From: Hyaloraphidium curvatum SAG 235-1
Lineage: Eukaryota > Fungi > Monoblepharomycota
Length of the DNA: 64,000 nucleotides
Direction: 5' to 3'
Assembly (NCBI GenBank): GCA_025558095.1
Contig: JAIVFI010000031.1
Coordinates: forward strand, 434,001 to 498,000
Notes under the pieces: model-generated
Seen by the model: the letters and a program-made list of their open reading frames with translations, nothing else
Database searches by the model: none
What the model was told of the DNA's origin: nothing
Position numbers and translations under genes: made by a program
Shown here: positions 1 through 64,000 of the stretch, one piece after another
How positions within the stretch are numbered: position 1 is the stretch's first letter
How the letters are laid out: the number at the start of each line of letters is the position of its first letter

Positions 1-607
1 GCACGAGATCCGTCTGCGTGGTGGGTGCCTCCGTGCCGGGTTTGCGGCCAGTGCCCTCGTCGCGCGGAAACAGCGCCCGGATCCCGACGAATCCGGCCGT
101 GAACGCGATGCCCGCCAGCGCAAACCACAGCGGTCCCGGCGCCAGTCTGCCCCGCGCCGTCTTGGGCAGCTCCGACAGGAACTTCCCCGCGAACTCGGGC
201 AGCCACGTCCCCAGGGGCTCAAAGACCACGGCACCCGTCGGCGAACGCTTGACGAGCGACATCTCCGCGTTGCAGAATGCTTGGACCACCGGCCCCACGA
301 GGAACGCGTACAGAACGGTCGGAATCCCGAGCCTCCTTGCTCTGTCCGCCATGTACCCGCGCAAACCCCTCTTTGCGGCCCCGCCCTCCACGAAGAACCC
401 GCTCAGGAGGAAAAACTCCGACATGAAGAAGCTCTGGTTGACTCCCGCGATGATCGACAGCCCCGGCGACACGAAGCCCGGGGGCAGCGAGGGGTCGTGG
501 AAGGGCCAGCCGCCGGACGCGCCGTTGGCGATGGAGGAGTGGTGCCACGGGACCAGGCAGGTCAGCGCGACGCGCGCGTGGGAGACGGTGGAGAGCATTG
601 TGGGCAT
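1..607 (-). CDS. Acyltransferase family 3 (OpgC/MdoC-like membrane O-acyltransferase), 3' end truncated by the window edge
   Basis: Absent from the ORF track because it has no stop in the window. Manual translation from ATG 607 gives MPTMLSTVSHARVALTCLVPWHHSS...VNQSFFMSEFFLLSGFF...GYMADRARRLGIPTVLY, with the R-x8-HH, FFxLSG and RxxRLGIP motifs of Acyl_transf_3. Confidence 0.85.
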   Translation of the reverse strand, partial: MPTMLSTVSHARVALTCLVPWHHSSIANGASGGWPFHDPSLPPGFVSPGLSIIAGVNQSFFMSEFFLLSGFFVEGGAAKRGLRGYMADRARRLGIPTVLYAFLVGPVVQAFCNAEMSLVKRSPTGAVVFEPLGTWLPEFAGKFLSELPKTARGRLAPGPLWFALAGIAFTAGFVGIRALFPRDEGTGRKPGTEAPTTQTDLV

Positions 608-859
608 GACGGTGGAGGAAGCGGCGACGCGTCGAAAGCCTGTCAACGGCGTGCGTGCTTCCGTCCGTCTCAGAAGGCGAGAGAGGGACGACGGCGGCCG
701 CGCCGCCGTGGTCGGCGCGGACTCAGGGTCCTGGAGCAATCCTCGCAAATCTCTAGTGCCACTGCGTGGGCGGCGCACCCTACCTGCTCAACACGTCGCG
801 AGCCGCTTCCGTCCCACCTCGGGCCCGGCGCCTACGCCTCTCCCCTTCGCACCCCCGAA

Positions 860-1207
860 ATGTCCTCCTCCAACTCGACGACCGTAGCGGCCCGCAGCAC
901 CATCCCCTCGGGACCGACCACCACCACCGCCGTCGAGGGCACCGTGGAAGCAACCTCGGGCACCTTCCGCGGGGAGAACTTCGAGCAGACCGCAGTGTTC
1001 GAGATCGACGGCGGGGCCGAGTTCTCGGAACAGCCCGCGCCGGCCCCGGCCCCGGTGCTGATCCAGCAGGCCGCACCGGCCCCGCCGGCAAAAGTGCAGG
1101 TGGCAGCTCCGCAGCCGACGATCACGAAGCCGGCGGCGCCGCCGGCGCCCAAGCCCCAACCGGCACCGGAGCCAAAGAAGGAGAAGAAGAGCTGCTCGTT
1201 GATGTAG
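860..1207 (+). CDS. Small Pro/Ala-rich protein with polybasic tail and CaaX prenylation motif
   Basis: ATG at 860, 115 aa, ends PKKEKKSCSLM*; C/G-ending codon bias. Confidence 0.7.
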   Translation: MSSSNSTTVAARSTIPSGPTTTTAVEGTVEATSGTFRGENFEQTAVFEIDGGAEFSEQPAPAPAPVLIQQAAPAPPAKVQVAAPQPTITKPAAPPAPKPQPAPEPKKEKKSCSLM

Positions 1208-1546
1208 GGTTGGGGGATCGACCGACTGACACGACTGCGGTAGATTTTGCCGTCGATTTCGCTTGGAGCTTTGGAGGAGGACGGCCGGTTATGCGGCGTG
1301 GTTCGCGCAGACTTCAACGCTATCCGGACGCGCCCATCGAGATCTTAGACTCGCCTCAAATCTGCTTGTTTATGTAATCCGAATGAGCTCCGTTTACGCA
1401 CTGTAGAGTCTGATCGGCGTTCAGCATTGGAAAGGACGACTGTGATCCTTCAACGCTTCGTGACGATCGGCCGGCAGACGGCACCACAGCGAGCCGAACC
1501 CAACATCACCGGCGCGTTGCCTGCTGCGAATCCCAGGTCGTACGGC

Positions 1547-2562
1547 ATGTCCGTTCCTTCCTACATTCCCGCCGCCCTGCGGCCGCAAATCCAGCGCTTC
1601 CTGGACTTTGGCGCGCGTGCCGAGTGGCCGGACCCGTTCCAAGCGGACGACGGCTTCCGCTCGGCCGTGCTCGTGCTGCTCGTCCCCGACGACCGCGGCG
1701 AGAACCTGGACGTGGTTCTGACGGTGCGGACGACCAAGCTGCGGCGGAACGCCGGGGAGGTGGCCCTTGCCGGAGGTGGGAGACGCGGCGCGTTAATCGT
1801 TGCCGATGCTGACCTACAATGAAAGGCCGGTTCGACGCGGCGGACAAGACGCTGACCGTCACTGCGCTCCGCGAGTGCGAGGAGGAGATCGGCGTGCCCG
1901 CATCGGCCGTCACGGTGCTCTGCACGCTCCCCGTGTTCATCTCCCGGACGTCGCCCAAAACCCTGGCCGACGGCGTGCCGTCCAAGTACACCAACCTGCT
2001 GATGACCCCCGTGGTCGGCGTCATGTCCCCCGCGGCATGGAATGGAATCAAGCCCAACCCGGACGAGGTCGCCGCCGTGTTCCGCGTTCCCCTGGGCTTC
2101 TTCATGGAGAGCTCGAAGGAGCACTCGGCCCTCATCTACCGCTGGCCCGAGCACAGGGACATCGTCGCCATCACGCACACTTTCCGCACCGGGACCGTGC
2201 CGGCGAAGGACATCGTTTGGGCCGAGCCGGCGCCCGAGGTCAAGAAGCTCACGCCCGTCGTCGGCGTGACCACGAACATTGTCGTCGTCGCGGCCGAGCT
2301 CGGGCTCGGCGCGCGATCGGGGATCCGGAAGGCCGTGGGCAAGGTGACCATCGACACGCTGCCGAAATCCAAGGAAAAGGACAGCTCGCTGCCGCCCATG
2401 GTGGAGAGGCTGCTGCAGGGTTTCTACGCAGGGGGGATGACTGAGGAGAGGAAGGCGGACATGATGGCGCGGCTGACGGGGCATTGGAAGCGCAAGGCGG
2501 GGGCGACGCTCGGGGAGGAGCGGGGGCTTAACGTCCCGCAGCTCCTGGAGAGCAATTTGTAG
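1547..2562 (+). CDS. Nudix hydrolase, CoA pyrophosphatase type (PCD1/NUDT7-like); one intron at 1776-1825
   Basis: SAVLVLL...LTVRTTKLRRNAGEVALAG|GRFDAADKTLTVTALRECEEEIG (CoA motif plus Nudix box) and NPDEVAAVFRVPL; GT...CTGAC...AG intron joins the two frames; ends -SNL. Confidence 0.9.
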
Positions 2563-2842
2563 ATCTGAAGCACGCGCGATGCTTTCGCGGCGTGATGGCG
2601 TAATATTCTTCCGACGCAAGAGCGTACAAGGCAAGGTAATCCGCTGCTTCGGTCCTGGATGTGGCGCGACGGCAAAATAATAATGATGGAACGCGGGCGG
2701 GTATCACGTCCTCGTCCCTCGGTCCCCCGGCCACTCGGGTATCCCCCAGGCCATCGAACGCAAGCCACACGGCACCCATCGGACCGCAATCGTTTCTGAG
2801 CGCCCGATCCCGCGCCTAACATGAGGTGACGCCGGGCACGCC

Positions 2843-4807
2843 ATGTCGGGCAAAACAGCGGTCCTCCGCGTCGTGGGGGTCGTCCCCGCCGGGGCGCCGG
2901 GGCTCGCGAATGCCGCGGACACATTGCAGTGGAGCCGTGCCCGGCGACGTCGTCCTCGGCGGGATTCGGATGACGAACGTACCGCTGTGGCGAAGGACGA
3001 GGACGCATCGGAGGGCGGCTATTCCTGGGACGACCTCGTCCGGCGCGCAGACGAATGGCGGGCCGAGCGCGAGGCCGCCGCGAGGGGCGGCCGGGAAGCG
3101 GACGACGACGACGCTTTTTCCGCGCCCGGGAGGATGGTGCTCGCAAACGGAGTTTCGGTGCCTGGCGGCGGTCCCACCATCCTGGAGTTCCTCTTCACGG
3201 CCATGCCGAGAGGCGCCGGGGCCGATGCCGTCGCCCAGAGGCCGCCGGACCTGCCGCGTGGACCCGCCCCGCTGCCGGGCCCGCCGGACGTGCTTCCGCG
3301 GGCAATGGCAGCCTTTTGGACGCCGCTTCATGTCCTGGTGCCCCTCATACACCGAACCGCTTTCGAAAGCGCGATTCGGAGCTCCAATGGGGTCGTCACC
3401 GGGGTCGCCGCTTCCATTTATCGGACACCTCCGCTCGCGCTCATGTACGCCATTGCTGCCAACGGGGTACGCTTAGTGCCCACCTTGGATGCCCACCAGA
3501 GGTTGGCGTACGCGGCCGCCTGCTTCGAACGGACGAGGGATTTGCTTCTGTCTCGCGGGCGCGATGACCTGGAATCTGCCCAGGCTATCTTCTTGCTCAT
3601 GGGTCTTTTGTACTTGGCAGGCGCCCCGGGCAAAACTTTGCCTCTGCTGAGGCGTTGTGTCGCGACGGCACAGGCGCTCTATCTGGGTTTGCCAACGAAG
3701 CGGCCCTCGAGCGCGGGGGAATGGCTAGCTCGGGACCATGTCCTCCGGCTTCGGATTTGCGTGGCCTGGATGGACTACGCCACCGCCTACAACACTCCGG
3801 GCGGGACGCACGCCCAGGGGTCGTACTTTTACCCCCACCGGCTCGAACTGCCGAGATCGGAGGCTTTCTACTGTCACGCTGATCCGGAGGAGGCTTTCTC
3901 CATGCTACAGCAGATGCACCCGGACCCGGAAGTGGTGGAAATCCCGGCGCACCACGGCTGGGACGCGGCCAAAGCAATATGCCACGACCTTGCGCGGGCT
4001 CCGTTCGGCGGGAACGCCTCGATTATGTGCCTGACCATGGCATTCGCCTTTGTCCGGCACATTGCGGTGGCGTCCCGCGGCACCAACAACGACACGCGCA
4101 TGGCGGCGCTTGCGATGCCGGCGCTCGTGGATGCCATGTGGTCGGCCTTTCCCGCTGACCAGCTTACCTCCCTTCGCTCGGGGGATCCGGGACCTTTTCT
4201 GGACCACTCGAACGAGTGGTTTCCTCATCCCTACCACGGATTCATGGCGATTTCGGCCCTGTTTTTCACGGAGGAGCACGCGTTCATGAGCCTGAGCGAT
4301 GGCGGCTTCTGGTCGGCGGCGGCGACCCGCGCGCTCCGTTTCGCGAGCATCCTCAAGATCCTCCTGGACCGGGATCCACACCTCGACTCCATCGCCTTCT
4401 TCGTCCTCGGGCCCATCTTTCGGGCCGGGACCGTGCTGCTGAGCGCCGTCAAGTCTTCCGGGGCTGCACTCCCCGGCGAGACCAGCAGCGAGAAGGCAGA
4501 ACGGAAGCGGCGCCTGCGCGAGCTTCGCACGGGGGCGCAGGCCGTCGCCCGCGCTCTGCACGGGCTGAACGAAATCTACGGGATGGCGGCGCGGCAGGTC
4601 GATGCGGCATTTGCGAGGATGATGGCCGAGGCGGGGTTGTCCGAGGCCAGCTCCTCTGCGATCGAGGTGCTTTCCGAGCTGGCCTCGGGCGCGGCCGAAT
4701 CCATCATCATGGATGAGGAGGTGCCGGACAAGGAGAGTGCGATGTGGTTCGCGGACATTCTGATGCGGGACGAGTCCGCAAAGTCGTCGTCGGTGGTGTC
4801 GAGATAG
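2843..4807 (+). CDS. Fungal-specific transcription factor (middle homology region) protein without Zn2Cys6, paralog A
   Basis: 654 aa intron-free ORF; FW..H..VPLIHRTAFE, LMYAIAA, DLESAQAIFLL, ATAQALYL motifs; paralog of 4910-6931. Confidence 0.75.
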   Translation: MSGKTAVLRVVGVVPAGAPGLANAADTLQWSRARRRRPRRDSDDERTAVAKDEDASEGGYSWDDLVRRADEWRAEREAAARGGREADDDDAFSAPGRMVLANGVSVPGGGPTILEFLFTAMPRGAGADAVAQRPPDLPRGPAPLPGPPDVLPRAMAAFWTPLHVLVPLIHRTAFESAIRSSNGVVTGVAASIYRTPPLALMYAIAANGVRLVPTLDAHQRLAYAAACFERTRDLLLSRGRDDLESAQAIFLLMGLLYLAGAPGKTLPLLRRCVATAQALYLGLPTKRPSSAGEWLARDHVLRLRICVAWMDYATAYNTPGGTHAQGSYFYPHRLELPRSEAFYCHADPEEAFSMLQQMHPDPEVVEIPAHHGWDAAKAICHDLARAPFGGNASIMCLTMAFAFVRHIAVASRGTNNDTRMAALAMPALVDAMWSAFPADQLTSLRSGDPGPFLDHSNEWFPHPYHGFMAISALFFTEEHAFMSLSDGGFWSAAATRALRFASILKILLDRDPHLDSIAFFVLGPIFRAGTVLLSAVKSSGAALPGETSSEKAERKRRLRELRTGAQAVARALHGLNEIYGMAARQVDAAFARMMAEAGLSEASSSAIEVLSELASGAAESIIMDEEVPDKESAMWFADILMRDESAKSSSVVSR

Positions 4808-4909
4808 TTGCATTCGCATTCGCAGAACGAGCACTGTTCTTCCAGGCAAACGGCATCACATATAGGCTAGCGGAGCTCGATCCCTGCTGTCGCAACCCCG
4901 CCGAAGAGA

Positions 4910-6931
4910 CTACAGGAACACGGCGCTACCGACGTCCGAGAGCCTGCCCGACGAGTTGGCCGGCGACTTGCCGGCCTCCTCCCGCATGAGGACGTCGGCG
5001 AAAAACACCGCGGTGTCCTTCCCGGGCACATCCTCGTCCTCGATGGTCGAATCGGGCCCCGCGGTAAGGTCCGACGTCTCGTCGACCACCACCACCGAAC
5101 CCGACGCCTCCGAGACGCCGGCCTCGCGCATCAGCCGTGCGAACGAGGCGTCCACCGCCCTGGCTGCCATGCCGAAGTGCTCCGCGAGCCCGTTCAGCGC
5201 GCGCGCCACGGTCCTGACACCGCTTTCCAGGTCGCGCCGGCGCTGCTTGCGTTCCGCCCTCTCGCTCTTTGTTTCCCCGGGCAATGCGGGGCCCGACAGC
5301 GTCTTTGCGGCGCCGAGGAGCACGGTGCCTCCTTTGAACACCGCGGCGATCACGAAGAAGGGGATGGTGGCAAAGTTCGGGTCCCAATCGAGCAGGCCCT
5401 CCAGGATGGAGGTGAACCGGAGCACCCGTGCGGCGGCCGCGCTCTTGAAGCCGGCCTGGATCAGGGGCCCAAACGCGTGCTCTTCGACCATCAGGATGAA
5501 CTGAACCGCGACCGATGCGTGGTGGGGGTGCGCAAAGACGGAGCTGGAGTCGGCCAACAGCGGGCCGGGGTCCCCGGCGCGAAGTGGGCCGAGGTACTCG
5601 GGCGGGAAAGCATCCCAGAGCGAGTCGACGAGCGCAGGCATGGCCAGAGCGGCGAGACGGCTGTCCCCGGAAGCGCGTTCCGATGTTTTCCGGGAAGAGA
5701 TTTCCACGTGCCGGACAAACAAGTAGGCCAGGATCAGGGAAAAAATGGAGGCGTTGCCTCGGAAGGCTCTCCGCGCGATGTTACCGCAGATGGCCTTGGA
5801 TCCATCCCAGCCGTGCTGTGCAGGAATCTCCACGACCTCGGGGTCCGGATGCTTCTGCTGAAGCAAGGCGAATGCCTCCTCGGGATGAGCATGGAAGAAA
5901 TAGGCCTCCGATCTCGGTAGTTCGAGGCCGTGAGGGAAGAAATATGAGCCCATTGTTTGGGTTGCACCAGAGCTGTACGACGCTCCGTAATCGATCATGG
6001 CTGCACCCAAGCGCAGCCGCAGGACGAGCTCCCGCGCGATCCATTCTGCCGCGCTCTTGGGCCTCGTCCGTGGTAAGCCAAGATACAAGGCTTGCGCCGT
6101 GGCCACGGTCCTCCGAAGGAGGGGCAGCGTTTTCCCTGGAACCCCCGCCAGGGCGAGAAGACCGACTAGCAGGAAAAGAGCCTGGGCCGATTCGAGGTCG
6201 TCCGTCTGGCGAGACAGCAGGAGGTCCCTGCAGCGTTCGAAGCACGCGACTGCATACGCCCGCTTCTCCGCGGCATCCAGCGTGGGCACCAGCCGCACGG
6301 CGTTGGCGGCCATGGCGTACATCAGCGCCATGGGTCGAGTCCGATAGATGGAAGCGAGTTCCGGGGTGCCTCGCGAGGCGCCGGTGGTGCTTCCCGAGCC
6401 CCGCATGGCCGCCTCGAAAGCTGGACGATGAATCACTGGCACCACGACGTAATGATGAGTCCAGAATGCGGCCAGCGCCCGCGGGAGCACGTCCGGCGGG
6501 CCCGGCAGCGGCCGGGGCCCGTGGGGCAAGTCGGGCGGCCTCAGGGCGACGGCGTCGGCCCCGACGCCCCTCGGCATGGCGGTGAAGAGGAACTCCAGGA
6601 TGGTCGGGCCGCCGCCGGGCACCGAGACGCCGTTCGCGAGCGGCATCCGCGGCAGCGTGCCGTCGTCGTCGTCGCGGCCCTCCCGCGCGGCGGCCACGCG
6701 CTCGGCCCGCCACTCATCTGCGCGCCGCACGAGCGCGTCCCACGCATAGCCGCGCCCGTCACCGTCCTCGTCTGCTGGCGCGTCGGCCACGCCACCAGTC
6801 TTCGGCCGCCGCCGCGCGCGGCTCCACTGCAAAGTATCCGCGGCGCCCGCGAGCCCCGGCGGCCCGGCGGGCACGACGCCCACGACGCGGACGACGGCCG
6901 CGGCCCCGCCGCTCGTGTCCGGTACCGCCAT
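4910..6931 (-). CDS. Fungal-specific transcription factor (middle homology region) protein without Zn2Cys6, paralog B
   Basis: Likely start MAVPDTSGG at 6931, aligning with the start of paralog A; collinear similarity over the full length. Confidence 0.75.
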   Translation of the reverse strand: MAVPDTSGGAAAVVRVVGVVPAGPPGLAGAADTLQWSRARRRPKTGGVADAPADEDGDGRGYAWDALVRRADEWRAERVAAAREGRDDDDGTLPRMPLANGVSVPGGGPTILEFLFTAMPRGVGADAVALRPPDLPHGPRPLPGPPDVLPRALAAFWTHHYVVVPVIHRPAFEAAMRGSGSTTGASRGTPELASIYRTRPMALMYAMAANAVRLVPTLDAAEKRAYAVACFERCRDLLLSRQTDDLESAQALFLLVGLLALAGVPGKTLPLLRRTVATAQALYLGLPRTRPKSAAEWIARELVLRLRLGAAMIDYGASYSSGATQTMGSYFFPHGLELPRSEAYFFHAHPEEAFALLQQKHPDPEVVEIPAQHGWDGSKAICGNIARRAFRGNASIFSLILAYLFVRHVEISSRKTSERASGDSRLAALAMPALVDSLWDAFPPEYLGPLRAGDPGPLLADSSSVFAHPHHASVAVQFILMVEEHAFGPLIQAGFKSAAAARVLRFTSILEGLLDWDPNFATIPFFVIAAVFKGGTVLLGAAKTLSGPALPGETKSERAERKQRRRDLESGVRTVARALNGLAEHFGMAARAVDASFARLMREAGVSEASGSVVVVDETSDLTAGPDSTIEDEDVPGKDTAVFFADVLMREEAGKSPANSSGRLSDVGSAVFL

Positions 6932-7227
6932 GCTGCAGTGGCAATCGGTCCCTTGCCGCGCGACGCCAGGGGAGTTGGGTCCAGACCGATCGGCTCCCCA
7001 ATCTCTCGCACCACTGGGAGGATGGAGGATGCGAAATGAATGTCTCCACGTCAATACCACAGTCTGCGACGCAATCATTAAACATTCCGACGGGATCGAG
7101 CTGCCTTTCGATGCAACAGACTCCCGCCTCGGCCGAAAGCGAAAGCTCCGAATATCCGATGCGGGGACCGCACACGCCGGGACCGAGGGACAGCTGGCCA
7201 TGAAGCACCTGATGCGCACATCCAAGC

Positions 7228-7860
7228 TCAAACGGGCTTCACCGCGCGTACATATGTCCGACGGGACGCGTGCTCGACGCCCGGGTACGGCTCGCGGACT
7301 TGAGCCTCCACCACGTCGAAGCCTGCGCTTGCGATCGCCCGCTCCAGCTCTCCTTCAGCGAACATGCGGAAATCCAGGCTCACAGGAACGCCCCACATCT
7401 CGCCCGGACGGATCGGCGCGTCGCCGAGGTGGGCAGCCGCGACGAGTTCCCCTCCTGGCTTCAGGCAGAGCAGGAGGGCGTCCAAGGCGCGTGCGAGCTG
7501 CTCGTCGTCGAAGTGAATGAGAGAATAGAACGCGATCGCGGCGTCGAAGCGTCCTGGCGACGCCCCGAGCCCGAGCAAGTCCACGATCTCGAACTGAAGT
7601 TCGGAATGTCGCCTCCGTGCCTCGGCAACCATGCCTTCGGACGCATCGAGCCCAACAGCACGGACACCCCGCGCCGCCAAGTACGCCGCCACGTGGCCCG
7701 GCCCGCAGCCGACGTCTGCGACGGTCCTCCCCGCCCAGCGCGCCGCGAACGCGTCGAGGAGGGCCCGGTCGAACGGCTTGCCGTCGAGCTCCGAAGACAG
7801 GTGCTCAGCGTATGCCGACGATAAGTTGCTGTAGTCTGCTGCCGTCTGCGCGGGATCCAT
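7228..7860 (-). CDS. Class I SAM-dependent methyltransferase, bacterial type
   Basis: Motif I VADVGCGPG, motif II GLDASEGM, FYSLIH, LKPGG; no introns. Confidence 0.9.
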   Translation of the reverse strand: MDPAQTAADYSNLSSAYAEHLSSELDGKPFDRALLDAFAARWAGRTVADVGCGPGHVAAYLAARGVRAVGLDASEGMVAEARRRHSELQFEIVDLLGLGASPGRFDAAIAFYSLIHFDDEQLARALDALLLCLKPGGELVAAAHLGDAPIRPGEMWGVPVSLDFRMFAEGELERAIASAGFDVVEAQVREPYPGVEHASRRTYVRAVKPV

Positions 7861-8017
7861 GACTCAAAGAGCACGATCCGGGACCGATGAAGCAGTCCGC
7901 TTTCGCGCGATCGCGATCCGCCCTTTGCCACACCGACCATCTCCCACGGCTCCCGTCTTACTCCGGTTCTAGCCCGGGCAACCGACGTCGCTCGGCGACC
8001 AGCGTCCCGCGGGCAGG

Positions 8018-9419
8018 ATGACCAACTCCACGGCGATGCCGGCCGAGGCGCTCGGCACCTTCTTCCACCAGACCCTCCCCGACGGGTTCACGGCGTTCGT
8101 CACCTTTCTCGTCTCGTACCTGGGCGAGGCGACGACGTTCGTCCTGCTCTACTACCTAACCACGAAGCTGACGTCGCTCTACAACGGATTGGTGGGATTT
8201 CGGAGGTGGTGCGGCGGAGGGCGCTCGCTGACGGGAGTCCTCCTCTATCCCTTCCCCTCCTCCTCTATCCCCTTCTCCTCACACGTCCTTCTCTCCTCGC
8301 CCCGTTTCTCGTTTTTCTCGTTTCGTTCCGTGTTCATGCAACAGTACTTCGACTACGTCGCCCGCAACGGGCTGTACGAGCAGTACCGCATCCAGAACGA
8401 CCGGAAGATCCCCGACGAGCTCCAGGAGCTCGCGTGGGAGAACCGGCACGGGGTCACGGGCTACATCGGCCTCTTCACCACGGGGCTGCCGCTCATGTAC
8501 CTGGCCTACTTTGTCATGAACCGCCTCTTCGGGATTGGCGTGTTCAGGATGCCAAAGAGCTACGGGGAGGCCGCGTGGGAGTTCTTCATTGGAACGGTGG
8601 TGTGGGATGCCGTTCTGTTCTGGATCCATTATGGATTGCACTGCTTCCCTTATCTGTGAGGTTCCCGCGGTCGATGCATATGCTGAAGCTGATCTCGTGA
8701 GCCCACAGCTACCAGACGATCCACAAGAAACGTCTGTCGTGAGGTGCCCAGGCTTCTGGCAAATGCTGACTTCCCGTCCTGCAGACCATGAGTTCAAGAC
8801 CGTCTCTACTATCACGGGAGGGCACCTCACCTTCCTTGACTTCATTCTGAGTGAGTCGTGAACGGATTTGAGCGATCTTTTGGCTAAACGGCTCACCGCA
8901 AATTAGTGGACTACCTGCCGACGCGGATTGGGATCATCGCCGGGAACATGAGCTTCCCCGTCATGCTCGCATGGTACGTTCGCGACCAGGCGTCCACGAG
9001 CTGCGCTCTGACGACGCGGGCATCGATTGCAGGCTAGCATTCTATACCCATATCGCTAGCCGGGCGCACTGCGGCTACGCGCTTCCCTGGGATCCGCTGA
9101 ACTGGCTCATGCCCTATGTCGAGAACCGTGGGAGGCTACCAGGGCCCTTGTGTCAACGAGTCTGACATGTCTTCTCTCTATAGACGACTGGCACCACCGC
9201 AGGAACAACTCGAACTACCAAACGCTCTTCTTCTACTGGGACTGGATCGTCGGGGGTTTCAACGGTTTCTGGGAGTTCCGCAGGAAGCGATGGGGCGGGC
9301 CCGAGCACTGGATCGATGGGCAGGGCATCGTCGATTCGGATCGAGCGGCGTACGAGAAGATCGACGGCACGGTGCCGGTCGGAGACGATACCATGAAGCT
9401 GATCAAGAAGAAGAAGTGA
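8018..9419 (+). CDS. Fatty acid hydroxylase/sterol desaturase superfamily (ERG25/ERG3-like), multi-exon
   Basis: His boxes after splicing: FWIHYGLH, YQTIHKK|HHEF, AHCGY, N|HDWHH; NY..F..WD; C-terminal KKKK ER-retrieval signal. Confidence 0.85.
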
Positions 9420-9500
9420 TTGTCATTGGTGTGAATCGAGATCATTGCGTCCAAACTTGCGTGATGTGCTTCGCTACAGCACGCCCGATCTGTCGTTGAC

Positions 9501-10539
9501 TCACAACCTCCCAACCGTCTCTCCGACCTTGCTCTCGCCTTCGACGGTCTGGCCCCCGATTTCCGGCGTAAGGTATTTGTGCATCCTCCGGTTCTCCTGC
9601 CACATGTCGACCTTCCAGGAAACAGTGTATCAGCGCGAGAACGGCTAGTGCGGATGCTGGCCCTACCTTCATTACCTCGTTGAAGTCCTGGAGCTCCGCA
9701 ATGAGATCCGCTTCGACCTCCTTCTCCGCCCGCAAGACGCATTGCTTGGCCCGTGCAACGGCGTTTGGCTCGAACTTGGCCATCCGCTTCGCCAGCCGAT
9801 CCACATGTGCTTCCGCCTCTTCGTCGGAGGGGAAAACCCGGTTGATGAGGCCGTATTTCTCGGCAATGTCGGCCGAGAAATCGTCCGAGGATAGCAGGAT
9901 CTCCATAGCCCGTGATCGTCCGCAGAGTCGCGGCATTCGCACAGTGCCGCCTCCTCCCGGAATGATCCCGAGGGCGACCTCCATTTGGTTAAAGATCGCG
10001 TTCGGCCCAGAGAAGCGCATGTCCATCGCCTGCGACATTTCGCAGCCGCCTCCTCCGGCGCGGCCGTTAATGAGCGCGATCGTTGGCTTTGGCATCCGAC
10101 GAAGCGTCTCGGTCATTTGCTGCCCCAGGGTCAGAGACCAGCTACCGGCAGCGAGTTCCCCGGCCCTCATAACAGGCCAGTGGTTGTCCAAGAAGTGGCT
10201 GAAGCGACCAGAGGCACGATGAGACGAAGCTCCACTCTTGCGTCGAACGGAGCACACCCACACGTCAAAGTGAGCGATGAACCATCCCGGGACTTTGGAT
10301 TTCATGACCACGACGCGAACCGCGTCATCATTCGCCAGTTTTGGGATCACTTGGCAGGAATGCCTGCGAGTCAGGCCCGGGGATGCGGAAAAGGTGGCGG
10401 ACGGCGCACCGTCAATGAGCTCCCCGGCGAGCGCAGCCGTCATCAGGTTTATCGGAGGATTGTTGATGTAGATTGTCGCCACGCCCGCATCCTTGGTGAC
10501 CTCTATTAGATCGTAGGAGCTTTTCGCTGAGAATGCCAT
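9501..10539 (-). CDS. Enoyl-CoA hydratase/isomerase (crotonase family), multi-exon
   Basis: INNPPINLM, WFIAHFD, PKPTIALINGRAGGGGCE, EVALGIIPGGGGT; last exon VDMWQEN...VGRL*. Confidence 0.9.
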
Positions 10540-10683
10540 GTTCGTCCTTTGCTGGGTGACAGCGGCCGCGTGGGAGGCAGATCGAAAGGGCACGATCGTC
10601 TGCCCCTCCAAACCCGCCCTGTGCGCCGCATTCCCCGCTTGACCCTGCCGGGACCGCGCCGGGCCACTGCATCGCCCACCAGA

Positions 10684-11770
10684 ATGGCCGAATTCTTCCC
10701 TCCGCCATCGCAGCAGCCCCCGGCGCCAATCATCGTCGAACCATCTAGTACTCCCCACACCGCCTCGGTCCTGATCCTCCACGGGTGTGTTGGCCACCTG
10801 CTCACACGGACAATGTCTTGACCAGCGCGTGCGTCCTTAAGATACGGAGATTCCGGGGATGGTTGGGAGATGCTGCCCTCCCGGACGAAAGCTGCTCTCC
10901 CGCACGCGAAGTGGATTCTGCCCAGCGCTCCCATGGACGATGTGGTGCAGATGCGGTCTTGGTTCGAGATCAGGTTGGAGTCGCATTGTCTCTAGTCGGC
11001 CATCCGCGTCTGAAGAGCTGCCTCCCCGTGCGATTCTAGCGACGAAGCTATTTCGAAGTGGCGGGAGCACGGGCAGAAGGATTCAACCATTGTGGACCCT
11101 CCCGCCGAACCCGCGGCGATGCTGTCGAACGTGACAAAGGGCGAGGATCCCCTGGCGCCGTTTATCCCAGCGATCCGATATGTGCAATCGTTGATCGACG
11201 CGGAGCTTGCTTCGGGGATTCCGAGTGACCGGATTGTCATTGTGGTGGGTGAAAAGGCCCGTTTCCTGCGGTACGGCGTCAACCTCTTTGTGTGCAGGGA
11301 TTTTCGCAAGGGGGTGCTTTGGCTCTGCTGGCGAGCTTGTTGGGGGAGCAACGTTTCGATGCTGAGGGGAACGCGATTGCTCCGGCGGCCGGCGGCAAGT
11401 ATGCCGCTGTTTTTCCCATTGGGACGTTCCTCCCTGCCGGAGACGCCTGGAAGCAGTGGAAAGCCGGAGGGTCGAAGTGGAAGCCGAGCGAAGCCAACGC
11501 AACCACTCTGCACTGCTTAATGCATGGTACCTCGGACATGCTGGTGCCGCACAGCGCCTCCGAGACCACAGCCGCGATTCTCAAGGAGATTGGGTTCCAA
11601 GGAGCCTTCTTTCTGCCTTATCGGGGCGTCCAGCACTGGTTGGTCTGTCTTGTCCGACAACTCGGCTGTGTTCTCTAACTTCCCTTCTTCGCAGGGTCTC
11701 GGACAAGCAGATCGAGGACCTCGGCAGTTTCCTTGCGCGGCTTTTGCCTCAGCTTGAGCACACGCAATAG
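10684..11770 (+). CDS. Phospholipase/carboxylesterase (acyl-protein thioesterase-like alpha/beta hydrolase), multi-exon
   Basis: HTASVLILHG|YGDSG, KWILPSAP, MRSWF, GIPSDRIV, GFSQGG nucleophile, HGTSD, GVQH. Confidence 0.85.
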
Positions 11771-11834
11771 GGAGTGGTCTGTAGTCTATCGGTGCCTTGT
11801 AATTCTCGATACCCAGCTACAAACCGCTCTTGGT

Positions 11835-14800
11835 CTACGCCTGCTGCTGCCGCAATGCCTCCTGCTCGGCCCTGAACTTTTGGTAGTTCCGCCAGCCTGG
11901 AAAGTGTCGGTCAACTCCGCGAGCGCAAACAAACGATTCGATCTGGCTCACCGAAGAAGGCCGCACCCGCTAGGAAGATGTTGCCGGTGCCGAGCACGAA
12001 GACGACGCCCATGACCTTGAGCGCCGTCGACAGGATCGGCACCAGATCCGCGGGCGTCGTGTTCATTGCTTCCTCCAACATGGCGGCGAAAATGTCCGGC
12101 GCAAACAGCCACGTGCAGAACCGGTCCCACAGCAGGGTGCCGGCGATCGTGGCCGAAAGCAGACCCACGACGCGGTAGCGGAACGCATCGTCTGGGAAGG
12201 GTACGAGCTGCAGCATCTCGTTCAGCATGGGCACCATCTCCCAGGCGGCAACGACGACGGCGGCGATGCAAATAAAGACAGAAAGGAATAGCGCGTGGTT
12301 CTCCATCATGCCCTTCATCCACGGCCGGCCCTTGTAGTTGGCAAAGAAGACGGAAATCATCTGCGACGTCTCGACCAGGAAGACGACGCTGTTGAGGAGG
12401 TTGGGCATGAAGGGGGCGGTCCAGAACGCCTGGGCAAGGCACACGTAGTCCGAGTCGCCGCAGTTCGCGTAGACATCGATCTCCTTGGCCTTGGCTTTGC
12501 GGAAGAACTCGGTGACTTCGGCCAGCTTCTCGGGTCCCATTGCGTCCGTCGCCCACTGCACGGCGAGCGTCATGCAGGCGATGTGGATGAGAGCCTGGCC
12601 GAAGATGGAGCAGATGACGCTGGGGTGGAAGAGCGAGCGGATCGGCCGCAGCGGGTGCATGCGGTCGATCGGAGAGGCGTAGGAGAAGGCCACGGCGGCC
12701 GTCATGATGAGCCAGGACGAGGCCATCATCTGCCTTTCGCTCGAGCGGGCGTTGTGCAAGGTGAGGGCCGAGAGAGTGTAGGCGGCGATCGTGCTCTCCA
12801 GCATCATGATCTGCTGCTGCATGAGCGCCGAGAGCAGGGTGCACCTGCCCTGCCTGATCAGGTCCACGACGGCCCGGATGGAAGGCACGCGGCTGGTGAA
12901 GGGCGCGGCGACGCTGGCATCGCCGGGGCGGATCATGGGTAGCGTGCTCGGATCGCCGCTGTCGGCCTCGAGCTGGGCCATGAGGGTCCCAAACATGCCG
13001 CCCTTTTCCGCGGATCCGGCGCCCTTCTTGGGATCCCAGATCTGCCCGTGCACGGCGTGGAACCGCCTGTTTTCGGCCTCCATGGCGTTGCGCATCTTGA
13101 CGGCGTTCTCTTTCATGACGGTCCAAATGGCAAGGTACTCTCCCTTTTCGGTCCGCTCCTGGATCTCCTTCTGCACCGCAGCCGTGTTCTCGTTGTTGTA
13201 CCGCGCCTGGAAATCCTTCATGTGCTTGTTTAGCGCCGCCTCAAACTCCTTGCTCTTCTTCTGCAGCTCAGCCGTGTGCTTGTTCAGGGCCTCCTCCGCG
13301 TTCTGGCCCTCCGCGCCGACCTCGTCCGAGGTGTTCGAGTCCCCGTGGCCCGCAAGCAGCGCCATGGACACGTCCGCCTGCTTCAGCGCACCCACGTCGT
13401 TACCACCGTCGCCGCACATCAGCACGTGCGCGTCCGCGTCGGCGGACTGCACGGCGCGGATCACCGCGGCCTTGCCGTGCGGGCTCATCCGGGCAAAGAC
13501 CTTGAAAGATCCCGCGTGCTGCCATAGCGGGGACTGCTTGCCTCCGGAAGACTCCGTCGCGGCCAGAAAGTCCCCCTCGGTGCAGACCAGGTCGAATCTG
13601 GCCGCCAACTCGCCCACGCGCGCCGCGTCGAACTCGGCCTCGTGCACCGCACCGTCCGCGCCCTCGCAGTCCCACCAGAACTTGCCGCCCGCGTTCCGCA
13701 GCGTGGCCGTCCTGCCGCCCGAGATGCCGACGGCCTTGGCCACGTGCACGCTCGTGAGCAGGCCGTCGCCCGTGAGCATCCCCACGGCGTGCCCCGACTC
13801 GCGCAGCGCGCGCACGACTGCCCCGGAATCCGCACGGACCTTGCACTCGAACGCCGCGAAGCCGGCAAACTGCAGCCCGGATTCGACCCACTCCCGCGGC
13901 CGCTCCGCGGGGCGGTCAGACGCCTTGGCCGACTTGTACGCCAGCGCGAGCACCCGCAGGCCCTTCCGGGCCATGCCCTCGTAGCAAGCCTGGTACCACT
14001 CGGGCGCCGCACCCTCTTCCAGAAGGCCCTTGATCGCCTCGGGCGACCCCTTGACGAGGCACACCCAGTCCTCCTTGCCGCTCCCGCGCGGGATTCCCTT
14101 GGCCACCACGCTCATCCTCTGCAGCCCCGAGGCGAAATGGTGCCTCGCGACCACCTCGACGCGCGCATACCGGCTCTCCCCCGCCTTCTTCTTGGCCTCG
14201 GCCACCCCCGCTTCGGCCTCTGCCACCTCCTGTTCGGCCTTTTTCGTCTTGGCCGCGTGCTCCGGGGTGCGCTGCGACGAGGGGACCGACTGCAGCTCCG
14301 CCAGCCGCTTCTTGACCACCCCGAGCGCGAGCTCCCGCAGACGAAACACCCCCGGCGTCGCCGCCGACGACGCGTGGTCCCAGGTCCACTCGACGCCCTT
14401 GAGCGCCGCGAGCTCGATCGGGTCGCCGGCGAGGTGCTCCCTGGCCGCCGCTTTGGCGGGCTGATCGTCCTTCTTGGCGACCTCGGAGGAGGACCCGTTG
14501 GCCTGCTCGGCGCCGTTGGCCTCCTTGGCCTTGTCGTCCTTCTTGTCCGCCACCGCCACGATGGAATGGCACGCCGCGAGCACCACCGCCGCCATCCCCT
14601 TGGCCTCCTTGACCTCCTTCATCCCCCACGTGTCCTCGGCCCGGCCCGCCCCGTCGGCGTTGACCACCCCGACGGGCACGAGGCGGTCCGTCGTCACCGT
14701 GCCGGTCTTGTCGAACACGACGTGGGACACCTTGCCGGCGAGGGGGACCTTGTGCGGCTCGGTGCAGAAGATGCCGGCGCGGAAGAGGGAGAGGAGGGCC

Positions 14801-16607
14801 GTGTGCACCGCCGTGGCCATCTTCGGACGGGCAAACGGCGTCAGCGAACACGCCCGAGCGCAGGGGACGTCATGCCACGAACCTGCATCGGCAGCCCGCG
14901 TGGCACGACCGAGGTGACGATCACGATCGCCCGCACCACCAGCTCCTGCACGTCCTTGCCCTTCTCCCTGCCCTCCCTCCACACGTACCCCGCCGCCACC
15001 AGCGCGAAAGAAAACAGCAGCAGCAGTGCCATGAACGTCTCCCTCGTGTCCGACGACACGGGGCTCTGCGAGTAGGCGATGAGCTGCAGCAGGCGTCCCT
15101 GCTCCGAGGCGAAGCCCGTGCGGAGGACGACGGCGACGAGGCCCTTGGCTTCGGGGAGGGGGGCGCCCGAGGGGAGGGGCTGCGTGGGAGGGGTGGCGGA
15201 GAGGAGGGTGGTGCCGGAGGAGAGGCAGTGCGTGCGGTGCGCCTCGGCGGGATCGAGCGGCGCAGAGGCCGAGCCGTCGGCGGGGGGCGCCAGGGGGTCC
15301 TTGAGCAGCGGGATGGATTCGCCTGCACAGAGCATTAGGCAAGCGATGGGGGGAACCGCCCCGCAGGCAACGAACCGGTGAGCATGGCCTCGTTGACGAC
15401 GCCGTTCCCCGCCACCAGCACGCAGTCGAACGCGATGTTCCCCTCCTCCACCAGCACCAGATCCCCGGGCAGTACCTCCTTCTCCCCCACCTCGATCCAC
15501 GCGCCCCTGTACACGCGCACCTTGCGCGGGGGCGGCGACAGGGTGCCCAGCATCCCCGTCGTCCGGGTGCGCTGCAGCACCGTCATGCCCTCGAACATGA
15601 CCGTCGAGCCGATGCTGATGCCGGTGTAGGCGAGCGAATAGCCGTCCAGGAACCACAGGAGGGCGGAAAAGACCTGGAAGACGGCGAGCGGGGAGAGCAT
15701 CTGCTCGAAGAGGAGCTCCCAGAAGCGCGGCGGGGGCAGGGCGACGTCGTTGACGCCGTACATGTCGCGCAGGGCGGGCACTTTGGACGGGTCGATGCCC
15801 GCGCTGTCGAGGTAGTGCGACAGGGGGAGCGAGGTGGGCAGGGGCAGCGGCAGGATGGCGTCGCGGTGCAGGAGCAGCGGCTGGCGCTGGAACGTCAGCC
15901 TTGCCAGCGGCGGGCCGGGGTCCCCGGCGTCGGCGGACGGCGGCGGCGCGTTCTCCTGGTACGCCTTGGCGTCGATCGCCCAGTCCAGCGGTACTATGGC
16001 GGGCTTGCCCCTGTTTGGCGGCGGGAACACGATGGCGTGCGTGGCGTCGCCCCTCCGCACGGCCGGCGCGGCGTCGTACAGCGCGGCGGCCTCGAACGGC
16101 GGGTACCAGCGGCAGCAGAGGTGGAACAGCGCGTGGGCGGTGATTGCGCCGAACAGGCCGAGCATGGGCAGTGGCGACGGCAGCCAGCCGGGCGGCAGCG
16201 CTTCCTCGGCGGCCTTGAAATCAAAGTCCTCGTCGGTGCTGTTCTTCGCGCGGGTGACATTGGCCTTGAACCCGCCGTCCAGATCGGACTCCGCGTCGAG
16301 ATCGGAAGCCGCGTCCAGGTCGTCCGCGCCGAAGTCGTCGAGCGCGTCGAACGCGCGCTCGTCTGCCGTCTCGCGCTTCTCGGCCAGCGCGAGCTCTGCC
16401 ACGCGGCGCGGCTCGCCGACGGTGCGCCACACGGCGGGCAGCACGAGGGCGTACAGCAGCACGGCCAGGGAGATCCACGCGAGCCGCTTGGCCGGCGCGC
16501 CGCGGAGCAGCCTGGCCGACACGCGGGACAGTCAGAGATCTGCAATCCCGCCGCACTCGGCAGCCCCACCTGGCCGCAGCCGGCCCGCCCGACACCCGGA
16601 TATCCAT
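11835..16607 (-). CDS. P5A-type P-ATPase (SPF1/ATP13A1 family, divergent), multi-exon
   Basis: PLAVFQVF, NEAMLT|GES, FDKTGT, KGSPE, MCGDGGNDVGALKQAD, GDASVAAPFTS, IRQGRCTL, NYKGRPW; first exon MDIRVSGGPAAA at 16607, last exon ...RQQQA*. Confidence 0.93.
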
Positions 16608-16733
16608 CTCGCGCGGCCTGCACCCGGTTGAACGTGGCGAGAGTTTTGCAGGCACTGGTCGAATCCCTTGGCCAAACAAGTACACCGGACATCGGCTGGC
16701 CGGCCCGATCCCCCGATCTCGGCGTCGGTAGCG

Positions 16734-18895
16734 ATGCGGACGACGACGCTCGACCTCCCGTTCGCGGCGGCGCGCTTCACGTCGACGCTCGCGCCGTCGG
16801 ACCACCCGCTGTTCGCGTCGCTGGTGCTCGCCTGCAGGAAGGGCGACCTCGAGACCGTCAAGCGGCTGATCGCCGCCGACGTGCCGGTCAACGCGCGCGA
16901 CGCGTTCGATGCGACGCCTTTGTACTACTCCGCGCTGTGCGGCCACGAGGCCGTCGTGCGCTTCCTGCTGGGCGCCGGCGCGCAGGCCGACCCGACCACG
17001 TTCGAGGGCGAGCGCTGCCTGTACGGCGCGCTGACCGACTCGATCCGCGCGCTGTTGCGGAACCACAAGTACTCGACGCGCAGGGACGAGCGGCAGGACT
17101 TCGCACTATGGCTGGCGGGGTTGCTGGCGGGCTCCAGGCTGCTGCACGACCCGGGCCACGAGTCGCCGGCGCTCGCGGACTTCCCGCCCGACTTTGCCTT
17201 CTACCTGTCGGGCGAGCGCATCCCCGCGCACCGCTTCCTGCTGGCCGCGCGCTCGCCCTTCTTCGCCGCAAACCTGGCCACCCGCTGGCGCGACGCCGAC
17301 TACGCCCGCGTGCGCTCGCGCGTCGACGCAGACGTGTTCCGCGCCTGCATCCGCTGGTTCTACACCGGCCGCGCGGACGACACCGTGCCCGAGTCGCTGT
17401 ACCCGGAATGGATCCGCGTGTGCGGCGCGCTGCACCTCGGCGAGCTGCGCGCGCAGGTCGAGGAGCTGCAGCGCGCGGCGGAGGAGCGCGAGCTGTGGGA
17501 GCGCGAGCACCCGCACCACGGGCGGCACCACCACCCGCGGACCGCGATCCGCGCCGCGCTGGGCGCGCGGAATCTGACGGGCAAGGTGGAGGACATCATG
17601 GGCGAGCTCGCGTGGCTCGTGGGCTGCCTCATTTCGAGCAGCCTGCGCGGCGGCGCGGCACCGGGACCCATCGCACCGGAGGCCAACGGGAACGTGCTCC
17701 GCGGGCCTTCGAAGGACCACTCATCTTCTTCCATCTTGGCTCTCGAACGCGCCCTGGCCGCATTCCGTGCCACTCACCCGGCAATCACGGACCCCCTCTC
17801 CCCGCCTCCGATCCCCGAACACGGCCCTTTAGTCGAACACCTCGTCGCCGCCGCCCGCCCGGACCTCCTCATCTCCGTCGGCCCGCGCACCTCCCCGACC
17901 CTCCTGCGGTGCCACTCGGGCGTCCTCCGCTCCCGCTCCCCGTACTTCTCCGCCATGCTCTCGGGCGGCTTCTCCGAACCCCGCGCCGGGCTCGTGCGCC
18001 TCGAGGAACCGGCGGACCCGCGCGTGGCGGTGACCGTCCTGCACTTCCTCTACTCGGATGCGCTCTTTGTGCCCCAGGCCCTGGACACCCCCTCGGTGCA
18101 CGACCTCCTCCCCGCCCCCGCCCTGCTCCTCCTCCCCCGCCTGACGTCGCTCGTCGCGAGCTACATCCTCCACCCCGCGCGCGAACGCGCGTGGGACAAG
18201 CGCGACGTGCTGCGGCTGCTCGAGGCGGCCGAGAGGCTCGGCGTGGGGAGGGTCGAGGCGTGGGCGACCGCGCGCGTCGCCGCGGAGCTGGAGGGGTACC
18301 TGCTCGAAGGGGAGGAGGACGCGCCGGAAGCCGAGGGCGAGGAAGAGGAGGAGACGCTGAGGGAGATGCTGGTGCGGATGATCGCCGAGTCGGCCGAGTG
18401 GGTGCGCGAGCGCGAGGAGGAGGATTCCGTGCCGGTGAGCCGCACCGTGCGCTGTCCGCGTGCCGTTCGGGCTGACGCGGCCCCGGTCCGCAGCTGCTCG
18501 ACGACCTGCGGTACCACCTCGCCCGCCGCTTCGGCGCCGACGACCCGCTCTCCTCGCTCCCCCTCTTCGGCCGCCCGCAGGAGGAATCCGACACGGACGG
18601 CGCCCTCTATGCCCGCCTAGCCGCGGAGCTCGACGCCATCCGCGAGGAGCTGGGCGTGCAGATCGTTGACGTCACCGCGTTCGAGGAGCCCGACGAGGAG
18701 CAGGAGGTGTGGGAGCCCGCGCCGGTGGGCAAGGGCACGGCGGAGTGGATCGCCGAGGAGGCGGACGAGGGCTGGATGGACGGGGTGGCAGGGGTGCTGG
18801 GGGACGAGGACGAGGAGGCGGAGAGGGAGGAGAGGAGGATGGCGAGGGAGGAGGAGCGCGGCAGGAGGAGGTGGGAGGTCAGGCAGGGGGCGTGA
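16734..18895 (+). CDS. Ankyrin-repeat and double BTB/POZ protein (ABTB1/Btb3-like Cullin-3 adaptor); intron ~18435-18493
   Basis: ACRKGD, VNARDAFDATPLYYSALCGH, FEGERCLYGAL, AHRFLLAARSPFF, RSRSPYF, REEEDSVP|LLDDLRYHL. Confidence 0.9.
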
Positions 18896-19010
18896 TTCTC
18901 GTTTGTGCGGAAGTGCAATTACTGCTGGAAATCTTCGACCGCCATGATGACGACGGGTGCGTCCCGACGTCCTGCCCAAATGTCATGCAGCTCCAGCGGC
19001 CAGCAAATCG

Positions 19011-20554
19011 CTATGGGGTGTTCACGATTCGTATCTTCGGATTCCACTTGCGCACGTTGTCGGCCCATTTCCTGTTGATCTTCAGGGGCTCGAACGGCAG
19101 CCCGAGGATCTCGAGCCTGGGCATCTTCCTAAGCGCCAGCGCGAGGTCGTCCTTCGTGACGAGAAAATGCGTCAGCGCGAGGTCGAGCTTGCGCAGCGAT
19201 CCGAGCGCGCAGATGGCATCCAGCATTCCTTCCCCGAGGGCCCCGTTCGGAGGCAGCGTGTCGCTGGTGAAGGAGAGAGTGACGAGGCGCGGGGTCCGGG
19301 ACAGGATGGCGGGGAGCTGCTCGCCCACGTCGCAGCCCATCAGGGACAGCTCACGCAGCCCGGCTGGGCAATTTGCAAACAGAACGCCGGCGTCGAGTTC
19401 CTGAAGGCAATTGACATGAGAAGACCGCCATTCTGCCGCGACTGGTGAAACTCACATCCAAGGGACAGTGTGCGAGCTGGATGCTTTCCAGTCGCGGATT
19501 GCACGCGAGCAACCGCGAAAAGACGGCGCCGCCTTCGTCCCACGGGTGGCTAACGAGCTCCAGGCTCGTCAAGGAGGTCGACTCGACGTTCTCGAGCCAT
19601 CCGATCGTCACGTCCTGGGATCGCCACAAGCCGGTGATGCTGAGCGAGAGCTCCTGGAGGTTGGCGGTGCAGCGTTTGACAAGCGCTGGTTCCGGCTGCG
19701 CAAGCCCGTCGGTGATCGACAGCTCGAGCGCCTCGAGATGTTTGATTCGGCCCAACAGGCTCTCCAAGTCCTCCGTCGCGGCGGGAGCCGCCTTCTTGGT
19801 CAGCGAGAGCTTCCTGACTCCCGCTGGAATCGCGGAAGCAAGCATCTTTGGAAAGCGACGCTCGACGCAGTCGGTTCCGACGGTCAATGAGCTCAAGTTC
19901 CACCGTTTGAGGCCCGCCAAAAAGATCTGGTCGTCGATGTTGACCCGGCGTAAATCAAGCACGCGGAGCGGGCAACCCGCGGCCGCCTCCAGGATCGCAT
20001 CCGTCAGCGACCAATCCAGGCCAGACGCATCATAGTTGAGCACGAGCTTGGCGAGATTGGGCAGGCGACCAACAATGGCTTCGAGGCTTTGAAGCACGGT
20101 CTCCAGGTTGCTCGACTTGAGCATCTTGAAGGGAGGCATTTGGACGAAGAGCGACCGCACGCAGGACCCGTAGAAAGACGACCGCGGCGAGGTCGTCAGG
20201 GCGCCGAGAAGCGATTTTCCCTTCGTCGGATGTCCGAAAAGCTCCTCGACATAGGAATTCTCGCCCAAGTGCGACCAAATCTTCATGGCACCCGCGTGGA
20301 AAAAGGCGCGGTTCACGAGAAGCAGCGGCAACAGTGCCTTCCGCAGGCCCTTCGTGCACGTGCAATCCGGCGCGAACGCGTCGCCGTGGATAATGCCATT
20401 GTACGCCGGGCAGGTTCCAGCGACGAAGCTGGGGAAACGCGTGAGCGGGGCCAGGTCCAGAAAAGCGTCGTGGGCGGTCCCACTCGACGAAGCGGGCGAC
20501 GAGCTCTGCTGGCACGTCCGCCAAGGTCGGAGAGCTGCTGTTGTCCTCCGTCAT
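19011..20554 (-). CDS. F-box-like plus leucine-rich-repeat (RNI-like) protein, multi-exon
   Basis: LADVPAELV, LLLVNRAFF...KIW, YGSCVRSL; repeated LxxLxL (LPNLAKLVL, LRVLDL, LQELSL, LRKLDL, MPRLEIL). Confidence 0.7.
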
Positions 20555-20755
20555 TTGGGCGTGCGCACGGTGGGCACTGCACCATGTTCCGGCGACTCAA
20601 TGGACTCAACGCGGGACTTGGGTCACGCCGGCCCGCCCACCCGGGCACGGTCGAGGCGCTCAACATCTCCGTTACGGCCAGCATCATGCTTCAGGAGGTA
20701 TTCTCGGCGCGCTGCTATCACGGTGACGTTCACATTCCACAGCAACGAAGAATGA

Positions 20756-22158
20756 TTACAGCTTCAATTCAATCTTCTCGCCCATCAGCCCAACATTCTT
20801 GGCGATCGGCCCGCGGGGCAGCACCGGCTCGAGCCCGGCAAACCTCTCCTTGACGGCAGGGATCGCGTCCTCCTGGTGCGGGGCTTGCCTCGTGGCCGTT
20901 TCGGTGTGCCGCACGGTGTAGTCCGCGGCGAGCACCTCCGCCGGCGAGTCCGGGCTCAGCTCTCGCACCGGCTTGTAGTTGCCTTCGACCAGCGCCTGCT
21001 TGTGCGCAAGCTGAAACTCGTTGAAGGTGCCTTCTGCGCCTCCCATTCCGCGCGGGCGGAAGCCGAGGCGGGCCAGGGATTTGGGCGACATCTTGTCGAC
21101 GACGTCCGGGGCCAGGCTCACGACGAAGAGCTCCTGTTGTCTCAGAAAATGCATCCTCGAGTCCAGGATAAGGGCGGCGCGGCGACGGTCGGTCCTGTTG
21201 ACGCCAGCACCGTGCAGCAGCCGCCCTTCAAAGATGAGCGCGGTGCCCGCAGGGCCCGTAGCGTTGACGGGCGGCGGAAGGGGCGCATCGAGCTCCGGCG
21301 AGCGGGAAACGATGCGGTGCGAGCCGGGAATTACGAGTGTGCCGCCGTTGAGCTGCGTGAACTCATCGAGGAAGATGAGCACGTTGAGGCTCATCGGGCC
21401 TGCTTCGGTCTGGAACGGCGCCGACGACTAGAGGACGACAGCAGAGTCAGAGGGATCTGCGGCTTCGAGCTAGGCGCGCCTACCTGATCCTGGTGGAGGT
21501 TCTGCGGCAGGTTGTACTTGTCCGTAATCAGGGAAAGGTAGGTCGACACGACAAAGTCGTCCCCGAGCGCCTCGCGCAGGATCTGCTCGATCGCGGGTCC
21601 GCCCTGGATCGCCTCGGGCTCCATCTCGAACACGTGCCGGAACAACTCCCCCTTGTTGAGCAACGAGTGCACCAGCTGGACCGGGGGCAGCTTCTTCCCC
21701 GGCGGCGGTGCGCCCGCCGAGAAGTGGGCAACGCCGGCCTTTCTCTCGCCGTCGGCCTGCGCGTACACGCGGTCCCGCACCGCCTCGAGCTGCTTCGGCG
21801 AAAAGACTTCGGCGACGAGGCAGTATCCCCATTGGACGAGGTCCGCCCTGAGCTTCGCGAGATCGCGTGTCGGCCGGGGCAGCTCCTTGCCCTTCCAGTA
21901 CTCGGCCGACAGCGACCCCGGGCCGGTGTTGTAGTACAACTGAGGGTCCTCGAGATCGAGGCCGGGCACGGGACCGGCTGCCCTCGCCCGGGCGTCGGAG
22001 CCAAAGACGCCGAGGCCCTCGCGGGCGCCAATGTGGAAGTCGCGCTTGGCCAGGGCCCGGTACGGCATCCCGGACCGCACGTGCGCGGCGTAGGGGAGCT
22101 GCCGGTCCGGCGTGGACGCCGCAGCGACGGCCGACGGGTCGTACTCGGGCGGGGCCAT
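20756..22158 (-). CDS. Phytanoyl-CoA dioxygenase (PhyH) family Fe(II)/2-oxoglutarate dioxygenase; one intron
   Basis: GYCLV, QNLHQDQ (HxD), NGGTLVIPGSH, GRLLHGAGVN, RR. Confidence 0.88.
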
Positions 22159-22679
22159 TGGTCAGTCTGCGGTGGCGAAGGGAGGTGGGAGACGGGATTC
22201 GCCACTTCAGATCTCCCGGTGCCCATCCGCAGTTTCATCAGCATCTGCGCCCCTAGAAGGCTATTCGGACCAGGTCATTCCTTGCTCGACTGCAATTCTT
22301 TCAATTCGAGCCGCGATGGGCCTCATGAGATGTGAGATGGGTTCTGAGGGTCGATCACCTTCGTCCAATCAGGCAGCCGCGCGGCGACCGCTTCCGACAT
22401 ACGGCCACCGTGCTAGCAACGGCTTTTGTGGCGTTGATCTTCCTGCTATTGGTTGCCTGCTGCTCGGATAGAGGTCAGTAGTGTGAAGCCACTCGGACTC
22501 CTCTCGCCGTACAGATCACCCATCGCACTTTGCATCCTGCACTGCAAGTAATGGATTCGAGGAGCAACAGATAGTCAGATGCTGATGTATCGCTTGTCCG
22601 CACGGCGATCGACCAATCATGAGGAGAGTGCGACCATCGTCCCTCGACATCTCGTCCCACCTCGCTCCGTGCGAGAGCG

Positions 22680-23841
22680 ATGGAGCCCCGACTACCTCCC
22701 CTCCCTGACCCGCCGACCGACTCGGTCCTGCGCGGACTTCGCGACTTTTCCAACCCCACGCCTTCCTTCCTCGACGGAGCACGCACGACGCAGGAGTTGT
22801 CCCCCCGCGCGAACAGCGGCTGGCGCGCGGCGCTGCGTGCCCTGAGGGGGCGGTTCGAGGCGCTGGAGGGGGAAGTGGAGGCGGCGAGGGAGAAGCTGCG
22901 CGGGGCGGAGGGGAGGAAGGTGAAGGCAGAGGAGGTTCGTGGTCCCGGCGGGTTGAGAAGCACAGCTCACCGATTTTCGCGGTCCCAGGCGTTGCAGCGG
23001 GAGCAGGAGCTGCGCCGTGCGGAGCTGGAATCGCTCAGGCAGCTCCGAGGGGCGGTGGGCCTGTTGGAGGAGCAGTGCGAGGCGACGCAAAGGGGCGTCG
23101 AGAACGAGAGGGCGGCCGAGAAGGAGTGCCTCGAAGAGGCGGGGTCGCTCAACTCGAAGCTCGAGCAGAAGCAGAGGCAGCTCGACGAACTGAATGGTCA
23201 GGCGGCGGATCTGCTTGCCAGGGCGAGAACAAACGCCGCCGAGGCCTCCCGACGACAGACGACGCTTCTCGGCCTGAGCGCGGCGCTGCAGGACCGGCAA
23301 CCACCCAATGCAGCGGAGAGCGGAATTGCGGACGAGGAACTGGCTGCGACGGAGGAGGAGCTGGAGGAGCTTACACGCAGTTTGGCGACCGCGGAGGCCG
23401 AGCTCAAGAAGGAGAGCGAAAAGGGCGACGCCCTGAGGCAGATCACGGAACGGTACCGGGACCAGCTCGGGACGGATCCCACACTCGAGGTGGCGAGAGA
23501 GCGGTTTCCGGCAATCTTGGCGCGCAGCTGAGGAAGGCGGGAATGTGCACGGGGAGTGGGAAGCTGATGTTCGGCGGTCGCCATTCTGAGGATTCCTTCT
23601 CGTTCGACTTTTGAGCTGTGTCTTGTCTTGACAGTGGAGCTTGAGATTATGTACCAGCTCTGATCTGAGCAATCAGAGACGTCGTAGGCCCCTGGAAGCC
23701 AAAACGGAGTGGAAGGAGAGTAACATCGCTAGCTTCGAGAACCCCGACATGTCCACGTCCAGTTGCTCTAAATCACCGCCGCTTCACATTGTTCGAAGGT
23801 ACGAGACGGAGTCATGGTTAACGTCCGTTGACGATCCCTGA
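22680..23841 (+). CDS. Coiled-coil protein of unknown function; 3' exons inferred
   Basis: Long E/L/A/R/Q heptad-rich ORF; GT-AG introns can extend it in frame to TGA at 23841. Confidence 0.55.
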
Positions 23842-23903
23842 TCGTGATTCGCGGGGAATCCGGCCACCCGCCCGCGGGTAAACACACGCTCAAATCCGAT
23901 CCG

Positions 23904-24482
23904 ATGGTGGACACCGACCGCTACCCGAAGATCGAGGTGCGCTCGCGCAACGAACTGCGCGCGTGGCTCGCCGAGCACCACGCACGGCGCGAGGGCGTGT
24001 GGCTCGTCACGCACCTCAAGCGCGCTGGGGCCCCGTACGTGTCGCGGGACGAGGTGCTCGACGAGCTGCTCGCGTTCGGCTGGATCGACGGCGTCCGGCG
24101 CAAACTCGACGAGGACCGCACGATGCAGCTCGTCACGCCGCGGCGGACGCACGCGTGGACGGCGACCTACCGCGAGCGCGCGGCGCGGCTCGAGGCGGAG
24201 GGCCGCCTCGCGGAGCCGGGACGGCGGGCGATCGCGATCGCCAAGGCGTCGGGGGGATGGGATGCGCATTCCGACGTCGATGCGCTCGAGATCCCGGCGG
24301 ACCTGGGCGGCGCGCTTGATGCGGTACCCGGGTCGCGCGCATGGTTCGAGGCGGCGGCGCCGTCGTACCGGCGCAATGTTCTGCGCTGGATCGCAAAGGC
24401 ACGGCGGCCTCCGACGAGGGCAGAGCGGATTGCGAAGGTGGCGGCGACAGCGGGGCGTCGGGAGCGGATCCGGAATCTTTGA
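23904..24482 (+). CDS. YdeI/OmpD-associated (bacteriocin-protection) family protein
   Basis: ELRAWLAEHH, GVWLV, LAFGWIDG, TPRR..W, IPADL, LRWIAKARRPPTRAERI; no introns. Confidence 0.9.
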   Translation: MVDTDRYPKIEVRSRNELRAWLAEHHARREGVWLVTHLKRAGAPYVSRDEVLDELLAFGWIDGVRRKLDEDRTMQLVTPRRTHAWTATYRERAARLEAEGRLAEPGRRAIAIAKASGGWDAHSDVDALEIPADLGGALDAVPGSRAWFEAAAPSYRRNVLRWIAKARRPPTRAERIAKVAATAGRRERIRNL

Positions 24483-24938
24483 GGGCGTCCACGCCTGTTG
24501 GCGGAACTGTCGAGAAACGGCCAAGCACGTCTGGAGATACGGAACCTGCTCTCGCTCACCAACGTGTGACAGATCATGGAGCGGTATCGGAAGCAGTTTG
24601 GGGCAGATCCACACTAGAGGTTGCGAAGCAGAGGTTGACGGGCTGAGGAAGGCGGCACACCGCACTGGAGCCGGGAACCAACGTTGGTATTTGGCGATGG
24701 GGGCGTGGAAGACTTTTCCCTGGACGCTGCTCTACGCTATTGATTGTGTTGTCTTGCCTTGCCTTTCTGAACAGATTTTGCTCCCACGGATCATTTGAGC
24801 TCGAAATCGTGATCTTCAATCATCTAGTAGTTCGTTCAACGAAATAGGTACATCAATCATTCCAGAAGAATCGGTCGTTCGAAATTGCTTTCGACGAAGT
24901 AGAAGTAGAAGAAGAGGGGAACGGTCCCGCCGCTCCGT

Positions 24939-25814
24939 TCAACCCGACAACCACGACCAAAGCCCCTTGCCCTTGCCCTTCTTCCCCTCCTCCGCCTTGT
25001 CCGGTGCGCGGAAAGCCTCGTTGAACTCGTACTCCACGGCCGGCGGCCCTTTTTCCGCCACAGGCGCGGGCCCCCCAGGAAGCGGCACGTCTGGCGTCCG
25101 CGGGGCGTCCCCCGCCACGGAACTCGTCCGCACCGACCTCGCGCGGTCCAGCGACATGCGCACAGCCGACAAGAGCAGCGAGGTCGCGGGCATAGGGCGA
25201 ATGTCGTCGGCCAGCGGCGGGTCCCCGTCAGCCTCCGAGTCCTCCCCGTCGTCCGACCCATCTTCGCCCTCCCCGTCCGGGTCCGACCCCGGAGGACTGC
25301 CCGTCCGCCCCTCGTAGTCCTCGTTCTCCTCATCCGGGTGGTTTTCGGCCAGAAACCGCACGTCCCGGCTCCGCCGCACGAACTCCTCCGCCAGGCAGCG
25401 TTGCCCCAGCCCGCGCCGCGAGAGCAGCCCCAGCGTCCGTCGTTGAAGCGCGTCCTCGAGCGCGGCGATGCGGCGCTCCAGCGTCCTGCGTTTCGCCCGC
25501 TCCCTTTTGAGCGCCGCCTCTGCCCGGTCCGTCCGCGCCGCGGAGTCCTTCGCGCGGCTCAGCGCGGCCTCGAGGTCCGCGTGCGCAAGGCGGTGCGCAG
25601 CTTCCAGAGCCCGAAGTTCGCCGCGCAGTCTTTCGGGGTCGTCGAACGACCGGCGGCTCGTCGACCGCCGCTGCGGGGGCGGGGACGCCGGGGACGCTGG
25701 CGGCGTCGGGAGCGCCGGTGGCGGCGGCGACAGCGGCGGGGCCGGCCCGCGCCTCGCCTCCAAAGACAGCCGCGACAGCAGCACCGCTCGCGGCGGTGGC
25801 GTCGGGCTGTCCAT
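24939..25814 (-). CDS. Hypothetical protein with Pro-rich N-terminus, coiled coil and acidic region
   Basis: ORF from MDSPTPPP (25814); heptad segment ERLRGELRALEAAHR...LEDALQ. Confidence 0.55.
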   Translation of the reverse strand: MDSPTPPPRAVLLSRLSLEARRGPAPPLSPPPPALPTPPASPASPPPQRRSTSRRSFDDPERLRGELRALEAAHRLAHADLEAALSRAKDSAARTDRAEAALKRERAKRRTLERRIAALEDALQRRTLGLLSRRGLGQRCLAEEFVRRSRDVRFLAENHPDEENEDYEGRTGSPPGSDPDGEGEDGSDDGEDSEADGDPPLADDIRPMPATSLLLSAVRMSLDRARSVRTSSVAGDAPRTPDVPLPGGPAPVAEKGPPAVEYEFNEAFRAPDKAEEGKKGKGKGLWSWLSG

Positions 25815-25962
25815 GTCAAGCGGTGGCGTCGGGAAGTCACGGAAAAAGTTTGACAGGTCTTTGACGGTTCGAAGCTCGTGATGACGGAGAAGCCAACGCA
25901 AATCCGATCGCAAGCGTCCTGGCAGCCACAAAGCACGGCGACGAATCAATTCGACAGCTAGT

Positions 25963-27311
25963 TCACAGCTTGGCACCCAGCCTGCGCGCCCTCCGCTCCA
26001 CGTCCCTGCAGAACCCCCGGATCTCCCCCACCAACGCTCCAGCGTTCTCCATCGCGGCAAAGTGGCCGCCTTCCCCCTTGGGGAACTCTTTCCACCTCAG
26101 CACCTCGGTCCCCCTTGCCTCCGCCCACCACCGCGGCGCCTTCCCCGGCTCCCCGGGAAAACCGGCCACGCCCAGCGGCACAGGGATCCGCTCGGTGAAG
26201 ACGCGCCCGCCGATGACGCCGAAGTCTTCAAAGTACATCCTGGCGCTGGTGGCGCCGGTATTGGTGAGCCAGACGAGGGTGAGGATGCGGAGGATCTTGG
26301 AGAGGGGGATCCGGGGGGGAAGGTCGGCGGTCGGAGGCGTTTCGCCCCAGGTGTGGTACAGGCCTGAACCAAAAGCCGATCAGCGCTCCGTAATACGTCG
26401 GCGGCCAATCGACCGCCACCCACAGAGGTGCCATGCCAGCAGGCCCAATGGCGAATCGGAGAGCGAAGCGCCAATCGTCTGCGGCCTTGTGCGCTGGATC
26501 TCGGAATATCCTTGGTTGCGGCGCTGGTGCTTTGCGAACGCCGCCATCTCGGCCTCCTCGGCGGGGGTGTATGTCCAGCCCGAGGGGAGGTACTCGGAAA
26601 GGCGGTGGCGGATGTAGGCCAGCGAGAGGGACGGGTCGGGCGGGAGGAAGCGCGGGGCGGTGATCTACAGGCCCCCTGGTCAGACGACGCACAAGGAAAC
26701 ATGGTGGCACCCACGTGTACGCCCATGGCCCTGTCCGGGGCCACCACCCCGATCCACCTCGACACGAAGGAGCCCCAGTCGCCCCCGTGGACGAGGAACC
26801 TCTCGTATCCCAAGATGCCCATCAGCTCCACCCAGCCCTTCGCGATCGCGTCGATGCCCGTCCCCGATTTCGGCGCGGGGTCCGAGAACAGGTAGCCGGG
26901 AAGACTGGGCACCACGACGTGGAATGCCGGCGCCGCAGAGTCCGCCGGGTCCGCGAGGGACGGGAGGATATCGATGAACTCGACAGACGTCTGCGGCCAT
27001 CCGTGGCACAGCAGCAGCGGTACCGCATCCGGGCGACGCGACCGGAGGTGAAAGAAATGCGTTCCCGGCAGTTTAGGCAGGTCCAATTTATACCCCGGCA
27101 CGCTGTTGATCTCCTCCAGCATCGCGGAAATATCGGACGCTAGCCATGCGTCGCGCGCGTTCTGCAGCACGCGGAGAGGAACGCCCATGGCCCAGGGGTC
27201 ACGCAGGCCGGATGGCTCGGGCGGAGGGAGACGCGCTGAGCGCAGACGCGAGAGGAGGTCCGAGACATCCGCGGGGGCGGGGGAGAAGGTGAATGGCGTG
27301 GGGGCCGCCAT
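25963..27311 (-). CDS. Epoxide hydrolase (microsomal/EHN type) with PTS1 -AKL; multi-exon
   Basis: DLLSRL..ARLP, PLLLCHGWP, VVPSLPGY, GGDWGS, DSPLGLLAW, GGHFAAME; ends GAKL*. Confidence 0.92.
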
Positions 27312-27576
27312 CCGTACTACAAAGAGGAAGCAGGAAAACGACACGAGGGAGCAGAACCACGGAGAGTTTGGGGGGAAAGTGTCTCCCGGGCGGCATCGAC
27401 GATCACCCGATCGTAGAAGTCCGCACGAGCCGCTTCCACTCGCGTCGAACTCGTCGTCAAACTCGTCAACAGGTCGTCGCCCAAGTTCATCGTCGTGTTG
27501 GACGGAGCGGACTCTGAATGTTACGGATGTACGGAAAACGACGAAGCATGAAAGCTATAGACCATGCAATATGTGT

Positions 27577-27685
27577 ACAATCAGGAGCAGGACAATCCGG
27601 CCGTCCGCCCGCTAATGCTTGGAGTCGTCCTTCATCCCTTTGTTGACGGGCTGGTCGGCAACCCTGTGCAGCGGTGGCGCATCAG
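27577..27685 (-). repeat. Diverged duplicate of the 3' end and 3'UTR of the small gene at 29942-30271
   Basis: Direct repeat of 29907-30015 (acaatcaggagcagNacaatccggccgtccgc...tcgtccttcatccc); translates to ...VNKGMKDDSKH* versus VNKGMKDEPKH*. Confidence 0.8.
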
Positions 27686-27709
27686 TTATCCATCCTCCTT
27701 AATTAGGCC

Positions 27710-29227
27710 TCAGAATCCAAGGAAGACTCCCAGTATGGCAACGAGCCCCGCAGCCATCCCGGCAGCTGTCTTTCCAGCCCCCGAAGGCCTCGTCGTAGTC
27801 GCCACCGGCCACGGATCGAACGGGCTCTGCTCGTCCAATGCGATCCCACCAACTGTCGGCGGAACGAACGGCTCCGGGTTGGCAGCTTGCGCCGCGGCGC
27901 ATCCGTTAACAACGCTGTCCGAAGACGGCAGGTTTTGGATGTAGTTGACCGCCCGGCCGGGGGTAACGAGATATCCGCAGATGAGGGACATGTACAGCGG
28001 CGGGAAGTGCTGCGCCTCGAGCTGGCCCAGGTACTTGGTCTGGTTGGCCACGACGGAGCCGGACATGACGGCCTTAGGGTCCACTTGGACATAGTTCTGT
28101 GTGGAATGGTTTGCGTGTAATGGTTTGCGAGGGCCGGAAATGGAGTTGAGTGCGACTGCAAAGGTGGCCGGTGCTGGTGCAGCGACACACCTTGTTCGTA
28201 AAGCAGCCGCTAAGGTACTTGACCATCCCATCGAGATAGATCGGCGCCTTGGGACCGCCGTAGGCACCCCAGAGAGTCGTGGTGTTCGCCACCTGGTCAA
28301 AGCCCATGGGCACAATGTCGAGCGAGTTGATGTAGGACAGGCCCTTGTTGGAGAAAAGCCTGTTGTACTCGGCGGTCCAGACCTCGGTACCGGCCGTCGC
28401 TGGGGCAATGGGGAAGGAGGAAACCGAGGTGCGGTTGGCGGCCCAAAAGTCGACGAGGTATCGCGCCATGGCGGTGGTCTGGGTGCCGCCAAGGGAGTGG
28501 CCGGTGACAACGACGGGCACGTCGGCATTGGCAGTGCGGTACGAGTCGAGGAAGGGAATGAGGGTAGAGGCCGAGCCCGTGGCATTGATGGTGCCGGATA
28601 GGCCGAGGAGCTGCTTCAGCCCGGAGCATGTACCTTTTGCAATCTGCGACTTGCTCGAATCCCTCTTAGTAACCTTGCAGTCCAGGACAGAGGGGGTGTA
28701 GTCGACCACCTGGCAAGCATCGAAGTCCTGGAAAATTTGCTTGAGAAGGCCGAAAGCTCCCGCAGAGATATCGGTTCCCCTAATGACTACGGAAAGGAAG
28801 ACGGGGCTGCCGGAAGACGTCTTGTACGAAACCGCATAGATGAGGTTGGCGCCCGAATAGGCGGGACCCCACTCGAGCTGGAACGCGCCAGGGAGGGTCT
28901 GATCCGCGGGCAGCGGCAACGGCAGAGCGCCTTTGGCAGACGGCAGGGGGATGGCGGGGAGAGTCGCGAGCTGTCCATGGGAGTCAGGAAAGGCGTCTGC
29001 TGCGGGATCCGAAGTCGCACCTTCTGCGGCAGCACCTTGGAGACGTCCGAAATGCCCGACTTGCTTTGGTTGACATAGGCGTAGGTTGCGAGCTGTAGCC
29101 ACACCAGCGAATAGGTGGAGTCGCCGAGGGCGCCGCGCACCGCGGCCACCGAGTCCTGCGCGGCCGACGGGGCGGCGCACAGCGCGAGGCCGAGCAGCGC
29201 GGCGAGGAGGGCGCGGCGGAGGCCCAT
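27710..29227 (-). CDS. Secreted class 3 lipase, probably GPI- or tail-anchored; multi-exon
   Basis: Signal peptide MGLRRALLAALLGLALCAAPSAA; VVIRGT, VTGHSLGG, NSLDIVP, distal His (EAQH); hydrophobic C-terminus AAGLVAILGVFLGF*. Confidence 0.88.
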
Positions 29228-29941
29228 CGCTCGCAGGGGGGGGCAGACGAAGCAATGAGGGTTTGAGGGATCGGTGCGTCCCTTGCCGCGGCGCGGCATC
29301 CCTCATTGGTGTCGTCCCATAACAGAGCCGCCAAGCCACGTCTATGAGCCACGGGCCGGCCAGTACAAGGCCACCGAATTGCTGCAGATCGATCTATCGA
29401 CTCGAACCCCTTGTCGCGCCCATGCCAGTAAACTCGCGTGTTACTTACCCCTTTCTTGACCGCCAGATGACGCCACCCTTTCAAAAGAGCTTGCTCTGCT
29501 AGCCGATTGCGAAAGGAGAGTCCAGCGATGTATGTCGCCATCATGTAAGCGCGATGCGCGGTGCCGTGGTGCACAAGGCGGGCCACGCTTTCCAAGCTCG
29601 GTGTGCCCGTCGGCGGCCGGGACTTTGCGGCATTCAGCATCGTGCGCGACGACCAAGCGTCGTCTCTATATGGTCCGCTTGTGCACACGCTGCCTGGCCT
29701 CTCGGCACAATGAAGCTGAACATTTGCGATACCCGCGAGCCGTTGACTTCGGGTAGCATACCCCGGAGATCATCGAGGGGAGCTTCTTTGGCGCCTGCGT
29801 GTCCTTGTCGAACGACAAGAGCCGCGAAACGCAGCGTTGTGGGCGGTGCATCACTCCGACGGCGAGGCGAGATGCTAGAGCATGCAGATCAATCGCATTG
29901 ACGCAGACAATCAGGAGCAGCACAATCCGGCCGTCCGCGAG

Positions 29942-30271
29942 CTAGTGCTTGGGCTCGTCCTTCATCCCCTTGTTCACCGCGCTCGTTGCCAGCCCTTTGC
30001 ACGACGAAGCATCAGCGGTCCTACCCAATCCGTCAGCCGCACCAGACCCACCGCTCGCCACGGCTTCGGAAATGTCGCCGTGGAGCACGTTGCCGGCGAC
30101 GTTCAGGCTGCCGACGATCTTGCCGGCCTTGTCTCCGAGGAGCGCGTTGACGGCGGCCACGCTGGCGGCCCCCTGGGGGAATGGAGTACGAATTGGCCGT
30201 GGCTGCAGCCGCGTTCTCTGCGTCAGGCCAACCTTGGCCGCGTCCTTCGCCATGCCGTCGTCCCGGGGCAT
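29942..30271 (-). CDS. Small Ala/Gly-rich hypothetical protein, probably one intron
   Basis: MPRDDGMAKDAAK|GAASVAAVNALLGDKAG...KDEPKH*; a diverged copy of its 3' end exists at 27577-27685. Confidence 0.45.
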   Translation of the reverse strand: MPRDDGMAKDAAKVGLTQRTRLQPRPIRTPFPQGAASVAAVNALLGDKAGKIVGSLNVAGNVLHGDISEAVASGGSGAADGLGRTADASSCKGLATSAVNKGMKDEPKH

Positions 30272-30559
30272 CGTGCAGTACTTGACGAGCGAGGGAAAGG
30301 AAGAGTTGGAAAGCGGGGCGCGGGTTGTCGACTCCTTGCGGACTGGCCGCCGACCTTGTATGTGGCGGGAAGTAGGGACGCACACCCTTGGCCGAGGGGT
30401 CCAGGATTCTTCGGCCAGTCCCTAGTCCCCGAAGACCCCGATGCCATGAACAAGAATGGACATGCCGTGCAGCATAATATATGGCGGGATTCGTGCCCGA
30501 TGACGTACACAGCCAGCCCATCGGCCGCTCAATCGTCATCGCCGCCCGTCCAGATGCCG

Positions 30560-31603
30560 TCAATCCCAACCCAGGACGCCTCGCGAGTCGTATACTGCGC
30601 ACATACCAGACGATTCGTTCTTGCCGCCGGGTCCCGGGCCGACAAGAAGCACCTCGCATGCATCTCGGCCGCGCCCCTGCGCCCGCGCGGCCTCGGCACC
30701 CCGCTGCACAGCGGCGAGTCCCGCCCGTTCGCCGCCCCCGAGCCGCAGGTACTCGCACACGTCCCAGAACCCATACGCCTGCTGGGGATCCGCGGGATGA
30801 TGCAGCTCCGCGCACGTAAACTCCGCCAGCGCCTCGGTGGGGAGCGACGCGGTCCCGTCGAAGAGGTCGCAGCGCAGCAGGAACACGTCCATGCACGGTT
30901 CGACGGCGACAATGCCGTAGCCGAATTCCTCGCCGACGGCGGCGGCGGCGGGGAGGGAGGTGCCGTACGCGGCGTTGAAGCGCAGCTCCCCGCGCCGGCC
31001 TTGTCCGGTGGAAGGGCCTGACCACGCGAGGCACGATGCGGGCGAGTAGTTCGAGTTGTACTCGACCGACACCAAACGAGGACGAAAGCCTGCGCGCAGG
31101 AGGGCGATCAGCACGAAGAGGTCCGCTCCGTCGATGTCGATCGAAAGGTAATCCAGGTCCCGGGGGACTTTGTAGAGCTCGAACAGCGGCACAATGCTAG
31201 CTGGGGTGACCATGTGCCTGCGCAGGTTGATCGACGCGTTCTCGTGGCCGCCGTCGAGAAGCAGGCCGCGCCAACCCGCCCGGTAAAGTTGGAAGGTGTT
31301 GGCGCCGACGCTGCGCTCGAAGGAGTTGGCGTCGAACCCAAACTCTACAAAGAAACGCGTCGATGTGCCGACAGCGGCAAACACCGACGCGATGATGCCG
31401 TCTTGTTGTCCTTGGGACGTGTGCTTCTCGCGGTGCACGGCGATTGGGGGCAACGAGCCCGGCACGGGGCAGCGCGGCGACTTGCGGCTCGCGTTCCGCC
31501 AATCGTACCCTGGAAACCCGCCGAAAAGCACAAAGAGGAGCGCGGCTGCGAGCCCAGCGGCCGCCAGTGCAGCAGCTGCATGTCGCGGAGAAGGACCAAT
31601 CAT
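30560..31603 (-). CDS. FkbM-like methyltransferase with N-terminal type II membrane anchor
   Basis: TM AAALLFVLFGG; SQGQQDGII, FFVEFG, GWRGLLLDG, DYLSIDIDGAD, PRLVSVEYN. Confidence 0.78.
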   Translation of the reverse strand: MIGPSPRHAAAALAAAGLAAALLFVLFGGFPGYDWRNASRKSPRCPVPGSLPPIAVHREKHTSQGQQDGIIASVFAAVGTSTRFFVEFGFDANSFERSVGANTFQLYRAGWRGLLLDGGHENASINLRRHMVTPASIVPLFELYKVPRDLDYLSIDIDGADLFVLIALLRAGFRPRLVSVEYNSNYSPASCLAWSGPSTGQGRRGELRFNAAYGTSLPAAAAVGEEFGYGIVAVEPCMDVFLLRCDLFDGTASLPTEALAEFTCAELHHPADPQQAYGFWDVCEYLRLGGGERAGLAAVQRGAEAARAQGRGRDACEVLLVGPGPGGKNESSGMCAVYDSRGVLGWD

Positions 31604-31955
31604 CGAAGGCTGTTTGGTACGCGGAGCCCCGCCCCGACTTCTGCGTGATGGCATCCAGCGACGGCGGTGAGGCCGGCCGCCCGTCGTCCCACGTGCGGGG
31701 GGATCGGCACGACTGCCTTCGTGACTGCGAAGCGCCTTGCAGGCGACTTCCAGCTTCGCATCGCACGCTCAAGACCGCCGACACGCGGATGCTCCCGGAA
31801 ATCCATCAACTTCTGCTTCAATTCTGCAGTACATTCAGTTTCAATCAGTGGAATCCACGGTATCGCAAGCCGTCAGCAGCTGCAGTCTTGTCTCCTCCAC
31901 CCTTGTCTTCGCATCCCGCTCCTGTACCCCGTTCGTTCCGTAGTCCAGCCGCCGT

Positions 31956-33916
31956 TCACTCATCCGCCGTCTCGGTCACCGCCGCGATGTCGTCTCCTAG
32001 CCCCTCCTTGAACTCGGGCCGCTTGGTGATCTCGTACGCCAGCCCCACGACGGCTTTGCCGATCGCCAGGACGCGCGCCCGTGCGCGGTCGGACTTGCGC
32101 GCAGGGGGCAGGCCGTCCTCGCCGCCGATGACGAACTTCTTGAGCAGGAGGAGGGAGTCGTCGGATTTGGAGAGCTTGTGGTAAGGGGCGACGACGTCGC
32201 TGAGGAAGCGGGAGTACATGGCGCGGAATTCCCTGGTGGTTGAAGGCAATTAGCGGACCGATCAGGACAACGTGCTGAACGAAAGGCTCACCAGGGAGGG
32301 GTGACGGCCTCGAGCGCTCCGGGCTCGGCGATCTCCACCGTGCGGAGCAGCGTGAGCCCCGGCGCGGCGATGACCACCGCCGGATCGCACGACTCGACGA
32401 GCTCGGGGTCGAGGATGCCGGTGCTCATGGCATCGGCGAGGGCGCCGCGCAGGTTGCGGTGGAACAGGCCCAGGAAGCTCTCCGTGGAGGCGTCGGGATC
32501 GGCCCAGCCGCGGGTTGGGGGGCGTACGCCAAAGACCAGGCGGAGGAGGCGTTCCTCCCGGCCCGCGGCGAGGAGCTCGGCCGCGTTGCGATCGCGGGCG
32601 GCGGCGCGGGCCAGGCCGGCGAGGCCGTCACGGGCAATGTCGGCGTGGTCCTGCCTTGCGCGTCCGCCGAGGATGAAGTCGACTACCACGGCACCGAAGG
32701 AGACGCAGGCAATAGTGATTACATTCAGGGGGAAGGGCCAGAAGACCAGGACGTGCGCGAACCAGGCGATGCACACGGCGTACCAGGCGAAGCGGAGCTG
32801 GCGGGAGTAGTGCGTGACGACGTACTGGAAGGTGCTGACGACGAAGTTGCTGATGCGCATGATCAGGTTCGCGGCCGGGTAGAGCAAGTACGTCTGGAGG
32901 AACCGCCCGACGGCCATGACGACGGAAACCAAGAAACCCTTGGTCGGCCGGAAGATGCGGCGGACAAAGAACGACCAGGCGGCGACGGCGGCCCGGTATG
33001 GTGGCATGACGCCCCAGTTCCAGACGAAGCTTGCCGTCGCTTCCGCGGTCCGCACGATGAACCGCGCAGTGGCACTGACCGCAGCAATCGTCGGCTTGAT
33101 GATGTAGTCGCGCGCGGCGGTGGCAGCGGGCACGATCAACTCGTTCCAAATCGCCGTGGCCGTCCAGGTAAAGGCGTCCGCGGCCGGCACGATTACGTGG
33201 TTCCAGATCGCTTTTGCGGTCCAGGTGACAGCGTTGGCAGCCGGCACGACGATGTGGTCGCGCGTTCCTTTGGCGGTCCACTTCGCGGCGTTGGCGATGG
33301 CCATGACGGCCTGGCGGATCACGCGGGCGGCCGGCACGAGAACCTTGTCCTCCATGACATGTCCGCCGGCGACGAACAGGCGTCCCATGGGGCGGAGGAC
33401 CGAGTCGCTGAACGCGGTGGCACCGCGAGCGGCGCCGTCGCGCGCCGCAGTGAAGAGGCGCACGACCAGGCGGCCGGTGGGGAGCAGAACGCGGTCGCGC
33501 ACGTACGCGGCCAGCTCGCGCAGCTTCCTGGCCACGAAGCCCGCGCCGGCCTTTGCGGGGTCGACGACGTTGCGCTCGACGGCATCGGCCGCGCGGGTGA
33601 GCGCCTTGACGAGCGCCTCCGTGACGCGCACCGCGGCGCTGAGGGCCGCGCGGGCGGCGCGCCAGAGCACATCCGCGGCGGCCACGAGCGGCGTGGCCAC
33701 GATCCCGTAGATGAGGTACCCGACCTCGAGGGCCGTGAACGTCAGCGTCTTGACAACGTGCACGAAAGGCGGGCCAACGGCGCGGACCACCAAGACCACG
33801 GATCCGACGGCGAGGCGCGCTACGCCGGCTGCGGCCAGCCCAATGGGCACCGCGGCGGCCGCGACGAGCCCCGCCACCAGGCGGACGGGCAGGGCGATGA
33901 CTCTGATGATATCCAT
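31956..33916 (-). CDS. Membrane protein with proline-punctuated amphipathic helical repeats, two TM segments and a C-terminal globular domain; one intron ~32233-32291
   Basis: Start MDIIRVIALP; repeats VPAANAVTWTAKAIWNHVI / VPAADAFTWTATAIWNELI; TMs FAWYAVCIAWFAHVLVFW and VITIACVSFGAVVVDFIL; splices PW|EFRAM...ETADE*. Confidence 0.7.
33123..33293 (-). repeat. Three degenerate 57-bp tandem coding repeats (19 aa each)
   Basis: Units begin at 33123, 33180 and 33237, each gc(a/g)gcNggcacga...gtcca...gcgt. Confidence 0.75.
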
Positions 33917-34125
33917 TGTCGAGAATGAGGCTGCTGCCGCAGGCCGTCGCGGCTTTATGTCGGGGATTGACCCGCGTCTCAACACAGCGGCGGCGGGGTA
34001 GCACCCGCAAGCCCCGAGGATTTTCCGCCTCCACGCGGCGGCCCCCTGATCCGAAAAAGGGCAATCAATCATCCTTCAGATGCAGGACAACATCAACCTG
34101 GTCACATCAAACCATATCCAGAAGA

Positions 34126-35405
34126 TCACAGCGAGCTAGCTCCTCCTCCTGCCTTCTCCCCAACGACCACAAACATCGGATCGTGCCCGCCCATCTCCCT
34201 GGCCAACGTGATCTCCTTCGCGTAGATCCGCGCCCACTGGTTCTCGGGCTGCGAGGACATGGCCGGAGGAAGGAGGGTGGTGGAGTAGTGGAAGAAGGAG
34301 CCCTTGGGGGTGGCGAGGTGAGCAGATGCCACCGCCCACTAGCGAACGAGCTACCCACGACCATCCAGACGCGGTCCGCGTCCTTGTCGGTCGAAAGCCA
34401 CGCCCGCCATGCCTTGGTCGGGAAGCACCGGTTCGAGAAGGAGACGATGAACTTGCCTCCCGGCCTGCCGCAAGATCAGCGTGCCCGGAGGTCGTCCCGC
34501 GCCGAGGGCGACCCACCGGAGACACCGCCGCACATGGGCAAAGATGTTGAGCGGCTTGACGAGGTAGTCCACGCTCACCACGCACATGGCAAAGTCGAAG
34601 GAGGAGGCCCAGTCGTTGGGCAAGGAAGGCGACTCGTTGAGGTCGCGCAGGATGTACGAGGTGAGTTGCTGGCGGCGGATCCGGTCAGTTTAAAGGGCGA
34701 GCGGCGGCCGCGTGGCACCCACGGGATTTCGTTTCAGCTCGGAGTCGTTCATCCCCACGCCCACGACCTTGCCGTACTTTCGGTCCGTGGGCAGGTGCGA
34801 GATCCACGAGGAGCAGATGTCGAGCACGTCGATCGGTTTCTCCCGGTCGCCGTTGGTGTACGCGTCGAATTCGGCGGAGTAGAAGGAGGTCAGCGCCGAG
34901 ATGGCGGCGTCGTCGATGTGGGTGACGAATCGGGGCTGCCAGCACGGGTTGGCGGTCCGCCGCGCCGGGGCTGCGGAAGGGGACCCACGCTCATGTAGAA
35001 GAAGGAATCGTCGTTCTCGTCCATCCGTGCGAAATCCGGAGGGAGGTACGGCCATTTGGGAGGGTAGCTGGCCGTCGGAATCACGTCTTCAATGACGTCC
35101 GTCGACGCGCCGCCAGCGCGGTGCTGCGGAGGCAGGTAGTGCGACCCGCCCGTGCCCGTGCCCGCAGGGGTGGGATCAAAGGCATCAGAAATGGGGTCGT
35201 CCGACATGTCCGGTCTCGGGGGTCGGGGCGGGGGGGACGCGAGGTGCGCGAGGAACTCGGCAAAGGTCCGGCGGGGCACGGAGGTCGCGGAGAAGCGCCG
35301 GGGCGCGGAAGCCACACGGAGATGACCGAGAGGAGCGGAACGACCGCGTGTCGAGAGAGAAACAGCCGTCGCGGCAGCACGCTGCAACCGAGAGACGCTG
35401 TTCAT
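34126..35405 (-). CDS. Methyltransferase type 11 (plant/cyanobacterial-like subfamily) with putative mitochondrial presequence; multi-exon
   Basis: FARMDENDDSFFY|PRFVTHIDD, VLDICSSWISHLP, GVGMNDSEL, VSVDYLVKP, FSNRCFPTKA, HDPMFVV; Arg/Ser/Ala-rich N-terminus. Confidence 0.85.
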
Positions 35406-35536
35406 GTACCCGACGAACGATCACAGAGGAATCCGATCGGACGAACGACTAATGGCCTGTCACTCATGCAGGCGCCTCGTAACGATTTGATTCAGAAATG
35501 CAATGAATTGCCACTCATTCTGACCATGCGAGATGC

Positions 35537-37143
35537 TTAGTCCTTCCTCCGCCTCACGATCACGTCCAACCGTCCCGTGCTCGGAGCGATGATGAACTTC
35601 TCTCTTGGCTCGACCTTCTCCTCCGGCCTAGCCATTCTGAAGTCGAAGGCGCTGACAAAGTGAGCCACGAGGACCCGCAGCTCCTGCAAGGCAAAGTTCT
35701 TTCCGATGCAGTCGCGCGATCCCTCGCTGAACGGGAAGAAGGCGTCCCGGCGGCACCACCTCGGCCCGTCGCCCTCTTCCTTGCCCTCGAAAGACCACCG
35801 CTCGGGCCGAAACTCGCTGGCTTCCTTCCAGATGGCAGGGTCGTGGTTCATGGTCCAGAACCCGAGCACGACCTCGGTTCCAGGCGGCAGGACGATCGTC
35901 TTGCCTTCGTGCTCAATGGGGAAGCCCTCGGCCCCGACCTGCCGGGTCAGACCGGCCGCGACGGGGTAGAGACGCAGGGCCTCGGAGATGACGCCGTTGA
36001 GCAGGGGCAGGTTCTTGAGCACTTCGTGCGAGAAGTTCCCGTCCTTGCAGGCCGAAGAAAGTTCGGCGCGGAGGGATTCGAGATATTGCGGGTGCGTTGC
36101 CAGCAGATAGAGTGACCACGAGACGGTGTAGGCCGTGGTATCGGCTAAAAGACGAGATTGGGAACCGTCAGGTCGACACCACGAAACCGTCCGATCTGAC
36201 ACGCACCACCAGCGATCAGCAGAGTCAGGGCCTCGCTCGTAATCTCCTCCTCGTTCAGTCGCGTCCCGCTCTCGGCGTCCTCGGCCAGCACCAAGTTCTG
36301 CAGGATGTCTTTGGGCGCGGCCTCGGGGTTCCGTGCCAGCAGCTCCTTCCTCTCCGAAATCACGGCTCCGACAAACTCCTTGACGTAGCGCACAGTATCC
36401 ATGCCCAGCCAGCCCCGCGTAATAGGGAACACGGCCCACAGGATAAAGAGGCGGAGGATCCGCGCAGACTGCTTGAGGAACGGGTGCCCAGAGGAGCGCA
36501 CCGATTCGAAGGACTGCCCGAAGGCCGTGGCGCCGATCACGTCGTTGGTCACGGCGTTGAACGACGAGCAGAGCTCCACCACGGCCTCGCCCGTGGGCGA
36601 TGACGCAATCTCCTCCTCCGTCCGCCGTAGCAGCGAGTTCCAGGCCGACACCATGTACGTTTCCAGGCCCGCGATGTACTTCAGGGAGAATGACAGCGAG
36701 TGGAGCTTTCGTCGCACCCGGTGGTACTAGTAGATGGTCAGCTTCGGCACTAGAGACCAGGCGGTTCCTCTCACATCTCTGTTCCTTGTAGAAAACACAC
36801 TTTCGGCCATCGTGGGGGGCGTGAAGAAGGCATAGTTCGGTCCCTTGGGCAAATCCGAGGTCTTGAGGACGCGTCGGACGAGCACGGGGTCCGCGAGTGA
36901 CACGACCTGCGAATGGAGGCGAACGACCCGGCCCTTGCGCCTGTGGACCTTCTCGAGGCGGAGAAAGCCGTCCATCTTGAAGACCGCGCCGATCCCATAG
37001 TATGGAATGAGCACTGTCTCGTGGACCGTCGGGAGATGGCGGAGCGGCGACACGAAGTAGGCCTTGAAACTCCGGACGAGGTAGCGCAGGAAAACGAGGG
37101 CCGCGAGGGCCAGCAGGAGCGTGGAGCCGAGGGAGAGTGCCAT
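35537..37143 (-). CDS. Cytochrome P450; two introns
   Basis: N-terminal TM; LLIA|ADTT I-helix, EALRLYP (ExxR), FRPERW, FFPFSEGSRDCIG heme-binding Cys. Confidence 0.95.
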
Positions 37144-37767
37144 TTTGATCGGGCTGCTCCGCTCGTTTCGTCGTCTCCGCGGCAATTGCCGCTGCTGAGG
37201 AACAGGAGACGCAAACAGGCAGTTCCGGCTAAATGGAGCTGAACCGGCCACGAAGGTCCACACTCCACACGCTCACACGGCTGGGTTCAATCACTCAGTT
37301 ACCACGGCCGAAATCGAAGAGAAGAATTGATTCATTAGAAGCGTTGGAGGCGAGTGCCATTTGCTGCGAGCGCCTTTGGACGAGTATGCTTGGCCCAGTC
37401 ACGGGCACTTCTTGGGCCGGTTGCGGGGCCGATTGCCAACCTCAAGGGGGGTGGGTGATTGTCTCGAAACAGAAATGAATGGCTGGATGTACAGGCAAGA
37501 AGCTAATGAATCGTTGGCGGATGACGGGGCGGGCCTATGGAGGTCGATGGATGATAGCCTAGTCAACGAGTCGGTGGGCACATGCAACGAACGCCTCGGG
37601 AGCTTGCCGAAGCCGCGAGCTGAGCTCGGGGGCGATGCTAGATGCGGACCTAAGCTTTCCAGGAGCATGGCGTCAAGCTTCTTAGAGGTCTCGGTGGGAG
37701 CGAACTGACCGCCAGTGGCCCGAATCTGATGAATCTGCCCGCGCCCAATCAAATCAAACGCATCCCG

Positions 37768-39108
37768 ATGCCGTACTATCCCGTAGGCATGCTGAACACT
37801 ATCCAGCCGCAGAAGAAGGCGAGCCAGAGTGCGGCGCCCCTGGCCCAGCGCGAGCCGCGGCCTGCCGCGGACGCTACTCCCCTCGGTCGGGCGGCGCCGT
37901 ACCCTTCGCACCACCGCTTGCCCGCAGCGGTCCCGCGTCCGCCAGCCCCAGCCAACACACCAAAGTCCGCCGCGCACCTCATCGTGCCCGCGCCCGCGCC
38001 CGCCGCCGGTCCCAGCGGCCTGCACAGCAGGGTCGCTCCATTCGAGACGCCGGCCTCCCCACCAAAGAACCTCCTCGCGGCTGTCCTTGCGCTTCCGGCG
38101 CCGGGACCCGAGGAGATGAACATTTTGCGCACCGCCTCGTCGCCGAACCTGGCCGGGCGCAAGCGCTTTTCGGATGAGGCCGACCCTGCCGCCAAGCGGG
38201 CGCGGAGCGAGCCCCCTGCGCCTCAGATCCCCGAGGAGGGCGAGATAACGGAGCAGTTGAGCTCGGAAAGCTCCGAGATGGACCCCAGCAGGGTCCTTGG
38301 GCACATTTCGAAGTGGCTGGAGCAGAATCAGCAGCTCACCGCCGACAACGACAAGCTGAAGCTCCAGCTCGCCGCCGCTGATGCGGAGATCAAGAAGCTC
38401 CGCGCAGTTGCAAGCGCTGAGCGGCAGTATTGCGAGGAAGTGAAGCACCTCGAACACGACTGCGCTCGGCTCCGGGGGCAAAGGAACGAGGCGAGGCAAC
38501 GGCACAAGGAGCTCCTGAAAGAGCGCAACGACCACAAGGTCGAGTGCGCAAACCGCTGCGACAAGCTCGAGGACGCCCTCGGCAAAGCCACCAAAGATGC
38601 CGACTTCTACAAAGGGCGAGTTTCGGACCTCGACATGCAGAAGGCTGCCGTGGAGGCAAAGCTTCATTCTGCAATGGTGCTCTTGGAGAACGCGAACACG
38701 GCTCGCGCCGACATTGCCAAGGAACTCGAGAGCGCCAAGGCCACCACAGCTGCTCAGCAGTCGGAGATCGACAGGTTCAAGGCGGAGAAGAAGGAGGCGG
38801 CCGATGAACTGAACCGCCTGCACCGTGCCCTCGCGGCCTTCACCTCCGAGCGCGACGCGGACCGCTCGCGCCTCGCCAATCTGCAGCAGGAGCTCGACTG
38901 CACCAGGCACGAGCATGCATGCTCGCTTCGCGACCTGCATGCTGTGCGTGGGGAGCTGGCGGACCTGGCGGTTGGCAAGGCTGCGCTCGAAGGGCACGTC
39001 CGGACCGCGGCCACTGCCGTGGAGGCCGAGGTGAACTTGCTGAAGGCCAGCATCGTGCGGATGAGGGTCCAGTTTGTCGACGAGCTGGAGTTGTTTGGCA
39101 ACCAGTAA
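37768..39108 (+). CDS. Coiled-coil protein with Pro-rich N-terminus and bipartite NLS, paralog A
   Basis: MPYYPVGMLNT start shared with 41116; RKRFSDEADPAAKRAR; long heptad region; no introns. Confidence 0.75.
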   Translation: MPYYPVGMLNTIQPQKKASQSAAPLAQREPRPAADATPLGRAAPYPSHHRLPAAVPRPPAPANTPKSAAHLIVPAPAPAAGPSGLHSRVAPFETPASPPKNLLAAVLALPAPGPEEMNILRTASSPNLAGRKRFSDEADPAAKRARSEPPAPQIPEEGEITEQLSSESSEMDPSRVLGHISKWLEQNQQLTADNDKLKLQLAAADAEIKKLRAVASAERQYCEEVKHLEHDCARLRGQRNEARQRHKELLKERNDHKVECANRCDKLEDALGKATKDADFYKGRVSDLDMQKAAVEAKLHSAMVLLENANTARADIAKELESAKATTAAQQSEIDRFKAEKKEAADELNRLHRALAAFTSERDADRSRLANLQQELDCTRHEHACSLRDLHAVRGELADLAVGKAALEGHVRTAATAVEAEVNLLKASIVRMRVQFVDELELFGNQ

Positions 39109-39299
39109 CCTGACATGCACCGGAAGTTGATCCAACGCTAGATGCTAGACTCCTAGAAACCTGTAGCATTACGTGCCAAATTTCCATTCCAAAGAATATG
39201 CTAAGCCTTCCTTCAGTGCGCCTTCCTTGCCACGTTCGTCGCGCCCGGCGCCAAGGTCCCGCATCCATCCCCCTTCCGACCTGCCACTTCAATGCTGCG

Positions 39300-40940
39300 C
39301 TACGCGGTCGGGCACACTGTCTCGAGCGTCGCCCGCACGCCGAGTCCCCTCGCAACCCCCCACACCGCAAAGAGCACCGTAGCAATCGTCACCAGCAGCG
39401 TCCTCAAGCCCCCGGGCGTCACGGCGACGCCCCCGACCCTGGCCCGCGCGGCGTCGCCAGCCCTCGCGAACGCGTCGAGCGCGTCCGCGTGCCTCGAGAG
39501 CGAGGCCTCCGCGGCCATGCGGCCCGGGGTGCGTGGGAGGGAGGAGGAGGATACGAGGAGGCCGCGGGCATGGAGGGCGGCCTCGGACTGCATGGAGGAG
39601 AGGATGTTGATGGAGGAGTTGGAGGTCGCGATGAGGAAGAGGCCATAGAAGCAGAGGAATGCGCCGCGGAGCGCAGAGACGAATATCCAGAAGGGCACAC
39701 ATTGGCCTGTGGACTGGGGCGCGGGAGTGCTAGTAGTAGTAGGACGGGGATACCAATGGCGCGTACTCACAGCAAGGAGCAAGGTCGGCACGACGAGGAG
39801 GCCCACCTGTGCGAGCCCATACCACACGTAGAACAGTTGAGCGTAATGAACGGTGCTCCAGCGGGGTTCGAGATTCCAGTGCAGAACGGCGTACAGGGGC
39901 TGGCTGCCTGATTTGGAGTCCGAAACGCGACTGTCATGCCCGTTGGCATCGTCCGAGAGAAGGTTCTCGCGGAAGCCCTCCAGGAGACCGTCCAGAGCAA
40001 TTCGCATGGCGCGGACGTGAAGGCGCCGCAATAGCTGGAGCACCGGGCTCGTGGGGCCCGTCATTGTAAAGCCCACGAGGATGGAACTCGAGTGAACAAG
40101 GGCCAAAAGTGCAACGATCAAGAGGGCGCAGCTCCAAGGTGTCGTCCACGAGCTTTCCGCCAACGTCACAAGAGAGGTAAAAGGCATCGCAACCCCAAAC
40201 AAGAGCATGCTGAACACAGCCTGGACCGCAGCGACGGCAAAGATCGAGCAAATCATCCTCCGCCAGAGGTCTCCGGCACATCCGACCCGAGGGCAGCTGC
40301 ACTCGGGGTCGCCCTCCACGTGGAGAAGCAGCACGGCATCCGAGACGTTCTTGGCACCGGGCTCGCGATGCTCCTCGTCGCCGTGCTGGGCCAGATCCGC
40401 GTAGCGCGCGACGACCGCCGCGGGGTAAAAGTCCACTGCGGCATCCTTGTTTTCAACAAGCGGCCTCCACATCTCCCACCAGCTCAGCTTGGAGCGAGGC
40501 GGAGGCATGGTAAAATGCGCCATCGTGAAAAGGCCGACCATGGTGAACACCGTGGCGATGGTTCCCACGGCCTTGGCGACGACGGAAAAGGTATCGTCCG
40601 GCCCAAACGCCCACAGTGGGGCGATAGACGCGGCAATGGTAATCAGGCTGGTGAACGCGAACTCGTAGACTTTGAGTTTGACGCGCACCCAGAACACGTA
40701 GTCCAGCACGCGGAACAACAGCCGCGCGGTGGCCCCGACGTGCGCGTACAGCCGCGGCCGCGTCATCGGATCGGCCTCGCGCGCCGCAGCCGCGGGATCG
40801 GCGGGACGCAGGCCCCGTGCCAGCGGGTTGCGGGGCGCGGCGGGCGACGGGAAGATGGCCAGCCACGCGAGCGGCGAGAACGCAGGCGGCGAGGGCACGG
40901 CCGGCGCCGCGGGCGAGGTTTCGGCGCGATCGACGTCCAT
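39300..40940 (-). CDS. Seven-transmembrane protein, candidate 7TM ion channel/gustatory-receptor-like (7TMIC); in-frame intron ~39711-39770
   Basis: Start MDVDRAE; seven hydrophobic segments; long helical loop between TM4 and TM5; TM6 ending IATSN; C-terminal ARVGGVAVTPGGLRTLLVTIATVLFAVW. Confidence 0.6.
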   Translation of the reverse strand: MDVDRAETSPAAPAVPSPPAFSPLAWLAIFPSPAAPRNPLARGLRPADPAAAAREADPMTRPRLYAHVGATARLLFRVLDYVFWVRVKLKVYEFAFTSLITIAASIAPLWAFGPDDTFSVVAKAVGTIATVFTMVGLFTMAHFTMPPPRSKLSWWEMWRPLVENKDAAVDFYPAAVVARYADLAQHGDEEHREPGAKNVSDAVLLLHVEGDPECSCPRVGCAGDLWRRMICSIFAVAAVQAVFSMLLFGVAMPFTSLVTLAESSWTTPWSCALLIVALLALVHSSSILVGFTMTGPTSPVLQLLRRLHVRAMRIALDGLLEGFRENLLSDDANGHDSRVSDSKSGSQPLYAVLHWNLEPRWSTVHYAQLFYVWYGLAQVGLLVVPTLLLAVSTRHWYPRPTTTSTPAPQSTGQCVPFWIFVSALRGAFLCFYGLFLIATSNSSINILSSMQSEAALHARGLLVSSSSLPRTPGRMAAEASLSRHADALDAFARAGDAARARVGGVAVTPGGLRTLLVTIATVLFAVWGVARGLGVRATLETVCPTA

Positions 40941-41115
40941 GGCGTCGCGGGCGCTCACGGGACGGCTGCTGAGGCTGTTGCACGGATGGCCGCCGAGTAC
41001 CTCAGTGGCCGAGTACCGCTCAGGCTCGCGTCTCAGAGCGGGCGACTGACCGAATACAAATAGCCGCGCCCCTCCTGCTTCCATCAACCACCCCATCAAT
41101 CAAAGCACACTCCCG

Positions 41116-42423
41116 ATGTCGTACTACCCCGTAGGCATGCTGAACACCGTTCCGAAGATGAGTGCGGGCCGCATGGTTCCGCAGGACCCCCGGCGCGCCG
41201 CGGCCACCCCTCTGCCTCTCGCGGTCGCCGAGCCCCACCCGCCGCACTACAGGCCCGCAGCGGTCCCGCGCCGGTCCTCCAACACCAAAAAGTCCGCTGT
41301 CGAGCTCACCGTGCCGGCTTTCGCCCCGGCAACTGGCCCCAGGGGCGTTCGCGACGAGGTCGCCCGGGTTGAGAGGCCGCAACCTCCACCTCCGCCCCAC
41401 CTCGTCGAAAACGTCCTCGATTTCCCCGAGCCAAGGCCTGCAGAACGGGCTATTCTACATGCCGCATCATCTCCTGACCTGGGCTCCGCCCGCCGCAAGC
41501 GCGTCTCGGAAGAGGACGGTGCTGCCAGCAAAAGGCCGCGGAGCGAACCCCCGTCGCCCCAGCTGCCCGAGGAGGGAGAAATCGTCGGCAATCCGAGCTC
41601 GCAGAGCTTCAAGATTGGCTGCGATCCGGCCTTGAAAGACATTGCCAAGCGGCTCGAGCGGAGCGAGCATCTTGAAGCCGAGAACAAGGAGCTGAAGCTC
41701 CAGCTCGCCGAGTTCGCCGCGGCGAAGGCGGAGATCAGCAAGCTCCGGGCCCAGACGCAAAACAACGAGGAAACGGAGCGCCTCGCTCGCAGGCTCCGGG
41801 GGGAAAGGAACGAGGCGAGGGAAAGGCACCAGACCCTCCTGGAGGAGCACAACCGCTTCAGGGTCACGAACGCGAACCGGTGCGACAAGCTAGAGGGCGA
41901 CCTTGCCAAGGCTACCAAAGATGCAGGCTTCTACAAGGACCGGGCCACGGACCTCGACATGCAAAAGGCGGCCGTGCAGGCGACGCTCGAGCAAGAGTCC
42001 GAGGCTCGCGCCCGCCTTGCGCAGGACCTCAAAGCTGCAAAGACCTCCGTCGTGGCCTACCAGTCGGATATCGACAGGCTCAATGCGGAGGGCAAGCAGG
42101 CGGCCGGGCGGCTGAAGCGGCTCGACCACGCGCTCGCCGCCTCCAAGGCCGAGCGCGACATGGACCGCGCTCGCATCGCCAATCTGGAGCAGGAGCTCGA
42201 TCGCAGCGAGCGCGGTCGGGCTTGCGCGCTGGCCGACCTGGATGCCTCGCTCTCGAAGCTGGCAGACTTGGCCTCCAAGCATAAGGCCCTCGAGGCATCC
42301 ATGGCGGAAGCAATTGCGGTCGCGGATGCGGCTGCTCAGACCAGAGTCGACACGTTGAAGGCCGAGATCGCCGGCAAAGCGGGGCCGTTCCTCGAGTGGC
42401 TCAAGACTCTTGACGGGCATTAG
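41116..42423 (+). CDS. Coiled-coil protein with bipartite NLS, paralog B
   Basis: MSYYPVGMLNT, RRKRVSEEDGAASKRPR, PEEGEI, ANRCDKLE and FYK.R..DLDMQKAAV shared with paralog A. Confidence 0.75.
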   Translation: MSYYPVGMLNTVPKMSAGRMVPQDPRRAAATPLPLAVAEPHPPHYRPAAVPRRSSNTKKSAVELTVPAFAPATGPRGVRDEVARVERPQPPPPPHLVENVLDFPEPRPAERAILHAASSPDLGSARRKRVSEEDGAASKRPRSEPPSPQLPEEGEIVGNPSSQSFKIGCDPALKDIAKRLERSEHLEAENKELKLQLAEFAAAKAEISKLRAQTQNNEETERLARRLRGERNEARERHQTLLEEHNRFRVTNANRCDKLEGDLAKATKDAGFYKDRATDLDMQKAAVQATLEQESEARARLAQDLKAAKTSVVAYQSDIDRLNAEGKQAAGRLKRLDHALAASKAERDMDRARIANLEQELDRSERGRACALADLDASLSKLADLASKHKALEASMAEAIAVADAAAQTRVDTLKAEIAGKAGPFLEWLKTLDGH

Positions 42424-42565
42424 AGTGACGTGCACTCAACGGACGTTCACGAGAACGGTGGCAACGGTAGATGACTAGACTGTAGCATTCGTGTCAAACA
42501 CAACAATAACTAGCCAAAGCTACGTTCCGACGCTCAAGTCCGTTGCTGGTGGCTCCGCTTCGACA

Positions 42566-43478
42566 TCAACCCCTTTTGGTCGTGATCCGCTTCTTCGCCG
42601 TCGTGCGCCGCTTCGAGCTCGTCCTTTTCTTCGTGGTGGCCCGCCTCTTGGTCGACGTGCGCCGCTTGGTTGTCGTTTTCTTGAGCGCGCTCGGCTGGCG
42701 GAGCACGGAGTCCACTTACGGATGAGGCGTCAATGGACGTGTCGGAGGACGTCCAACAAGTCATCACCCACGAAGCGGAACGAGGCACGTGGCGAGAATC
42801 GCCCGGCCGGCCAGGTATCGACCACAGCGGAACGTCATCGGGGGGATCGGGCACCACTGGGTTTCCTGGCGCTCGAACAGTCGCTTGGAGGTGGCGATCT
42901 GCGCGGTGAGGCCGAAGGTCAGCGCGGATGCTCCGACCCGCGGGCATCCAAAGCGGGAGCCCACGATGCTGATCCTCGAGTTTGTGACCGATGAGGGGTT
43001 GGGAGGTGGCGATTGGTCGCCGCACGACCACCCCGGCACGACGTTGTAATGCGCGCCGAACTGGCCTGCGGGGCGGGGCGGAACTGTCAGCCTTGCCGCC
43101 CCTCCTGCCCTGGGAGGCCGCCATTTGCAGCGTGTCCGACCCACTGTCCAGGACTGCCGCCGGCACGGAGCCGCCCGCGATCCACCCCACGAGCCCGTCG
43201 ACCACCGGCAGGGTGTCCCCCCTCAGGCAAAAGTTCTTCCTGGAACCGATGCCCCCCTCCAGCACGCTGCACGCGGCCGTGGCAAACGTGGCGAAAGGGT
43301 ACTCGTCCCCGCACTGGCCATCCGGGACCACGTCGGCGTCCATCTGGAAGACGGAGGTCGCGAGGGAGGGGCACGGGGTGGCGGAGAGGACCCAGAGGAC
43401 GCTGCCGCGCACGGCGGCATCGGCGCGGCCGGCAAAGAGGAGCACCGCGAGGACGCCGGCGACGACGGGTGGCCTCAT
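42566..43478 (-). CDS. Secreted Cys-containing protein with C-terminal (K/R)3(T/S/A)3 polybasic repeat tail; two introns
   Basis: Signal peptide MRPPVVAGVLAVLLFAGRADA; several Cys; last exon LDSVLRQPSALKKTTTKRRTSTKRRATTKKRTSSKRRTTAKKRITTKRG*. Confidence 0.6.
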
Positions 43479-43963
43479 CGTGGGCGGGGCCGCCTGGTTG
43501 GCGCTGTGGGCTGGTTTTCGGGCTTGGCACGCGGGCGGGCCTGGTGTGTGGCGGGCGTCATCGGCACAGCACAGCGATTCGCGATAGCACACCGCGCGGC
43601 AACCGATCCAAGCCAGCTATCATGCCATCGTCTCCTTTCGGCATCGTCGATGCGCTTGGCATCGGGCAATCGGGCTTCGAAACCTTCGCATCGGGCGCAA
43701 GGTCGCCGGCGGATATCCTCAACCGAACGTCATGCAAGTACCAGATGTCGAAGCGAAGAGAGAGGTGCGAATGCAAGGAGATGCAAGGTCGAAGCTATGA
43801 GACCCGAGAACATTCAGACGCGCACATCGCGCGGCCGGCCGGTCCCGGACGAGCTGAGTTCCGACCGACGGACGCCGGAACCACCACCGCCAGACCTCCC
43901 GCCCGTCCCCGCTTCCCCTTCCATCGCCATCCGCATTACCCCGTCCTACATACCCACAATAAC

Positions 43964-45957
43964 CTAACCCTTATCCTCCGTCTCCCACTCCCAAAGCGGC
44001 CCCGCCCTCCCGAACGCGTCCAGCATGCTGATCTTCCCCTCCCTCGCCTCGACCCTCGGCGGCGGCGGCGTGACGTGCACCTGCACGACGGCCTCCCCCT
44101 CGTCCTCGTCAGAAACCTCGCCCTCCGCGGCCTCGCGGAGCCGCTCCTTCTCGGCCTCGTTGACGTACAGCGCCCCGGAGGCGGACCAGAACACCTGGAA
44201 CCCCGAAGGGGCGCGGTCCGCTTCGGCGGGGCCGGGACCGGCGGCCGAAGACGGATCCAGCAGGCCCCCCGCGCCCGCGCCCGCCGCCGCGCCGGGCCGG
44301 GCGGCGGAGTTGGCGTCCAGCCGCGTGCTCGCGGCGCGCAGCTCGGCCGCGTGCGCGTCGAGCTTCTGCGACAGCGCGCGCCGCATCGGCGCGAGGTTGG
44401 GCAGGTCCGACGAGTCCGCGAGGGGGACCACGTGCGAGGGCGGGGTGTGCGGGTGCGGCGCGTCGGGCTGCGGGGATTGCGGCGCGGCGGAGACGGGGGA
44501 GGCGGGGGAGGGGTCGCCGCCGGCGAAGCCAAAGAGCTCCTCGTGCTCGAAGACGGCGGCGTCGGGGACCTGCAGGATGCCGGGGCGCCCGCGGGACTCC
44601 CAGCGCGTGCGGAGGGTGCGCCCGAACTCGGCGTCCAGCGCGGTGGCGGCGGCGCCGGCCTCGGCGGAAGGCATGCGCCACGCGGGGGAGGCGCCCGAGC
44701 CCGAGGAGGAGCCGTTGGGGAAACCGGCGACGGCGAGGGCGGCCTGCTTGAGCCGCCACTCGGCGGATCCGGTGCGGCCCGAGGCGCTGGAAACGGGGGG
44801 CGGGGGCTCGTACCGCGTGGGAGGGGGGAAGACGCCGGGGGAGGCCTCGTGGTTGAACTGCTGCAGGAGCATCAAATAGCCGTGCGGCACGAGCGTCTGG
44901 ATCCACGGGTGCGCGAGGGCCTGCTCGGCCGAGGCGCGGGGGCCGGGGTCCGCGACGAGGAGGCACTGCACGAAGTCGCGGGCGAGGGGGGAGAGTGGGA
45001 CGTCGGGGGGGAAGGTGTAGTCCGCGTTGAGGATCTTGGCGTAGAGCTGCTCGTAGGATGCCGAGCCCTGGAAGGGGGTCACGCCGACGAGGAGCTGGTA
45101 GGCGATGCAGCCCAGGGACCAGGCGTCGACGGCGGTGCTGTAGGCCTGGCCGAGGACGATCTCGGGGGCGAGGTAGAAGGGCGTACCTAACAAGAGGGGA
45201 GGGCGGAACGGGTCAGAACACGCGGGTGCGGGAGCAGCAGCACGCGGCACCCACCGGTGACGGTCTGCATCGACGTCTTGGAGACAAACTGCGGCACGGC
45301 GCCCGACCCGCCCGGGGACCCCGCCTGCCCGTCCGCGGCCTCCGGCACGATGTACCCCGCGTTGAAGTCCACCAGGCACAGCGCGGCGTTCTCGCTGCCG
45401 TCCCGCAGCAGCAGGTTCGCGGGCTTGAGGTCGCGGTGCGCGATGCCGTGCCGGTGCAGGTACATGACGGCGTTGCAGATGGTGGCCATGATGGCGGCGG
45501 CGTGCTTCTCCGAGTAGTGCTCGATCTCGAGCAGCCGCGACAGCAGGTCGCCGCCCGCGCAGTACTCCATGACGATGTACCACTTTGATATCGTCTCGAA
45601 GGCGTCGATGAAGGACGGCAGGTTCTCGTGGTGGCCCACGCGGGCGATGATCGCGCACTCTGTCCGCCACTCCTTCTCCGCGGCCGCGTACTCGTCCTCC
45701 GCGTCGAGCGGAGCGGTGCCCGCGGCGGACTGCCCGGCCACGCCTGCGAAGGCGGGCGGCGCGGGGCCCGGCTTGCGGATGCTCTTGAGCGCGACCAGCA
45801 GGCCCGAGGCGTGCCGCGCCAGCTTGACGCAGGCCTTTGTGCCTGCGCCGAGCACGCGCAGCACGTGGTAGCCGCGCCGCTTCTGCGCGCCCTGCGCCAG
45901 CGCGAGCGCGCGGGCGGGCGGCGGCACGGGGCCGGCGGCGGGCGGCGCCGCGGCCAT
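43964..45957 (-). CDS. CAMK-group Ser/Thr protein kinase with DFN in place of DFG; intron ~45187-45254
   Basis: LGAGTKACV, VALKSI, IVMEYCAGGDL, HRDLKPANLL, VDFN, T|GTPFYLAPE, DAWSLGCI, RASAEQALAHPWI. Confidence 0.9.
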
Positions 45958-46778
45958 GGCGCCTCCGCGGCCCTCTGCTGCGGCCGCCCGCTGCTTAGGG
46001 GACCGTGGGGCGGGCGGCCGTGGCGGCCTCCGCAGTTGCAGTTGCTGGTGCTGCCGGTTGGGTCCCTTCCCCCGACTCGACTCGATCCCCAAAACTGGGC
46101 CAGGGACACCGTGGGGGATCCGGGCCGGGCTGGTCGGCGCAGGCAGGGTGCTCAACCAGCACCTTCGATCGCTATCGGCTCGGAAGGCGGATTGGTCAAG
46201 CTGGCAGCCGCGGACGGGCGGCCGATCTCGGGGAGGCGGGCGGGAAACGCCTCGGGAGGCCCTGGGGTCCGCCTCTGCCCCGGGAACCCCACGGAGGCGA
46301 GCCAAATGGGCACTTTACTGCCTTCCACATCCTCAAGGAGTGTTAGAGGGGGGCCGGGGCGGCGCTCGCCCACCCATCCCCCGCTGCCGGTGGTTTCCCG
46401 GGTCGGACCCCCGCTTCCCCTGTGATCGGCATCCGGATCCGGGGGGAAATAGCAAGCCGATGCATATCTGACTGCGGAGCTGGCGTCCATCCGGGGCGGC
46501 GGGAGCCCTGGCCGGGGCTGTCGTGCTGCCGGCGCCCGCCCATTTCTCACCTCGGTCCACGGGTCTCTGTCGGCTTATCCACCCTGCCGTGCGCCTCCCG
46601 ACTCGGTGGAAAGGGCGCCCGGCATCCCGGCTGGTTTGTCGGCCGCGTAGCCGCTGCAACGCCTCTTTCACGCGCAAGGCGAAGGCGTGTGGCGGAGTCA
46701 TCCGCTCCGCGGCCGGGCGGTCCGCTGATCCCGCCATCCGGTTTCGCCCGCACCGCTATCTGGCACACACCCCCGGAC

Positions 46779-47708
46779 ATGCCTCCGCCATTACCGCGCG
46801 CGCTGCTCGCCGCGCGCCCGCCGGCGCCGCCGCCGCCCTCCTCCCGCGGCGCGGCGATGGCGGCGTCGCTGCCCGCCCCGGCCGCCGCGCTGCTCATCTC
46901 CCCGACGCCGAAGCCGCGCCAGGCCGTCGCCGGCTTCCCGCTGCCCGCGTTCGGCGGCTCGGGCCAGGGCGGCGCGGGCGGCTCGGGGCAGCGCTCGACC
47001 CACTTCGACTTGCGCGGCTTCATGACCCGCGGCCTGCTCCGCGCCGCCCTGACCTCGGGCGTGCTCTACGGCCTCGGCGACATCCTCGGCCAGCTGGTCG
47101 TCGAGCCCTACGCCGACTCGCTGCGCGCCCGCTCCGCACCACAAGGCGCCGAACCCCCGGCGGAGCGCTCCTACTCGCTCCGCCGCACGCTCAACTTCGC
47201 CGCCTGCGGGTTCCTCTTCCACGGCCCGTACTTTTCCCGCATCTACGGCCTCCTGGACATGCGGTGGCCGCACCCCCCCGCCGGCGCCAGCGTGCTCTCG
47301 CGGCTGGGCATGGGCTTCAAGAAATCCCTGGCCACCAACATCTTCTTCGGGCCGCCGTTCCTGCTGGGTTTCCTCGCGCTGGTCTCGCGGCTGGACGGCA
47401 TGTCCTGGCCCGAGATCAGGGCCAAGATCGGCCGCCTGGGCCCCACCCTCTTCCTCGACGGCCTCAAGGCGTGGCCCGTCGCCTCGGCGCTGAACTTTGC
47501 CTTCACGCCCCCCGCGTACCGCCTGGCCGTCGTCAACGTGCTCGGGGTCGGGTGGAACTCGTGGGTGTCCGTGCGGAACGCCGCGGCGTCGATGGACGGG
47601 GAGGAGGAGATGCGCGAGGCGACGGCGCTGGGCGCCGAGATGCTCGCTGCGGGGCACATCGAGCACGCGGTGCATGCCGGCGGGCAGGAGGCGAAGGGGA
47701 AGCGGTGA
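46779..47708 (+). CDS. Mpv17/PMP22 family membrane protein
   Basis: TSGVLYGLGDILGQ, YSLRRTLNF, GFLFHGP, WPVASALNFAFTP..YR..VN..GWN. Confidence 0.9.
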   Translation: MPPPLPRALLAARPPAPPPPSSRGAAMAASLPAPAAALLISPTPKPRQAVAGFPLPAFGGSGQGGAGGSGQRSTHFDLRGFMTRGLLRAALTSGVLYGLGDILGQLVVEPYADSLRARSAPQGAEPPAERSYSLRRTLNFAACGFLFHGPYFSRIYGLLDMRWPHPPAGASVLSRLGMGFKKSLATNIFFGPPFLLGFLALVSRLDGMSWPEIRAKIGRLGPTLFLDGLKAWPVASALNFAFTPPAYRLAVVNVLGVGWNSWVSVRNAAASMDGEEEMREATALGAEMLAAGHIEHAVHAGGQEAKGKR

Positions 47709-47996
47709 CCTCGCCCCGGAACGGGCGGACGGACTTGGGGCACGGACACGGAACGGAACGGAACATGGACGGGGACAATCATAGACGGGCGGGCGGGACC
47801 CGGCCGGGATCGATACCACTTTGCCCCTCCGCGGGCCAGCTGCGACTGCAGGATGTACGGATTTGTAGTGCGTCTTTAGGGCCCCGCGGGGCGTAGAGAA
47901 CGGTGCGAACATGCCTAATCGCGGCACACTTCTCGTCGTCCGGGTCCGAGCCGGTTCCGAAGCATCCCGTGCCTCGCATTCCGGGCCGGAGCGCGT

Positions 47997-48614
47997 TCAC
48001 CGCCGTGCCACCGCGCGCTCGCTCGGCGGGGCGAACTCGAGCGCGGGGATGAGGAGGTCGGTGCGGCCGGCGGCGCGGTCCGCGTAGGTCGTCCGGCCGT
48101 CGTTGCTGACGGGATGCGGAGATGAAGGGGGACGATGATCGGGAGGAGCATGCGGCGAAGGAATCGCCATGTCGTCCGCAGCCACAGGGCCGGGAAGCGA
48201 GCGCGAGCCCAAGGAGCAGAGCCCGTCGTCCCCTTGCCAGCCTTCCTCCACCGCATCCCACTGCGTCTCATCCTCCTCCTCCTCCTCCTCCTCTTCCTCC
48301 CACAAACCGCAACCCGTCCCGTCATCCGCGTCCAGGTCCCACCGCCACCTCCTGACCCCCCTCCTGTCCCTCCACGCGTTTTTCGCCCTGCACATCCCAC
48401 AGCACCATCCGCCCCCTCTCCCTTCCGAAACCCCGGACCTGCTGCCGGGCACCCTCGCCCTCCTGGCGCGGTCGATCTCGGCGCGGCCGACGCCCGGGGG
48501 GAACGGCGCGGGCGCGCGCGACCGGACCGCGACGGGGGAGGAGTCGCCGGGGGTTGGAGGGGCGGGGGTGCGGCGGGCGGGGGTGGGGAGGAGGGCGCGA
48601 CCTCGGCGGCGCAT
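47997..48614 (-). CDS. Low-complexity hypothetical protein (CCGMC motif, poly-Glu)
   Basis: ORF from MRRRGRAL; a GAG repeat encodes poly-E; no recognisable family. Confidence 0.3.
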   Translation of the reverse strand: MRRRGRALLPTPARRTPAPPTPGDSSPVAVRSRAPAPFPPGVGRAEIDRARRARVPGSRSGVSEGRGGGWCCGMCRAKNAWRDRRGVRRWRWDLDADDGTGCGLWEEEEEEEEEDETQWDAVEEGWQGDDGLCSLGSRSLPGPVAADDMAIPSPHAPPDHRPPSSPHPVSNDGRTTYADRAAGRTDLLIPALEFAPPSERAVARR

Positions 48615-49436
48615 GGCGGGAGGCAGAGGGTGGGATTCGGCGAGGAGATTTGTAGCGGAAGATCCGCGGGCTGCTCCACCGCACAGCGCGGGCCAACGCT
48701 CGACGGCCAGTGCGGGCGATCCATGCCCCCGCCCAGAGCGTGCAACGGCCTGCATGATGCGCGGATGGTCGTGTCGGACGGCCTTTGCAGCCCGGTCGGG
48801 CACGGCGACGACGGTCCTGCGAGCTCGGCGCTGCGATCCCCCGCGCAGCAGGATGCCGGACCCGCCCCGGCCGCATCCTCGCGATCCGCCTCCACCGCGC
48901 ATCTTCGAGCCGAGCCTACATCCATCCGGCGTGCACCGCGCGCGTACCTGCGCCGGGAGCTTTCACGTGCGATTGGGCCGTGCCGAGTCAGCGCCGGCCG
49001 ACCTGCCGACAGGTCCCCCGCCCCTTTCCCACCGCCGCCCCGCGCCGCCCCGCATCCGAACGCGGCCGCACTCCGCGATCCCCTCCGTGCGGAAACTCCC
49101 CGTGCGCTTCCGCGCGGCACCGTGCATCGCATGCGCCCGGCGGCCCGGAGCGGCGCGGGGCGGGCGGACCCTGTGTTTTCGGCGGTCCATCGGGGCCCGT
49201 CGCCGAAGGACCCTCGACGGGACGTCAGGGACCCGCTCCGCCGAAGCACTTGTTGGCTGCGCGGGAAAGAAGCAACCCCGTTCGAGTGGGCTGTCCTGCC
49301 AGGCGAACGACGCGCGGGAGCACGAAAGGACACGTCAACGCACGCGAAGGTACGCGACAGGACGGGGCACCTCGGCGCATCGCACGCGGGACCCTGACGG
49401 CTCCTCCGCAGATCAGCAAACCTCGAACAAGGAAAG

Positions 49437-51697
49437 ATGGGGATCAAGACAGTCGCCCTCGGCGCCGCTCTCGCGGCGCTGGCCGCCACCGCCTCGGCCC
49501 AGTCCAGTGCGTCCCCCGTGACGGTGCCGCCCCCGCGGTCCCTGACCTCCCTTCTTCCTCTCCCAACCCCCGCGGTCCCTGGCTTCCCTTTCCTCCCCTT
49601 CCTCCGCGCAGACATCACCGTGCTCCCGAACGGCAGGCCCACGGTCTACTCGATCGCCAACGTCACCCAGGCCGAGAGCCAGTGGGGCTCGCTGGGCAGC
49701 AACCAGTGGATCCAGAGGCCGGGCAACCTGTCCATCGTGGACGGCGGGGCGCAGTTGACCAACAACACGTTCGGCCAGAACGGCGCCGTGTTCTACAACA
49801 GCACCCTGCCCCGCGACGCCCTCTTCGGGGGCTACGACCAGGACATCGGGTTCCTGATCGACAGGCAGAACGGGCCCCAGGGCGGTAACGGCATCGGCTG
49901 GGTCTTCCAGGTGCGCGGTGCCGGCGATCGCGTTCCCCTCCTCCGGCTGATCCGATCGCATCCTTCCGTCGCTCTCGCCTCGGCAGCCCGGCGCCCTGCC
50001 CAACGCCACCACCCAGCCCCTGCTCTACCCCCCCGCCGGCGCCGCCCGCGTCCCCGGCGCGCTCGAGGTCCACGTCGGCACCAACGGCCAGGCCTCGGCC
50101 AACGAGCCGCAGACGGGCGAGTTCATCGCCGTCTACAAGGACCGCAACATCAACTACAACGATGTGCCGGACCGCTGCAAGCTCCAGCTGCCCGACGGGA
50201 CCCTTACCAATAGGCCAGCGGGGATCAAGACTGCGTTTGATGCTGCCAACAACGGCACGCTCCGCATCTGGTGATGACAGCAGGCCAGAAGTTCAGCTAC
50301 GATTCTCTAACTCTACGCCCCACATAAAAGGTACCGGAACGACGCCAGGCCGTACCCCGTCGCTGCGGATATCACCTGCACCAACGCCCCCATGCCCAAC
50401 GTTACCGGGGTCCCCACTACGAGCTTCTCGATCATGGGCGCCACCGGTGACGCCGCAGGCAACAGGCACCTGATCAACACGTTCAACACCTCGTGTGGGT
50501 TCCGCATCCGGCGATCCGCTCCCCGCGGGCGTCCGATCGCAGACGGCTCACCTGATCCCGCACGCCCTCCCGCCGCAGTCTGCTCGTGGCCCAACTCAGG
50601 GTACTCCGGCGCCAACGGCACCTTTTGCTTCTGCGCCGCCCCGCTGGTTCCCAACGCCGCTGGTGACGCATGCGTCGGGGCTCCTCCGCCTCCCGAACCC
50701 TCCTCGGGTCTCTCGGGCGGCGCCATCGCCGGCATCGTGATCGGCTCCGTCGCCGGCGCGGCCTTGCTCGGCGGCGGCGCGTACGCCCTGGCCAAGCGCA
50801 ACAGGTCCGAGCCCGCGGCCGAGGAGACGCCCATGGCGGTCAAGGAGGTGCCGGTCCAGGCCGCCGCCGCCGCCCCCGTCGCTGCGGCTGCCGCCCCTGC
50901 CGTAACCGTGAGTCTCGAACAAACACCCGGCCCGATCGGCCGCTGATCGGCATTGCGTTCCTTCCAGGCGACCTCTGCAGTTCCAGCCGTCATAGGAGGC
51001 GCCGCCGCCGTCGGCGGTGCTGCGTACGCTGCGACCGTGTGTACCGTACGATCGCCCGTGCGCCCCGCGGCTTCTCACCGCATCCTGCAGAAGGCCGCCC
51101 CCGTCGTCTCCCCCGCCACGGTCCTGGTCCCCGGCACCAACAGCACCGTCGTGACCCCGTACGGCACAGTCGCAGACGCCACCAGGACCGCCCCGCTCGG
51201 CGCCGTCGTGCCCGCCAACCACACCGCCGCCGTGCCCGCCAGGGTCGTCGAGGGCGTCGACAACAGGGTGAGTTATGCCGATCAGATCCTCGATCCTATT
51301 CGCTGACGTCGATCCCGCAGTTCACCGTTGCCGTTGGAGGCGCTGTGATCGTCCCCGATGGCACCACCGTGACCGTCCCCGCCGGATTCGGCATGACCTC
51401 GACCCCCGCCGGCACCACGACTGCCAACGTGACCAACATCCCGCCCACCGCCACCGGCGCCGCGCGCAACGTGAGCCCGACCAGGTGCCGATCGCATCCT
51501 TCCCGGGTTCCCTGACGCCCCGTTCCCAGGTCTCGGTCCCGGCCGGCTCGCTCAACGTGCCCACGGGCAGCACCATCACCATCCCCGGCGGGTCGTCGCT
51601 GACCGTTCCGAATGGCACCGTCGTGCTCCCGAACGGCGGCCAGGCCTACGGCGGGTGGACCACCTACGACGCCGACAAGTTCATCGCCAAGCAGTAA
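49437..51697 (+). CDS. Type I membrane protein: L-type (legume/ConA-like) lectin domain, Cys-rich module, TM and beta-rich repeat tail; multi-exon
   Basis: Signal peptide; AQLTNNTFGQNGAVFY, GGNGIGWVFQ, FSIMGATG...HLI; C..CFC..C; TM GAIAGIVIGSVAGAALLGGGAYAL followed by KR; ends DKFIAKQ*. Confidence 0.75.
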
Positions 51698-51855
51698 GAC
51701 TGTTTTGGTCTCTAGTGTTCTTTATCGTGCTTCAAAGTAAAGCTAGCAATAGACTTCTTTTGCAAGTTGTGTGGGAGTCGAGAGTAGTAGTGACTGCTCG
51801 AGTGATGACTGCAGAACCGCGGAGGAACCGGAGACGGCCCGAAACCTTCGTCGCA

Positions 51856-52707
51856 ATGCGCTCCACCGACGCGATACAGCTCGCCGCGGTCTTCATCCTG
51901 GACTCTGCGTCCGCTTGGAGCTCCTGCGGGTTCCGGATCTCGCCCGCGGGCACGCTGCCGGCGGAAGTCAGTGCCGCCGCGGAGCGTGATTCCGCGCGGC
52001 ATTCCGCCTCGCAGGACGACGCCGGCGTGATCTGGTTCGCCGATGGCACGTGCATCGCGCTTCTCGGACGTCAGAAAAAGGATGCCCAGCGTGTGCCCTA
52101 CCCGGTCGTGTCGTATGCGCTGTTCGTCGATGGAAGGACGTCTCCCACGACGGTTTCCGCCCACTCGGCCCTCAACTTCCATCTGCTGCCTGCCGCGACG
52201 TCCGCCGGCAACGACAAGTATCTCGGGCACCCCAACGGGATAACCTGCATCGACAGGCTGTCCCTAAACACGACCTCGCACGCCGACCTCGGGGTTGCGC
52301 TCGCGGCCGAGGTCCACGGGGCCTTGGCTTCGCCTCGCAGGGTCGAAGACTATGGCAAGGGCATGCGGATGGCGTTCTGGAAGGTCGGCGTGCCTGTTAC
52401 GGGCAAGGACAATCGCGGGGAAGTGCTGCTCGAGGTCATCGAGCGCGCCGGCAAGGCCGGGTCGGGGGCCGCAGCACGGCCGAGCAAGACGACCATGTGG
52501 GGATTCATATTGCTTTCTCCGGACCTCGCCAAAACCCACGGCTTCGTGGACGGGAGCGGGAGGGCGAGGAAGTTGAAGCCCGCCGCCCAAAAGGGACGGC
52601 ACATCTTCACTTTCGAAAAACAAGCCCCGGAGAGGGAAAGCATGATCGTGGACGTTGCGGTGCTGAGCCCAGAGCCTGTCAAGGAGGACCTGAAGGCGAA
52701 AGTGTAG
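51856..52707 (+). CDS. Glyoxalase-like/VOC-fold protein, bacterial type
   Basis: AW..CGF, HPNGITCIDRL, MAFWKVG, LLEVI, MWG...DL, KPAAQKGR.I.T, VAVLSP recall actinobacterial glyoxalase-like proteins; no introns; start uncertain. Confidence 0.6.
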   Translation: MRSTDAIQLAAVFILDSASAWSSCGFRISPAGTLPAEVSAAAERDSARHSASQDDAGVIWFADGTCIALLGRQKKDAQRVPYPVVSYALFVDGRTSPTTVSAHSALNFHLLPAATSAGNDKYLGHPNGITCIDRLSLNTTSHADLGVALAAEVHGALASPRRVEDYGKGMRMAFWKVGVPVTGKDNRGEVLLEVIERAGKAGSGAAARPSKTTMWGFILLSPDLAKTHGFVDGSGRARKLKPAAQKGRHIFTFEKQAPERESMIVDVAVLSPEPVKEDLKAKV

Positions 52708-52946
52708 TCAATCGTGGTGTTTCCATCAACTTCGCGTGGTTTCGGTTCGTTACACTCGCCCCTCCTCCGCCAACTGACGCCGACACAGGCCACAATATGT
52801 CCTAGCAAAGTCTTGCTGCAAGCAAAGTATCCTGTCCGTGCTCGAGTTCGTCTCTGTCGCCGATGTCCGAGTTCGGTTCGTCGTCCCTCCCAAGCCCACC
52901 AGCTCCGCCCTCGCCGCCCTTTTTCACTTCTCCGGACCATTCCTCA

Positions 52947-53300
52947 TTACTTCTCCTTCTTCGCTTCGCTGGCGGCCTTGGCCTTCTTGGGGTCGGGCTT
53001 GATAATGTCGTAGGTCGAAACCTCAGCGTTCGACGCAAAGTAGTACATGATGCCCGCCAGCACCGTGAAAATGATGAGGATCTCCGGCAGCGGCGACAGT
53101 TTATCCAGGCCGAACCAGTTGAGGCCGATGGTCTCCTCGCCGCGGGCAAGGCGCGAGTTCCAGATGTCGTTTAGTGCGTCCACAATGACCTTGTAGGCGC
53201 TCGCGGCCTCCTCGCCGGACGCCGGCTTCTGGCCCGAGCCGACCTCGGCAATGTACTGCGCGGCCTTTTCGGCCTCTTCGTTGCCAAAAATGCCACTCAT
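52947..53300 (-). CDS. Small single-TM protein (117 aa) with Lys-rich C-terminus
   Basis: MSGIFGNEE...EILIIFTVLAGIMYYF...KKAKAASEAKKEK*; coding-like codon bias. Confidence 0.65.
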   Translation of the reverse strand: MSGIFGNEEAEKAAQYIAEVGSGQKPASGEEAASAYKVIVDALNDIWNSRLARGEETIGLNWFGLDKLSPLPEILIIFTVLAGIMYYFASNAEVSTYDIIKPDPKKAKAASEAKKEK

Positions 53301-53535
53301 TCTGGCGGCGTGCGGGGTTGGAATCGCTTTTTGTCGATTTGCGCGCTGCCGACGGCTGGGCCGGACGATCCGGCCGGGCCGCGTCAACCCATCACCGTCC
53401 GAAATGGACTGAACCGGAGCAATGCAGCTTGTATCCAGGTCTCTTATCCAATAACGACCTAAACAAACACAGCGAGAGCTGGGATTATTTACACCATGCT
53501 CGCTTCTTTCGTCGCCAACCGTCCGTCGTCCCCGC

Positions 53536-56388
53536 CTACTTTTGCCTGAAGTTGCAGAGCCAAAGGGCGAGGTAGGCGACAATCGACCAGCCGAAACCGG
53601 TGATGAAGGCGACGCCCATGTAGAAGCCGGTGGGCGTCGTGATGAAGTGGTCGATGCCGAAGCCGACGACCGAGCCGGAAGAGTTGGTGATGAACCATTG
53701 GAAGGCTGCCGGGTATCGCATCAGCGCAAGTCCAATCGGGCGCTTAAGCACGACTCACCGAGAGCGTTGACGATGTAGGCCTCGCCGTTGGCGTAGAAGC
53801 AAGTCTGCGCGGGCGGCAGGGGGTTGGCGACCAGGAAGTTGGCGAAGCCGAGCATGGCGGCGGCATCGGTGGTCTGCGTGAGCGCAGTGCTGATGGCGGC
53901 CGTGTCGGTGGGGGGGATGTTGATCGCGGCGCCAAAGGCGGCCCGGGCGGCGGCGACCTGCTCGTTCAGGTTGTCGATGACGGCCTGAGGGTTGCCGGCC
54001 GTGGTGGCAGCGGCGCTGGCGATCTGGAGGTTCTGCAACCCGCGCGCGGTGCGGTACAGCGAGTTGACCGTGGCGTTGACGTCGGCACTGGCGTTCTCCC
54101 AGATGTCGAACGAGTTCATCGCAGCCACGAGGCTGGGGTTGGCAGCGACGGCCGTGGCGGTGAGGTTCTTGGCCGCCCCGCTGATGCCGCGGTTCGAGAT
54201 GCCCGTCGTGTCGAAGGGGAACAGCTCAACCGCCGTGCAGGTGAGGTTCTGGCCGTAAAGCTCGTTGCGCATGGTGGGGACGAACCACAGACGGTCGTAC
54301 CTGACGACGACGCAAGGTCAGCTATGCGTCAACGGAATCGCAGGACGATCAAGACACGCACGAGAACCACTGCCAGAAGGCCTTGACCGAGGGGTGGCGG
54401 GTGAACAGGAAGGTGTCGGTGATGTAGTAGCCGCCGAGGAGAATGCCGTAGAAGTAGTGCAGGGTGAAGGTCGCGTTGGCGTACGGGATCGAGGCCGCGA
54501 TGTATGCGCACACAAGGTTGAGACCGGTCGACGCGAAAGCCTCGCAGATCATGTAGGCGATGTAGTAGCCGATGAACTGCGGAAGCCAGCCGGACATCGG
54601 GAACATGATGCCAGCGACGACGGCCTGCAGAGGCGTCAGTAGGTGACGCAGGCAATAGAAAGGGCCGACCCACCATGACGGCCGACAGGAAGACCCATTC
54701 GACGAAGTACATCACGATCAGGTGGCCGAGGCGGTGGTAGTAGCCGGCGGCCTCCTCGTGGTAGTACTGCTTGCGCTTCTCGACCCAGTAAGCGATGGCG
54801 GCGGAACCGTAGCCGGGAACCATGAGCTTGTACGCAAAGCCCTCAGCGCAGCGGGCATCGTAGCCACCTGCGAATCAAAGTCAGATGTGCATCGCTAGTA
54901 CTGCGCAGGAAGACACGCACCAGCGTTGCGGCCGAGCTGCCAGAATGCACCGCCGAAGAAGAGAGCCGTGCAGATACCGGCAATGAAGCGCGAAGTCGAC
55001 ATGATCGGGTTGCGGAGGTAGACCATGACCTGGCGCTTAAGGAGCTGCCAGAACTGGATGTGGACGGGGGCCTGCTGGTAGAAGCCGAGGCGGTCGGCGA
55101 AGGTGGGGACCTCGTCGGCCTTGGCGACGACGTCGTTGATGGAGCCCTGGCCCGAGTGGATGGCCTCGACCTTCTTCTGGAGAATGGTGCGCTCGGCGGA
55201 TCCCTCCCAGGCCTCGATGAGGCGGTCGGGCTGCGCGGCAAGGGCATCGGCGTAGACCTCGGCTGGAAGCGAGGGATAGGTCAGAATGGGTCGAGGCACG
55301 GGCGAACCGAACGGAAAACACACCGGGGTTGCCGGCGACGGGGATTCCGAGCGACTCGAAGTACAAGATGGCGTCGACGACGCGGCCGTAGTAGCAGAGC
55401 TTGCCCTTGGCGAGCGCGAGCAGGTAGTCGAACTGCGACAGGATGGTGTACGACGGCTGGTGGATCGTGGCGATGCAGGCGAGCTTGCGGAGGCGGGTGA
55501 CCTCGACGACGTTGGCGATGATCTCACGGCCGGTGTTGGAGTCGAGGCCGGTCGTGGGCTCGTCGAGGAAGAGCACCGAGGCGACGGGGAGCAGCTCCAT
55601 GGCGACGTTGAGGCGCTTGCGCTCGCCGGTGGACAGGCCGCGCTGGAGAGCGCCGCCGATCCTGCGGTTCTCGCAGTAGCCGAGGCGCATGACCTCAAGC
55701 ACGTCGCTGATCTGCGGGGGCCGAAATCAGGCGCGCTTGAGGTAGTCACGTTCGAGTCGTCCTCACCCGAGAATCACGCTGCTGTTGGCTCCAGTCCTTG
55801 GGCAGGCGGAGAGCGGCGCCGAAGCGCAGCATCTCCTTGCAGGTGAGCTCCGGCGTGAGCAGGTCGTCCGAAGTCACGTAGCCCGACTCCTTGACGAAGG
55901 TGCGCTTGGTGAGGAGGGCGCCGTTGAGCCGGATGTCCTGCGTCCATTTGCCGGTGGTCTTGCGGAAGGCCAGGATGTCGAGAAGGGTCGACTTGCCGGC
56001 ACCCGAGGGGCCCATAATCGCAAGAGTCTCGCCGGGCTGCGGAGGGGGAACAGGGAGACGGTCAGTGCCTTCGCTCGGGGACGTCCCGCAGGCACCGCCG
56101 GCCGGGACGCACCTTGCAGTAGCCCGAAACCATGTCGAGCAGAACCTTGGGCTTGCCCTCCGACTTCAGGACACAGCTGATGTCCTTGAACGAGAAGAAG
56201 GCCGGGTTCAACTGGTTCGGGTCCGTGACGGCCCACGACGCCAGCCTGGCGACCTTCTCGCCGGCCTTGGGCAGGGCGATGGAGGTCTGGCCGGTGGCGA
56301 TCTTCTCCTCGGCAGCCGCGGCGGCGGCGACGCCGGCGTCCATGGCCCCCTGCGTCTCGGCGGCAACGGTCGCGGCGGTGTTCTCCAT
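53536..56388 (-). CDS. ABCG (white-family) half transporter A, NBD-TMD; multi-exon
   Basis: Walker A MGPSGAGKS, signature LSTGERKRL, Walker B LFLDEPTTGLD, TIHQP, YLRNP, six TMs; ends NFRQK*. Confidence 0.93.
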
Positions 56389-57307
56389 TGTTGCGGCTAA
56401 CGGTGTCCCGTCGACGATGGGCTGGAGAGGGCACCTGTTAGTCTGGAGTGCTGCGGCGTCTCCCCCGCGGCGCCGGCGACCGTGTCCCCCGCCACGCGCA
56501 AGCCGCCGCACTCCCCCGGGGGTGCGCCGGCCGCGGGGTCGGCAGGTCGCTACCGAGCGTGTCGCCGGCGCCGCCGCAGCCCAGCGACGCCCACCTCTGC
56601 TCCGCTAACCGGCTGTCGGTCGTTTCGGCCCGGTGGATGAACGGATGAAGCCGGGGACACGGTGATCGAGCGCCTGGACCGCCGTGGCGATCCCCCGCCC
56701 TACCCCCAACCCAATGTTGGGAGACAGGCCGTCACCCACGACAGACAAACGCATTTTATGCACACGCAGCACGTAAAATGCAATAAAAGTCTATTGGAAA
56801 GCCGTACGGGGGAGGATTTTCTCCAGCGGTTGCTCATTGGCGAGCACGAGGTCCGATGCGGCAGTGCGCCGGATGGATCGGAGGCCGGGCAGGGCAACCG
56901 AAGAGCAGATAACGCGCCCCGAGGCATCAGCATTGCATCGCGAGACAAAATTTTGGTCCCCGCCCACTTCTGCTAGCGATACCGATTTTGGCGCTGGCCC
57001 GCCACCTGATGCCCTCGGGGGACCGATTCCGTGGCAATCCGCGCGCCCCAACCGCCTCCGGGCCTTCCCAGCGGCCCAGGACAACTCCGCCAGCTTCAGC
57101 GGGCCTTTTCAAGACCGATCGGCGCCGCAATCGCCTGGTGCGCCTTCCCGCCGATGTATATTGCGGGGGTTCTGTCCCTCGGGGGCTGGTGTCCGGCGTG
57201 GGGCCCTCGGTGGCGGTCGATCTGGACCGACGAATCTCCCGTGCCGCGCCGCGCCGCAGCCCACCGCACGCCCATCGACGCCGTCTCCCCGCACGCCCGC
57301 GACGAGA
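56389..57307. promoter_or_regulatory. Putative shared bidirectional promoter region of the two ABCG half transporters
   Basis: About 920 bp between divergent ATGs with a less GC-rich central patch (~56740-56820); function inferred from position. Confidence 0.4.
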
Positions 57308-60075
57308 ATGGCCTCCGCCGACACCCCCGCCGGGGTCAACGACCACGCCGGCTACACGGTGCGTCGCCGCCCGCCGCCGGGCCCGCGAAGTCCCCCACGC
57401 TGACCCCTTCGCGCAGGTTACCTGGGAGGGCGTCAACTGCAAGCTCACGTCGGGCAACCTGTTCGGTCAGAAGCGCGTGGTGCACTCGCTGATCGACAAC
57501 TCGGGCTTTGCCCGCCCCGGCGAGTCGCTCGCTATCATCGGCCCCTCGGGCGCCGGCAAGACCACGCTGCTCGGTGGGTTTCGCGGGACAGAGCATGGAG
57601 TGGGGGCAGCTATGTGGACGTCTGGAAGTCGCGCAATGCGGCGGAGACGCGGGACTGGGCGGCCAGGCTGTGGGGGATCCCGGGAGACAGGGGGATCAGA
57701 CGGCTCGACTCAACCCGAGTCGACCGCGGGCGTTGCTGGCGTTTCAACGCTGGATGATGAGGCTCCGGCGTGCTTCTCGCTGTGGCGTCGCTGTCGCGGT
57801 TTTTGCTGTTTGCTCACGGCGGTTCCCCATCCGCAGACATCCTCTCGCAGCGCAAGTCCCTCGGCCAGCTCTCCGGCGAGATCCTCGTCAACGGCCAGAA
57901 GCCCGATGCGTTCTTCAAGCGCCGCCTGGGCCAGATTACCACCATGATGGCCCACATCCCGACCATGACCGTGCGCGAGACGCTCATGTTCGCCGCCGAG
58001 TGCCGCATGCCCCGCGCCGCCACCAAGGATGAGCGCATCGCCCGCGTCGACGAGGTCATTGCCGGCCTCAAGCTCACCAACGCCCAGAACACGCCCGTCG
58101 GCGACGAGCTCATCCGCGGTGTCTCCTCCGGCGAGAAGAAGCGCACTGAGGTCGCCACCGAGATGATCGCCCGCCCCCGCATGCTCTTCCTCGACGAGCC
58201 CACTTCGTATGTCCGCTACGTCTGTCTCCTCACGAGCGAAAGCTGATCGAAGTACCGCCTGCAGGGGTCTCGACGACTTCGGCGCGCGCTTCACCATGGA
58301 GCTCGTGCTCAAGTACGTCAAGTCGGAGAACGTCTGCGTCGTTATCGTCATCCACCAGCCCTGCGAGGCCGTCTTCAAGCTCTTCGACAACTGCATGCTG
58401 CTGTCCGAGGGCCGCATCACCTACTTCGGCCCCGTCGCCGCCGCCGAGTCGTACTTCACCACCATGGGCTACCCGACTCCCAAGCTCCAGAACCCCATCG
58501 AGCACTACCTGGACGTCACCTCCGCCAACACGCAGGCCGCCGCCGAGTACTACGACAAGTCGCCCCTCGCGCAGGCCAACCTCGCCGAGATTGCCCGCCT
58601 CAAGAGCCAATCCTACTCCGCCGTGCGCTACTCGGAGCACATCGTCGAGCGCCAGTGGTGGGACCAGATCCGCCTCGTCGGCTACCGCTGTCTCGTCCGC
58701 TACTGGCGCAACCCCTCGACCTCGTGGGGCCGCCTGTTCATGTTCACGGCCCTCGCCTTGGTGTTCGGCGGTCTGTTCTACAACGTGAGTTCCTGTTGCA
58801 GCACCGAATGCCAGCGCTCACATGGCTCTTGCCCATCCAGCTGCAAAACGACGTCCAGGGTATCCGTAACCGTCTTTCCGTCACCTCGACCTTCGGTTTC
58901 CTCGCCATCTTCGTCGCCGTCGCCGCCGTGCCGCAGTTCCTCGAGGACCGCGAGCTGTACCTGCAGGAGCTCGACACCGCCTTCTACGGCACCGTCCCGT
59001 ACTGGCTGACGTACCTCATCATTGAGTGAGTTCAAAGCTGCGACTTTGCCTGTAGGCGAAGTCTGACGCGCGGTCCACCAGGGGTTGCTTCACCATGGTC
59101 ATCACCACGATCCAGATGGTCATCATCTTCTTCATGGCCGGCTTCGAGGCCCAGTACTTCGGCCCCATCTACCCCATGATGCTTGTCCAGATGTGGCTCG
59201 CCACCGCCGTGTCGCAGGCCTGGTCGTCCTGGTGCAAGACCCTCGTGCAGGCCTACACCGCCCTCTGGGCCGCCGGCCTCATCTTCTACGCCTTCTCGGG
59301 CACTCAGGCCGCCCTCGGCACCGTGTCGCCCGCCCTCCGCTGGATGGCCGACATCAACTACTGGCGCTGGTGCCTGCAGTACGTCGTGAGTATGGGCGAG
59401 CGTTTCGTGGCGATCGCGTCTGAGCCTTCTCTTCCCCCCAGATCTGGATCATCATGAAGGACTATATTATGCAGTGCCCCACCATTCCCTCGAGCGTTTT
59501 CGCCGGCCCGGTCGCCGCCGGCTTCCGCAACGCCATGAACGCCACCTTCCTCGCCACGCCCTCGAACGACGTCCAGGTCTCCACGTTCTGGGAGGGCGTC
59601 CGCATCATGAACGCCAACGCCAACGCCGCCGGCTCGTCTGCCAGCACCCCCGCGACGCAGGCCGCCATGCTCGCCAACAACAACGCCATCGCCGCCGGGC
59701 TCGCTCCCCTCACCCAGACCCCCGGCAACTTCTCGGACCCTGCGCAGTACCGCAACGCGATCGGCGCCTTCCAGATGTGGAACAACGCCTCGACCTCGGC
59801 CGTCACCATCGCCCGCTCTCCCGCCATTTTCCCGCCCGGCTACTACTGCCCGGTCGGCCAGGGCAAGGACTTCATCAGGAAGTACCGCGACCTCAGCCCC
59901 GAGAACCCCGCCACCAGTGAGTTTTCTGCCCGAATGCTTTTTCGGGGCCTCGAGGCGCTGACGCATGCACCCCCTAGCCAACGTTGCCTACGCCGTCAAC
60001 GTGTGCCTGTTTATCTTCTTCTCGCTTATGGCCTTGACCGGTCTTATGTTCTCGAGGAACTACCGCAAGCGCTAA
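57308..60075 (+). CDS. ABCG (white-family) half transporter B, NBD-TMD; multi-exon
   Basis: Walker A IGPSGAGKT, TVRETL, signature VSSGEKKRT, LFLDEPTS|GLD, VIHQP, YWRNP, six TMs; ends RNYRKR*. Confidence 0.93.
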
Positions 60076-60316
60076 TCTGCCAGGCGAAAATGGTGGTCGG
60101 GGGGCTGGCCTTTGGATTCGGCGGACGCCGCTATTTGTGCGTGACGTACGATGTACATTCGAAGAGAACACGCAGATGTTCGATTCGCCTCCTAGTTCCC
60201 CGCCGGTCGTCAAATCTCGGAGTGGTGTCCGTCTGATCGCTCGGCGCGCGACCGCCCGATCGCGGGGATGAGCAGCGCTCGCGCAACGCCAACTCGGTCC
60301 TCCGGCCCCCATCAAA

Positions 60317-60955
60317 ATGACGCGGCCGGAAGAATATGCGATGATTTCGCTAGCGGAGCCCTCGCCTGCCTCGTTGGACCCGCCTGCGGGGGCAGCACCG
60401 GCTCGCCCGCCGGACTATCCGGATACCGCGCCGGACAGTGCGCCGGAGGAGCTCTTGCTCGCGCCGCTGCCTCAGGAGCCCCCTCCTTATGATCCCGGAC
60501 CGTCGAAACCGGGACGATTATCGCGCGCGTGGGAGTCGGCGAGGGCCGCGCTCCTCAAAGTGCAGCTGAAGGACGTTCTGCCCCCCCTGCTTCTCATCGT
60601 GGCGGCGCTGTTCCTCTTTGCGATCCCAGACCCGAACGCGGCTCCACGAGTGAACGCGGCACCGGCGGCCAACAGCACGCAAAAGGACGTGGATCGGTTG
60701 AAGGCGGCGTGGAAGAACCTTACAGATTCATGGCAGGACCAGGAAACGAAGCAGGTCCAAGCCTGGGCTGAAGGACAAAAGGTCGATCACTTCGGAGACC
60801 CAGATCGAGGCGATAAAGATGAGGAGGAAGTGGTGGACGATCTGGGGAACGGATCCTGGGTCCGCTCGCTGGCAACGACTATTCTCGCATTTGGACTGCT
60901 CTTTGCCTGCTTCGCGGTCTATGGGGTCCTTACGGCGGGAGAAGAGGACAAATGA
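60317..60955 (+). CDS. Two-TM protein with two N-terminal PPxY motifs
   Basis: PPDY and PPPY; TMs LLLIVAALFLFAI and ILAFGLLFACFAVYGVL. Confidence 0.65.
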   Translation: MTRPEEYAMISLAEPSPASLDPPAGAAPARPPDYPDTAPDSAPEELLLAPLPQEPPPYDPGPSKPGRLSRAWESARAALLKVQLKDVLPPLLLIVAALFLFAIPDPNAAPRVNAAPAANSTQKDVDRLKAAWKNLTDSWQDQETKQVQAWAEGQKVDHFGDPDRGDKDEEEVVDDLGNGSWVRSLATTILAFGLLFACFAVYGVLTAGEEDK

Positions 60956-61152
60956 TGCTCGTTCATGGTGCGAAATAGTGTACTCAGTTATACAATCGGC
61001 TCTCTCGCATGCCGTCTAGTTAGGGGTGTCCAAGTCCTCAGAGAGGCCAACCGGGGGAATAGTCTTTGCTCGCTTGAAAGTGGGGCCGAACCAGACTGCG
61101 GCTCTTTTGCGATTCCACTCCCGCTGCAAGGCGGAAGGGACGCGCAGGTTGT

Positions 61153-64000
61153 TCACTTCTTCTGGCCATACCTGATGGAACGCATCAGCTCTCCAGTTGC
61201 CGCCCGCATTGCGCGCAGCACCCACCAGAACGAGGCGTACATGTTGACGCGGTCGATCATGTCTCCCGCCTCACGGATGCGGATTGGCTTGACGTCGAAC
61301 CCGTACTGCTCGAAGATCGGGTTGTACCACGGCACCTTGCCCGCGGAGCGCCAGTACACCCTCCCGCCCTGGGCGACCTTGGGCGCGAGCGCAGAGATCT
61401 CCTCGTGCGCCATCTCGTCCGTGAACCAGTCGAGGTGGTCCATGACGACGACGCGGGTGAGCTCGTTGTCCTCGATCGCGGTGCGGAGTACGTTGACCAT
61501 CGAGTCGGTGTGGATCCGCACGCTGTCGAGGCGGCCTTCGGCCTGCAGGCCTTGGAAGCCGGCTTCGGTGAGGTACGTGGGGCAGGACTTCTTGGAGTAC
61601 TTGGCCATGAGGCCGGCTGAAGCAAAGGGCGCGTGCGCGAAGGAATCAGCCGCGCATTCCGAAAGTCTGCATTCAATGCCCGTGCCCACCGTAGTAGAAG
61701 TAGTTGTCGTTGCTGAGCAGCGAGGTCCGGATGATGGGGTCCAGGGTGTTGGCGATGTAGTCGTACACCGTGCCCTCGTTCAGGATCATGTCCATCTGCT
61801 TGGGCGGCACGCCGAGCGCCATCCAGTGGAACTTTTCGTTGTTGAGGATCTTGATCAGGAACTGGCTCAGGATGGTGGGCCGCACGCGCTCCTCCCAGAT
61901 CCGGATCTGCTCCTCGAGCGAGGTCGTCTCGCACATGGCGCGCACGTCCTTCTCGATGCGCTTGATCCGGCAGGCGATCTCGAAGATGCGAATGGCCAGC
62001 CCGGAGCCGCCGGTCTTGAAGAGGTTGTGGAAGGAGGAGTTGGAGTGCCAGAAGTGGAAGGCGTGCGGGGAGAGGTACGGCGAGAGCTGGGTTTCGAGGA
62101 GGTGCAGGAACTCGGGGTGGTAACCCTCGCCGAAGATCTTCCAGAAGTCGGCGTAGGGGAGGGCGGAGATGCCGGCGAGCTTGAGCTCGAGCATGTTGTT
62201 CTGGCACGGGTTCATGTCGACACAGTGCACCCTTCGAAAAGCACAGCGTGAGCGAACAATCGACGGCCCGAGATGCAAACGGCCCACCTCGCAACACCCT
62301 CAAGCACGTACTCGAGCGCGTTGCAGCCGCCCGAGGTGATGACCATCATCCTGTCGTCGGGCCTGAGCTCCATGACCCGCAGGTCCTCCCTGGGATCTTC
62401 CCAGGCGAAGGCGTAAATGTAGGTCGAGAAGGACGGGATGCACGAGGGGTCGAAGGGCATGCGCCACTTGACGCCCTGCCCGTGGACGTGGTTCGCCGAC
62501 ACGAGACCCAGGTCCAGGTGCGGCACCTCGTCCTCGCCCTCCTCGTCGTCGTCGTACAGGGTGGCGGCGAGCCGGGGCGAGTCGGCGGCGATGCTGGCCG
62601 TGTCGAAGTCGCCCGAGTTGGTGACGAGCATCTCGACGGCCCCGGATCCCTCCACGTCCACCTTCTCGGTGCCGCTGGCGGCGACCGTGGCGGCGGTGTA
62701 CTCGAGCTGGGCCAGGGTGATCTCCTCGTCGCTCATGGAGCGGGCGGGGGCGGGTCGGGTGGGGGTGCCTTCGGGGGCGTCGAGGTGGAAGTCGAGCACG
62801 CCGTCGCGGCGGGCGCCGATCCAGACGTAGTAGGGGATGCGGACGACTGGAGAGGGCGGAACAAGGTCACGATCCCAATCCCGCCAGCGTCCGAACGAGC
62901 ATCCACCCACCGGGCTTGATGAACTTGTTGATGGCGTTCAGGCTCTTGATGGTCGCGAACTTGTGCTCCAGGTACTCGCGGCGGTAAGGGTGCAGGTACA
63001 CGTTGTCCGCGTCGAACCACATCTGCCAGAACCAGCGCGAGAACCACGAGAGCTGGCGCGTGGGGTCGTGCACGGGCGCGCGCTTGGGGGAGGAGTAGAA
63101 GTCGGCGACGCCGACGATGCCGGTGGAGCTCAGGACGTCCGAGAGGCGGTCGACGACGGGGTAGATGTTCTCCATCATCGAAACTGCGCGCGACCATTGT
63201 CAATGGGTGCGATCAGGGGCTGCATGCCTGTGCGAGACACCCACGCGAGTAGCTCATGGTGACCAGCGCGACATCGACGCCCTCCGGCCCGCCGTCCTCC
63301 TTGGGGATAGCGAACTTGGCCGCGTCCATGCAGAGCACCCGGACGTTGTCCCAGCCGAGGCGGCGGAAGCGCTGCTTAGCGATCTCGCACAGGGAGGGGG
63401 TGATGTCGACCATGTAGACGACGTCAAAGTTGGAGACGGGGTAGAACTCGTTCATGATCTCGACATTCTCGCCCGTGCTGTTGGAGAGTTGTCAGTTGGA
63501 ATTGATTCGGTGGCGCGGTCCTGTGACCTACCCGCCACCGATCTCGAGCCAGACGATCTTCTTTGGTCCCGACGGGGAAATGCCGTTGCCGGTGACGGGC
63601 AGACGAGGGCTCGCCGGAGGCGTCTGGATGGCCTTGCCCACATCCCCGTTCATGGCCGGTGGCTTGGCCGCCTCGGCCGCCCGGACGACCGGCGACCTCG
63701 ATCCGCCTTGGACGACGGGCGCGTTGCGCTGCCGCATGATGAACTCGGCGAGCGACGCCGGCGACTCGCCGGCGCCCTTGACGGGGTAGTGCTGCCTCAG
63801 CTGCGCGGCGCAGAGCTTGAGCATGGTCGTACGGCCGCGGAGAAGGCGCTTGCGGGTGATGTCGTAGACGCCTGGGGTCGGAAAGGGCGGGGATCAGGTT
63901 CGGCGACGGTGACCGAAGAGTGGCCGCTACGAACCGGCCTGGCCGGCGTAGAACTCCTCGAGGCGATCTTGGTGCTCCTCGTTCCTGCTCTTCTTGCCGG
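61153..64000 (-). CDS. BTA1: Betaine lipid (DGTS) synthase, BtaB-BtaA fusion; 5' end outside window; multi-exon
   Basis: [32 protein letters not shown]|[62 protein letters not shown]. Confidence 0.92.

Follow-up and report, generated by a model that had tools for sequence, protein, structure and literature searches.

The analysed stretch of the Hyaloraphidium curvatum SAG 235-1 genome (the window: 64,000 nucleotides of contig JAIVFI010000031.1) harbors two intact, spliced ABCG genes, hereafter A and B, the start codons of which lie on opposite strands with 919 bp between them (Table 1). Both reading frames are complete, with neither stops nor frameshifts and with all catalytic motifs present, and all 14 introns are of the GT..AG type (13 of 49–76 nt and one of 263 nt). 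A is 85% identical over 811 amino acids (two gaps) to the NCBI-annotated paralogue P0152, and B is 85% identical over 717 amino acids (one gap) to the NCBI-annotated paralogue P0272; the NCBI entry KAI9009267.1 (P0001), a partial protein, corresponds to residues 1–530 of B. Pfam searches with the exons placed ABC_tran ahead of ABC2_membrane_7/ABC2_membrane in both genes, i.e., the NBD-then-TMD order of subfamily G. A and B thus display the architecture of ABCG half-transporters (an N-terminal ATP-binding domain followed by a six-helix ABC-2 type membrane domain, in reverse topology), with a hydrophobic C-terminal helix downstream of the loop insert described below. These data confirm an earlier note on this DNA, which had described two NBD-TMD half-transporters diverging across about 920 bp, too dissimilar for a recent duplication and strongly biased towards C-ending codons. 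In our comparison, A and B share 27% identity over 536 amino acids, and their third codon positions are 63–66% C and 29% G. The spliced window proteins were analysed with local scripts, whereas the database searches were run on single exons or paralogues, and the fold and complex predictions on the annotated paralogues.

Table 1. Features of the A/B locus (positions in the window)
Feature	Position	Strand	Remarks
Gene A, A-type ABCG half-transporter	53536..56388	-	814 aa, 8 exons; exon/intron model, Pfam, annotated paralogue P0152
Gene A exons	56388-56113, 56036-55767, 55711-55324, 55262-54921, 54867-54674, 54624-54362, 54300-53759, 53705-53536	-	
Gene A ATG	56388	-	
Gene A stop codon	53538-53536	-	
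A Walker A	55986..56012	-	GPSGAGKST, aa 101-109
A Q-loop	55863..55883	-	GYVTSDD; Ser at the position of ABCG2's Q-loop Gln
A signature motif	55613..55636	-	LSTGERKR; S-T-G-E form, cf. ABCG5 ISTGE (PMC7756502)
A Walker B and D-loop	55541..55576	-	VLFLDEPTTGLD
A H-loop	55451-55465	-	IHQPS
A extracellular insert	53784..54239	-	Between two invariant Cys, aa 599-745; N-glycosylation sequons; predicted four-helix bundle
Divergent intergenic region	56389..57307	.	919 bp, 68% GC; presumed bidirectional promoter
Gene B, B-type ABCG half-transporter	57308..60075	+	719 aa, 8 exons; exon/intron model, Pfam, paralogue P0272
Gene B exons	57308-57358, 57417-57573, 57837-58206, 58265-58784, 58841-59025, 59082-59385, 59442-59916, 59978-60075	+	
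Gene B ATG	57308	+	
Gene B stop codon	60073-60075	+	
B Walker A	57540..57566	+	GPSGAGKTT, aa 59-67
B Q-loop	57929..57949	+	GQITTMM; Thr at the expected Gln position
B signature motif	58121..58144	+	VSSGEKKR
B Walker B and D-loop	58181..58274	+	MLFLDEPTSGLD; interrupted by intron 58207-58264
B H-loop	58350-58364	+	IHQPC
B extracellular insert	59475..59858	+	Cys 541 to YYCPVG Cys, aa 541-665; predicted four-helix bundle

The catalytic residues are intact in both proteins (the Walker A Lys, the Walker B Asp-Glu, within VLFLDEPT in A and MLFLDEPT in B, and the H-loop His), and the two ATP-binding domains look hydrolysis-competent from their motifs. Neither the consensus Q-loop Gln nor a VSGGE/LSGGQ signature was found. 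The signature reads S[ST]GE family-wide in A and B; the Q-loop Gln is replaced by a Ser that is invariant across 15 A-types, whereas in B it is replaced by Thr in the window copy and by Phe, Val, Tyr or Ala elsewhere among the B-types. These deviations lie within subfamily G and are no grounds for exclusion from it. Walker A is of the consensus type in both proteins, unlike the inactive ATP site of ABCG5/G8, which combines a degenerate Walker A with a degenerate signature in the partner (PMC7756502). Because A and B deviate from the consensus in the same manner, with none of the complementary asymmetry of ABCG5/G8 or PDR pumps, their motifs do not force a heterodimer. The family-wide loss of the Q-loop Gln in otherwise competent-looking domains bears on how transport is driven by ATP hydrolysis in ABCG pumps.

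The extracellular insert measures 142–172 amino acids with two to six sequons in the 15 A-types, and 118–144 amino acids with one to six sequons in 20 B-types. AlphaFold2 folded the A insert (P0152, residues 590–752) with a pLDDT of 92.7, and the B insert (P0272, residues 533–675) with a pLDDT of 83.0 in the best model and 57–65 in the other four. The profile-profile comparison of the two inserts with hhalign was negative (probability 1.9%), and only their position, their Cys anchors and their predicted four-helix architecture are common to both. A Foldseek search of the PDB with the A-insert fold returned nothing at E ≤ 0.001, and a search of the ESM Atlas nothing with TM > 0.41. The predicted helical bundle lacks a counterpart among solved ABCG structures, and neither of these two libraries offered a clear match. 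Pfam detected no PDR_CDR domain (PF06422) on the loop exons of A and B. Elsewhere in the H. curvatum genome, true PDR_CDR matches occur at four places.

With a single exon of each gene as query, we found 14 loci in the H. curvatum genome carrying both types, all 14 in divergent orientation with a spacing of 165–1220 bp. No lone A-type was found by this exon-query search, and the only two lone B-types are both decayed: a truncated fragment on contig C39, and a copy on contig C21 with an internal stop and no TMD core. Separate trees for A and B across the 14 pairs (that of B a quick tree, not a full bootstrap) show identical clades with similar branch lengths, namely {C40,C18}, {C33,C31a,C31b}, {C10,C16,C12,C32}, {C9,C36,C5a=C5b} and C35 alone; the pair has therefore been duplicated as one unit, and in thirteen duplications the A and B types were never separated. 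At the DNA level, the intergenic region of the window pair cannot be aligned to those of the paralogous pairs, and the similarity between paralogous loci stops within a few bases of both stop codons, while the proteins are still about 85% identical. In the 12 non-redundant intergenic regions searched for a common promoter motif, no 7–9-mer clearly exceeded shuffled controls.

Outside H. curvatum, we found six head-to-head A/B pairs in four other chytrid species: two in Gonapodya prolifera, two in Synchytrium microbalum, and one each in Zopfochytrium polystomum and Chytridiales sp. JEL0842. The linkage is lost in Irineochytrium and Dinochytrium, which retain both types. Blyttiomyces and Phlyctochytrium bullatum, with A and B on contigs of different length, seem to have lost it too. 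No A adjoins the B-like genes of Chytridium lagenaria and Blyttiomyces. In Chytridium lagenaria, Phlyctochytrium planicorne and Corallochytrium, B-like genes occur but no A-type was detected by a search that reached only proteins sharing exact 5-residue words, so that an A-type could have escaped it. Every species with a detected A-type also has a B-type, and in Synchytrium the B-type clusters outnumber the A-type clusters. A and B form distinct clades (100% support each), and their cross-species trees resolve into three matching deep groups, taxa with unlinked genes included; the nearest relatives outside the A/B family are full-size ABCGs of dictyostelids and fungi. The head-to-head linkage, which the earlier note expected to be conserved in relatives, is thus kept in six pairs from four species but lost in some Chytridiales, where both types are kept. 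On these comparisons, the locus is best explained as a single representative of an old A/B gene pair that spans the chytrids.

Both A and B found their best solved-structure matches in Cdr1/Pdr5 (216–298 bits, with the C-terminal half), as compared with 194–224 bits for ABCG2 and 133–156 bits for ABCG5/G8. The genes of the animal sterol exporter ABCG5/ABCG8 lie head to head on a short common promoter and encode an obligate heterodimer (PMC7756502), and A and B share with them two unlike half-transporter genes facing each other across a short region, as well as glycosylated extracellular loops (predicted in A/B). By contrast, both chytrid proteins keep the Walker A Lys and the S[ST]GE signature, are devoid of the Q-loop Gln, and have their last extracellular loop enlarged by a predicted helical bundle of 120–170 amino acids, and their unit has been amplified to 14 copies in H. 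curvatum. The ABCG5/G8 likeness suggested by the earlier note therefore holds for the layout but not for the kinship, and, since A and B are nearer to Pdr5/Cdr1 and ABCG2, the head-to-head arrangement appears convergent; the same scores leave its proposal of a lipid/sterol transporter unsupported. Like A/B, the Pdr5/Cdr1 pumps carry a large extracellular portion behind TM5 and show a comparable expansion of the gene family; unlike A/B, each of them is a single (NBD-TMD)2 chain whose first ATP site is strongly degenerate and whose loop contains a PDR_CDR domain. We also considered A and B as the separated N- and C-halves of a PDR pump, and rejected this idea, as the C-half was preferred by A in 84 and by B in 81 of 115 full-size ABCGs. 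ABCG2 resembles A/B in its half size, its consensus Walker A, Walker B and H-loop, and the conserved Cys of its last extracellular loop (PMC7756502), and its TM1/TM2-TM5 dimer interface is the one modelled for the A/B paralogues; it differs in being a single-gene homodimer that has the Q-loop Gln, reads VSGGE in its signature and lacks a helical bundle in its short loop. PMC2848647 names the WBC group, and Kovalchuk and Driessen (2010) list only Adp1- and YOL075C-like ABC-G proteins for Batrachochytrium. Our literature search for a description of chytrid ABCG pairs found none. Among ABCG half-transporters, Drosophila white, scarlet and brown act as defined heterodimers, and their genes are not known to adjoin head to head.

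Knowing that the A/B unit stands head to head in 14 copies and in other chytrids, the two halves are probably one pump, and we propose, with a probability of about 70%, that A and B form a heterodimeric ABCG exporter. Transcribed divergently from the short common intergenic region, the two products would be made together and would join, by the TM1/TM2-TM5 interface common to ABCG proteins, to form one ATP-driven membrane exporter, to which each partner would supply one ATP-binding domain and one glycosylated four-helix bundle, both bundles jointly capping the extracellular exit. The co-expression, the dimerization, the membrane location and the direction of transport are inferred. The heterodimer put forward in the earlier note is favored by the conservation of the pair (14 copies, and six pairs elsewhere) and by the matching trees, but not by the motifs, which show no complementary asymmetry; conserved linkage and co-duplication are to be expected of a cognate heterodimer, and co-duplication of neighbours can also arise from segmental duplication alone. 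When the membrane halves of P0152 and P0272, the closest paralogous pair, were co-modelled, the ipSAE reached 0.69, as compared with 0.00 for the best of three controls, a score that may stem from solved ABCG dimers already known to the predictor and that left hetero- and homodimers indistinguishable. In the calibration, 51 of 78 solved complexes attained the ipSAE mark, as did two of 108 mismatched pairs, and proteins closely related to a true partner passed as well. The runs shared at least 49% of contacts, with a partner pLDDT of at least 62, and the interface set TM1/TM2 against TM5. Because A and B resemble PDR pumps and ABCG2 and have expanded to 14 pairs, they point, by analogy, to varied lipophilic or xenobiotic substrates rather than to one housekeeping sterol.

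It is unlikely that A and B instead operate as two independent homodimeric pumps (A/A and B/B), adjoining solely for co-regulation by a common promoter. Their ATP-binding domains both have complete catalytic residues and no complementary degeneracy, ABCG2 and ABCG1 act as homodimers (PMC7756502), B-like genes stand alone at loci of C. lagenaria, Irineochytrium and Blyttiomyces, and Corallochytrium has a B-like gene with no detected A-type. Two self-sufficient pumps are nevertheless hard to reconcile with thirteen duplications without a separation, with the lack of any lone A and the decay of both lone Bs in H. curvatum, and with the constant company of a B-type wherever an A-type was found, the two trees agreeing also in taxa that have lost the linkage. 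The A- and B-types, 14 of each, could also heterodimerize beyond their own neighbours and so generate many pumps, which we regard as less probable still: cognate partners produced together offer the simplest account of the strict 1:1 co-duplication and the retained linkage, even though the interface helices are conserved among the aligned paralogues, close cousins pass the complex test according to its calibration, and B-type clusters are in excess in Synchytrium.

The remaining two explanations concern the origin and the integrity of the pair. A fungal orthologue of animal ABCG5/ABCG8, with a layout inherited from the common opisthokont ancestor, would account for the identical gene arrangement (PMC7756502), the ABCG5-like S-T-G-E signature of A and the B-like gene of the holozoan Corallochytrium. 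We rejected this orthology, now very improbable, on the bit scores (133–156 against 194–298 for ABCG2 and Cdr1/Pdr5) and on the motifs (an S[ST]GE signature in both proteins and an ABCG8-type degenerate Walker A in neither), and the full-size dictyostelid and fungal ABCGs are the nearest relatives outside the family. That the window pair might be a decaying, non-functional copy is scarcely credible given its complete frames, 14 canonical introns and full set of catalytic motifs, and given the 85% protein identity to its nearest paralogues while the intergenic DNA is unalignable; the partial NCBI annotation of B and the two B-type remnants, which show that decay occurs in this genome, are what could suggest it.

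Returning to the A/B heterodimer, a broader proposal is tentative, with the odds against it as a whole: A/B may represent an undescribed, ancient ABCG heterodimer class, at least as old as the monoblepharid/chytrid split, which would have evolved the ABCG5/G8 layout independently. Both of its ATP domains would work without the Q-loop Gln, its two unlike four-helix bundles would jointly cap the pump to receive or hand off the substrate, and it might fill in chytrids the role of the full-size PDR pumps of higher fungi. If A and B are cognate, the "two half-pumps, one promoter" design known from the human sitosterolemia locus would have arisen twice, independently, and the 14 copies in one genome would provide a matched partner series for studying the mutual recognition of ABCG halves.

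By six-frame reading and inspection of splice sites, we found that the two divergent ABCG half-transporters picked out in the earlier note, designated A (A-type) and B (B-type), are complete spliced genes. Their 14 introns all have GT..AG borders; 13 of them measure 49-76 nt and one 263 nt, and what looks like a frameshift in A near position 54670 proves to be an intron of 49 nt whose branch point is CTGAC. In both genes, the exons match the Pfam domains ABC_tran, then ABC2_membrane_7/ABC2_membrane, in that order. A distance of 919 bp separates the start codons, the two proteins are 27% identical over 536 amino acids, and 63-66% of the third codon positions are occupied by C. Together, these data show that the coordinates and description in the earlier note are correct. 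The A and B models align almost without gaps to the annotated full-length H. curvatum paralogues P0152 (A-type; 85% identity over 811 amino acids, two gaps) and P0272 (B-type; 85% identity over 717 amino acids, one gap), which supports the exon boundaries. Individual exons or annotated paralogues served as input for all database searches and for fold and complex prediction. A HMMER search with exon 4 of B retrieved the partial H. curvatum protein KAI9009267.1 (NCBI; 537 amino acids), 100% identical to this exon over 173 residues. The public annotation of gene B consists of this partial protein, in which the final three exons, encoding the extracellular insert and the last membrane helix, are missing. 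Immediately beyond each of the two stop codons lies an ORF with hydrophobic stretches; these ORFs are outside the duplicated unit, since similarity to paralogous loci ends at the stop codons.

Coordinates of the A and B genes, flanking ORFs and selected paralogous loci in H. curvatum (C numbers are contigs)
Feature	Position	Strand	Description
Gene A	window 53536-56388	-	ATG 56388, stop codon 53538-53536; 8 exons, 814 aa
Gene B	window 57308-60075	+	ATG 57308, stop codon 60073-60075; 8 exons, 719 aa
ORF beyond gene A	window 52947-53582	-	hydrophobic stretches
ORF beyond gene B	window 60317-60955	+	hydrophobic stretches
Second C31 pair	C31:497391-507390	B -, A +	starts about 5.3 kb beyond the gene B stop codon
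C5 pairs	C5:571325-581324 and 587669-597668		about 13 kb apart, inverted orientation
Orphan B	C39:264501-274500		fragment, residues 97-399; no A-type within 5 kb
Orphan B	C21:456001-466000		internal TAG stop, TM2-TM5 region missing; no A-type within 5 kb

Searching the H. curvatum genome with one exon of A and one exon of B, then running tblastn on 10-kb stretches round each match, we identified 14 loci carrying both types (two each on C31, the contig of the window pair, and C5; one each on C33, C10, C9, C36, C35, C16, C40, C12, C32 and C18). The two genes are divergent in all 14, with their innermost matches 165-1220 bp apart. These exon and tblastn searches found no lone A-type, and the only two lone B-types are the C39 fragment and the defective C21 copy. 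At the DNA level, the window pair and its paralogues are similar from within a few bases of one stop codon to within a few bases of the other (53532-60075 for C33), except in the intergenic spacer. Maximum-likelihood trees built separately for the 14 A and the 14 B sequences (a quick tree for B) share the clades {C40, C18}, {C33 and both C31 pairs}, {C10, C16, C12, C32} and {C9, C36 and the two C5 pairs, which coincide}, with C35 alone in each; terminal branch lengths are similar between the two trees, and C40 and C18 form long branches in both.

The second C31 pair, just past the end of the window, is inverted, so that the two C31 B genes stand tail to tail, and it clusters with the window pair and C33 in both trees. 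The two C5 pairs encode identical proteins; they arose very recently by inverted duplication, or else are an artefact of the assembly. The pairs on C9 and C36 are almost identical to these two. The most divergent pairs, C40 and C18, have far fewer introns (the C40 B gene aligns over 616 residues in a single uninterrupted frame), which shows that intron content varies widely among paralogues.

The earlier note had proposed conservation of the linkage in relatives as a check, and loci round relatives of A and B were fetched and their gene order inspected. The linkage is conserved, head to head, in Gonapodya prolifera (two A/B pairs, with spacers of 270 and 950 bp), Synchytrium microbalum (two pairs, with spacers of 475 and 246 bp), Zopfochytrium polystomum and Chytridiales sp. 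JEL0842, and the two genes are not adjacent in Irineochytrium or Dinochytrium. The type of the neighbour was confirmed by tblastn in four of the six pairs outside H. curvatum; in the second Gonapodya and second Synchytrium pairs, it was assigned as B-type by protein length and contig match. At the inspected loci of Chytridium lagenaria and Blyttiomyces, no A gene stands beside the B-like gene. In word-limited protein searches, which can miss distant proteins, A-types were found in chytrid fungi only, every species with an A-type also had a B-type, and three taxa with B-like genes yielded no A-type (C. lagenaria, Phlyctochytrium planicorne and the holozoan Corallochytrium). The cross-species A and B trees mirror each other, with three deep groups that include taxa where the linkage is lost, and a tree of both types together separates A from B in two clades with 100% support each.

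One of the Synchytrium pairs (QEAO01000003.1) has as neighbours a glycolipid-transfer-protein gene and two cytochrome P450 genes, a setting that may suggest a link to lipids or xenobiotics; the locus-tag number g00987 places a further B-type gene a few genes along. In Dinochytrium kinnereticum, where A and B are no longer linked, and in Phlyctochytrium bullatum, where the linkage appears to be lost, the A-type gene lies directly downstream of an aspartokinase gene. The two are annotated in P. bullatum as a single fusion protein of 997 amino acids (P0188), probably because two gene models were merged.

From the strict one-to-one co-duplication and the decay of orphan copies, the head-to-head arrangement shared by five chytrid species (including monoblepharids, one Synchytrium and one member of the Chytridiales), and the mirrored trees with co-retention where the genes are unlinked, we propose that A and B probably form a cognate heterodimer (probability about 0.7), a reading drawn from sequence comparisons. 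The complex was modelled with the closest paralogous pair, from the membrane half of each protein (P0152:368-812 with P0272:315-718), and gave an ipSAE of 0.69 versus 0.00 for the best of three controls, a score that does not discriminate an A/B complex from A/A or B/B. Of 78 solved complexes, 51 attain this mark, as do 2 of 108 mismatched pairs; contact agreement between runs was at least 49% and partner pLDDT at least 62, and in the modelled interface TM1/TM2 faces TM5, with the loop bases also taking part. As structures of ABCG dimers have been solved, the score may reflect these known structures. We found no description of the chytrid A/B genes in the literature searched.

Among solved structures, the best match of both proteins is Cdr1/Pdr5, in its C-terminal half (216-298 bits), followed by ABCG2 (194-224 bits), and ABCG5/G8 reaches only 133-156 bits. 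Thus, the ABCG5/G8 likeness put forward in the earlier note stands for the layout, a head-to-head pair, and not for descent; the sterol role is unsupported. Outside the A/B family, full-size ABCGs from dictyostelids and ascomycetes come closest. That A and B are a split full-size pump was rejected, since in a comparison with 115 full-size proteins both favour the same half. The H. curvatum genome also contains a few genes with a true PDR_CDR domain.

Both A and B keep the Walker A lysine, the Walker B Asp-Glu and the H-loop histidine, and both lack the Q-loop glutamine, its position being occupied by serine in A (invariant in 15 A-types) and by Thr, Phe, Val, Tyr or Ala in B-types. The signature is S[ST]GE in both, replacing SGGE. 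In the animal pair, the ISTGE signature of ABCG5 is considered degenerate and pairs with the degenerate Walker A of ABCG8 (PMC7756502). Unlike these complementary degenerate motifs, the deviation is the same in both chytrid partners, and there is thus no complementary asymmetry.

Both proteins carry a long insert in the last extracellular loop, between a conserved cysteine after the re-entrant region and a cysteine before the last helix (142-172 amino acids in A-types, 118-144 in B-types). Profile comparison detected no homology between the A and B inserts. With AlphaFold2 and family alignments, the A insert is predicted to form a four-helix bundle on a small beta base (pLDDT 92.7); searches of the PDB and the ESM Atlas with this bundle gave no significant match. 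The same architecture is predicted, less robustly, for the B insert (pLDDT 83.0 for the best AlphaFold2 model, 57-65 for the others). Each insert has one to six N-glycosylation sequons.
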